DNA of 64,000 nucleotides. Source: Tubulanus polymorphus (taxonomy: Eukaryota > Animalia > Nemertea). Positions 1 through 64,000 of the stretch are shown piece after piece. The number at the start of each line of letters is the position of its first letter. The stretch's first letter is position 1. The stretch lies in the NCBI RefSeq assembly GCF_964204645.1, contig NC_134032.1, positions 15,240,275-15,304,274 on the forward strand. Reading direction: 5' to 3'. The notes beneath the pieces were generated by a model that did no database searches, was not told where the DNA came from, and saw nothing but the letters and a program-made list of their open reading frames with translations. The translations under genes and the position numbers were made by a program.

Positions 1-907
1 CCTGGCGGCTGAACAAAAACATCGAATTTTGATCCATTCTATACTTTATGCCGGGCACAAGCGTTGTACACGTTTTAAATAAATAAAGTCTGAATTGAAA
101 ATTGAATTGTCGAAAGTTGTCTTTGTCCAGAGTCGAGACAAAATGCGACTAAATTTTTGAATATTTCAAAGAACGTACCGCGTAACTAAGACTGTTCAAG
201 TAGTTATTTGACCAGTAAATGAAATGACCAACATTCAGATTTGGTAGCGAAACTAAAAATCTCCGAATTCTAATCCATATTCCGCAATGTATCGAAGGAT
301 TGGAAAAAAGTCTTCTTTTACTGAAGTTGAATTATAGACTTATATATAGCGACTCTCGTGACGTCATTCGGCATATCTCCGCACGCGACCTTGAACTCGA
401 TAACGACACACGACCCGGGACAGCTTGGGGGTAATTCGATTCTTTCTGCTCGTTACAAAAACGATTGATCGCATCTAATCAATAGAATCAAGGATTCGAA
501 CCCAATAATCTGTGGGCTATCGAATCACATTTTCCCCTACGATAAACTGGCGTCGTCCGATTCCGGTATTGAACTGTCACAAACGAAGTAATGGAGTCGC
601 GTATAGATTTTTAGATCAGACTTCTCATCAATTCGTCAATTATTTTCTGCTGATAATAACGTGAGTATCGACTTTAATATAGACGACGACATGCCGTGAG
701 TCGAATGTACAATCCCGTAGCAGCCAGCCAATCCATCTCTCGATTTTCACGAAAGCGGAAATTTCATCTTGGACGTGGAACTTTTTGTAAGCCACTCCGC
801 AAATGCCCCGTAAATACCTCGCAAATGCCCCGCAGTAATTTTTTTACTAGCTCGGAATAGTTAAAACGTTTAATTTTGATCAAATCTGATCAAATCTTTA
901 CTCATTC

Positions 908-1040
908 ACCCGATGAAGCTACGATACATTACTAGCGAGAACTTGTCACACCTATAAAATACTACTAGAATATGAGTTGAATGAACAGGATGATGAAGCT
1001 ACCAGATATTAGTAGCGAAAGCTCGTGCGTCTAATAAACT
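908..1040 (+). mobile_element. Two degenerate hammerhead-like motifs in tandem (Penelope-like element terminal repeat remnant)
   Basis: CCGATGA-A-GCTA..TAGC-GAGAACTTGTC (910-947) and ATGATGA-A-GCTAC-cagatatta-GTAGC-GAAA-GCTC (990-1024) followed by AATAAA. Both have the CUGAnGA/stem II/GAAA layout, with core substitutions. Confidence 0.5.
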
Positions 1041-1878
1041 AGTCATACCTATATAAAAATTTTTTTTTTTCGAAATAAAGTTCGCAAAATCTCAGGATCT
1101 GGTTTCCAGGAAAGTCGCATGGAAAGAGATATAGTTCTACTTACGGAAGCCCCTAGGTGACATACGAGATAATTTTTTTTCACAATTTCGACTGATAAAG
1201 TACTACTCGATTCGTTGAAGATATAATATTAATGTCTGTGTCTTATCTCGGAGAGATGTTGTCGTCGGCGCGTTACACTGGTAACACGGTGTTAAGTGTA
1301 ACCAGTGACTGAGGTCTCTACTCTTAATAATCTACAATAGCAATAACAACTGCGGCAAACATCGTCTCACTGTGTCTGTACTCACCGGGCGGCCGGGAAC
1401 ATATTGAAAAAATGTATCTTCTGCCGCACAGTATAACAAACTATTAGACAAATACTCCGAACGAGCCACAGTGACGGGTGATAGGAAAATCGATAAAATC
1501 GATCGGTGTTCTTTTTTGACAATAACAACGTTGAGGCCTCGGCGCGGGTGGTTTTTTCGTGAAAGCAGAAATTGAGGATATCGGTAATCATCCGCGTACT
1601 GGGTCGTTATATGGAATCAATTATCAGCTATCCGCGGAGTGTTCTCCTTCGTTGTTTGAATTGCTAACTGGTTCTTGAGATGGTGCATAAAAACCCTCGA
1701 TTTCCGCGCACTAAGGCAATGATTTTTTCTTAAATGGAAACGTTTGTTGTAAAATCGAATCATCGATGCCCTGACATCTTATCTTTACACATTCAAGATT
1801 TCATCATTCATATCAGGTTCAACAGCTGTTTGCGCTTACGCCTAAACATGTTTGACGAAATTTGCATATGTAAATTGA

Positions 1879-1949
1879 GCATCGGTGGTTCAGTGGTAGA
1901 ATTCTCGCCTGCCACGCGGGGGGCCCGGGTTCGATTCCCGGCCGATGCA
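1879..1949 (+). tRNA. tRNA-Gly(GCC), copy 1
   Basis: GCATCGGTGGTTCAGTGGTAGAATTCTCGCCTGCCACGCGGGGGGCCCGGGTTCGATTCCCGGCCGATGCA: 71 nt, cloverleaf, A and B boxes, anticodon GCC, downstream T-run. Confidence 0.97.
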
Positions 1950-2186
1950 AGTTCATTTTTCGAAATTTATTTTTGCACTTTGAATATTATGAATCGAGTT
2001 TTTTTTCTGCATGATTCTACATTTGTAACTAGCCTGCACCATCGGAAATGAGGCTCAGCTTGATACAATGCCTTTTTGATACTGTGTAAGGTTCAAAAGT
2101 ATATATCATCAAATGTCAAACACACCTGCGCTTTGCAACTGTTCTGGATCGGAATTTAAGACTTGAGATTCAAAGTATTCTCATGG

Positions 2187-2257
2187 GCATCGGTGGTTCA
2201 GTGGTAGAATTCTCGCCTGCCACGCGGGGGGCCCGGGTTCGATTCCCGGCCGATGCA
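2187..2257 (+). tRNA. tRNA-Gly(GCC), copy 2
   Basis: Identical 71-nt sequence; TTTCTTTTT terminator follows. Confidence 0.97.
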
Positions 2258-3960
2258 ATTTCTTTTTCACGCAAACAATAACGATATTACTTTTACATAT
2301 TAACATAACTATTACTTATCACGCCATGCTTATAAAGAAGTACCTATACGAGTGCGTAACTACTACGATGATTACGATGATTACGATCGTCACGATCGTT
2401 TTAAACGCCGGGAAATACAACGGTAAAGTAACGAAATTAATTGTTAAATTGAGCCCGGAACGGTAGAATTACATATAAACGGTATTCGATTACCTATGTT
2501 AATGATACAATATTACCTCAAATTGCGTAATCGTTTACTATTTTCGAAAATCGGATTCATAAAAAAGAAAGTTTCAAATCATTAGATTTTCACGATCGCG
2601 TGGCAACAATAACGAACGTTTTTTACGCGATAATTTCGAATTTCTCTTCCATACGGCAGCGCATATGGAAAATAGAATAACCAATGACGAAGTAAAGAAT
2701 ATCGAATAAAGAATAACGAATTAAAGGCACACGTATTTCTCTATCGCTTCATATACGGATATTCATCCTACTGTAAAGGGTTTCTCGGAAGACGAGCCCA
2801 GTTTGGATTCTACTACAGCAAACTCGCAAACTTGCCGACTCGCAGTCTGGTACAAACTCGTAGCACGAAGCTAAAACGCTCACTCGCTCGTCAGCATCAA
2901 TGATTGCGGCAACTGACTTCCGGTTGCGCGGTTGTCTGACTCGCTCTCTCTCTCCGCGCGAGCAATCAGTGCTCGATGCCGCCGCCGAAAAGACTACTGA
3001 TTATCAGGTATCTATACACGTCGTACATAACGAATTGGCCGTCGAAATCACATCCGCGACCACATGCCGTATAGAATTACCAATCACTCCGAGGCGGTGC
3101 GCAGATTGCTGCTAGGCCGGTGGAGAATCTTTACAATAGTGCCACCTATCGGATACTCGATTGCCACAGTGTAGCTTTATCATTTATTAACCGTATTACA
3201 CATGACTGACGCGAGTGCCACCTATCGGATACTCGATTGCCACAGCAGCAGCTACAATCGGACAAGTGCTTAGATCGGACCCTGTAGCTTTGTCATTCAT
3301 AACAGTATTACACAGATGCCTGATTTCACACTAGCGCCACGTATCGGATACCAGGTCGGAAAATACGCGCTAGTATCTGCGCGGTAACCTAGTGACCACG
3401 CAACAATAGAGTTCGCGAACGTTCGATGAAGAAAGATGACTCCATCCCCCTCCCCTCTGTCTCACGATGAAATCCAATCTAAAGTGTGTATGTGCAACAA
3501 GCAGTGGTAGTTACTCGTGCACCAAGCCATACACCGATAGAAGATAAATGATATGGTGGTTGTCAATTCCAGCCTCATTAAGCCGTCAATTGGTCCATCG
3601 CTATGTGACAGGTGGTTGTTCCGACCCGAGCTGCGGTTATAATTGGAAATAGAAAAAAGCCCTTCTACTGCTTGCGGTGGAAATGCCAGATGAAATATAC
3701 AAACATATATATAATATACTTGTAACTTGCAACGGCTTGAAGGCCACACGTCACTGATCGTCTGTCATATCATTTCAAATAGCGATAATTCCGTCCGTAC
3801 TGGTAGTCAGTGTTGTCCAGGGTCCACTTTCAGTTTCCACTATCAGACAAGTGGTTTGAGTTAGACCCAAAGTTCAGGATTCAGTTCCAAAGATTGCGGT
3901 TAATATTTGACCCAAAGCTGGAAAAAATAATCGCCGGATGGATCTCATTTTACTTTCACT

Positions 3961-4070
3961 CGTGGACCTGTGGACCCGTGGACCCGTGGACCCGTGGACC
4001 CGTGGACCCGTGGACCCGTGGACCCGTGGACCCGTGGACCCGTGGACCCGTGGACCCGTGGACCCGTGGA
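3961..4070. repeat. 8-bp minisatellite (GTGGACCC)n
   Basis: About 13 tandem copies, directly visible. Confidence 0.95.
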
Positions 4071-4166
4071 ACTCGGTTCGATTTCACGGCGTGATATGAT
4101 AAGTACCGGGTAATATTACTAAAAGTGAATAATGTAAAAATAGGATAAAGTTCACAAAAACATGAT

Positions 4167-4237
4167 TGCATCGGCCGGGAATCGAACCCGGGCCCCCCGC
4201 GTGGCAGGCGAGAATTCTACCACTGAACCACCGATGC
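4167..4237 (-). tRNA. tRNA-Gly(GCC), copy 3
   Basis: Exact reverse complement of the 71-nt gene. Confidence 0.97.
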
Positions 4238-4482
4238 CTATGAAGTCTTGCCAAATCTCAAGTGAAGAATACCGATCCATGACACTTTGAAAACGTGCAG
4301 GTGTGTTTGACAATGATGATATATACTTTAGCTTGTGCAGTATTAAAACACATTGTATTAAAGCTGAGCCTCATTTCCGATCGGTGCAGAACAGTTACAA
4401 ATGTAGAATCTCACAGAAAAATAGATTCTTATATCCACAATGTGTTTTAAACGTGGCAAAAATGAATTTCAAAAAATAACTT

Positions 4483-4553
4483 TGCATCGGCCGGGAATCG
4501 AACCCGGGCCCCCCGCGTGGCAGGCGAGAATTCTACCACTGAACCACCGATGC
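4483..4553 (-). tRNA. tRNA-Gly(GCC), copy 4
   Basis: Exact reverse complement of the 71-nt gene. Confidence 0.97.
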
Positions 4554-4775
4554 TTGATGACAAATCTTTAATCTTAAGTCCCCAAGTCAAATGCAGGACA
4601 CTTTGCAAAGTGCAGGTGTATATGACATCGATAGTTTTTGCAGTATTGAAGACACTGTCTAAAGCTGAGCATAAATCAACCGATTTAATAAGTAAAAGCT
4701 CCCAGAAAAAACCCGATTCCTTCAGAATGCTTTATTTAAGACAACGCAAAAGTAATTTCGAAAAGTAACTTTGTT

Positions 4776-4818
4776 TGCATCGGCTGGGAATCTAACCCCA
4801 GCCTCTCCTTGTGGGCCG
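4776..4818 (-). pseudogene. Decayed 3' half of a tRNA-Gly gene
   Basis: tgcatcggctgggaatctaaccccagcctctccttgtgg resembles tgcatcggccgggaatcgaacccgggccccccgcgtgg, with B-box damage. It sits at the expected ~300-bp period after copy 4. Confidence 0.75.
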
Positions 4819-5696
4819 TTAGACTTCAATAGGATGTTGGTAGAACGTTGGAAGTTGTGATTTGTATCCTACAGGTTTCAGTCCCATCGAGGGGGCAAGA
4901 TACATCTACCATTGAACCTTACCCCCTCCCCCAAAAATTGTTCCAATTATAGTTAATAGCTAACGGTAACTCATTTTTTTGAGACACCCTGTTCCGAATT
5001 AGGTGGACTTTGTTTATTTTCACTTTTTTTTCGAAAATTGAATAATCCTTGTAGTCAGAATATTTGCGGCAATCTCACGCTATGTACATTGCTTGTTCTG
5101 CGAACAATTAGCCAGTGACGTTACATCGAAATCCGTGACGTCACAAGTAAGTAGGACGATAAGAAGTACGCAGGTGTGTTTGAAGTTTTAAGCTCTTCTA
5201 GAGGTTTTAAAAGGTGTCGTCACGCGCGACAACACGGCAACAATCGAATCCGTTTTCTTTTGATCGTTTGAAAAAATGACGAAAACACAGGATGTCGAAC
5301 ACACGCGCGGGCGCCGGATTTCTTTTTCTCCAAATCACGATGACGTCATCGAATACAGTGCACGCTTTAATCGGATTCATCTCGTGACGGATGAACGATC
5401 GATATAAAATGTCACCCCAGCGAGAAGCAGACGATTTTATTGTTGTTTACTGCTAGCAACAATAATAATGATCCCGGTGGAGATTACGACTCTCTCCTCG
5501 GTGAGAGGAGGAAGAAGAAAACTAATCCGGTTCCGCTCTGATTTCTGGGGAGAACTTTCAAGTACCAATCAGTGCAGAATAACATTAGATCACTGCGCAA
5601 TTTATTGCGCATGGAACAATAAATTGCTGTAGCACTGATTTAAAAGGTATTTAGTCGAGTTGGATGGAAGAAGCATGGAGGGAATTAGAGATGGAC

Positions 5697-6015
5697 GGGG
5701 AGAGGGAGCGGGAGAGGAGAGAGGGAGAGAGGGAGAGGGTGAGGAGAGAGGGAGAGGGAGAGAGGGAGAGAGGGAGAGGAGAGAGGGAGAGAGAGAGAGA
5801 GAGAGGGAGAGGAGAGAGGGAGAGAGGGAGAGGAGAGAGGGAGAGAGGGAGAGAGAGGGAGAGGGAGAGAGGAGAGAGGGAGAGAGGGGGAGAGGGAGAG
5901 GGAGAGGGAGAGAGGGAGAGGGAGAGGGAGAGAGGGAGAGGGAGAGGGAGAGAGGGAGAGAGGGAGAGAGGGAGAGAGGGAGAGGAGAGAGGGAGAGAGG
6001 GAGAGAGGGAGAGGG
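5697..6015. repeat. GA-rich simple repeat (GGGAGA/GA)n
   Basis: Pure purine tract. Confidence 0.95.
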
Positions 6016-6369
6016 CATTGCGCTGGCACTTAAACGCGCTTGCGTGTTCGAATACGACTCTCTGTCGATAGGTGTCGCTGATTGCGGCGATATGTAGATA
6101 GAAGTCGGGTTCAATCAGAATAAATAGAACCCGACGATGTTTGATTGCGTCAGCTCATCGCACAGCAGACGAACGCGCGTGCTCTGAATTTATAAAACTT
6201 GTTTCGTTAATTTTCCGCCTAAGCGACGACGTTGCAGAGAATGGGCGGCATCGAATTATACCTGACCTACCCGCGGTGTCACCTACAGTCGCCAGGTCAA
6301 GGTCGAACGTGAACTGTCACGATGGCAGACGATATCCGACTCTGATGGACCTACGAGGACTCCTTGGCA

Positions 6370-6630
6370 TGTTAGGATCCACCAGGTGTCGCAAGTGTGC
6401 AGTAGGATACCAACTAATGCGGCAATAGAAGATTCCACGTGTGGCAAGTGATGATCCACCAGGTGTCGCTAGTGTGCAGTAGGACACCAACTACTGCGGC
6501 AAAAGAGGATTCCACTTGTGGCAAGTGATGATCCACCAGGTGTCGCTTGTATGCAATTGGGGCATCAACTACTGCGGCAATGGAGGATTCCGCATGTGGC
6601 AAGTGAGGATCCACCAGGTGTCGCTAGTTT
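6370..6630 (+). repeat. ~77-bp tandem repeat of the CTCF-motif-like family (also 20390-20450, 24283-24500)
   Basis: GGATCCACCAGGTGTCGCTAG..ACTGCGGCAATAGAGGATTCCACTTGTGGCAAGTGA repeated about 3.5 times. Confidence 0.85.
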
Positions 6631-6775
6631 GAGCTACTCTGGGTGATCCAAAACGCAAGGCAGACAAAGTTATGCTTTACGCCACGCGAGATGAGATTTA
6701 AAATCTTTTTCTTTGTGTCTATAATAATTGGAAGTATGACAACAAAACACTTCTTCTTCAAAACAATAAACAACA

Positions 6776-6901
6776 GGGCCCGGTTTCATAAAAAATTTTA
6801 ACTCAAATTTTTGTTGTAATCGCAATTGGTTATTTCATGTATTCAAAGAGGACAACAATTCAAACTTAACCGTTTAAGGCTTAAACTTTTTCGTGAAACC
6901 G
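6776..6901. mobile_element. Small MITE-like element
   Basis: Imperfect TIRs CGGTTTCATAAAAAA (6781-6795) and TTTTTCGTGAAACCG (6887-6901). Confidence 0.5.
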
Positions 6902-7529
6902 AATTCTCTCGATTCAATTTGCTAAGACAATAGAAATTAATGAAACTGATAACGCCCCTTTAACTTTAACGGCTGGAAATCCTCGCTTCACAGTAAACCC
7001 CCTCCATATCAGCACGATAAACTGTTTTGAGTAAAACAGACGCCCCGACCCCTCCCCCGTCGCTCTGCAGAGAGAATGCAATTTAATTGAAAACGCAACC
7101 TGTCGTTCCGTATCAGCAGCTATTCGTTTTCATCTAAAAAGGATCTCGGTCGTTCGTCGGCATTCGACTCAATTACCGTTAGATATCGCAGCAATAAACC
7201 TAATCTACGAAATCGCACCTGCGGTTCTGCTGCAATTCTGCCGCTGCTACTTCAACGTTTCTGCTTCGTTTTTACCGATATCAACGTTTCAGCATCGCAA
7301 CATTTACAATACCGGTTTGTATAGTGCTAATCTCGCAAAATCTCGTGTTCTCGTGCGAGAATTTTGTGAGGAAAGAAAGCAATTTATAATGGAATATCTC
7401 GATTTTAGTGTCTCTTGAAATGTGGACGATCAGTCTATGAAAGTGGGCTGATAAATGTCTAATGTCTGGTGTTTACAGAGCATTCTCCTTCTCCATGTCC
7501 CCCGTCCTGTCCCTAACCTGTTTACCGCT

Positions 7530-7591
7530 CCCCCTCTCCCCCTCTTCTTGTACCTCTCTGTCCCTCTCTCTTCTCTCTGTCCCTGTCCCTA

Positions 7592-7623
<32 letters not shown>

Positions 7624-7792
7624 TCTCTCCCTGTCCCTGTCCCTCTCCCTCTCTCTCTCTCCCTGTCCCTGTTCCTGTCCCTGTCCCTCTCCCTCTCTCT
7701 CTCTCCCAGTCCCCGTTCCTGTCCCTGTCCCTCTCACTGTCTCTGTCTCTCTCCCTGTCCCTGTCACTGTCCCTCTCTCCATCCCTCTCCCT

Positions 7793-7875
<83 letters not shown>

Positions 7876-7905
7876 TCTCTCTCCCTCTCCCTCTCCCTGT
7901 CCCTG
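7530..7905. repeat. CT-rich simple repeat (CCCTGT/CT)n
   Basis: Pyrimidine-rich tract; the same family occurs at 18765-19015 and 61295-61800. Confidence 0.95.
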
Positions 7906-8422
7906 CTTTGCACGGAAACTCTGTGTCGTCACCGAAAACGATTTATTATCTCCATTCGAAAGCTATCGGAAATTCCGAGTAAGTCCAGAGAGGAATGTGA
8001 ACGATTTAAAGGACTTCCAAGTAAATCGTACACAGTCGTGTAGAGTCGGATCCACTGTGGAACTGTGGAACTGTGTGAACTGTGGAACTGTGTCTACTGT
8101 GTGCACTGATTGCCCTGTTTAAAAACAAAAATCAATACTCTGGTGGAATTGTTAGTTGTTTTATTGTAAGTTTATTGTCAGTTTATTACGGATTGGAATG
8201 AGTTGATTGAAAGGTGCTTCAATCACGGCGATCGTATGCAGCGGCATCAGCACCAGCAGCTGCTGCATGGCACCAGCAGATCATCATCTTGCGTATCACT
8301 TGAAAGATTGCTGAGAGAGACCTAGCTAGCATCAATGATTGATGATGAAGTATGAATAGCTAGTTTGATGCCGGTATTAGTAGTTTTATTAAGAGGTTGT
8401 CGTGTTAGTTGAGAGGGAAAGT

Positions 8423-8467
8423 AGCAGCAGCGGCAGCAGCAGCAGCAGCAGCAGCAGCAGCGGCGGC

Positions 8468-8501
<34 letters not shown>
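8423..8501. repeat. (CAG/CGG)n microsatellite
   Basis: Directly visible; similar tracts at 18528-18587, 46060-46104, 52601-52680 and 52853-52926. Confidence 0.95.
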
Positions 8502-8502
<1 letters not shown>

Positions 8503-8571
8503 ACGATGCCGTAAATATATTGAATCTAGAATATCATAGAACAAATATAATAATCAAATATAATCAAAGAA

Positions 8572-8800
8572 CTTCCTGTCGTGTACAAGGTCCTTATGGT
8601 GACGTACAAAGACCTTTCTGAACCTTCCTTCCTTCACGAGTTGTTCACTGACAGCCTATCGAGGCTCTGAAAAACCCCGGCTAGTTCAGCCAGTTGCTCA
8701 AAAGTAGAACATGGGCAACTGGCCGGAACTGGAGATAGATCGACGCTTACCAATCGTAAGCTCGCTCACATCGACACATTCAAGCAACTGATCGTATCCA
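8572..8800 (+). mobile_element. Degenerate 3' ORF2 fragment of an L2/CR1-type LINE
   Basis: Translates as LPVVYKVLMVTYKDLSEPSFLHELF..RL*, later HIDTFKQLI. This resembles the L2/CR1 C-terminal LPV..YKILLLTYKAL..P.YL.ELL..RLRS..FK..LK signature; interrupted by stops. Confidence 0.5.
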
Positions 8801-8879
8801 GCCAGTTCCTCTCATGCGCCGAAAACTGCCTTGCAACTAGTTGTCTCCAATCGCACTGTCGATGTGCGCTAGGCTTTAC

Positions 8880-9000
8880 TCACAAACTGTAGAACTGGAT
8901 CCTAAGTTCAGAGTTAACTCAAACTCACAACTGTGGAACTAGATCCTAAGTTCAGAGTTAACTCAAACTCACAACTGTGGAACTGGATCCTGAGTTCAGA
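8880..9000. repeat. ~43-bp tandem repeat of a MITE-TIR-like unit (also 55610-55885)
   Basis: AACTGTGGAACTGGATCCTGAGTTCAGAGTTAACTCAAACTCAC repeated about 3 times. Confidence 0.85.
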
Positions 9001-10194
9001 CTTCGCTGTATGCTATTCATTTTAACAGGGACGGTGGTTTCTCTGATCTGTTCAAATCGTGTCTTTAGAACTGGTGGTGTTTTTAATACAAACACCACCA
9101 GCTCTTCTATCATTACACATCGTGATCTGTCATTAGAATCGCTCGTTAATTACTGCTCGCAAATATTTAGCCGCAGCGCGATTAGACAAACATAACGCAA
9201 TCACACACGGAGGCGGCCGGTGACGGCGAGGCAGAGCAGACGAGATTTTACCAGTTTATCACTGCATCTTTAAAATATACGTGGGCGCACGCACCTGATA
9301 GTCAGTCGTTGAGGAATACAGACCCTGCGCCAAGTTTGACCGAATCAGACCAGAGAGTCTAAAATCGATCTACTTGGGCACGCGGAATTGCTGCCAGCTG
9401 TCATGGCGCCCCCTACTATATTAGATCACAGGTCATAGATAGATAGATAGATAGACCAGATTAAAATTCGGCCCGTGCCTAATAAGACTCACACGTTTTT
9501 AAACTACTCACTCGATACTAAACAATGCTTAAACAAAGCGAAGTGAGTCACTTCCGGAACCGGTTCAGCAATGATTTGATCCGTGCTGAAATTGGGCTCG
9601 GGCCTGACGGTCCGACGGTTTTCGTTCGGAACAAACAGGCACGGGTGACACCTTTTGACACCCGTGCAACCAGATGTTCCGGGCCAAATTTAGCCTCTAA
9701 ACAAAATGTGACTGAAGTCCGAAGTAATCAGGAAAGGAACACACTATAGAGGGATACAGCGTCATAGTTCTATGAGCTCTATAGTCGGTTCCAATTTTTT
9801 AAATGCGTAGTTATTTCGTCCGTATAAAGTCAACTTCGATTACGTATCTACCTTCACTGGATTACAGGGTTGGATTACAGGGATTACCTGCCGTTTCGCT
9901 CGATTCCTTGTTGACACGGACACGATCCGGCGCCGGTGTCCTGCATTTAGGGATAACACGGATAAGTGGAAGAAGCGTACTCGATGACGGATGAAGCTCT
10001 TGAGTGGCTGACAGTGACCGAGTCAAACAGGCCGCACAGATTATATCGTCCACTTCACGCACACTGTGTCCATTAACTACAGCTATCAGATTCCGTGTGT
10101 GGTCAACCAAACACTCAGTTACAACGACGTCACGATATGGTTATGCGTTAGAGATCTTTACTAGTCATGACACGTGGTGTCCGCTTTGGTCATC

Positions 10195-10950
10195 GACCCT
10201 TGGCTGGTCGCGACACATGGCCTCTGTTCTGGTCAACCCCCTGGCCTGGTCTACCGCTGGCTGGTCACTACCCCCCGGCTGGTCGCGACACATGGCCTCT
10301 GTTCTGGTCTACCCCTCCCCTTGTCTGGTCTACTACTGGCTGGTCACTACCCCCCGGCTGGTCGCGACACATGGCCTCTGTTCTGGGCAACCCCCTGGCC
10401 TGGTCTACCGCTGGCTGGTCACTACCCCCCGGCTGGTCACGACACGTGGCCTCTGCTCTGGTCAACCCCCTGGCCTGGTCTACCGCTGGCTGGTCACTAC
10501 CCCCCGGCTGGTCACGACACGTGGCCTCTGCTCTGGTCAACCCCCTGGCCTGGTCTACCGCTGGCTGGTCACTACCCCCGGCTGGTCGCGACACGTGGCC
10601 TCAGCTCTGGTCAATCCCCTGGCCTGGTCTACCGCTGGCTGGTCACTACCCCCCGGCTGGTCACGACACATGGCCTCTGCTACGGTCACTCCCCCTGGCC
10701 TGGTCTACCGCTGGCTGGTCACTACCCCCGGCTGGTCACGACACGTGGCCTCTGCTCTGGTCTACCCCTCCCCTTGCCTGGTCTACAACTGGCTGGTCAC
10801 TACCCCCTTGCTGGTCACGACACATGGCCTCTGCTATGGTCACTCCCCCTGGCTGGTCTACTACTGGCTGGTCACTACCCCCTTGCTGGTCACGACACAT
10901 GGCCTCTGCTACGGTCACTCTCCCTGGCTGGTCTACTCCGTGGCCTGGTC
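10195..10950. repeat. GC-rich ~70-76-bp minisatellite
   Basis: GGCTGGTCACGACACATGGCCTCTG..GGTCTACCGCTGGCTGGTCACTACCCCCC repeated about 10 times. ORFs in several frames reflect the absence of stop codons in the unit. Confidence 0.92.
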
Positions 10951-11091
10951 TGGTTATTGGCCTACCAATGATTTGTGCTATTGACTTATAGTTAAATAAA
11001 ATATATTGTCAAATGTCAAACACACCTGCTGCCCGTTTTCAAATTGTCCTGGATTGGACTTTTAGACTTTAGATTGTAGACCAAAGAACAA

Positions 11092-11162
11092 GCATCGGTG
11101 GTTCAGTGGTAGAATTCTCGCCTGCCACGCGGGGGGCCCGGGTTCGATTCCCGGCCGATGCA
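11092..11162 (+). tRNA. tRNA-Gly(GCC), copy 5
   Basis: Identical 71-nt gene, T7 terminator. Confidence 0.97.
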
Positions 11163-11382
11163 ATCTTTTTTTCTGAAGGAGATAGTTGATGGGTTTAGTT
11201 AGTTGACTTGTACAACTGTAACCTCTATAATTGGTACAACTGTATTTTAAACCACCCACCACTAAACTGCACCTTCCGAACTATAGCAACGTCGTTTCAG
11301 AAAATAAAGTCGTGTTTTATAATCTCCTAGTTACCGAGTCAAGGTTGAGGAAAATGTGACGTCATTATCGATGTTTTATTAG

Positions 11383-11513
11383 TGCGTTCGATTTATACGT
11401 CACGTCATAGTTCGGGCTTCCCCGGGGAAGTTTACAGTAACCTGCTCCGGGAGTCACTCACTTTAAACTTCCCCGGAGAAGCCCAAACTATCACGTGACG
11501 GATAAATGAATGC
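11383..11513. mobile_element. Palindromic MITE-like element
   Basis: ~50-bp imperfect inverted arms: ..CACGTCATAGTTCGGGCTTCCCCGGGGAAGTTTA / TAAACTTCCCCGGAGAAGCCCAAACTATCACGTG.. Confidence 0.65.
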
Positions 11514-12227
11514 GTCCGGGTATATTCAGAATTTACCCGCCGGAGAAGATAACAGAACGCGCTAAGAGAGGAGAGGAGACCAGCTCGTTGAGATCGTTAC
11601 GAATCAGCCCGAGATGGCGGTTAATGTGGGATTGCCATTAGTTACGGCTGTTGTCAATGATTGCGCAGATACTGGTGTCACGTGGTGATTTAAGGAGTCA
11701 CGTGTCACCCGTATCAAATTGGGGTTAATAGTGTTGGACGATTTGTGGAGCCAAAAATGTCCTCAATCATGGCCAGAAACTAATATATGCACTTGAAAGA
11801 GTGACGTGTGATCTGTGTTCGTTCATTGTATCAAGTTGGGAATAAATCATGGACGACGTTTGGTCGATGCATCTTTTTATCTCTTTTCGGCTTCCAATTG
11901 GCTTCGGTTTTTATCGTTGAAATAGTTCCCGATCCGAACTGAAATCAGCAACCGATCAAGACCCAGTCGTTTCGTTCATGAGCAGTCATGGTACTGGTCG
12001 CAATCTAGCCCACGTGGTTTGGTTAAATTGGTCCACTGGTAGATAGGTCATCTGGGATTGTGTCGCACAATTCCCTTATCAAGTTTAAGTCAAATATCAT
12101 TTAATGCAGGCGACACGCAGAAAATACATAACTGGGTAACATCAAGCACACCTGGTTTCATCGTGTCGCTTGTCCTTGTTAGATATACATATTATTTAAA
12201 GGCCTCAGTTAACTTCTATACCAAGAA

Positions 12228-12298
12228 GCATCGGTGGTTCAGTGGTAGAATTCTCGCCTGCCACGCGGGGGGCCCGGGTTCGATTCCCGGCCGATGCA
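12228..12298 (+). tRNA. tRNA-Gly(GCC), copy 6
   Basis: Identical 71-nt gene, T5 terminator. Confidence 0.97.
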
Positions 12299-12370
12299 AA
12301 AATATTTTTGTCAGTTTTTACAAAATTGTTCTATTAAATCAACGCAGCGACATAATGAAGTACAGGACCG

Positions 12371-12530
12371 GCCTCACAGTTGCCGCCTCACAGTTGCCGC
12401 CTCACAGTTGCCGCCTCACAGTTGCCGCCTCACAGTTGCCGCCTCACAGTTGCCGCCTCACAGTTGCCGCCTCACAGTTGCCGCCTCACAGTTGCCGCCT
12501 CACAGTTCCCGTCTCACAGTTACCGCCTCT
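12371..12530. repeat. 14-bp minisatellite (GCCTCACAGTTGCC)n
   Basis: About 11 copies. Confidence 0.95.
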
Positions 12531-13024
12531 CGTAAGTTCCTGTCACGCCGTTCTCGGGGTCAACGTTTGATTCTAAAGCTAAAAATCACTTTAAAATGCA
12601 CTGATTTCAATCCATATAAGATTCGACCAAATCCAAATCAATATACGAAAGATTATGCTTTATTGCATAGAATTCCACGTGTGTACGGATTCCCATCGAC
12701 ATCTCCCCCCTTCCCCCAGTGAATAGAAACACTAGATTTATAACTGGTCTGTCAAATCAATTTCGTTTATTAGCTTCTCAACACTTTCACACTTAGTAGC
12801 GCCAGTAATGTCTCTGATATCAATAGTCAGGTCAATATCTCTCATCGTCTGCGTGGAACACACCGTAACTCAGATTCCTGTCGAGTATCGCCTCCTCAAT
12901 TAGACACAGATCGCGCGGCAGTAACGAAATTATGAGAGAATATCGAACCTGCTTCATTCGATGCTTGTCGTCTGCCCGACAGATAAACCGATACCATCCG
13001 CCTCTGTCTAACAGAGCGGTAAAC

Positions 13025-13514
13025 GGGTCAGGGATATCCCCTAACAGCAGTAAGGCACAGGGATATCCCCTAACAGCAGTAAGGGTCAGGGATATCCCCT
13101 AACACCAGTAAGGGTCAGGGATATCCCCTAACAGCAGTAAGGGACAGGGATATCCCCTAACAGCAGTAAGGGTCAGGGATATCCCCTAACAGCAGTAAGG
13201 GTCAGGGATATCCCCTAACAACAGTAAGGGTCAGGGATATCCCCTAACAGCAGTAAGGGTCAGGGATATCCCCTAACAGCAGTAAGGGTCAGGGATATCC
13301 TCTAACATCAGTAAGGGACAGGGATATCCCCTAACAGCAGTAAGGGTCAGGGATATCCCCTAACAGCAGTAAGGGACAGGGATATCCTCTAACACCAGTA
13401 AGGGTCAGGGATATCCCCTAACACCAGTAAGGGTCAGGGATATCCCCTAACACCAGTAAGGGTCAGGGATATCCCCTAACAGCAGTAAGGGTCAGGGATA
13501 CCTCTAACAGCAGT
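13025..13514. repeat. 29-bp minisatellite with GGGATATCCC palindrome
   Basis: CAGCAGTAAGGGTCAGGGATATCCCCTAA repeated about 17 times. Confidence 0.95.
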
Positions 13515-13912
13515 ACTGCCGCTGCTGCTGCTGCTGCTGCTGGCCTGGACACAATCGGCTGAAAATTGGACGCAATCAATTGTAAGAACTGTCACAAAAT
13601 ACAGACTTCACGCTCGCTATCAGTGTCGTGGCGATGGTCACAGTCGAGTCTGATAGAAATTTGTATCGCTGTTTTTGAACCCCCAAGGGCTCACGTGCTC
13701 CGAGGCAATCGAGGCAATGACCGTCGCAACGTCACTCACTCCTTGAATCGTCTGTGACGCTGGTGCGAAATAATTGTGGTGATAAAATTCATGGATGTCC
13801 AGATTCGGTTTTTTCTAATGATCAATTTCATTTTTCATATACGAGTTCAATCTATTTCGATGTCGACAAGTTGTTTCTTAAAATGTCGACAAGTTGACAA
13901 GACTTTTCGATA

Positions 13913-15682
13913 TAATAAACCATTTTACAGTTGCTAGCCGCCATTTTGTTAGGGTACTTTTGTCCCGTATTGTTGGGTCATTTTTTTCTCTTTTTTAAAA
14001 ACTATCCGTGATGTGTATTGTATCATATTTCATCTGTCCATGGATGGATTTTGACAACTTCAGCAACATTCAAACTGCGTGAATCTCTAGTTTTCAGTTA
14101 TGTTAAAATCATTTCTCAAATTTACAACAATGCGACATGAGAGCGATATAAAAATCGGTGGTCAGTTTTTGCCGTGCGCATAGAAATCCAGGGTACTGAA
14201 CTTTGAAGTTCGTTATTTTCAGAAATAATTTTCTAAAAAATCCAAACATTTCAAGCACTGTGCGCATAAATGCCCCCTTTTAGGTGAACTTTAAAATTTT
14301 AAGATATCTTGCCTAGTTTTTTTCCTATGGCTCTTTAACTGCAGCGCGTGTATTGTCATTCCGAGATTTGGCGCTGTTTTCTTTGCGTGTATTTCAGTAT
14401 ATGGGTGTTATTTCTTCATTTTCACTACACTTGTCTCTACGGAAAATGGTTTTAATTGTTGGTACGAGTATCAGGTTTAAATATCACGTCGTTTATGCAA
14501 TATAATAGATCGGAGACATTAGAGATGTTGGGGTTTAAGGGATTTTTCTGACCAGTTTGAGCAGCGAGACTGAGCGGCATTTTGATCACGCATTCGAAGT
14601 TGCGCGCGGGAAGAGAATATATGGGCCTATATTGAGATGGAAGAAGAAAAAGAAATATAGCACTCAAAATCGAGTATGATGACCATTTAAATCAGTAGTC
14701 TATCAATTAATTTACATAAAAATCTACTGAATTTAGATGGATGGAGAAGTGGTCAAAAAGCTGAACAAATGGGGTGGGGCAAATATTCAGCTACTTTCTA
14801 TAAATACTTTCTATTAAGTACACTCAAGATTGATTAGATTGGGAAGAAAATATAGGAAAACGTTTTCTTGTTTTGGTGGTGAAATATCAAGTATCAAGTT
14901 CGAATGTCAGACGCCGGTGATAAAAAGTAAAAAGTGACATCTACCATCACAAAAACGCAAGAAGTGTGTGGATTGCATTTACAACAAAAGAGTGATATTT
15001 TGGGTTTTCTTGGGTGCATGTACGTAAGCCTCTGCCTGCCATAAAAGCGGTTACCATTACAGCCATTACGAACTAGCGCCGGAGAACGATATACAGTATT
15101 AATGCCGTAATATTTAAACCTGATACTCGTACCAACAATTAAAACCATTTTCCGTAGAGACAAGAGTAGTGAAAATGAAGAAATAACACCCATATACTGA
15201 AATACACGCAAAGAAAAAAAGCGCCAAATCTCGGAATGACAATACACGCGCTGCAGTTAAAGAGCCATAGGAAAAAAACTAGGCAAGATATCTTAAAATT
15301 TCAAAGTTCACCTGAAAGGGGGCGTTTATGAGCACAGTGCTTGAAATGTTTGGATTTTTTAGAAAATTATTTCTGAAAATAACGAACTTCAAAGTTCAGT
15401 ACCCTGGATTTCTATGCGCACGGCAAAAACTGACCACCGATTTTTATATCGCTCTCATGTCGCATTGTTGTAAATTTGAGAAATGATTTTAACATAACTG
15501 AAAACTAGAGATTCACGCGGTTTGAATGTTGCTGAAGTTGTCAAAATCCATCCATGGACAGATGAAATATGATACAATACACATCACGGATAGTTTTTAA
15601 AAAAGAGAAAAAAATGACCCAACAATACGGGACAAAAGTACCCTAACAAAATGGCGGCTAGCAACTGTAAAATGGTTTATTA
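13913..15682. mobile_element. Non-autonomous DNA transposon with ~570-bp terminal inverted repeats
   Basis: 13913-14484 is the reverse complement of 15110-15682 with only about 8 differences. Ends are TAATAAACCATTTTACAG...CTGTAAAATGGTTTATTA (TA or AT target duplication). The ~625-bp core has no intact transposase. Confidence 0.9.
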
Positions 15683-16296
15683 AGTTACATTCTTTCATTT
15701 TTTCAAGATTAGATAGAATCGTGCATTCATCGACTACCGACACCGCAGAATGCCATTCCAATTGCTATTCCCGAAAAAATAAGAATTTATAGCCTTATAG
15801 TAATTGACAATCATTGGGGTTGCTGTGAGACAGCAGCTGATCTGACGGACAGCGACGAGAAACTAGTTACATTGTGTTACACTGTGTGTGTACACCACAC
15901 ATTGTAATAGCTCTCGCCTGCCGCGGCGCTCTGTGTAAAGCGCACTTTGTGATCGTTTGGCCTCAATCGATCGATTATTGTATTCATTCATAACGAATTT
16001 ATGAATAGCTCGAACACAATGCAATATTTGAATCCATGCCAAATTATGCATTTGTCGTTTAGAGAATTTAGACGAAATGATTAAAAACCATTATTTTAAA
16101 TACATTCGCTGATTTCGAAAGCAGTAAAAATACCTCAAATATTTCAGGGAATTTTTTGCTCTTTAAGACGAATATTTCTACGAAATTAAACACCGAGGAT
16201 AAAGATATTTAATGTCAGTTTTTATGCGTTAAAGTCGGCACCTAGCCCCACAGAGATCGGGTTTTCGTATATAAGAAATCGCGAAGTTTGAACGGT

Positions 16297-16487
16297 ATCG
16301 CTTCTCGGCCTATTGGCTAAGATCAAAGTGTAGTATCTGTTCTTATCAGCTTAATATCTGATACGCTCCCCATCGGGGAGCTTCGATATTAAACTGATTT
16401 TTGGCACTAGGTGAAGAGTCAGGGGCTTGCTCCGCCTTCGCCACGAGTTGGCCTGGTATGGCAGTACCTCCAGGATCGGCTCACTCC
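16297..16487 (+). ncRNA. RNU2: U2 spliceosomal snRNA
   Basis: ATCGCTTCTCGGCCTATTGGCTAAGATCAAAGTGTAGTATCTGTTCTT 5' end with branch-point-pairing GTAGTA. Stems IIa/IIb (GCTCCCC/GGGGAGC) and III/IV can all pair; Sm site ATTTTTG. Confidence 0.96.
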
Positions 16488-16759
16488 CAATAGGAAAAAT
16501 GAAAGAAATGGAATAAAAATCGTCCTCTTCATGCTATCATAGCATAGCAGATCGCATAAAGAATTTGTCATCAGCATCAGCATCTGTCTGCCCATACAGT
16601 CTAAACGGCAGTATCTATCCGTTTTGAAATAAGCTTAATGAAGGTTTGTTTGCACGCGTCCCCCTACGCACAACTGAATCTCAGGCTAGATACATTGAAC
16701 CGTTTTGAACTTGCAAAATAAAAACAGCAGACATTGTAAACAAATACCCTCCAGCCCTA

Positions 16760-17075
16760 CCTCGGCTGGGGTTCGAAACTGATGACATCAAAGAGATTCT
16801 GCCACGTCCCATGAGAGATTCTGTCAGGTTCCTCCCTCGGCAGGGATTGGAACCTGATGACATCAAGAGGCTCTGTCAGGTTCCTCCCTCGGCGGGGATT
16901 CGAACCTGATGACATCGTGAGACTCTGCCACGTTCCTCCCTCGGCAGGGATTTGAACCTGATGACATCGTGAGACTCTGCCACGTTCCTCCCTCGGCAGG
17001 GACTGGAACCTGATGACATCGTGAGACTCTGTCAGGTCCTCTCTCGGCAGGGATTCAAACCTGATGACATTGCCG
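16760..17075 (-). repeat. 52-bp tandem repeat carrying Pol III B-box-like motifs
   Basis: Minus-strand unit GATGTCATCAGGTTCGAATCCCTGCCGAGGGAGG..; about 6 copies, some with variant boxes (GGTTCCAATCC, GGTTCAAATCC). Confidence 0.8.
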
Positions 17076-17499
17076 ATCCTTCTCATCAGATTTTCAAACC
17101 ACTTGGAATTTCGAGAGAGATGGATTTTCAGTTATAATCACCGGGTTCTAATTGGCTCGTCTCATGTGCTCGTCAACGACTTGATATCCAGGTTCGGTAA
17201 ACCCCGAGACGGTAATTAAACACCTCAGTGGTATGTTCAGAATTTAATAACTCTCACCGAACACTATTAGAGTGCGCACACCGGGCGCACACGGGAGCTG
17301 CGCACACTGGGCGCACATCGCTAATGTACCACTGAGCTCCCAGTTCCACAGTGCAGGGCCCCGTTTCAAAATTCCACAATTCTAAACCAAGTTCCACAAT
17401 CCTGGACCCAGCACACTACTTTAGGACCCTGTTCCACATGTCTGGATCCAGTTCCACAGTTATAGACTTAAAGTTCCAGTTTTGGACTATGTGCCACCG

Positions 17500-18135
17500 T
17501 TTTGGATTCAGTTCCATAGCTCTGGACTCAGTTTCACTTCGGACCCAGTTCCACAGTTCTGGACTCAGTTCCACAGTTGTGGACTCAGTTCCACAGTTCA
17601 GGACTCAGTTCCACAGTTCTGTACTCAGTTCCACAGTTCAGGACTCAGTTCCACAGTTCAGGACTCAGTTCCACAGTTCTGGACTCAGTTCCACAGTTCT
17701 AGGCTCAGTTCCACAGTTCAGGACTCAGTTCCACAGTTCAGGACTCAGTTCCACAGTTCAGGACTCAGTTACACAGTTCTGGACTCAGTTCCACAGTTCA
17801 GGACTCAGTTCCACTGTTCAGGACTCAGTTCCACAGTTCAGGACTCAGTTCCACAGTTCAGGACTCAGTTACACAGTTCTGGACTCAGTTCCACAGTTCA
17901 GGACTCAGTTCCACTGTTCTGGACTCAGTTCCACTGTTCGGGACTCAGTTACACCGTTCTGGACTCAGTTCCACAGTTCAGGACTCAGTTCCACAGTTCT
18001 GTACTCAGTTCCACAGTTCAGGACTCAGTTCCACTGTTCTGGACCCAGTTCCACAGTTCAGGACTCAGTTCCACAGTTCAGGACTCAGTTCCACTGTTCA
18101 GGACTTAGTTCCACAGTTCTGGACTCAGTTTCGCA
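17500..18135. repeat. 20-bp satellite (GGACTCAGTTCCACAGTTCW)n
   Basis: About 30 copies. Confidence 0.95.
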
Positions 18136-18764
18136 ATGTTCCATGGCGTCATGTTATTATCCAACATTATCCATGTCAAACATTGTTGGACGTTCGTGTG
18201 AAATCCAAGTTCATGCGAAATAATACGAGAATCGTGCAACATTTTAAACACAGTGGGAAAATAAAAACGTGCCTAAAACTAATGGACTGCACTTAATAGA
18301 ACGCGTCACTGTGACAGGGAGCTATACTTTAATCAAATCAGAATTACTGTTATAACACCGGCATGAAGGGGAGTGAGGGGGAGGGGAGGGGTGAGGGGGA
18401 GGGGAGGTGGAGGGGGAGCTGTCTATTGACGTTGACGTGCCTTAAACTGTGAGGGACAGATTAACTCTTGTTACGCAGATTGTTATTTCTCCCCTGACAA
18501 ATATTATCATAGAAATACATATCAGATAGCAGCAGCAGCGGCGGCAGCGGCAGCGGCGGCGGCAGCGGCAGCAGCGGCAGCAGCAGTGATGTGTGAATAA
18601 CGCTGCTACCAGGGATCGTTTGATAAACGTTACACAATACGTCGTCGTATAGCGACGGCGTTCAAAGTTAGAAACCACGGCAGTCAATTATTGTTATCGC
18701 TATACAGGAAGTGGTTGTGAATAGGAAGTTGGTTTATGAATTGTGACAGATTGAGTGGTGTGAT

Positions 18765-19015
18765 GCCTCTCTCCTCCTTGCCCGGTCTCTGTCCCTGTCT
18801 CTGTCCCTGTTCCTGTCTCTCTCCCTGTCCCTGTCCCTCTCTGTCCCTGTCTCTGTCCCTGTCCCTGTTCCTGTCCCTCTCTGTCCCTGTCCCTCTCCCT
18901 GTCCCTGTCCCTCTCTGTCCCTGTCTCTGTCCCTGTCTCAACCTTTCTCTCCCTGTCCCTCCATGCCCCTGTCCCTCTCTCTCTCTCGCACTCCCTGTCC
19001 CTCATCCTCCCTCGC
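18765..19015. repeat. CT-rich simple repeat
   Basis: (CCCTGT/CT)n. Confidence 0.9.
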
Positions 19016-21199
19016 ACACTGCAATGAATATAGCAGCGCCGGTGATAAAATTGAATAAATGCATTTGAAGCTTAAGTTTTTGATGATAGCCGGAAGCTAT
19101 GTACATGTGAGAGAGGGAGAGCTCGCTCGCGAGCGCAGACGGCGAATTGAGACTGAATCAGCAGCAGCCGACACTGAAAGTGCCAAACGATGAAAGCTTT
19201 TTGCAATCATCAAATATGAATTTACATTTAGCGGGAGAACGAATCAGTCTCAAATTGACGTCTGCCCGCGCATACCTATATATGTATATATGTATGTATG
19301 ATAGCCATTTCTTCTTCGATTGTTAAGTGGAAAGCCCCGCGGGAGACACAACTCAACAAAGCGCCATCATAGAATTGTCCTTGAATTGCAGTAGTGGTAA
19401 GTCAGGCATAGAAAAAGGGATCGATTGCTTTACCTTCACTTTATCGATTACATACGGTAAAAATATCGACAAAGTAAAGAAGTTTCTTAACTATTCGCCG
19501 ATTCGACTTGAGGAGAGTTGTAGGCTAAATCCTTTAAATATCAGTACAGAACTGATGTTATATCGGATGTTGAGTCGATTTTCGTTCGGGGTCGAGTGAC
19601 ATTGAATGTCCGCTCGGTGGCGCTAGTGTGACGTCAGTCGCATACGTTTCATACACTTTAGAGACTAGCACCTAGTGTGGCAGCGCCAGTGTAAAGTCAG
19701 ATTTAATTAGGAAACCCTCGCTTACTGTGGCAATTGAGGACCCGCTAGGTGGCACCATTGTTAAGTCAGACTTAAACGTTCAATTAGGAAACCCTCGCTT
19801 ACTGTGGCGAATGAGGACCCGCTAGGTGGCACCATTGTCAAGTCAGATTTAAACGTTCAATTAAGAAAGTTAACCCTCGCTTACTGTGGCAATCGAATAT
19901 CCACACGGTGGCGCTAGTGTGAATTCGGTCGGTGAGGAGAGCCTGTTAGCACTCCCCTTGACATGGACAGAAAAAAACTCTGCGTTTTACATATGAGCAT
20001 ATTTCCTACTTTAGAACAAGCTCCTCATGTGTTATACGGGATGAAACTCATGCTCATTTGGACAGAGATCGGTTTTTGCTTCATTCAGTTCGATGAACAG
20101 CGCGCGACGGAGACAGAGTCCCAGTGATCAAATTCTCCACTCGAAAAGCCGAGAGTGTATCGTCGTGTAATACGTGAACAAGGAGGCAACTGCGGCAGTC
20201 GAATGTTGTTGCAGATATCAATTACGGTTGTCTGAGTTTCTGTCACGATGAAATTAAATCAAGGACGAACGATATGAAATGCGCTGCGATATAATGGAAA
20301 AAGCTACGTTCATTTTGTTCATTTTGAAAAATTCGAATCACGAAAGATACATTCGTAGGTAGGAATGTGGGATATCGGGCACAGCTACTAACTGTGGCAA
20401 TCGAAGATTCCTCGTATGGCAGGTGAGGATCCACCAGGTGTTGCTAGTAGATAGTTGGTTCAATGTCTTCTAAATTTCAATAAAAACTGAATGAACTTTT
20501 CTCTCACTTAATGTAACAACGATAATCTGTTAATCCTGCGTCCTATAGTATTTTCTATAGACACAGGATTAACAGATTATCGTTTTTATCCGATGAGCCG
20601 CCCCCAATAGCAGGCGTGTATTTGAACGAACTCTGTCGAACCGCGAATCAATGTTTACAATATCATCCGCAACATCCAGCCATAAAAACATCCGATTCAG
20701 GTATAATTAACTTCGACAGGAAACCGTAACGCGATTCAATAAACGTTTTAACTATCGGGTTGCTCCGATAATTGGGTGGCGGCTCTAGTAGCATTGAGAA
20801 CCAACGACTTAATGCAATCACGCAGAGTAGCTATCTATACGTATCATGCTGTTTATTGCCATAGAGCGCTGTTCGGTTAATGGCGATATTTATTCTAAAA
20901 AGCGAACAAAAAAAGTTGACGGAATCGTTCCAGTAAAAAATAAGTGTCGACATATCATTATAACTGACGTTGGCGCGTCGATTCTCTAGTTTGTGCTGCC
21001 TTCTGGTGGGGCTAATGGAAAAAAAACCGGATATAAAGTTGAGGGATAATCTGGTGGTGGTAATTCGTGTGTCTGAAACTGACTGAGGATCACAGCAGGC
21101 TATAATAAGAAGGGCTTGCGTCAGTGTTTTGCTGACAAGTAGATTAGGTTTTCTTGCTGGCTTTTCGGTCTTCATAATGCATCGGTTCAGCTTTTTATT

Positions 21200-21915
21200 C
21201 ACCAAGAACCTCAGTGTCTGATATACCACAGTTGGGTTCACTAGGATCGTAGAGTGACGGAAATCACTGTGGAGACAACCACTGCCAGGACTGGGTGAAC
21301 TGAAGGGGTTCATCAAGAACCTTAGTGTCTGATGTACCACAGTTGGGTTCACTAGGATCGTAGAGTGACGGAGATCACTGGTGGAGACAAACACTAGGAC
21401 TGGGTGAACTGAAGGGGTTCATCAAGAACCTCAGTGTCTGATGTACCACAGTTGGGTTCACTAGGACCGTAGAGTGACGGAGATCACTGTAGATACAACC
21501 ACTTCCGGGACTGGGTGAACTGAAGGGGTTCATCAAAAACCTCAGTGTCTGATGTACCACAGTTGGGTTCACTAGGATTGTAGAGTGACGGAGTTCACTG
21601 TGGAGACAAACACTTCCAGGACTGGGTGAACTGAAGGGGTTCATCAAGAACCTTAGTGTCTGATGTACCACAGTTGGGTTCACTAGGATCGTAGATTGAC
21701 GGAGATCAGTGTAGATACAACCACTTCCGGGACTGGGTGAACTAAAGGGGTTCATCAAGAACCTTAGCGTCTGATGTACCACAGTTGGGTTCACTAGGAT
21801 CGTAGATTGACGAAGATCAGTGTAGTTACAACCACTTCCGGGACTGACTGAACTAAAGGGGTTCATCAAGAACCTCAGTGTCTGATGTACCACAGTTGGG
21901 TTCATCAAGAACCTT
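21200..21915. repeat. ~120-bp tandem repeat
   Basis: CATCAAGAACCTCAGTGTCTGATGTACCACAGTTGGGTTCACTAGGATCGTAG.. repeated about 6 times. Confidence 0.92.
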
Positions 21916-22993
21916 AGTGCCTAATGTTGGTTGGCTGGCTACATTGTATTTGTTAGTTTGACCTATAAATTGCACAATAAATCGACTCAGTAGTTGTTAC
22001 GTGTATCTGGGAGTCTCGTTCTCGTTAACAAGAAATTGATAGTCTGCGCGCAACGACGTGTCACGTGTCATTAGAATTCATTGCACCGACAACCATTGCA
22101 CTCGTACTTTTCGTGTTGCTGCATAAATCGCATTCGTCTGCGGCGGTTTTACAAGCGCTCGTTCGACTGGAGACACAACCTCGACCTCGCTCACAGCAGA
22201 GATTATCTCGTTCCATCTCATCCCGAGTATCATGCTCCGTCTGCGTGAATCAGTTGCGGATAATTTTGCGGATAGATCAAGTCATTCTGAGTTATTCGGT
22301 GCCCGCGTTACAGATCGGTGTCGCGGATGATTATTGAACATTCCGACCTCTCGCATCGTCCCTTTCGGCAGGGATTCGAACCTGATGGCATCGAGATTGC
22401 TACACGGCACGAACCGCTGCCGTTGTGCGCAGGTACATGCGCAGCTTTGCCGCACGAAAACTGGCGGCACCAATCAGATTGCTCGTTGTATAATCGCTGA
22501 GGTAAAACCCGGGCGAAGGGAAAACCCGGGCTAAAATAAAACGGTTTATCTGATTGGCTGATAATGACATCATCTGTAAGCTGAGCGTGTAGCTGCGCAC
22601 TCGGTCTAGTGTGGCAGGGTTTCGTACCGTGGCAATCTCGATGACATCAGGTTCGAATCCCTGCCGCGGGAGGATGTCCTCTCACCAGACTCTCTGTACA
22701 CTGCCAGCAGACCAGAAAATTAACTCATTTAGGTGCGAGATCCGACATTTCTGGGGGAGGGGTGGGGCCGGGGGTGGAGAGGGGTTGGTGTTCAACCGAA
22801 ATCCGAATAAGGTCCGTTCTTGAGATATGAATTTGTACAAATTGATAGAATCTCTTGACAAATGTTAACAATACCACAATACCACATGTTTCTTACACTG
22901 TGACTGATTTTTATCATAAATGTCAAACACACCTGTGGGTTGCAACTGTCCAGGACCAGAGTTATAGACTTTAGATTTAACATTTGCCAACAA

Positions 22994-23064
22994 GCATCGG
23001 TGGTTCAGTGGTAGAATTCTCGCCTGCCACGCGGGGGGCCCGGGTTCGATTCCCGGCCGATGCA
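22994..23064 (+). tRNA. tRNA-Gly(GCC), copy 7
   Basis: Identical 71-nt gene, T8 terminator. Confidence 0.97.
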
Positions 23065-23317
23065 GCAATTTTTTTTCGAAATTTATTTTTTTATTCGTTT
23101 AAAGCATTTTGAATCAGGAATCGGGTCTTTTCTGTGAGATTATACATTTGTAACTGGTCTGCACCATCGGAAATGAGGCTTAGCTTGATAAAATGTGTTT
23201 TGAAAACTGTGCAAGGTTAAGTATATATCCCCGTATATATCACCAATGTCATAGACACCTGCACGTTTATTAAGCTTTCAGAAACCCATTTCTAGTCTTG
23301 AACTATTCTGTCAACAA

Positions 23318-23388
23318 GCATCGGTGGTTCAGTGGTAGAATTCTCGCCTGCCACGCGGGGGGCCCGGGTTCGATTCCCGGCCGATGCA
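23318..23388 (+). tRNA. tRNA-Gly(GCC), copy 8
   Basis: Identical 71-nt gene, T7 terminator. Confidence 0.97.
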
Positions 23389-24824
23389 ATTTTTTTCTTC
23401 AATACATTGCCACTGTATCCGGTGTTTGGAGATAGTTTTAAGATAACTCGACGATAATGCCGAACAATGAAGTCCGACAATATTTCCTTGAACTAGTGGT
23501 ACATTTTTTCGACCATATTCGAATAGTCATCGTCTCAATTCAGTAAACATTTTCGGTAAAACTTTTAATTTCGTGGTTATTGTAGAATTCTCTTGATATT
23601 CAGGTTGCAATTTCTAATAATATCTAGACCGACACGATTCTCAAGCAGTGATTATCATCAGCATCACGTTAGGTCGCAGACGACATCTAGTGTTTACGAT
23701 CTGTCCACCATTTTGAGGTCACTATATCCGTTCTCTTCTGACCGGTGAGATTTTGACCTTCGCAGCGCGATATATTGACCACTCGGAAACGTCAAAACGC
23801 AAGTTATTTCGGCGATCAATCACGAGCACTGTGGTGTATCGTGAGCTCGGACGGGTCGTGTGTGTAGTCTGTTAATAAATCTCTCAATAGAAACAAATGA
23901 AGCTTGATAGTCGGTAAAGGGCCATTACCGACACACGGAGATTGCATTTCCTTGTCGTCGTTAATGTTTCTTCCCCCCTCTCTCTCTCTCTCCATCGGCC
24001 ATCAGAATTGATCTTCCCGTTACCACTTACTTGGTCGTGCTCTTCGAAACTTCCAGTAATAAAGATAACGGTCCGTTTTTTGCTTTAATTCGCTGTTGCG
24101 TTGATTGCGCGGTATTTACGCAATCTTCCGTCGTCTGAAGATTGATCGTCGTTCCTCGCTAGACGGAGATCATGAGAGCGAGTTTATCGGCTTTTAGAGG
24201 CTTGTTACAAAGAACTTAGTCAAATTGGTTCCGCCTAACAGTAGGGAAGTGGTTTCGCTATCCCTGCAATACATGATTCCAATTGTGGCAATTGAGGATC
24301 CACCAGGTGTCGCTAGGGTGCGGTAGGACATCAACTACTGCGGCAATAGAGGATTCCACTTGTGGCAAGTGAGGATCCACCAGGTGTCGCTAGTGTGCAG
24401 TAGGACATAAACTACTGCGGCAATAGAGGATCCACTTGTGGCAAGTGAGGATCCACCAGGTGTCGTTGATGTGCTGTAGGACATCAGTTACTGCGGCAAT
24501 AGCTGATTACAAAAGTTCGAGATCAGAATACTTGGAACTGAAAGTTATTGATATTTTTGCTACGCCGTGTTTCCCGTTTTATCGATCGGTGTTTTGCTAC
24601 GCGCTGTATTCGGTAATTCGGTAATGCTAATTTCCGCACGGAAACATCTGCGTCCTCCAATCATTGAATAAAGAAAATTTGTTTTTCACTGCACAATCAC
24701 CGGAACCGGAACACGTTGTAATTCCCACGTGATCGATAACGTACACGTTTTACGAACTCCATTTACAATAAGATTTATTAATTTTAACCAGACAATGTCC
24801 TCGTTCGGAACAGCAGGTTTTCTG

Positions 24825-25075
24825 TAGGGATGGCTCCAAACTGTAGATTATCTGAAGGGTCTATGAAGGGGTGGTTCCAAGTTGTAGATTGTCTGAATGG
24901 ATGGTTCCATTTCGTAGATTATCTGAAGGGATGGCTCCAAGTCGTAGATTATCTGAAGGGATGGCTCCAAGTCTTAGATTATCTGAAGGGGTGGCTCCAA
25001 GTCGTAGATTATCTGAAGGAGTGGCTCCAAGTCGAAGATTATCTGAAGGGTTGGCTCCAGGCTGCAGATTGCTGA
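24825..25075. repeat. 30-bp minisatellite
   Basis: GATGGCTCCAAGTCGTAGATTATCTGAAGG repeated about 8 times. Confidence 0.9.
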
Positions 25076-25699
25076 ACTTTCAATACCGCTGGTTCACGCG
25101 AGTCAGAAAGCTTTCGCAAAAAAAATGAGACACACCATCTCCCTCTCTCCCCTCCTCCCTGTCTCTAGTCAAATGTCTTATCTCGCACGCAACTGTCAAT
25201 CTTCGATTTTCGACACACAGCGACTTGTGCAAATCCGAGATAACAACGTTATTCGCTTTTTCCATAGACGCAGAAAATTCCCAGAAAAGAATCAACGGCG
25301 AGCAGAGAGAGAGGGAGGGGGAGGGAGGGAGGGAGGGAGGGAGGGAAAGAACGGAGTATCGTTTGCTAGCGATACTCGACGGGTCATATTCATATCGAGT
25401 ACGATCAATCACTGTTTAAGCCGACCCCCCCCCCCCCCGCGAAGCACCCGCACAATATCGTCTTGTTTTTTACATCGATATTTCAGGAATAACAGTAATG
25501 TCTGCAGGGGGAACAACAACATGACACAGCAGACCGAAAATACATCTTATATTATTATTGCATCAGTGGAGGCGATGCTGTCGTCTGCTCGCTGTCCAGA
25601 CTGGTCGTAATCTAGTTCTGCTGCTGATTGTTGGCAACTCCGTAAAACCAAGAATTCACGCTACAGTAGTGGTTTTACAAACGTGATTTAGATTTTTCA

Positions 25700-26035
25700 C
25701 ACTTGCGCCACCTAGCCGATCCTAAAAAGTCCATCTATCAGATCCTCGATTGCCACAGTAATACTCTGTATGTGTAGAATACCAATTTCTGACGGTAATG
25801 CCACCTAGCGGATGCACGATTGCCACAGTAGCACTCTGTATGTGTAGAAGACATACTTCTGACACCAGCGCCACTTAGCGGATGCACGATTGCCACAGTA
25901 GCACATTGTATGTGTAGAAGACATACTTCTGACGCTAGCGCCACCTAACGGACCTCCGATTGCCACAGTAGCACTCTGTATGTGTAGAATAATGACTTCT
26001 GACGCTAGCGCCACTTAGCGGATCCTCCATTGCCA
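25700..26035 (-). repeat. 70-bp tandem repeat, one CTCF-like motif per unit
   Basis: Minus strand ACTGTGGCAATCGTGCATCCGCTAGGTGGCGC.. repeated about 5 times. Confidence 0.85.
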
Positions 26036-27109
26036 TTCCTCATACTCATTACTGCTGACCCCCAGGGTGAAGCTGGGATATAGCATGTTCGATGTAGTTA
26101 TGAACCATATACTTGGTGTGGACACGAACCCGGAGGGGGGGGGGTACTGCGCCTGCAGATACTTATTAGATTTATTGCAGATAATATTAATATGTTACTT
26201 GTCAGCGTTTTCGTGCGCCAGTGTTCTATCTATCGCGGTTACCTAGTTACAACGTCTTGTTACATGTCACCGGGCAACAACTTAATCATTTGTCGCTGAA
26301 GTCAGATTTGCAATATAGATTACATTTACTGTTAGATTGGGAGATGTCTACAGTCAAACCCCGATAAACCGCCCTCCCATACACAGCCACCCCGGTATAT
26401 ATCCGGGGTGGCTGTGTACAATTCGAACGAAGTTGATATTTTCGATAACAAGATATTTCTCGGTGTAAATGTAATTCTGCCACGTGCAGTTCGTAATGGT
26501 GTTTACGATGTCTCCTTGTGGGACCACGTATCGCGTCATACACCGTGCACACCCCGGAGAACGATATCGCAGACGACACACCACGTGACGGGGCCGCTGG
26601 AGAACGATTATCCCGTTCACGAGAAATTTAATTACCTGTTTGAAATAACGGTTTTCAGCCGAACGAGTACACTGCCATCTCGTGACAAGAGCAGATACTA
26701 ATATGCTAAGATTAAAGCCCTCCAAATAAATACGAATTTAAACAATTGGAACAGAAGTATTTTTTTTGTATTTTTGTACATGAATTTTATGGATCATCAA
26801 AGCTGCTTCATAGTCGATCACGTTTTCAAAAAAAAATCATCGACAAAAAATGATAGGCCGGGCTCCTCCGGCCCTGGCACAAAAAACAGTGTTTCGAACT
26901 CACTCGTGTCCAGTGTCTTCATTTTCCCTGCATTTCAGTTAGAATTGAATAGACCCCAGTTCCACAGTTCTCTAGTTCCATAGTTCCCATTTTCCCAGTC
27001 CCCCAGCTCCGAGTCCCGCAGTCCCGCAGTTCCTAGTTCCAAAGTTCCAAAATCCCAAAGTTCCACAACTAAGAAAAAAATTAAAAACATCCACCGCCGA
27101 GGGCTGAAT

Positions 27110-27183
27110 TGCCCCGTGTGAGGCTCGAACTCACGACCTTCAGATTATGAGACTGACGCGCTAACCAACTGCGCCAACGAGGC
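27110..27183 (-). tRNA. tRNA-Met(CAT), elongator, copy 1
   Basis: Reverse complement GCCTCGTTGGCGCAGTTGGTTAGCGCGTCAGTCTCATAATCTGAAGGTCGTGAGTTCGAGCCTCACACGGGGCA. G1:C72 and a normal TTC loop indicate elongator, not initiator. Confidence 0.96.
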
Positions 27184-28168
27184 GGCTGATCGATTGCTAG
27201 GCCTTGTCGTTGTGACCGCCATTTGATAAAGTCTGGAGACCGAAACAAAGAGATTTGGTGTCAGTCTTATCAATTTTTGAAAAGGACTCAGTTCCAAAGT
27301 ATTTACATATATCTAAATGTCAGTATTTCCGCTAGTTTGCGCGCCCCCTGGTGACAATGTATGGAAGCTACCGACGAAGGGCACGAAGTGTCCATTGATG
27401 TTGACATAAAGTGGCTGTATCGACCGCTACCACAAAGTGCGGCGGCACGACCCGCACTAGTCTCTCCAGCGCGGCATCATTAGAATCGATACGTGCTTTG
27501 TGTCGTCAACAGCATTACCTTGAGGTAAACACGGTGTTTTATTAGGTCCACTGGGTTTTACACACATTAAACAAACGCAAAAATACACTTTCGGTTTATT
27601 GACAGGGAGCCGGTTAGCTCTTAAGGTTCGGAGCGTGTCGTACTGAGAGGATTTGCCGGAGGCATCCCAGGTGTGGCGATTCTGTAATATCGTACCCTGA
27701 GGCGACTTGGTATAACTCGGAGCCACCCATCTTCTTAAATCCGGAACGGATTTCCCAGATGTTGCAGTACGGGTTTAAGTGGTTCGATTCAAGATGGAAC
27801 GGACCAATTTTTAAACAATTATTTTTTTCCGCTCCGGTCAGAAACGAATGAATTTAGAACGGACTAAGCGAAAAGCAACAGCAGCGGCGGCGGCGGCAGC
27901 GGCAGCAGCAGCAGTCTCTATCGAGTATATTCAGCAGAAATAAATCTCCTCTCGCTTGACGAAAGCTTCTTTTGAGAGTTATTTATAAAAGACAGGCTTT
28001 ATTTGTTTAATCTCCCGTTTGATAAAATGTATTTTCTTCTTCGAACTTATGAAGTTCAATCTATTTGCACATCTCCACGCGACAGATATAAACTGTGTAA
28101 AAAACATTGTAACAACGTTGTAACAATAGGATTAAATTCAACCATAAGAATAACAGATTCTGAAATGT

Positions 28169-30513
28169 TTCCTCGAGCTAGTGTAGTTTATTCAACGTTT
28201 CGACTTTATCCTAATAGTCATCTTCAGGAATACTGTATTCCTTGAGCTAGTGTAGTTTATTCAACGTTTCGACTTTATCCTAATAGTCATCTTCAGGAAT
28301 ACTGTATTCCTTGAGCTAGTGTAGTTTATTCAACGTTTCGACTTTATCCTAATAGTCATCTTCAGGAATACTGTATTCCTCGAGCTAGTGTAGTTTATTC
28401 AACGTTTCGACTATATCCTAATAGTCATCTTCAGGAATACTGTATTCCTTGAGCTAGTGTAGTTTATTCAACGTTTCGACTTTATCCTAATAGTCATCTT
28501 CAGGAATACTGCATTCCTTGAGCTAGTGTAGTTTATTCAACGTTTCGACTTTATCCTAATAGTCATCTTCAGGAATACTGTATTCCTTGAGCTAGTGTAG
28601 TTTATTCAACGTTTCGACTATATCCTAATAGTCATCTTCAGGAATACTGTATTCCTTGAGCTAGTGTAGTTTATTCAACGTTTCGACTTTATCCTAATAG
28701 TCATCTTCAGGAATACTGCATTCCTTGAGCTAGTGTAGTTTATTCAACGTTTCGACTTTATCCTAATAGTCATCTTCAGGAATACTGTATTCCTTGAGCT
28801 AGTGTAGTTTATTCAACGTTTCGACTTTATCCTAATAGTCATCTTCAGGAATACTGTATTCCTTGAGCTAGTGTAGTTTATTCAACGTTTCGACTTTATC
28901 CTAATAGTCATCTTCAGGAATACTGTATTCCTTGAGCTAGTGTAGTTTATTCAACGTTTCGACTTTATCCTAATAGTCATCTTCAGGAATACTGTATTCC
29001 TTGAGCTAGTGTAGTTTATTCAACGTTTCGACTTTATCCTAATAGTCATCTTCAGGAATACTGTATTCCTTGAGCTAGTGTAGTTTATTCAACGTTTCGA
29101 CTTTATCCTAATAGTCATCTTCAGGAATACTGTATTCCTTGAGCTAGTGTAGTTTATTCAACGTTTCGACTTTATCCTAATAGTCATCTTCAGGAATACT
29201 GTATTCCTTGAGCTAGTGTAGTTTATTCAACGTTTCGACTATATCCTAATAGTCATCTTCAGGAATACTGTATTCCTTGAGCTAGTGTAGTTTATTCAAC
29301 GTTTCGACTTTATCCTAATAGTCATCTTCAGGAATACTGCATTCCTTGAGCTAGTGTAGTTTATTCAACGTTTCGACTTTATCCTAATAGTCATCTTCAG
29401 GAATACTGTATTCCTTGAGCTAGTGTAGTTTATTCAACGTTTCGACTATATCCTAATAGTCATCTTCAGGAATACTGTATTCCTTGAGCTAGTGTAGTTT
29501 ATTCAACGTTTCGACTTTATCCTAATAGTCATCTTCAGGAATACTGCATTCCTTGAGCTAGTGTAGTTTATTCAACGTTTCGACTTTATCCTAATAGTCA
29601 TCTTCAGGAATACTGTATTCCTTGAGCTAGTGTAGTTTATTCAACGTTTCGACTATATCCTAATAATCATCTTCAGGAATACTGTATTCCTTGAGCTAGT
29701 GTAGTTTATTCAACGTTTCGACTTTATCCTAATAGTCATCTTCAGGAATACTGCATTCCTTGAGCTAGTGTAGTTTATTCAACGTTTCGACTTTATCCTA
29801 ATAGTCATCTTCAGGAATACTGTATTCCTTGAGCTAGTGTAGTTTATTCAACGTTTCGACTATATCCTAATAATCATCTTCAGGAATACTGTATTCCTTG
29901 AGCTAGTGTAGTTTATTCAACGTTTCGACTTTATCCTAATAATCATCTTCAGGAATACTGTATTCCTTGAGCTAGTGTAGTTTATTCAACGTTTCGACTA
30001 TATCCTAATAGTCATCTTCAGGAATACTGTATTCCTTGAGCAAGTGTAGTTTATTCAACGTTTCGACTATATCCTAATAGTCATCTTCAGGAATACTGTA
30101 TTCCTTGAGCTAGTGTAGTTTATTCAACGTTTCGACTATATCCTAATAGTCATCTTCAGGAATACTGTATTCCTTGAGCTAGGTGTAGTTTATTCAACGT
30201 TTCGACTATATCCTAATAGTCAGCTTCAGGAATACTGTATTCCTTGAGCTAGTGTAGTTTATTCAACGTTTCGACTATATCCTAATAGTCAGCTTCAGGA
30301 ATACTGTATTCCTTGAGCAAGTGTAGTTTATACAACGTTTCGACTATATCCTATAAATAGTCATCTTCAGGAATACTGTATTCCTTGAGCTAGTGTAGTT
30401 TATTCAACGTTTCGACTTTATCCTAATAGTCATCTTCAGGAATACTGTATTCCTTGAGCTAGTGTAGTTTATTCAACGTTTCGACTATATCCTAATAGTC
30501 ATCTTCAGGAATA
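28169..30513 (-). ncRNA. 69-bp satellite, 34 copies, each a minimal type I hammerhead ribozyme motif
   Basis: Minus-strand unit: TATTC-CTGAAGA-T-GACTAT-TAGGAT-A(T/A)AGTC-GAAAC-GTT-GAATA-aactacactagctcaaggaatacag. Core CUGAnGA and GAAA, stem I TATTC/GAATA, stem II, palindromic ACGT stem III. The tandem repeat is certain; ribozyme activity is inferred. Confidence 0.82.
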
Positions 30514-31130
30514 TGTGTATTAAACTAAACATGTGATTGCCTCCGATAAACTGTAATCGGAAAAAGTAATTGGGACAATTATCATTTGAAATCCATTTAT
30601 CTAAATCAAGAACAAGTTATTTCTGCTTTTTTCAAATCTCATTTCGCATGATGTTTATCGGAAAAATGTCAACCACGGCCATTGTTGAAGAAATATTATC
30701 AACCGCAGCCATTGTTGAGAGACGTTGTTTCAAGCGTTTTCTCAAATGAAAACTGGCATATCATTGATGTAGTACACGTGAAGTCTACGTGTTTATGTCT
30801 TACGTCTTTAAGTCTTACGTGCCATGTCACGTGTTTACTGATTGGTAAACATGCTTAAAAGTAGGCCTTATTCATGGACAGCTCCGAAACCCGTCCAATT
30901 CCTCACCTGCCAGAGCAACTCCGAAACCGTGGATGAAACGTTTTTTTTTTTTACATTTGGTGACAATCTCATTTTGGCAGTGGTTTCGACGTGGTCGACT
31001 CAATATATGACTCATAAGGATCTTCTTAGGGCTCATTATGAAATCTATTAAATTCAATATTTAATGTCTACAATATACTATCATATTTAGTGACAAAATA
31101 TCGAAAAATATTCACCGCCGAGGGCTGAAT

Positions 31131-31204
31131 TGCCCCGTGTGAGGCTCGAACTCACGACCTTCAGATTATGAGACTGACGCGCTAACCAACTGCGCCAACG
31201 AGGC
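31131..31204 (-). tRNA. tRNA-Met(CAT), elongator, copy 2
   Basis: Identical to copy 1. Confidence 0.96.
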
Positions 31205-31736
31205 GGCTGGTGACACCGGGCCTAGCAAATCGGATCGTGGTGACACAAAGCGATTTTGAGCCGTGCTTTCAATATATGAAATCTTATCTTTGCTTTTATC
31301 GGTCACATGAATTTATGACATGATAATGGTCGTAGTATGCTTTGACAGGTGCTTTTCGAAATCAGCGTGGGCGCCTGACGCCAACGTTCCCCGATAAGAA
31401 TGTGCTTCAGTGCTAAGATAGCTTTAGAATGGTCCTAAATCTAAGCCATGGCCGTGAAACTTGGTCACACAGCAGGGGGCGACATGAAGCACTACGAAAC
31501 ATCTCTCCACCCCCCCCGCCCCCCGAGCCTGGTCGTCCGTCTGTACCCCTCCAGCTGGTCACAACACGTAAAGCGTCTCGGTGAAAACATCTCGTGGTTT
31601 GATAAGATTTATATCGTTCTACCGCTTATAAACTTCCTTCACATCACCGTTATTTTCAATGTCTCGACGCGATCACTATCGGGTTCAGTTTCCATCAGGG
31701 TAGTGTCTCCCTCCTTCCCTCTCTCTAGTTCGGTTA

Positions 31737-31889
<153 letters not shown>

Positions 31890-32149
31890 ATTCTGTCGGG
31901 GGTTTAGAGTGGTTTGATTGATTAACTAATCTATAACTGGATCTCTGTCACTTTACGTCTCTGTTTGGTGTATGTCGGCTGCTGCTGCTGCTGATCGATT
32001 CAACCTAATCAATTTTAGATTCTTTATTTTTCCTCTCCATCTTCTTCTCTGCCTTCAAGTTTCTTCGCTTGTGTGCTCAATGACGTAGACGACTGACTTC
32101 TATGACGAAGAAAACACCTCTGAAGATTTAGGGCAAATGACATGTACAT

Positions 32150-32460
32150 CCGACCTCTATGACGTAGACCGCTGACCACTATGACGTATACCGCTGACCA
32201 CTATGACGTATACAGGATGACCACTATGACGTATGCAGCTGACCTCTATGACGTACAGCTAACCACTATGACGTAGTAACTGACCACTATGACGTATACA
32301 AATAACCTCTATGACGTAGTAACTGACCACTATGACGTATATAGCTGACCTCTATGACGTATGCAACTGACCGCTATGGCGCGGGTAGATGACCACTATG
32401 ACGTGTACAGCAGACCCAGCAGACCCAATGACGTAGACAACTGGACGTCATGACGTAGAC
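32150..32460. repeat. ~21-bp minisatellite containing TGACGT
   Basis: CTGACCACTATGACGTA.. repeated about 14 times. Confidence 0.88.
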
Positions 32461-33919
32461 AATCTAACGAAACTTTTGCCATAACCGCATGAACAACTTA
32501 AATCCTTGTCAAGCCCTGATAACATAACATTCACTAAAACCCGACTGCGCATCTGCCAAACCAAGCTTAAGTCGATAGAATACTGGCAGCGGCCGCTGAC
32601 GGCGAACAGACGACTAATAAACCTTCGCTGCTGAATCAGTTTTTATGCGCACTTCAACTATCGGCTCACTATCGATAATCTATAACACTAACTAGCCTGC
32701 TGAAACGGCGGCTATGAAGAGTCAATTCAATTTGTGAAGGACTCTCTACTGCTCGTCTGTGATATATCTGATATATCTGATAAACAAGCACGTGTTGTAT
32801 TCGATTTTGAGATCTGAAATATTTTCATCCGTAACGGAAAAAAGTACAAAAATGCGACAATGTAAAATGTATGGAATATTTTTCAGTATGAATCTCAGCC
32901 ACCAAATATTCATACATGATAAAATAGTACTCGTATTGTGTGCGTGTCTGTGCGTGTGTGCGCGTGTGGGCATGCGTGTGCTTGCGTATGTATACGTGTG
33001 AAAATAATTACGCATTAAAAAAAAATCGATTATGCGATCAACCCGTAACATATAGCGACGCATGATTGAGATGAGAGGTCGTTTGTCTGAAGAATCTGGT
33101 CGGGTCTCCCCCTCTCCTCCCTCCCCATCTCTCTCTAGTCTCCCGGAGGATCAGCGACTAATCTTCATCCATCAAATAATCAAATAATCGACACGAATGG
33201 TTGAAATTAATGACTATAAAGAGTCGATAGGGGACGCCACCTTCCACCCCCTTGCGTTCCCGTTCAGTTCTACTCTATCATATTCAAAAGTCTATTATTC
33301 ACTTTTCTCTGGGGTCGATTTTTTGGGAGATGTTTTTCTTAATTAATTTTTTGAGAAAAAGAAAACAAACCTCGCCGAATTTCTCTGATTGAGCGACCAG
33401 TGAATTTGTGCTGTCTGAATAAACCTTCGTTTTCATAGCCGGTGTTTGTGGCGCCATCTGGTGAGTGCCGGTACCCCGGCGAATCAATCGATAAAATAAG
33501 TGAGAAGATCACATCGAGATGAAATATATCCGACAGGTTCTCGCTATAGATCGATCCGTGACCCCGTGACCTTGAGTTTAGTTTCTTATGACAGACGAAT
33601 AATGAATCATGCGCGCGCACTTTGCCCCTTCCGTTAAACGATGAGTGTAAGATAGATTCCTCGCCCATTAACCAAACGACCTCCGTTGAGCGCCTAATGA
33701 TGTCTATATCATCGGTGTGTTGGTGTAAAGGTGGCGGACGCTTTGTCGGTGTGTTGGTGTAAAAGTGACGGACGCTTTTTCGTGTGGAATGATTAGGGCA
33801 CTGTGTGATGATACTGTGAGCCGTTAACGCGCGGTTTGAATCGATTTCACGATATGCTCGCTTGCCAGTGAAAACTCGTGTTAATCGGATGTCATACAGT
33901 CGTTTCTTTACTATTCACA

Positions 33920-34290
33920 ACTCCGGTTCCACAGTTCAATTCAACTTGTTCCACTTTGGCACCAGTTCCACAGTTCTGGACCCAGTTCCACAGCTTTAGA
34001 CTCAGTTCCACAGCTATGGACTCAATTCTGCAGTTCTGGACCCAGTTCCACAGTTCTGGATCCAGTTCCACAGTTCTAGACTCAGTTCCACGGTTCTGGA
34101 CTCAGTTCCACAGTTCTTGACTCAGTTCCACAGTTCCGGACCCAGTTCCACAGTTCTACACTCAGTTCCACAGTTCAGGACCCAGTTCCACAGTTCCGGA
34201 CCCAGTTCCACAGTTCTTGACTCAGTTCCACAGTTCGAGACTCAGTTCCACAGTTCTTGACTCAGTAACGAAGTTGTGTGGACTCAGTTC
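33920..34290. repeat. 20-bp satellite (GGAYYCAGTTCCACAGTTCW)n
   Basis: Same family as 17500-18135. Confidence 0.92.
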
Positions 34291-35264
34291 CGCAGTGGAC
34301 TGGGTGTTGAGTCTCTTGTCGTCTGTCGGTTCGATAGTTCTAATATCACCGGCTAATTCACTTTTTCATCGATCTTCAGAATATTCAAATATACAACGCA
34401 CGTGATTAACGACTATAACGTCTTCCACTGTTGAAAAAAGATAAACGGACCGAAAGAGGGAAAATCGTGCGAAGGTTTAATTAGGCAGTTAATTAGCCGG
34501 AGTAATTAATTATACGCGGAACCAGTGGGGTGATAAGCTAGCTGCGGCAGGTGAGGGGAAGGGTGGATGTGCTATGTACACCTCCCCCTGGGTCCGGTTT
34601 CACATACTCATTAATTTCAGCTCAAAATTTTTCATCAAAACTAAACTCCATATTTGACGCGAGAGCTTCCGCAACACAAACCTTCAAAGTGAGTAACTTA
34701 GCCAATAACCTTCCATATATACCCTAAACTATGTCACAATTCCCTCTCAGGTAGAGACCCTGGACCCGCCCTTTACTTCCAAATATACCCTAAACTATGT
34801 CACAATTCCCTCTCAGGTAGAGACCCTGGACCCGCCCTATCCTTCCAAATATACCCTGAAATTATGTCACAATTCTTTCTCAAGTATAGATTTATGAACT
34901 ACCCTTGGTAATGGTATAGCGTGTGTTGGTAGTAAATTGTTAACCATTTCGGCGGTCATTACCAGACAACATTGTGTCATCAATTCGAATTTGGACCAGT
35001 GTGTCACGTGTCTGTCAGATTATATCTGACACATTATTATTTTATTAATTTATTACGGCGTGCCGTACAATAGAATCACCCTACATGCAATATAATACAA
35101 TATATACGCGTAATACATTGTGGTATCATCTTCTACTTACGCGACCTGTTTTAGATTAGGGACTGGTGGACGCACGGACGCAACTTATAGGAAGCAAACA
35201 GTTTTAGAGGTAAAATGAACTGGTTAGAGATAAAATGAACCGTGGACTCTACAACGATTTAGCG

Positions 35265-36490
35265 TTCATGAGCCAAGACTGGTCTTAAGTTGTTAGATTG
35301 GTTATAGAACCAAAATGAGCTTAGACTGGTCTTAAGTCGTTAGATTGGTTATAGAACTGAAATGAGTTTAGACTGGTCTTAAGTTGTTAGATTGGTTATA
35401 GAACCAAAATGAGTTTAGACTGGTCTAAAGTTGTTAGATTGGTTATAGAACCAAAATGAGCTTAGACTGGTCTTAAGTTGTTAGATTGGTTATAGAACTA
35501 ACATGAGCTGAGACTGGTCTTAAGTTGTTAGATCGGTTATAGAACCAAAATGAGCTTAGACTGGTCTTAAGTTGTTAGATTGGTTATAGAACCAAAATGA
35601 GCCAAGACTGGTCTTAAGTTGTTAGATTGGTTATAGAACCAAAATGAGCTTAGACTGGTCTTAAGTTGATAGATTGGTTATAGAACTAAAATGAGCCAAG
35701 ACTGGTCTTAAGTTGTTAGATTGGTTATAGAACCAAAATGAGCTTAGACTGGTCTTAAGTTGTTAGATTGGTTATAGAACTAACATGAGCTGAGACTGGT
35801 CTTAAGTTGTTAGATCGGTTATAGAACCAAAATGAGCTTAGACTGGTCTTAAGTTGTTAGATTGGTTATAGAACTAAAATGAGCTGAGACTGGTCTTAAG
35901 TTGTTAGATTGGTTATAGAACTAAAATGAGCCAAGACTGGTCTTAAGTTGTTAGATTGGTTATAGAATCAAAATGAGTTTAGACTGGTCTTAAGTTGTTA
36001 GATTGGTTATAGAACTAAAATGAGTTTAGACTGGTCTTAAGTTGTTAGATTGGTTATAGAACTAAAATGAGCTGAGACTGGTCTTAAGTTGTTAGATTGG
36101 TTATTGAACTAAAATGAGCCAAGACTGGTCTTAAGTTGTTAGATTGGTTATAGAATCAAAATGAGTTTAGACTGGTCTTAAGTTGTTAGATTGGTTATAG
36201 AACTAAAATGAGTTTAGACTGGTCTTAAGTTGTTAGATTGGTTATAGAACTAAAATGAGCTGAGACTGGTCTTAAGTTGTTAGATTGGTTATAGAATCAA
36301 AATGAGTTTAGACTGGTCTTAAGTTGTTAGATTGGTTATAGAACTAAAATGAGCTTAGACTGGTCTTCAGTTGTTAGATTGGTTATAGAACTAAAATGAG
36401 CTTAGACTGGTCTTAAGTTGTTAGATTGGTTATAGAATCAAAATGGGTTTAGACTGGTCTTAAGTTGTTAGATTGGCTATAGAACCGAGC
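35265..36490. repeat. 47-bp satellite, array 1
   Basis: GAGCTTAGACTGGTCTTAAGTTGTTAGATTGGTTATAGAACTAAAAT repeated about 26 times. Confidence 0.96.
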
Positions 36491-37033
36491 TTAAGCTAAT
36501 ACTGGTCTAACATTAATGGATTGGCCAAGGAACCAAAACTATTAGATCCTAGATATTCCTTGTTCTAAACCACGGCTGTAGAAGGGGCCCTCGAGGGTTT
36601 GGTTTAAGTTAAAGCGGCGTCTAAGTTGCGTATTTTCTATACGTTCAAAACAGGTCCCTAATCCAGGCTTAAAAAACCGATAAATCGTTTATCGTTATCT
36701 AGTAATTAGCCTTCTCGACTATACACGTGCCTTTTCGTAATATCAGTTTTTTTTCTGCATGAGTCCATCGGATCCAGATGTATTACTGAAATACTGATTA
36801 ATCAATATCACAACCGTACGATACTAATACTCACTCTCTCGCGCGCAGGCGTATTGTTATTATTCTGATAATCGTTTATCAATCAATCTCCAGAGTGTGA
36901 GAGAGAGGGAGAGAGAGAAAAATGTTCTTTTTTTCATTTTTCGAACATACATTCTACCCCCGGTGGATTATCACGTATAGACTTGGAAAAAAACTCACAA
37001 TATTATGAAGATATTCACTAAGGGAGTAAGTAT

Positions 37034-37938
37034 CGACTTAATTCTATGAGACAATTTCAAAAACTAAGAGAGTAGTGACGTTTGGACTCAATTCTATGAG
37101 ACATTTTCAGAAACTAAGAGAGTAGTGACGTTTAGACTCAATTCTATGAGACATTTTCAGAAACTAAGAGAGTAGTGACGTTTAGACTCAATTCTATGAG
37201 ACATTTTCAGAAACTAAGAGAGTAGTGACGTTTTGATTCGATTCTATGAGACATTTTCAGAAACTAAGAGAGTAGTGACGTTTAGACTCGATTCTATGAG
37301 ACATTTTCAAAAACTGAGAGAGTAGTGACGTTTAGACTCGATTCTATGAGACATTTTCAGAAACTAAGAGATTAGTGACGTTTAGACTCAATTCTATGAG
37401 ACATTTTCAGAAACTAAGAGAGTAGTGACGTTTAGACTCGATTCTATGAGACATTTTCAGAAACTAAGAGAGTAGTGACGTTTTGACTCAATTCTATGAT
37501 ACATTTTCAGAAACTAAGACAGTAGTGACGTTTAGACTCGATTCTATGAGACATTTTCGGAAACTAAGACAGTAGTGACGTTTAGACTCGATTCTATGAT
37601 ACATTTTCAGAAACTAAGACAGTAGTGACGTTTTGACTCAATTATATGAGACATTTTCAGAAACTAAGAGAGTAGTGACGTTTAGACTCGATTCTATGAG
37701 ACATTTTCAGAAACTAAGAGAGCAGTGACGTTTAGACTCGATTCTATGAGACATTTTCAAAACTAAGAGAGTAGTGACGTTTAGACTCGATTCTATGAGA
37801 CATTTTCAGAAACTAAGACAGTAGTGACGTTTAGACTCGATTCTATGAGACATTTTCAGAAACTAAGAGAGTAGTGACGTTTAGACTCGATTCTATGAGC
37901 TATTTTCTAAAACTAAGAGAGTAGTGACGTTCGACTCG
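37034..37938 (-). repeat. 50-bp satellite, degenerate hammerhead-like unit
   Basis: About 18 copies; minus-strand unit AGTTT-CTGAAAA-T-GTCTCA-TAGAAT-YGAGTC-TAAAC-GTC-ACTACTCTCTT. Confidence 0.9.
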
Positions 37939-39913
37939 AAAAAAAGTTTTTTGAGAAAAACTTTGAAATCACTCATAGAATTGAGTCTAAAAATGTCGAA
38001 ACCGTTCATTATTTCGTATCACGAACATTGTTTTAATTTTACTACTGTTCTTACTGCCGATGTCGGCGGCGTTAAAACAGACTGCAAACAGTACTAATTA
38101 CACTGGGAGTCTATTGCCGTTAAATCTGCATAAAACGGCTATACCAGTATTTACACGAACTTCTGTTCAAATTGTTGCGATAAAATATATCAGAATATAT
38201 CAGAACGATCTAGGTCGCTGGTCGCATCTGTTCGTAATGGTTCCAATATCTGTGACAGCACCACAAAAAGAAAGTCTTAAAAGTCTGAGAAATGGTTTTG
38301 TACTGTTCGTCTGGGCACGTCACGCAAATAGACATTGACGAAACACTCGCCGAGTCCGTGTTGTAAAGATGATATAAAATACTAAAAATGAAGGGTCTCA
38401 TTGAGCTGAACACGACACCATCGATGTCCGGTTCGATTTTACAAGAGATTTTGTGGCGTCAAAGATGCATACGCCATCTAGCGGAAATTTGTTCGATTAC
38501 TTTTTCAAGTTGCAATAGATTTATCGATCTAAATGAAAACTAGATCAACACAATCAATCAATAAGAAATAATTAGTCGATGTTTTATTCGTCAAATTCAA
38601 GTTTTATTTTTCTCGACCAATTAAGATCTACCCTATAAATAACCTTAATCTAGCCTAGATAACCTAAATCCAGTCTAAATAACCTAAACCCAGTATTAAT
38701 AGCTTTAATTCAGGCCAGGTCATCTCTTGGTCGTGTTAGTTAGATATAAGAATCGAAGAACCTAGTTTCGAATAAACAGTACCCTCAACCTTTCCTGTCC
38801 TTCTACAGCGCCCCCTTTTAGTTCAGTTAGACGAAACAAAGTCAGATTCAAAAGGGCTAAAGGAGGGTGCCCGACATTCACCCTGTAGCCTGGAGGGGGA
38901 TGCCTGACAAATTTCCTGTTAATTACTGTTAATTACTGAGATTTATTCATTATCATATGTTATTATCTTTATTTTCAGATATCTATCGATTCGATATTCA
39001 CACGATCACGAATCGAAGATCAGCAGCGACGGATCCAACCGGCACTAGGAATATCCGACAAAATATTCCTCGAACAATTGAAATAAAAAACGCGAAATTC
39101 CGTGAACAAGTCGAAGAGGATTAAGTTTGATTTGGAATAATTGAGATTATCGTGCTGTTTATAATAGAGATCAATTTTGATTGTTGCTGACGCGTAGAAT
39201 AACACGAGTAGAATATAGTCGATGATAACAGTGCGAGTTGTTCCCGGATTAATTACGCTGGCAACGTTTTTCAATTAACGCTCGAGATTGGCGGCGACGG
39301 CGGCGGCGGTGCAACGTATACAGCGCTTTAATCAACGTTAAAATCGACGCCAACACGCAACAGTTACACATACGTTAACGCTGCATTAAAAAACACAACG
39401 TTAACAACCGCTATTAAACAATACCCGCCATTGTTGCCTAAACGTGAACGCGTCAATTTCTTTTTTGTAGAAATGACACATTTTCGGGCCAAATCGTTCG
39501 GGGCCAAGAGCTTGAACCGAACGCGGCTTTTCCATAATAAAATGTGACCGCGATGAACTAGAGATTCTAGCCGAGTCACGTGATAATAAATATGGTAATT
39601 TATGCGTAAAAGAATTACAGGCTGTTCGATCTAAAAAAAGAAAAAACTGCGGTGATGTACATAATTGTGTATTTATGTCGTATTTTAGTATCACGGTGAA
39701 TATCCGGGGAGCTGTAGGGGTTAACGCTTCACTGATATTGTTTCGTTAATCATACGTTCGTTGTTGCAAAAATGAACGTCTTCAGAAACCGTCACCGGCG
39801 TTGATTTAAAGCGTCGATTGTTGTAAAACAAATATGACGTTCCGGGACGTTTTATAAATTTGTTTTCTTTTCGTGTGACGTAATACACGTAAACGCTGGA
39901 TTTATAATCTAAG

Positions 39914-40226
39914 ATGACGTCGAAACATCGACCCGACGTAAAATTCAGCGTTAGCGCTTGCAGCAGCGATAGCGACGACGATGACGTCGTAACTAACGAT
40001 AACGTTTTAGACGGCAGTACGGTAGCGTTAAGCGTCAACGCTCCGGTAACGCGACGTTCCGGCAGCGGCGGCAGCGGTATCAGTAGTAAGAGTGGCAGCG
40101 GTAACGTAACGGGAATAATCAGATCTCACGTAAGCGGAGGATATTTCAACCCGGCCACAGATGTCACTAGTCCCGGTAGTTCGCCGTATAAACCAGAACG
40201 TAAGACGCTCAAAGTTGAGTTTATAG
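39914..40226 (+). CDS. KCNQ: KCNQ (Kv7) potassium channel, putative first coding exon (N-terminal tail)
   Basis: ORF MTSKHRPDVKF...KTLKVEFI ends at an AG|GTCAGT donor in phase 1. This joins in frame with the phase-1 acceptor at 43903 (G+GA=Gly), giving ..KVEFIGMEELE.. Confidence 0.7.
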
Positions 40227-41144
40227 GTCAGTAACAGAGCAAACAACTACGTTTTTAATTTTGATCTGTTCAGATGTCGTCATTTTTTTTCAGCTCGTTA
40301 CAATGGATTAATATAATTTCAATTGTTAACCGGGATTAATATACTACACCAGGTTATATAGGTCGCTTATAATTGACTATCGCGCAGAGCTTGATGCGAG
40401 TCTCTCAACGCGACAAGGGGAATTAGAATCTGTATGCGCGGTATTTGTGAACATCACGGACGTGTCCGGATTAAGATTTATTGTTTCTAATTTAGCGGGT
40501 CGAATTCAACGGCGTCTCCGTAGTGAATTCAGGATTTTAGCGCTATTCGTAAAAACAGGAAACAAATGCAGCATCTGTTTTAAGAGAAGATTTAAAATGC
40601 TATATTGTTGGTCAACTAATGCGTCTTAAGACAATCTGTAACCAACAAAATGCAGCATCTTCAAAGCTAGAAAATCGAGGAGTTTGATGCTATGACCACC
40701 GCCGACGAATGCAGCATTTCCGAAACCAGGAAATCAGGATTGTTAACACTATTTTCGCGACCCGGAACTTCGAGATTTTTAGGCAACTGATAAACAGCAA
40801 ACGCAGCATTTTCGCCGACCAGAAAATTCAGGATCTTGAAGACCATTGCAAATGCGGTATATCTTCGAACCACCAATAACTGACCACAATTGTAGGAAAT
40901 TCAGGACAAAAATATTGATGATAATAATTACTATTATAATGATAACAATGATAATCTATTTCGATAAAACTTTACATTTACTCATTAAGAGATAAAAATT
41001 ATAGAAATTATGAAATATTCTGATATAAAGTGGAGGATTAGGCTATAGTATAGCACCTTTCAATTCGGGAACTACACAAGAGTTTGACGCTTTTGCAGGC
41101 CAACAAGTGCAGTATCTTCGATACCATCATAAGTAGGCAAAATA

Positions 41145-41380
41145 GGCAGGATAAAGTAGGCAAAATAGGCAAAGAAAGTGGGCAAAATAGGCAAGAGAAA
41201 GGAGGCAAAATAGGCAAGAGAAATTAGGCGAAATAGGCAAGAGAAGGTGGGCAAAATAGACAAGAGAAGGTGGGCAAAATAGGCAAGAGAAAGGAGGCAA
41301 AATAGGCAAGAGAAAGGAGGCGAAATAGACAAGAGAAAGTGGGCAAAATAGACAAGAGAAGGTGGGCAAAATAGGCAAGA
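41145..41380. repeat. ~23-bp purine-rich minisatellite
   Basis: GGCAAAATAGGCAAGAGAAAGGA repeated about 10 times. Confidence 0.9.
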
Positions 41381-41744
41381 AACGAATATATCTCCTTTTT
41401 GTGCACGCGCGTTGGTTTTTTTCGAACAATTTTTTCGTTAATGTCAACACAAAAAGCCGCAGCTATAGTCAATCTGTCGTATTGTAGGCCCCCAACTATC
41501 ACCGCTGCTGGTACCGGTTACTCGATTTACCGGATAAATAGCACACATCGCGCGCATATTCACAGATTGCGGCACACGTTTTAAGGATGTACACGATTTA
41601 AGTAACGATTTAACGGTTGGTTTTTGTCATCTTTTACGAATGTGATTTATAAACATCGCCATGACCGGCAGTTGGTGAGAGGGTCATAAAGGTAACCAGT
41701 GGATAGTTGATAATACAAAATGGCATTATTAACACAATTTTTAT

Positions 41745-42090
41745 CTGGAACCAGTTCCAAAGCTCTGAACCCAGTTCAACAGTTCTGGACTCAGTTCCAC
41801 AGTTCTGAACCCAGTTCAACAGTTCTGAACCAAGTTCCACAGTGCTGGACTCAGTTCCACAGTCCTTGACCCAGTTCCACAGTTCTGAATCCAGTTCCAC
41901 AGTTCTAGATCCAGTTCCAAAGCTCTGAACCCAGTTCCACAGTTCTGGATCCAGTGCCACAGTTCTGGATCCAGTTCCACAGTTCCGGACTCAGTTCCAC
42001 AGTTCTGGACTCAGTTCCACAGTTCTGGACTCAGTTCCACAGGTTCTGGATTCAGTTCCGCATTTTGTAACTGTGGAATTGAATCCTTTA
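41745..42090. repeat. 20-bp satellite ending in an inverted copy
   Basis: Same family as 17500-18135; closes with GGATTCAGTTCCGCA..TGTGGAATTGAATCC. Confidence 0.9.
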
Positions 42091-43164
42091 CTTTATCCAA
42101 TTTATAAATCCAATTAACGTTCCCAGAATCCGAATTCTAAGTCTATCATCTGTTGAACCGGATCAGTTGTGAGTAAAGATTCAAACTCATCGAAACTGAA
42201 CTAATCTCAATTCAATTTATAGTTTAAACTCTAACTCAAATAATTATGGAACTGGATCCAGAAGGGTTTTATGCTAGAATGTGTTGTTCATTAAAAATAG
42301 ATTTTAGAAAAAAATCCCTTTTTTCTAAAAATATTGACAACATTAAAAAAAAACATTTCAAAAGGCTCGTGATCAAAATCAGATGATATTGTATCGAACT
42401 TGCGTGTTTAAATTTGTCTCGTTATATCACGTCCGATCTCGCTTTTTCACGTTAACGTTCTCACAGAAATGAATCCATTGTCGGAATACATGTAATATCG
42501 ATTTTTCTGTTTTCAAACGTAAAAAATCTCGATGAAAATAGGGCGTAAAAAAACTACCGCTGCTAAGTGTGTTATTGATAATTAATTTGTCGGTGATATG
42601 ATACGGGAACAGCCTATAAATAGTTTCAACGCGGCGTTATATTGTTATATTTGAATATTTTCGATGAACTGAGATGATTTATGAACTATATTCGCCGGTG
42701 TGATACTGAAATAGCTATTTGTAGTATAATTATCATACAACAATGTAACATGCGGTTTCCCGTGGTTACATTTCGATTTTATCTTTTAATAGAATAATAG
42801 CCCCGTACGATACGCGTGGAGATAATGCATGGTAGAATAAAAACCAACTATTTATAAATCTAAAACATTGAAAATGAAATTTATTAACTATATCAAAGGT
42901 TTAAGAGGCTATTGGTAATAATAAAACAGTCCGGTTCACTCAGACGGGTAGAACAGATTCTATATATAAATTTGAAACATTAGAAATGAAATTAATTTCC
43001 TAAATCAAAAGTTAAAGAGACTATTGGTAATAATAGAATATCTCGGTCCACTCAGACGTGGAGAATAGATTAAACAAACTATATAAATTTGAAGAATACT
43101 AAAAAATAGGAAATTAAACTCCAAGAATTAAATTAGGAAACTCAAGATACACTCGAACTGTTAC

Positions 43165-43350
43165 TAGAGGCCTTCGCCAGGTGTGAATAAATACATAAAA
43201 CAAAGGATCTTTTTATAAACAGCGGAACAAGTGAATTCCTGAGTTTCACACCTGATGATGGCCTCTCTAGAAAGAGAGGGAGAGTGAAAATGCGTCAGCT
43301 AATTTCTTATTCTGAATTTTGATGAATAAATTTCGTGTTTAATCTTCTAA
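43165..43350 (+). mobile_element. Penelope-like remnant with degenerate hammerhead-like motif
   Basis: CTGATGA-T-GG-CCTCTCT-agaa-AGAGAGG..GAAAATGCGTC then AATAAA; inverted partner GCCTTCGCCAGGTGTGAA / TTCACACCTGA nearby. Confidence 0.45.
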
Positions 43351-43902
43351 ATTTGTAAACGGGGTGTAATCAATTCTGAATAAACGACTTTGGGTGAACA
43401 AGCCGCCGGTCAATCAGACCTCATCACTACAGGATTCATTGGTTCGGATCCTAGTTTCCTCACTGGTCTATCGGCATAACGCGCAGCGTGCAACTCATCC
43501 GATGAGGCCAGGGGGCGCTGGTGTAAGCGAGTTCGGGGAGATACCGGACCCCTGGCAAGCGAGCGAGGATGGTTATACCGGGCTATTCTACTGACTAGCC
43601 ATGATTTCCGAACATTCGTGTGAAGTGACTTAATATCTGCTTTTTACTGTTCCCTCCCAGTCTATTTCTGTTCATGTATAATGTGAAATATATCAATTTA
43701 TTTATCCATTTATCTATAGACTTATATTGAAATTTCTATCCATGTTTATCAGTGTATCACGGGCGATAGTGATATTACTTTATAGTTAAATGAAATTGTA
43801 AAGGAAAATAAAGATGATGATAGGACTTATAGTCTTGAAAATATTTTACGTATTATTTCAATGAATTTTAAATGAATTTCATTAATTATTTTCGTTTTTC
43901 AG

Positions 43903-44131
43903 GAATGGAAGAACTAGAACGGAATTCGATTAAACGCATTGACGGATTTGATAAACAAGATGGCGGTATCAAACGTTCGCGTTTAAGGGAACCTAGACTA
44001 TCGCTGCTGGGTAAACCTATTAATTACAAGGCCCACAAAAGGGATATACGATACAGGCGATTACAGGCTAAAGTTTACAATTTTCTGGAGCGGCCGAAAG
44101 ACTGGAAATCTATCACTTATCATTTACTTGT
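43903..44131 (+). CDS. KCNQ: KCNQ (Kv7) potassium channel exon encoding the pre-S1 region and start of S1
   Basis: PRLSLLGKPINYKAHKRDIRYRRLQAKVYNFLERPKDWKSITYHLLV matches the SLLGKP..Y..RYRRLQ..YNFLERP..YH signature of KCNQ2-5/Drosophila KCNQ. Acceptor TTTTTCAG|; phase-2 donor GT|GTAAGT at the conserved position. Confidence 0.95.
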
Positions 44132-44551
44132 GTAAGTAGAATTAGAATTTCTAGAATTTCTTTATTTTTAAAATCTGATTTTCACCAGACTGAAATTATT
44201 TCAGATCGTAGCCGAGCAGCGCTCAAAACAGTTCTTAAATTCACATTGTTACTAGATCATTGCTCGTCTTTTTCGATCAACTCAGCTTAATCATTTTTGA
44301 GATTTTGAGAATGTGAGTCGATATATCTAGAAATGCGAATATCATTTTTACGGTAAAGTTATAATTGATTACCGGGAGCTGTAATCCCAGTGAGAGTAAT
44401 CCCTACTTTCAATGATTTATGGTGACGAATATCGAATTGAGATATTTTTTCGTGGAAATTTAATTTTCAACAGCGATACAACGAAATAGATTCTTCTGTG
44501 TAGGTTTTAACAGCGATACAGCGAAATAGATTCTTCTGTAAAGGCCCCGAC

Positions 44552-44660
44552 CCTGGCATTGGCCGAGTGGTATAAGCCGCCGATCAATCTAGAGCTCATG
44601 GGTTCGTATCCTGGTCGGTCCGGGTTCCTGGTGGCCACAGAAAATTCATCTATCACCAGA
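44552..44660 (+). mobile_element. tRNA-derived SINE head or tRNA pseudogene
   Basis: A box TGGCCGAGTGG (44560-44570) and B box GGTTCGTATCC (44601-44611) at tRNA-like spacing, without a closing cloverleaf. Confidence 0.6.
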
Positions 44661-45282
44661 ATCCAGTTCCATAGTTGTTCTACAACCCTATCTACCGCTA
44701 TCCGGCGGATGGTCAATCGAATTCCTAGCAACGTGCCAACCACCCCCAGGTGCGCGCCCCCTGGTGTGTCGTTCGACTGATTAGTTTGTTATTGCGTGGC
44801 TGAATTGACAGTGAGGAGATATCTATAGAGACTATGTACGGCGTTGTATACTAATCGACCTTCGGTAACTCCCTCATTAGCGAACGCCGCCCTAGTTCTC
44901 TCATTAATTACTATATTTATTCATTATCTCTACCATTCGTATTCCATATCACCGCAAAATTTAACACCGCCATCAGTTATGTATAAGCATATTTATTCTA
45001 CGTTCCGCCACAGGCTATGCGGCGTTTAATGTCTCTACTTTTGTTTGCGATAGATGTTTAAAAAGTTACCGGCGAAAAAAAACCGCGTAGAACTGATAAT
45101 GCAAACAATTTTAGCTTTGAAAAATCTGAAGTTAGTTTCCACATAAACACAAACATGTGTTATGTGTCATACCGGACGTCAAATGGCCGTCAAATTATGA
45201 TTTTAGTCAGCAGTAGCTTGTATTTTACGCTCTAAAAATTGGAAACATTTCATATCGAGAGGGGAAAGAGGGGAGGGGGAGG

Positions 45283-45932
45283 TTAGTCTGGTGTGCCAAA
45301 CCTTGGCTTACCGGTCAGTTTAGTCTGGTGTGCCAACCCTTGGCTTTCCGGTCAGTTAAGTCTGGTGTGCCAAACCTTGGCTTACCGGTCAGTTTAGTCT
45401 GGTGTGCCAAACCTTGGCTTACCGGTCGGTTTAGTCTGGTGTGCCAAACCTTGGCTTACCGGTCGGTTTAGTCTGGTGTGCCAAACCTTGGCTTACTGGT
45501 CAGTTTAGTCTGGTGTGCCAAACCTTGGCTTACCGGTCAGTTTAGTCTGGTGTGCCAAACCGTGGCTTACCGGTTAGATTAGTCTGGTGTGCCAAACCTT
45601 GGCTTACCGGTCAGTTTGGTCTGGTGTGCCAAACCTTGGCTTACCGGTCAGTTTAGTCTGGTGTGCCAAACCTTGGCTTACCGGTTAGTTTAGTCTGGCG
45701 TGCCAAACCTTGGCTTACCGGTCAGTTTGGTCTGGTGTGCCAAACCTTGGCTTACCGGTCAGTTTAGTCTGGTGTGCCAAACCTTGGCTTACCGGTCAGT
45801 TTAGTCTGGTGTGCCAAACCTTGGCTTACCGGTCAGTTTAGTCTGGTGTGCCAAACCTTGGCTTACCGGTCAGTTTAGTCTGGTGTGCCAAACCTTGGCT
45901 TACCGGTCAGTTTAGTCTGGTGTGCCAAACCT
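45283..45932. repeat. 37-bp minisatellite
   Basis: TTAGTCTGGTGTGCCAAACCTTGGCTTACCGGTCAGT repeated about 17 times; internal GCCAA/TTGGC hairpin. Confidence 0.96.
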
Positions 45933-46072
45933 CGGTCGGTAATTATATTTTTCCCACATTGTACGTAGTTCATAATGATGCAAATGTAAATGAACCGATT
46001 TGCAATAATTTGCGCATCTAGAATAGAATTGAAAACTCAAAACAACGATACCATCATCAGCATCAGCAGCAT

Positions 46073-46105
<33 letters not shown>

Positions 46106-47594
46106 TGTTCCATATATTTCCCAACGGTTTTGAATTTCGAATTCAGTTCGCGTGCGCGCGCGGCGTTATATATTTACCATTAAAAAATTGACATATTGTC
46201 CCCGTCCGTTATAAAGGCCATGTACTCGATCGAATACGAGTTGATTACACAACTCTGTCGATGATCCAGAGGTAACTCGTCGTTCACGCACACGCGCGTG
46301 TTCCCCTGTTGATAATTTTATACCCGATTCACGTACATTCTCGCAATTCATTAACGAGAAATCTCGAGATTTAAATATCTATTATGTATGCGCCGATGTA
46401 TTGCAGCGACCCTCGCGGGGTTTCCCCCAGTGGGGATTCCCCGCCATCGTTTACTTCGTTACAGAAGCGATCAGTTTTAATAGGTGCAATTCGAGTGATC
46501 AAACACCAGTGATCGTTATTCGATCGACTTCGAGGATTCGGAAAATAGCTTAGAAGAATTAAATCAGTAATTAGGGAATTGATATCGAGTATGTGCTAGG
46601 TGGCGCTAGTGTGAAATCAGCCTTCTAAACAAACTGGTAATGCTACTAATGCTAAGTTCCACTAGGTGGCGCTAGTGTTGAGGAAAATGTGTAAATGTCA
46701 GTCTTTAACACGCACTGGTACATCGGTATTTCGGAGGTCCGCTAGGCGGCGCTAATGTTAAGTAGGTTTTACACGAAATGTTACTGTGGCAATCGAGGGT
46801 CCGCTAGAGGCGTTCTAGTGCTCGCGATGATTTTCTAATCGATAACCAATAGAGGCTCGATAGTACCGTGCAACTGTGACAATTAAATCGAGGGCTGTCC
46901 GCTAGGTGGCGCTATCGTGTGAAATTCCGCTAGGTGGCGCGAAATACGAGCAGCGTCAATGACCTGGAATTAGGGCGAATAGAAACTTCTGCGACGACAA
47001 AAAAATCTCGTATGGAAAATTTGTCGGTAAATTTAAGCTCGATGTTGATGACATACTTATACTGTATTACAGCAGCACAGTCGTAGGTACTCAATTAACG
47101 GCGCACCGTCATGCCGCGCGTTATCGACCAATCTCTGAAATTACTCTTCTTCGAGTATTTTGACATTTCCTTCTCTCCTTCCTAAAAATCGATTCGCGTT
47201 AGGAAAATAATTAAGGAAACGTGTTTTTTTTTCGCTTTTCAAGTCGGGAATCTCTAACATCTAACGTTCGAGTATTGCTATAATTGGAGTCAGTCTGTGC
47301 GTATTCAGGCGTTTTAAAGTACAACAGATGTCATCGTTGTTGTCGAGTGCAACCGTTCGATTTGAATTTCAAATTAAGCGCACCTGTTGTTGCCGCACCT
47401 GTTCTATTTACGGCGATATACCATTTAATTGCCGCGCTGTGTCAAATCGTAAGAGGTATACGTTATAACCGTTAGAAAATCGATAGAACCAGTTTGAATT
47501 ACGGAATGGTGACCTTAATCTAGACACAAAATATATTGCATCAGACAGAAATGATTGTGGCAGCGTGCCACATCTTAGATGTAAAAATGATTCA

Positions 47595-47665
47595 TGCATC
47601 GGCCGGGAATCGAACCCGGGCCCCCCGCGTGGCAGGCGAGAATTCTACCACTGAACCACCGATGC
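47595..47665 (-). tRNA. tRNA-Gly(GCC), copy 9 (within presumed KCNQ intron)
   Basis: Exact reverse complement of the 71-nt gene. Confidence 0.97.
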
Positions 47666-48637
47666 TTCTTGGTGACAAGCCTTGATTAAAATCTCTATAT
47701 AGACTTCGCTCGACAGTTGCACTGACGTCACCACCGCGACCTATAGACCTCCGAAGGCGTCGAGTGTATTGTACATGTGCGTAGAGTACGCGTGACCTTT
47801 CTGTCATCGGTGTACCGCCTGCGCGGGCGTCCGTTAATCATCGTGACGTCCATTATGACGCGTTAAGTGCCATGGCGGTCGAGAGACAAAATTTAAGTCA
47901 AAATCGAAGAAATGAGAGGTGTGAATTGTCATAGTGCCATATTTCAAGGACAGAAAGAAATTGATATTCTTCATTTTTAATTATTCGTCTTTAAAAACAT
48001 CATCTACAGAATACATAGAAATTCCATATCGATTGAAGTGGATATATGAAAAAATTCATATCTTTCTAAGTTGCGCTGCCAGCCCGAAGCACAAACACTT
48101 CCTAAACATATTTATGGAGTAAGTATCTAAGATACCTTAAACCTGATACAATGCCTAAAAATCAATCGTTCGCAAAGCCAGTACCTGCGGCAGCAGCAGC
48201 AACAGCAACGGCACCAGCACCAGCATCATCAACACCGGTACCTAGCACCAGTACCAGTAAAATTAGCACCAGTACCACCAGTACCAGCAAAAAGTACCAG
48301 TAATGGCAGCACCAGAAGCAGAACCTCCCTATCCACGGTACTTCAATATTGATTTAACAAACCATTCTAATACGTCAATTAAATTAGATCGCGTGCATTT
48401 GGAAAAAAATCCAATCGAGTCTGGATTTCACTAACAATCTCTCTCCGGGTGCGGCGGCTGTTGTTGTGAGGCAGAGGGTTTTATAAGTGCCACTCGCTAC
48501 CGAGGTAGAATCATTATCACGATCGATACCGCAGTTGTTATAACACAAGCTAAGTTCGTGTTGAGGGTCGACCTCGTGAACCCGAATCAAAATGTTATAA
48601 CCCACCGGAGTCGATACTGGAAAAATGGACAGGTCCT

Positions 48638-49805
48638 TGTTAGATTGGCTATAGAACTAAAATGAGTTTAGACTGGTCTTAAGTTGTTAGATTGGTTATA
48701 GAACTAAAATGAGCTTAGACTGGTCTTAAGTTGTTAGATTGGTTATAGAACCAAAATGAGTTTAGACTGGTCTTAAGTTGTTAGATTGGCTATAGAACTA
48801 AAATGAGCTTAGACTGGTCTTAAGTTGTTAGATTGGCTATAGAACTAAAATGAGCTTAGACTGGTCTTAAGTTGTTAGATTGGCTATGGAACTAAAATGA
48901 GCTTAGACTGGTCTTAAGTTGTTAGATTGGTTATAGAACTAGAATGAGTTTAGACTGGTCTTAAGTTGTTAGATTGGCTATAGAACTAAAATGAGCTTAG
49001 ACTGGTCTTAAGTTGTTAGATTGGCTATAGAACTAAAATGAGCTTAGACTGGTCTTAAGTTGTTAGATTGTTTATAGAACTAGAATGAGCTTAGACTGGT
49101 CTTAAGTTGTTAGATTGGCTATAGAACTAAAATGAGCTTAGACTGGTCTTAAGTTGTTAGATTGTTTATAGAACTAGAATGAGCTTAGACTGGTCTTAAG
49201 TTGTTAGATTGGCTATAGAACTAAAATGAGCTTAGACTGGTCTTAAGTTGTTAGATTGGTTATAGAACTAAAATGAGCTTAGACTGGTCTTAAGTTGTTA
49301 GATTGTTTATAGAACCAAAATGAGTTTAGACTGGTCTTAAGTTGTTAGATTGGTTATAGAACTAAAATGAGCTTAGACTGGTCTTAAGTTGTTAGATTGG
49401 TTATAGAACTAAAATGAGTTTAGACTGGTCTTAAGTTGTTAGATTGGTTATAGAACTAAAATGAGCTTAGACTGGTCTTAAGTTGTTAGATTGGTTATAG
49501 AACTAAAATGAGTTTACACTGGTTTTAAGTTGTTAGATTGGTAATAGAACTAAAATTAGCTTAGACTGGTCTTAAGTTGTTAGATTGGCTATAGAACTAA
49601 AATGAGCTTAGACTGGTCTTAAGTTGTTAGATTGGTTATAGAACTAAAATGAGCTTAGACTGGTCTTAAGTTGTTAGATTGGTTATAGAACTAAAATGAG
49701 TTTACACTGGTCTTAAGTTGTTAGATTGGTTATAGAACTAAAATGAGCTTAGACTGGTCTTAAGTTGTTAGATTGGCTATGGAACTAAAATGACCTTAGA
49801 ATGGT
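48638..49805. repeat. 47-bp satellite, array 2
   Basis: Same unit and orientation as 35265-36490; about 25 copies. Confidence 0.96.
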
Positions 49806-50977
49806 CCAAAGTAATTAGAATGGTACTATTCATCCACCGGGTATCTTAAACCAACCGTAGAGCAACCACACATTCCCAGATGAGATCTGAATATTCGAAA
49901 GTCTAAAGAACTGGGGAGACCTGTGCAGCTGCGAGATATTAATAATAATAATACAAACCGTTAAAAATGTTTATCGATTTTCAATTTTTTCGTTGCTGTT
50001 CTTTTGGTTTGAATTATTTATATAAATCCACTGGTCCAATTTGTTATCATGCGCGGTGCAATTCCTCTCTGTTTTCAGCCCACGCACATAGTCCTGGGGT
50101 CGTATGCAAATTACATTCAAATGGGATACGCACGGTAGATGGCGCCACATTACGGTGCGGTGACCTATCGGGTATATAGTACATGATCGCATTTAAGATG
50201 GCGCACAGATGGCGCTACGATGCAGTGTTGTACAAAAACTACGCGTTAGAAAATTCTTAAAACTTTGCTCGTTGTCACATTTCGCAGACGGCGGCGATGG
50301 CGGCAGAACCTCCAGTTGACAAGACGATATTAAATTTCAAATTCCTTTCATACCGCGTTGACTTTTCGCGTCGCGTGTCAATCGCGGTACCCGATAACTC
50401 CGCGCGCCTGAACGCCGTATCTCAATAATATCTCGGCCAAGTCGAGAATGAAGTTAACTCGGATTATTATTACGATTATTATTATTACCATCGAGCTTCG
50501 CTTGGTCGCGTTTTTATTTTATCAATCATTTTTCGCGCAGTCGTCGCGGCCACGTAGGTTTAAATGATGTCGACGTGTTGTATGAGAATTAATTGAATCA
50601 GAGACGTCGCACGCTGCACACCCGACGCCGCTTCGCGCCTGCTGCGTGCGGTACTTTCATCTCCCAAGATTCAATCAAATAACCGAGAATTTTTAAAAGA
50701 TCCCCGAGATTACTTTTTCTAGTCGAGCGATAAAACCGAGAACGAAAGTTTGGTTGCAATTTCGAATAGTATCGCGAATTCCAGGGTCTTGTGGAGAAAG
50801 TTTGTAGGGATTTCGTTGTTTTACCAAAAGCGTCACTATGGAAACCGTGAGACTAAAAACACAATTCACGTTCAGGGCTTCCACACCCTAGCACCCACCA
50901 GCCTACCTGCACTTGAGACCGTTTTAGTATGAATGAAATATTGAAATTGAAAATACGGAACTTTTTCTCCAGAAATG

Positions 50978-51222
50978 CAGTACGCGCTACGGGGCAGTAC
51001 GTGATGCGGGGCAGTGCGTGATGCGGGGCAGTACGTGATGCGGGGCAGTACGTGATGTGGGGCAGTACGCGATGTGGGGCAGTACTCACTGCGGGGCAGT
51101 ACGTGATGCGGGGCAGTACGTGATGCGGGGCAGTACGCGATGCGGGGCAGTACGCGCTGCGGGGCAGTACGCGCTACGGGGCAGTACGGGCTACGGGGCA
51201 GTACGGGCTACGGGGCAGTACG
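50978..51222. repeat. 17-bp minisatellite (GCGGGGCAGTACGTGAT)n
   Basis: About 14 copies. Confidence 0.93.
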
Positions 51223-53254
51223 CGTCTGTGCTTTAGTATCACACGGCACAATCGTTCAACAGCGCGGAATAATTTCTACGTTTGTTTAATATAAATCGAA
51301 AGAGGAAACTCCAGTTTTTACTACAAATGTCTACACACACGCGCGTGCGCACTCGGCCATGATTACTGTAATTGTTTGATAGGTCAACCCAGTACACACT
51401 GAATCGATTAGATACAAAACACGTCACGTTCTTCACCGGTTAACGTAAAGAATTAGATTAATTCCGGTATATACAGTTTGAATACGCAGACGTTACTCGG
51501 TATCGATGTTTTGGGTTCGATTCCCGATTTTCGCCGCTGTAGGCGTGATGTGCGAGCGCGCACGCATGCTCGCTTAAATACTATATATACACATACATTC
51601 TCATCGATTTTTTTAGATTTTCATCGCTAAATATTTTTCTGATCTGATGATGAATAATACTTTCTGAAGAATTCAATTCGATTCGTAGCGACTGACTGAC
51701 TGACAAGACCACCGATAAAGGGCGTAATTTATCCCTCTTATATAAAATATTATTCAAATATATTGATCGCAAACGTTTCAACGACGTTTCAACTGATTGT
51801 AGCCTTCACCTGAAAAAAAGGCCGCAAAGGAATAAAGATAGTTACCTACCTTGCCAGTCTTCTCTCCAATGGTTAATCGTGAAACCTACCCCAACTGTGG
51901 CAATCGAAGGTCCGCTAGGTGGCGCTGGTGTGAAATCAGTCCTCTAGGTACAATATAATTTGAAAAGACAAAGCTACTTTTGCAACTAAGGATCCGCTAG
52001 GTGGTGCTAGTATGAAGCCTCCTGTGGTAATCGGTGCTAAAGTCAACTTAGTATTAGGATCAACTTAGTACCAATTAGGATCGAAAGGTCCGCTAGGAGG
52101 CGGCGCTGGTGTTAAATCGATGGTGGCGCTGGTGTAATGAAGGTTTTCTGGGAACCTGTTGATTCTCTGACGATGCACTCGTCACGAGAGTGCGGAGTTA
52201 ATTTCGAGAGAAATTCGTTCGTTCGTTCGTTCCACAGTTGTGTGGGTTTAATTTAATCTGCACCCAGTTTTACAGTTGTGTGGTTTTAATTCGACACTGG
52301 ATCTTTTTCCACAGTTGTGCGGGTTTAATTTGATTTGTGCTGGTCCGTGGTCAAATAATATAATTCGCAAATTCAAATATACAACGACCGTTATTTTAGC
52401 CTCATTGTCACCAAGTTTAGCAGACGAATACCGTACTGGAACTGCACCACAATATCTCTGTGTGTCTACATAGAATAATTATCAAAAGCAATATACCTGA
52501 AAACATCGTTTCGTTTGTACGTCAGCAAAACGGTTTCAACGACATTTTGTCAATATTTATTTATCCGGAAATTCAATAACATTTGTCAAACATGAATATA
52601 GCAACAGCAGCGGCAGCAGCAGTAGCAGCAGCAGCAGCGGCAGCGGTGGCGGCGGTAGCGGCAGCGGCAGCAGCAGCAGCGAGATCATCTTCCCCTTTAT
52701 GCCGCTAGGGTTCTAGAAAAGCTTGTGTTGTACTAAATTACCCTAAAGGTCAAGGGAAAACTACTGGTAAAAAATCCTAACAAATGTGTCTGGTTTACCT
52801 CAAAGCTATCTACCACATAATACCTTGCATTGAACGACCATTCTTGACCAGCAGCTGCAGCAGCAGCAGCAGCAGCAGCAGCGGCGGCGGCGGCGGCGGC
52901 GGCAGCAGCAGCAGCAGCAGCAGCAAGCTCTCCGCTCCCAGTTTACTACAACATCACCAGTGAAATTCCAAGCGAGTCTTTAACGTGTTAGACCGAGATG
53001 CATTTTATTGTATAACACGTCCTTCATCGGGACGGTTTGTAGAATGTGTCAGACGCTGAGGGATGTATTTTATGGGAGCAGTCCTACTTCCAACCGGAAC
53101 GGTTTATGTTAGAAAGTGCAGGCTGTTACTAATTGGTAGTACAACATAAATTGCCGACGGCCATTTTTTATGTTGACAAACGACAGATGATCTCGAAGAG
53201 ACTAAATATTATACATGAGATTGTGTAAACATAATCAGTGTAGCATTGACAGAG

Positions 53255-54342
53255 CGGGATCAGTTCCGCAGTTCAGAACCCAGTTCCACAGTTCTGTGGA
53301 CCCAGTTCCACAGTTCTGTGGACCCAGTTCTACAGTTCTGGATCCAGTTCCACAGTTCTGTGGATCCAGTTCTACAGTTCTGGATCCAGTTCCACAGTTC
53401 TGGATCCAGTTCTACAGTTCAGGATCCAGTTCCACAGTTCTGGACCCAGTTCCGCAATCGAATATATGAATGAATATATTTATTTTGCACAGTAATTACA
53501 AGATCCAGTTCCACAGTTCTGGACCCAGTCCCACCGTTCTGGACCCAGTTCCACAGTTCAGGACCCAGTTCTACACTTCAGGACCCAGTTCCACAGTTCA
53601 GGATCCAGTTCCACAGTTCTGGACCCAGTTCCACAGTTCAGGACCCAGTTCTACAGTTCAGGACCCAGTTCCATAGTTCAGGACCCAGTTCCACAGTTCT
53701 GGATCCAGTTCCACAGTTCAGGACCCAGTTCCACAGTTCAGGACCCAGTTCCACAGTTCAGGACCCAGTTCCACATTTCTGGACCCAGTTCCACATTTCT
53801 GGACCCAGTTCCACAGTTCAGGACCCAGTTCTACAGTTCAGGACCCAGTTCCATAGTTCAGGACCCAGTTCCACAGTTCTGGATCCAGTTCCACAGTTCA
53901 GGACCCAGTTCCACAGTTCAGGACCCAGTTCCACAGTTCAGGACCCAGTTCCACATTTCTGGATCCAGTTCCACAGTTCAGGACCCAGTTCCACAGTTCA
54001 GGACCCAGTTCCACAGTTCAGGACTCAGTTCCACAGTTCAGGACTCAGTTCCACAGTTCAGGACCCAGTTCCACAGTTCAGGACCCAGTTCCACATTTCT
54101 GGATCCAGTTCCACAGTTCAGGACCCAGTTCCACAGTTCAGGACCCAGTTCCACAGTTCAGGACCCAGTTCCACATTTCTGGACCCAGTTCCACAGTTCA
54201 GGACCCAGTTCCACATTTCTGGATCCAGTTCCACAGTTCAGGACCCAGTTCCACAGTTCAGGACCCAGTTCCACAGTTCAGGACCCAGTTCCACATTTCT
54301 GGACCCAGTTCCACAGTTCAGGACCCAGTTCCACAGTTCAGG
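53255..54342. repeat. 20-bp satellite (GGACCCAGTTCCACAGTTCA)n
   Basis: About 50 copies with one short interruption. Confidence 0.95.
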
Positions 54343-55264
54343 AAAGTATGCAGCTTGCTGAGAGACTGGTCAGTGATAGATACTATATCTTATCGGTGAC
54401 AGCATCTGACACGATACGGATTACCCTAGCGATAAGTATCACCATCCATCAACACGACAGTGTCTCTACTTACTGAGAGAGTGCATACTGCCGATAGACT
54501 TTTTAGAGGGGGGAGGGGGAGAGGAGGGGAGAGGGGAGAGGAAGAGGGCGAGGGGCAAGGAGAGAGGGAAAGGGAGGGGAGAGGGGAGAGGGACGAGGGA
54601 GAGGAGGGAAGAGAGGGTAAGGGAGGGGAGGAGAGAGGGGGTTGGTGTTATGGTACGGTGTCGCTTGTGTGTATTTCGCTATGGTACGGTGTCGCTTACG
54701 TGTATTCCCTTATCATTGACCAGTAATTACCGCCACCTAGCGAACAACAACAAATATCACCGATCATACCCCACCAACAGGATCAAAATGGCGGATAGAT
54801 GTTACAATTTTGTTACCGACCATCACCGCCACCTGGTGAGCGATTAAAAATGGCTGATGCATATAAAATTATTTGCGACTGTTCACCTGTAACAGAAAAT
54901 GGGAGTTAACCACACCCCCCTTCCCCCTCCGCCTCCCCCTCCGCCTCCCCCTTCGCCTCCCCTCCGCCTCCCCCTCCCCTTATCGAGGTCCGTTCATTAG
55001 TTTCACGCTCGGTCGCCTCTACTCAGATATTTCTCGTTGCGGACCGGAAGTCGCACTATCAAACCGGAAATTACTGCTACGCTACCGTTTAAACGTATGG
55101 TTGGCGTATGCGGGGTTTATCCGAGTCGTTTGACGGGTTGTTTGAACTAACGCCGACGCAGGCAGACTACGTCGATATGCGTCCCGTTTGTACCGTGGAT
55201 TTCATCTTATATGAGACGTTTGATGTGTGATGATCTCTGAGCGAGAGGTGAGGGAGAGTGGGTG

Positions 55265-55295
<31 letters not shown>

Positions 55296-55609
55296 GGTAG
55301 GGAGAGAGATCGTTTTATCGTCATCATTATGGTCAGCAATAGAAGATGACAATCGGACGCTGTGTTATGATGAACCAGTTTAGAGTCTACATTCCCGCGA
55401 GAATCGTCTGCCTCTACGAAACATTGATATTTATGATATTATGACGTTGAATATTTATCTGTTTTTCTGTGTGAAATTATGAAATATCGCCCGCTACGGA
55501 AATGTGTTTTCTCTCTCTCACTCGCTCGCTCTGGATTACATAGCCTGCAGTGAAATTAATCAGTTATTCGCAGATTGTAGGTGTCACATAGAAAACATAT
55601 TCGTAGGGC

Positions 55610-55885
55610 TAGAACTGGATCCTGAGTTCAGAGTTAACTCAAACTCACACTGTGGAACTGGATCCTGAGTTCAGAGTTAACTCTTACTCACACTGTGGAA
55701 CTGGATCCTGAGTTCAGAGTTAACTCTTACTCACACTGTGGAACTGGATTATGAGTTCACAGTTAACTCTGAACTCACAAGTGGAACTAGATCCTGACTT
55801 CAGGGTTAACTCTAACTCACAACTGGGGAACTGGATTATGAGTTCACAGTTAACTCTAACTCTCACAACTGTGGAACTAGATCTT
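55610..55885. repeat. ~43-bp tandem repeat of a MITE-TIR-like unit
   Basis: Same unit as 8880-9000, about 6 copies. Confidence 0.88.
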
Positions 55886-57474
55886 TTAAGAAAATCATTA
55901 TTATAATTGTTATCTCAGTTACATTAGAAATGAACTAATTGAAATCCGAAGTCGAATCTTAACTCACAACCGTAGAACTGGTTCGTGAATTATAGTCAAA
56001 ATTCAAGGTCACCTGACATAGAACACGCGCGGACTTCCGTGTGGGTATGTCAGAGTTTAACAACCTAAACGATGTTTACCGAACACTTGTGGAATCATCA
56101 CTAACTTCAATTCACAATTAAAAAGTGCCACACGAAAATCTCCTCACAGAGTTTGATCTATCGCTCACCATTCTCTATAAGTTGTCCGATTTTTCGGAAT
56201 CAATGCTCTCAAGGTTTAATTATATGATGTGGTATTATAGAGGGCGTGGGTGACTATAAGTATTGTTTATCGCGTGGCGGTACTGCATTAATCAACATCA
56301 ATCAGAAACTAATAAAACCAAATCCTAGATTAGATCAGAAAGCGCGCCGCATCGAGGGACAAGATGGTCACACCCAACTTATAACGCACACTCATTCACA
56401 CTTTACCTGTCAATAAATCTGTGAAACCACGCCCAGATTCTGGTCAATCTTTCTTCAATGTGCAGAGTATCGATTAGATAACAACATCAAAGAATATATT
56501 TCATTATTCAAGTGTTGTTGATACTGCGACCGCCAGTGCTAGGACTCCTTAATCAAAAATTCATCGTCTTTTCTACTCCTGCTGTACTTACAAATCTATA
56601 CAAATAACTTACGCCCCCTGGCGGTCGAACTGGGTGGTCGATCGAAAGGGAGACACTAAAGGGAAAATAATGATGATATATAGTAATCCAGTAGCCATAG
56701 GATCAGCAAACCCCAATAACAGTATACTGAGGTTATGAAATGTTTTTGGTTTTTAAGCAGTGTACTAGGACAGTAATTAAAGATGGGGGCTATACAGAGG
56801 GCGCAAGGGTACGGTTCAGAAATATCCTCTGAGCTCAGCTTCGCAGCTCTTACGACACTTACGGTCCTGCTAAGTATCCGCACGAAACTTTGTAATGTCG
56901 TCTGTTGTTGAGACGCTGTTATTCATAGTGCAGCAACTAATATGCATAATAATTTGTGACCTTGTTGAACTGCGCTGACTTCTGATTGGCTAGTTAACCA
57001 CATTACACCGCGTTACAATACCTACAATTTGCCGTTGATAATAATATTGCGGCGTTATAATGGACCGATGCGGTCGTCTGTCGGTAATCACTCAAATATC
57101 GTCTGCCACGTCATTAGAGCGTTAATCACCAACGACAAATAATCGATAGTAATTTTATTACGATTCAATTTGCCCAAATGAGACAACGGCGTTTAATTTT
57201 TTCCATTAAGATTCTTGTCGGAGCCACCCACGGATTGACACTGCATTATAGGCTGTTACAAACGGACGACAGGAACTGGGAGACGGAATGATTGAATGAG
57301 CCTCCGTCAATCATTGAGCAGTCATAAAATGACTAGTAGTCGAAAATGATTGAATGAGCCTCCATCGTTCATTGAGATCTTTTCAAAATCAGTTCCTCTA
57401 TTCGGTTTCCGGTGTGGGGAAACACAGTGTGAAATACCACAGTATTATCTGGATGGTAGTAACATGATATACTA

Positions 57475-57605
57475 AAATACTCGGGCATATGTGCCCACAA
57501 CTAGCTGAGATACTCGGGCATATGTGCCCACAACTAGCTGAGATACTCGGGCATATGTGCCCACGACTAGCTGAGATACTCGGGCATATGTGCCCACGAC
57601 TAGCT
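57475..57605. repeat. 33-bp tandem repeat with GGGCATATGTGCCC near-palindrome
   Basis: 4 copies. Confidence 0.88.
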
Positions 57606-58289
57606 ATGAGGCATATAGGCCCAAAACAAGTTGGGAAACTAGGGAATATAGGCCCAGTACAAACATCAGGGTAACCGAGGTACAAGGTTGGGTGGCGGCC
57701 CATAGGGCTCGGATCGGATGTATTGACATATTGCCCTGGGGCTCTGGCATATTGCCCTGGGGCTCTGGTGGATTGATGCATTACTGTGATCATTTATTAA
57801 TACGAGGCTCGCAGATGACGAGAAAATAACAACGTCATAATTATAACATACATATACACAACGCGCAGAGAGATATCGTCTGCATCACGGATAATGACGC
57901 CTTTCTCTATCCAGGGATTAATTACCATACCGCAAAGGACGGTCTCGTCATCATCATCGTCGTCGTCAACGTTACGGATAAAAGTAAAGAAAAGACGAGG
58001 TTATTAAATATCTCATTTTCTTCGTTTCGGTTTCGGCTTCCTCGTTTTCCGTTCTCCATTTTCCTCTGTTTAATTACACTATTTACCGCCCGAAAACGAC
58101 GTAGTGAAATACCACGGTTCATTAGAAATCTTTTTCTCCCGGCGTCGTTTCGTGACGTGAGAGTCTATTTTTTCCAACTGCTCGATCGCTTGTGATTATG
58201 TGTTTGTTCTAGATGCTGACGTCATAGAGGGATTAATTAGTAGACCACGTGATTATAGAAAAAGGCCTCTTCTCGACGTGTATACAATA

Positions 58290-58420
58290 GTTCGGTCGAA
58301 CCCACTCCCCTCACAGCGTGAGTGGAGCAATCGCAATGAGGTTCTCGGTCGAACCCACTCCCCTCACAGCTGTGAGTGGAGCAATCGCAATGAGGTTCTC
58401 GGTGAACTTCTCCCCTCACA
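58290..58420. repeat. ~53-bp tandem repeat
   Basis: GGTCGAACCCACTCCCCTCACAGC..GAGTGGAGCAATCGCAATGAGGTTCTC repeated about 2.5 times. Confidence 0.8.
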
Positions 58421-60664
58421 GATGAGGTATCGATGTTCTTATTCAAGAAATTTCACAGAGTTTAGGACTTTCTCAAAGGAGACTCTTTACCAATCCCTCT
58501 TAATCGTACAGAACTGGAATAATATCGGATATTCAGTTGCTATCTGCGAATTTTGGCTTTCCTTTCAGACTCCTCAATGAGGTATTTATATGTACCCCAA
58601 AAAGCATGCAAAGTTTCCTCAGAAAGAAAACCACGCATCGTCCGTTCATGAATGGAATATAGTAGTTCATGTTCCGTGTTTAATGTTAATTCGTAGCCAA
58701 GGTGAAACGAAGACCAGGCAATTAATCATGTTTCGCTATAAGAACTGAAGATTTATTTGTTCACGAATTCAATAATGCTGGAAGCGGCCGTTTAGAAATA
58801 GGATGTTTTCGAATACACATTCTAAACTAATATCGGAACGAACTCGAGTGTTGTTACATTTATCGACCCATTTTATGCGCCGTGAAACGTAGCGGATATT
58901 ATTAAGTTTGTTAACAATACGCGACCGTTTTTCTTTTTGTTCTTTTTCTTTGCCGTTTGAAATTTCAAATTACCAACATCTATCATTGTTATTTGACACT
59001 TCGCTAATTGCGAACGTCGAATTTTCCAATTGGCGTCATGGCGACCTTTCCACTGGGGCTCTTTTGTATGAAACCGCTTTGGAAATGAAGATTTAGATAT
59101 CACCACATAGACAGGAATTCTTAATTTGGCATTACGATGTTCTTAAAGCAAAACGCACACGGCGGGAAAAATAGTTTTTTGCCCATCTTTTTCGACATGT
59201 TTTTGTTTATGCCGTGTGGTGTGTTTTTCAGGCAAAACACAAAACGGCAAACATAAAATTGTGGGTAAAACGTTTTGCCGTGTGTGTCGGGTTCTAAGGG
59301 AGCAGCACGGCGTGGATCCTTGTTAAACCTTGGCAGAGAAGGAGGATGAATCCAAAACTGCACGATGCCCGGCAGTCAGTGGAATACCTATGGTATTGGT
59401 AATATAAATGACCTGGTTATCTGACAGGTGTTCCGATAACACTATCATTCCCGATTGCCACCGGAAGCACTTACTTATACCGACATCTATCGATTAATCT
59501 ATACACTATACGCTAGCGGCTATTCCTGAGAACCAGCGGGTCTGGAAGCCATCGTCATTAGGGGTCAATATCCGACCGTTATGTCAATCACACCCGCGTC
59601 AGACGTCACGAATTGAATAGTCAGCTGTTTCTGATCTGGTACTCGGGCGGTAGAGGTCACCTTTTTAAACCGAGTCATGCGCATCCCAGACCAAAATCCT
59701 TTTAAATCGTTTTCATCATTTCAATTGTTGTTGATAATTTCTTTAGCAACAATGCGACCTTGATTAACATAATCAGTCACCATGGAAACTGCGTGTGAAC
59801 ATAGCTATTGTTATAATAATAACTAGATTATTCGGTAAAACTGCCCAATCTTTGCTTCAGTCACTGAATTTCGCGAGATCGTGTACATCGACGTACACAC
59901 ATAATGATTACCAGTCTGGTAATTACCAGAATCACGCTAACGTCGTCGTTTCGTTTCGTAAGGATTAATTACGTTTTTGATTAAATCTCTCTCGCAATTG
60001 CGCGCGCACCTGATAACGTATTTTCCTGACTCGTATTAGCCGAGTATAGTCACGAGACCACGTGACCGCGCCGCATCGGACGAATAGGCACACGCCAGAT
60101 ATTTGTTATATGATACATAACGGATTGTGTGAACATGTTAGTATTTAGATATTCACTGCGCAATTGTAACCAACTGTGGCAATCGAGGATCCGCTAGGGT
60201 GAATATTGAAATCAAATTATTAAGTTGATTCAATGAAGAATATTTTTTTCAATCATGTTGGAAAATTTTCTATACAATTTTCCATTGTGGATATCGAACA
60301 TCCGCCAGATGGCGTTAGTGTGGAAAAATAGACTTATCACATTGTTTATTCATTGGAGGTCGTTATTTACTGCGGCGATAGAGGATCCGCCAGATGGCGT
60401 TATGGAAAATGTCCAATCAAGCTCAATTTGATATCTGTAATAACATTTTGTCCGATGGTGGAACTCGCTGACTGTGGCAATCGATGATCCGCTAGATGGA
60501 GTTGGTGGATCTTATAGGTAATCCCTCGATTGCCAGAGTCGGCGGCATTAATCATTTCCGTGTGTATTCAATTAGGGTGTCTGTCTAAACGGGTGAGCCG
60601 CGCAGACGGCAACGACACAGTGGATTATTGACGGCTTATATCATATTCGATAGAATATTTCGTC

Positions 60665-60975
60665 ATACAGCGAAAATAAGATCCCCGCGAATAGATCGTC
60701 GCCAAAACAGCAAAAGTAAAATCACCGCGAATAGATCGTCGACGAAACAGCAAAAATAAGATCTCCGCGAATACATCGTCGCCAATATAACGAAAAAAAA
60801 ATCCTCGGAAATACAATACAGCAACAATAAGATCCTCACCAATACAGCAGATATAAGATCCTTGTAAATACATTATAACCAATACAGCAAAAATGATATC
60901 ATCGTGAATACATCAACCCCAATACAGCGAAAATAAGATCGTCGCGAAAATTTGCACCCGCAGTAATTTCGCGAC
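60665..60975. repeat. Degenerate ~40-bp tandem repeat
   Basis: AATACAGCGAAAATAAGATCCCCGCGAATAGATCGTCGCC variants. Confidence 0.7.
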
Positions 60976-61294
60976 GTATTTTTCATCAGTAGAAAATGAT
61001 GCAGTTATTACGCGCGCGGTGTAATAAATGTCGAAGGAGTACAGTTGTAATGAAACGGCTACAGCAATTTCTCATTGATGTTGATATCAATAATAATCAG
61101 CCGTGTGAAGCTGTAGCGCCGGTGTTCGTGACGCCCCCGGGACCTGCGGCGGATATGTCACATTTATTTATTTATTTCGTCATATTTCCGTCGTGTCGTC
61201 TGTAGCTGCTGTTGCTGTTTACAGCGAGTTTCCTTGCGCAGACGAATAAATGTATGATTAGGTGTTGTTAATTTAGGTATTATTCTGAAGGATA

Positions 61295-61800
61295 TCTCTC
61301 TCTCTCCTTGTCCCTGTTCCTGTTCCTGTCACTGCCACTGTCACTGGCCCTGTCCGCCCTCCCTGTCCCTCCCTGTCCCTCCATGTCCTCTCTGTCCCTG
61401 TCCCTCCCCCTGTCCCTGTCCCTCTCTCTCCCCCTTTTCCTCTCCCTGTCCCTGTCCCTCTCTCCCTCTCTCTCCCTGTCCCTCCCCCTGTCCCTGTCCC
61501 TCTCTCCCTCTCTCTCCCTGTCCCTCCCCCTGTCCCCGTCCCTCTCTCCCTCTCTCTCCCTGTCCCTCCCCCTGTCCCTGTCCCTCTCTCCCTCTCTGTC
61601 CCTGTCCCTCCCCCTGTCCCTGTCCCTCTCTCCCTCTCTGTCCCTGTCCCTCCCCCTGTCCCTATCCCTCTCTCCCTCTCTGTCCCTCCCCTCTCTGTCC
61701 CTCTCTCCCTCTCTGTCCCTGTCCCTCCCCCTGTCCCTTTCCCTCTCTCCCTCTCTGTCCCTCCCCTCTCTGTTCCTCTCTCCCTCTCTGTCCCTGTGGC
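61295..61800. repeat. CT-rich simple repeat
   Basis: (CCCTGT/CT)n. Confidence 0.93.
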
Positions 61801-63335
61801 TCTACCTCTCCCCGGCTCCCGGTGTATGTACATGGATGGAATATTTCAAGAAGATTTTCTGCTCAAGTTCAATATTTACGTGCATGAGTCTATACCGGTA
61901 ACTGATCGTCTGTCGAGACACGAACAGACCGGAAAGACGCCCCGCACGCGTTACGGGTACGTTTCATTATCGATTTATCGACCAGTGAAGACTTGCTGAT
62001 ACGATCCGCTAATCGATAAACTATAGTAGTAAAGAAAAATATCGTTTTGACGATCTACTTTTTTACGCGTTAAATCAAAACCGTAGAACCGACGATTAGT
62101 ACGCAATGTCAAGGCCGCTTCAGGCTGCGGGCACCGATTCAGGTCGTGTTATTCGAGAATGCGGAGATGATTTACCACAGTGCCCTTTCCCATCCCGAAA
62201 TTCTGAATTCTGAGTTGAAGTTTGTTAATACAAAACTAGTTTATTACGATGGATCCTAACATGTCCTTGCAGCTGGAATATTCGTATCAATCCAGATTTG
62301 GATAAAACGAAAAGAGCTCGATTTATGCGGCGATTCCACTTTAGCCCGCACAAGATTCGCACGAGATCCCTCTGTACTCAGTGGCGGATCCAGGGGCATG
62401 TTGTGACCATGTCGACCAATAAAAAGGGCATATATTCATAATTTAGGGCGGAAAATCTTTGAGATTTTACTATCATTTTAGAGCTTTCTGGGCATCTCTG
62501 AAAGGCATTTAGTCAAGAAACATAGGTTATATATTTAGGAAAAATATCTATTGTGTATCTCAGGTGGTTACAACGGCAAATTTTTATACAGAGAAAAAAA
62601 TTAACAGGCACTTTAAAATTCCGACCGTTTCGGTCGACACGGGCTAAATCCGCCCCTGGTACTTCCTTATTATAATGTATAAACTAGATAACGGTCGTGG
62701 TGTGTGAGTTATCATTTCAAAAAGATTTCGGTTTAGTAACTGTTGAGTAGAAACAAAACGGAACGTTTGAAATCATTGTTAGCCACGAAAAGGCGCCGTG
62801 TGTGCAGAGTATTATAAGTGCCCTTCCAAATCTGGTATTTAGTGGATGATATCCGGTATTTAGTGGATGATAGGTACTGGACCCGTCGCTGGGTCGGATA
62901 CTTGGCTTGTGTGTGGATACAAGGGCTATACGAGGAATAGCTGAAAAGGCAACTGGGCAACCCTGGGCAACCCTGGGCAGGGTAGTAGGTTGGATGACGG
63001 GTTCATGTTTGGAACAGGCGTGGCCGCTAATAATGCAAATTACACATTCGTGTAGATATCATTGTTTATGAAGGAATTTGTGTGAATTATGAGGTATTTA
63101 TGGTAACCCATTGCTGTGTGACAGTGTTCTAGGGCGTGGCGCTCACCAGAAACCATAACGCATCCGACGGTCAGCGTAACTAACTCAGACTATTTGGACT
63201 TCCGCAGTCCTCTCAGACTGAGTAGCGAGTGTATCTTCAACTAACTTTTGACTAACTGACCCCTGGAGCTGCAGATGAAAGATGATAACCGGTGGATAGA
63301 TACCGACTTTTGATTGTCACTGGACTAAAAAAAAG

Positions 63336-63408
63336 TGGAGAACCCGGGCATCGATCCCGGTACCTCTCACATGCTAAGCGAGCGCTCTACCATCTGAGCT
63401 AGTTCCCC
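63336..63408 (-). tRNA. tRNA-Ala(AGC), copy 1
   Basis: Reverse complement GGGGAACTAGCTCAGATGGTAGAGCGCTCGCTTAGCATGTGAGAGGTACCGGGATCGATGCCCGGGTTCTCCA; G3:U70 identity pair, anticodon AGC, T-run terminator. Confidence 0.96.
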
Positions 63409-63863
63409 GTGTTACAAATATATAAAATGCATTGGTTCATATCCGTCGAGTGGTTTGATTTTTTATTCATACTCATAGATATTTCGCACATCTGTGGTTT
63501 GCGCGCACAGTTTGTAACTGTGGCATATTCATCAACTTGTCATCTCTAACCAACTTTTGAGCAACTACAGCGCCCCCTGGAATCAGTAAAGGATCCAGTT
63601 CAACACTCCTGGGGCCAGTTAGAATTAACAATTGGATGGTTGAAAAAGTTACAATTGAAAGTTTATTGTACTTATTTGGTATTTATCCGCCAGTTTTCTT
63701 TAACCAACTTCTTTGACCGCCACTTTTCTTTGACCAACTGACCCCTGGGTCGGCAGACGAAAGATGATAACCAGCGGATAAATACCGAACTAACAATTGA
63801 CTTTTAATTGTCACTTTGTCAACTATCCACTGGTTTGGTTCTGGTTGGACAAAAAAAAGTCCG

Positions 63864-63936
63864 TGGAGAACCCGGGCATCGATCCCGGTACCTCTCACAT
63901 GCTAAGCGAGCGCTCTACCAATTGAGCTAGTTCCCC
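63864..63936 (-). tRNA. tRNA-Ala(AGC), copy 2
   Basis: As copy 1 except the D-loop (CAATTGG instead of CAGATGG). Confidence 0.96.
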
Positions 63937-64000
63937 GTGTTGAAGTGAAATGAAACGTATTGGTTGACATCCGTCGAATGGTTTGATTTTTTATTCATAC

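Follow-up and report, generated by a model that had tools for sequence, protein, structure and literature searches.

The array of 34 hammerhead units on the minus strand of this Tubulanus polymorphus DNA (28169..30521 of the window, i.e. of the whole 64,000-nt stretch that was analysed) is probably a minisatellite that arose from an end-piece of a Penelope-like element (PLE) and was amplified locally; its ribozymes are predicted to be mostly inactive, and it is probably no source of 69-nt circles. The original prediction of 34 tandem 69-nt units agrees with the result of TRF, which gave a period of 69, 34.0 copies, and 97% matches. The array had also been said to start exactly at 30513; this is indeed the 5' edge of helix I in unit 1, but homology at the junction extends 6 nt more, to 30521, and a remnant of the junction stub (AATACA, 30516..30521, minus strand) lies ahead of unit 1. 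The window is animal DNA, with 13 tRNA genes, U2 and U6atac snRNA genes, and 94 TRF tandem-repeat rows, and two tRNA-Met genes bracket the array.

Each 69-nt unit is composed, on the minus strand, of a 44-nt minimal type I hammerhead and a 25-nt linker with AAUAAA, so that 44 of the 69 nt, about two-thirds as first proposed, are ribozyme. By motif reading of the minus strand, the hammerhead of unit 1 occupies 30470..30513. Its helix I is formed by a 5' arm at 30509-30513 and a 3' arm at 30470-30474; the core CUGAAGA lies at 30502-30508, the extra U at 30501, the helix II hairpin at 30483-30500, GAAA at 30479-30482, and the palindrome ACGU at 30476-30479, with the predicted cut after U17 at 30475. 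The MFE of this motif is -8.4 kcal/mol. This reading reproduces the minimal hammerhead first described on the minus strand, with its 5-bp helix I, CUGAAGA, extra U, helix II, GAAA, ACGU palindrome, and GUU triplet. The consensus of Penelope-type minimal hammerheads has an extra base between positions 9 and 10.1, a G10.1-C11.1 pair, and a palindrome that replaces helix III (PMC4209133). The unit likewise has an extra nucleotide after A9, a G10.1-C11.1 pair, a palindrome at 15.2-16.2, and a short helix I; judged by its sequence, it is a Penelope-type minimal type I hammerhead.

A hammerhead scan of the minus strand supported the motif: 31 of the 34 units, which fall into 11 types, passed under strict settings, and the core (CUGANGA, GAAA, NUH triplet) is intact in 32. 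Units 4 and 5 (30165..30303, minus strand) failed through a core-breaking A9-to-C change and unit 3 through a helix I mismatch. Rfam, in gathering and E<=10 modes, found no hammerhead match in the array, presumably because its models expect helix III. Relatives with the same core were found as solo motifs in animal-looking metagenome contigs. In the pattern used to search for them, the core and most of the stem II positions relevant to it (much of stem II) were prescribed, whereas the outer three helix I pairs were free to vary; in the resulting alignment of seven non-independent rows, three helix I pairs had changed on both sides and 95.7% of cells were paired. Helix I thus covaries among these relatives, by compensatory changes in its outer three pairs. 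Among viral contigs, a loose pattern gave four coding-looking matches and a tighter one gave none; in prokaryotic genomes there were 18 pattern matches, of which 0 had both helices and a valid triplet. In one metagenome contig (L007), two minimal hammerheads in the same orientation (498-543 and 1785-1830) lie on either side of an ORF that runs on the opposite strand and has a cysteine motif of IBR-like type.

The distribution of the element was investigated by matching one unit together with its upstream flank to the contigs of four sequencing runs; the figures given here are from the best run. The hammerhead was covered by 2,086 contigs, and the upstream flank, a single-copy sequence outside the element (30530..31090), by one contig with a depth of 23 and 0 differences, which also spans the flank-to-array junction with 0 differences. 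At the 5' edge of helix I, 272 contigs diverge into long unrelated sequence, usually after CAG. At unit position 64, 75 contigs depart into a common tail, ACATTTTCGG, and then diverge. The last array unit departs from the repeat at position 64 as well, and the non-unit tail beyond it (28160..28168, minus strand) matches the tail of the dispersed solo element. The window also contains a decayed solo copy with tail, adjoining a tRNA-Gly gene (23473..23534, minus strand). These contig edges, the tail of the last unit, and the decayed solo copy together indicate that the parent was a dispersed element of about 75-80 nt, a hammerhead followed by about 35 nt after the cut site, which is present at several hundred loci or more, summed contig depth being no copy number. 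An inverted tail-like motif, not significant alone by alignment, lies on the 5' side of the decayed copy at ~23543-23557, and an isolated tail-motif match without a recognisable hammerhead lies at 39474.

Across the genome, contigs show tandem joints of the element at 42, 48, 50, 65, 68, 69, and 71 nt and opposite-strand (head-to-head) joints at its 5' edge, and GUC replaces GUU in many copies. Solo relatives were also found in another study of this organism and, there with a different tail, in a further organism. PLE ends are known to be 5'-truncated, with a tail of 30-40 bp and with inverted 5' copies (PMC8557442), reverse transcription in PLEs starts downstream of the hammerhead (PMC11167929), and truncated PLEs leave solo minimal hammerheads that are mostly dispersed (PMC4209133). 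The element described here extends about 35 nt beyond the cut site to the end of its tail, and it has a sharp 5' edge and opposite-strand joints. Its motif type and tail architecture thus point to a Penelope origin. No Pfam match to RT or GIY-YIG was obtained in the 39 stop-to-stop frames of 26-33.9 kb around the array, the metagenome relatives L005-L010 are solo hammerheads with no linked Penelope ORF, and blastn and tblastx of the relatives' loci against the window found only the hammerhead in common.

Both edges of the element carry short motifs. Many copies, and relatives L005 and L010, have a YAG immediately ahead of helix I (30445-30447 in the array), which resembles a 3' splice site. 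An intron of D. virilis ends at helix I (PMC4209133), which the CAG at the 5' edge may recall, as a lead only. At the other edge, two organisms with otherwise different tails have a CATTTTYGG-like motif at the tail end (here 28160-28168); this motif is able to base-pair with the catalytic core and might act as a signal for RT start or for binding. The idea of the tail as a conserved anti-core strand was rejected: the consensus forms 9 bp, but the pairing does not reach significance for the window copy or for three of four relatives.

Variation among the units bears on how the array grew. Shared variants show a three-unit higher-order (lag-3) pattern (p=0.005) and are graded 5'-to-3' along the array (polarity, p=0.002); DNA-level duplication after insertion is thus required. 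The variant with a mismatch in stem II, correctly described at the outset as the commoner one in the array, occurs in 21 of the 34 units versus only about 13% of contig depth genome-wide, indicating that the poorer variant spread here. A recurrent C-to-U change in stem II had been credited with keeping a U-G pair. The wobble is kept, but the change is confined to three nearby units (9, 10, and 13), and, since any C-to-T opposite G yields a wobble, it gives no sign of selection; it is best explained by a single mutation that duplication then multiplied. The array also ends in a non-unit tail and so is not a plain copy of a 69-nt circle, which would hold unit sequence only. Instead of unit sequence alone between TSDs, as expected from a circular template, a 3' non-unit tail, higher-order variants, and no TSD were found. 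No convincing TSD surrounds the array; a direct match of 9 bp, placed 32 and 72 nt outward, is estimated to be no better than chance. Two further ideas were discarded: an origin of the array by back-splicing (there is no GT donor and CAG is kept) and a reading of the downstream flank as an inverted decayed copy (p=0.36).

The probable course of events begins with a short PLE end-piece, a minimal hammerhead with a tail of about 35 nt, as one of hundreds to thousands dispersed in the genome. Its 5' end would carry a short stub that is complementary to the helix I arm of the element and folds back on it; a fold-back of this kind produces AGGAAUA-CAG-UAUUCCU. This stub and the tail 69 nt downstream have AGGAA-type microhomology in common, and a template jump or slippage between the two may have given a head-to-tail dimer; such a jump may also account for the recurrence of a 69-nt period elsewhere in the genome. 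The array would then have grown locally to 34 units through unequal exchange or slippage, as the structure of the variants suggests. In a transcript of such an array, the helix I arms are computed to be hidden in junction hairpins.

In computed folding, the junction hairpin AGGAAUA-CAG-UAUUCCU (30438..30454, minus strand) is repeated at 33 of the 33 junctions, and it is antisense to the next unit's helix I 5' arm together with C3 and U4. When six units are folded as one transcript, the 5' arm of helix I is computed to pair with this decoy with a probability of 1.00 and with its true partner with a probability of 0.000, the decoy forming co-transcriptionally, as soon as the arm is made. The computed penalty of the dimer fold versus the ensemble was 23.9-24.6 kcal/mol; with shuffled linkers it was 10.4+/-3.8 and 14.0+/-4.0 kcal/mol (1 of 300 as high), and with a solo-type junction 10.5-11.8 kcal/mol. 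These are secondary structure energies, in which hammerhead tertiary contacts and proteins are ignored. As the stub is present in every junction, the helix I 5' arm and C3/U4 would be locked in a 7-8 bp hairpin, from which largely inactive ribozymes are predicted; on this folding model, the array is probably self-silenced by its own junctions. The suggestion that neighbouring units pair as dimers holds on paper, where a nested geometry is topologically possible, but in each internal unit helix I and C3/U4 are computed to be taken up by the hairpin. Minimal hammerheads are known to show low activity even as dimers and trimers (PMC4209133), and the PAc hammerhead of Anolis needs its protein to cleave, with cleavage unnecessary for insertion (PMC11167929). 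Among the runs recorded to contain the stretch there is none of RNA, which by itself does not prove silence.

A second minisatellite in the window serves as an internal control. Located 6.5 kb away and outside the array, it consists of 18 copies of a 50-nt unit (37041..37939, minus strand) headed by an inverted copy (~37966-37991). Its unit aligns to the array's element (p=0.001) and still fits a relaxed hammerhead shape, as 0 of 40,000 shuffles do, with a broken core: G12 is lost in 16 of the 16 units listed, and G8 is lost as well. Since this sister array was amplified with a dead core, hammerhead pieces are amplified here whether or not they are able to cut. Other repeats are abundant in the neighbourhood. 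Between 1879 and 63936, a tRNA cluster of nine tRNA-Gly(GCC), two tRNA-Met, and two tRNA-Ala genes lies among many minisatellites, with U2 at 16297-16489 and a U6atac match at 19923-20033. A 47-nt unit forms two arrays of ~25 copies each, 13 kb apart (35268-36486 and 48637-49824), in neither of which the hammerhead motif was found. A 20-nt minisatellite family occupies at least four places (17372-18130, 33963-34266, 41744-42059, and 53257-54343). Tandem units of 70-77 nt with a GCGCCACCTAG/CCACCAGGTG-like core, which we take to resemble CTCF sites, are found at 3137-3250, 6365-6628, 19705-19892, 24266-24502, and 25741-26035.

Other origins of the array have to be weighed against local amplification of an end-piece. 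It would be a non-autonomous mobile multimer if uncut linear array RNA had been re-inserted by a Penelope RT from the tail and had then expanded locally, the ribozyme being a passenger. The tail at the 3' end of the array and several contigs in which the same kind of junction is spanned between different flanks are consistent with such a course, as is the finding that, in vitro, PLEs have uncut RNA as their main substrate (PMC11167929). However, the lengths (65, 68, 69, and 71 nt) and letters of the junctions vary among contigs, as expected from separate origins or old age, and with neither a TSD nor an RNA run on record we regard this origin as unlikely. Chance resemblance or an assembly artefact is hardly credible: Rfam finds nothing and short contigs do not check the copy number, but a shuffled 69-mer passes the strict scan, on either strand, only once in 300,000 times, relatives show compensatory helix I changes, a contig crosses the flank-to-array junction with 0 differences, and the variant pattern is structured.

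The original prediction had gone further and proposed that the transcript is cut into 69-nt circularisable monomers. Dimeric hammerheads, perhaps aided by a PLE protein, would then release monomers that become circles and are reverse-transcribed into arrays. The complete cores of 31 units and the nested geometry would allow this, minimal hammerhead dimers and trimers show some, albeit low, activity (PMC4209133), and protein-assisted cleavage is known (PMC11167929). Nevertheless, the proposal is quite improbable and was not upheld: the junction decoy hides helix I, the solo-element tail that ends the array would be absent from a 69-nt circle, the higher-order pattern of shared variants and the spread of a degraded one point to local DNA amplification, the circle itself is computed to be weakly structured (-3.5 to -7.1 kcal/mol) unlike the highly paired circles of retrozymes, and no RNA run is on record. 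There is an equally slim chance that the junction hairpin is a switch opened by a Penelope protein or chaperone, so that transcribed arrays release 69-nt monomers or circles and short multimers spread between loci as a minimal Penelope parasite; such circles would rank with the smallest known that are made by ribozymes. Several points count against the preferred reading, a minisatellite born from a PLE end: no autonomous Penelope ORF is linked to the hammerhead in the flanks or in L005-L010, cores are complete in 31 of 34 units, though the array is young, no TSD was found, and the folding energies omit tertiary contacts and proteins, while a PLE hammerhead needs protein to cleave. Even so, the array behaves as a minisatellite of this kind, which is already known, and on the folding model it is most likely inert as a ribozyme array.

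Tandem hammerhead families derived from PLE pLTRs, with units of 51-972 bp and up to 300 copies, are described in a preprint by Li, Clavereau, and Pollet (bioRxiv 10.64898/2026.07.22.740005), which sampled 31 vertebrates and four invertebrates. With families from 51 bp published there, the 69-nt unit is not unusually small, as had been claimed. The same preprint proposes local amplification of a PLE terminus as the origin of such arrays and reports that, of 9 dimers from Xenopus arrays, 8 showed no cleavage. To this, the present analysis adds the evidence of tail and variants against a circular template, the predicted self-silencing junction, and the sister array with a dead core. As it stands, the array illustrates clearly how a satellite is born from the end of a Penelope element, and it supplies a definite mechanism at the junction; this mechanism may explain the recurring period and why many computationally 'active' retrozyme arrays fail to cleave (8 of 9 in that test). 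It also warns that tandem hammerhead motifs should not be counted as retrozymes. If cleavage and circles were real after all, the size limit of ribozyme-made circular RNAs would fall far below the ~150 nt reported.

In this array, as in those of Li, Clavereau, and Pollet, a type I hammerhead, canonical or minimal, is found in successive units of a tandem repeat. The 34 units found here exceed the usual maximum of seven given in their preprint, the available part of which does not describe an antisense junction. With at least two consecutive complete hammerheads and a motif MFE below -5 kcal/mol, the array falls under the operational definition of a non-LTR retrozyme as given there (Li et al. 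2026); it departs from the biological definition (Cervera and de la Pena 2020) in two features, a canonical type I motif with tertiary contacts in units of 150-450 bp and an array copied from a circular template. That definition also includes expression as monomeric linear and circular RNA. Like the classical non-LTR retrozymes (newt satellite 2, Schistosoma Sm-alpha, coral, mussel, axolotl; PMC7229834), it consists of low-GC head-to-tail hammerhead repeats. Those retrozymes, however, have canonical hammerheads with loop 1-loop 2 contacts, units of 150-450 bp, and proven circular RNAs, whereas here the hammerhead is minimal, the unit is 69 bp, the junction is predicted to block folding, and no RNA run is on record. 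The Poseidon PAc element of Anolis (PMC11167929) similarly has its hammerhead upstream of the tail where insertion ends fall; its ORF starts at stem II, whereas the AUG at that place in the array closes after 5-9 codons. The PLE hammerheads of Cervera and de la Pena 2014 (PMC4209133) share the extra base 9/10.1, the G10.1-C11.1 pair, a long helix II, a helix I of 4-5 bp, and the palindrome; the motif described here differs in having been amplified at 69-nt spacing, with no linked RT/GIY-YIG ORF seen in the flanks or relatives.
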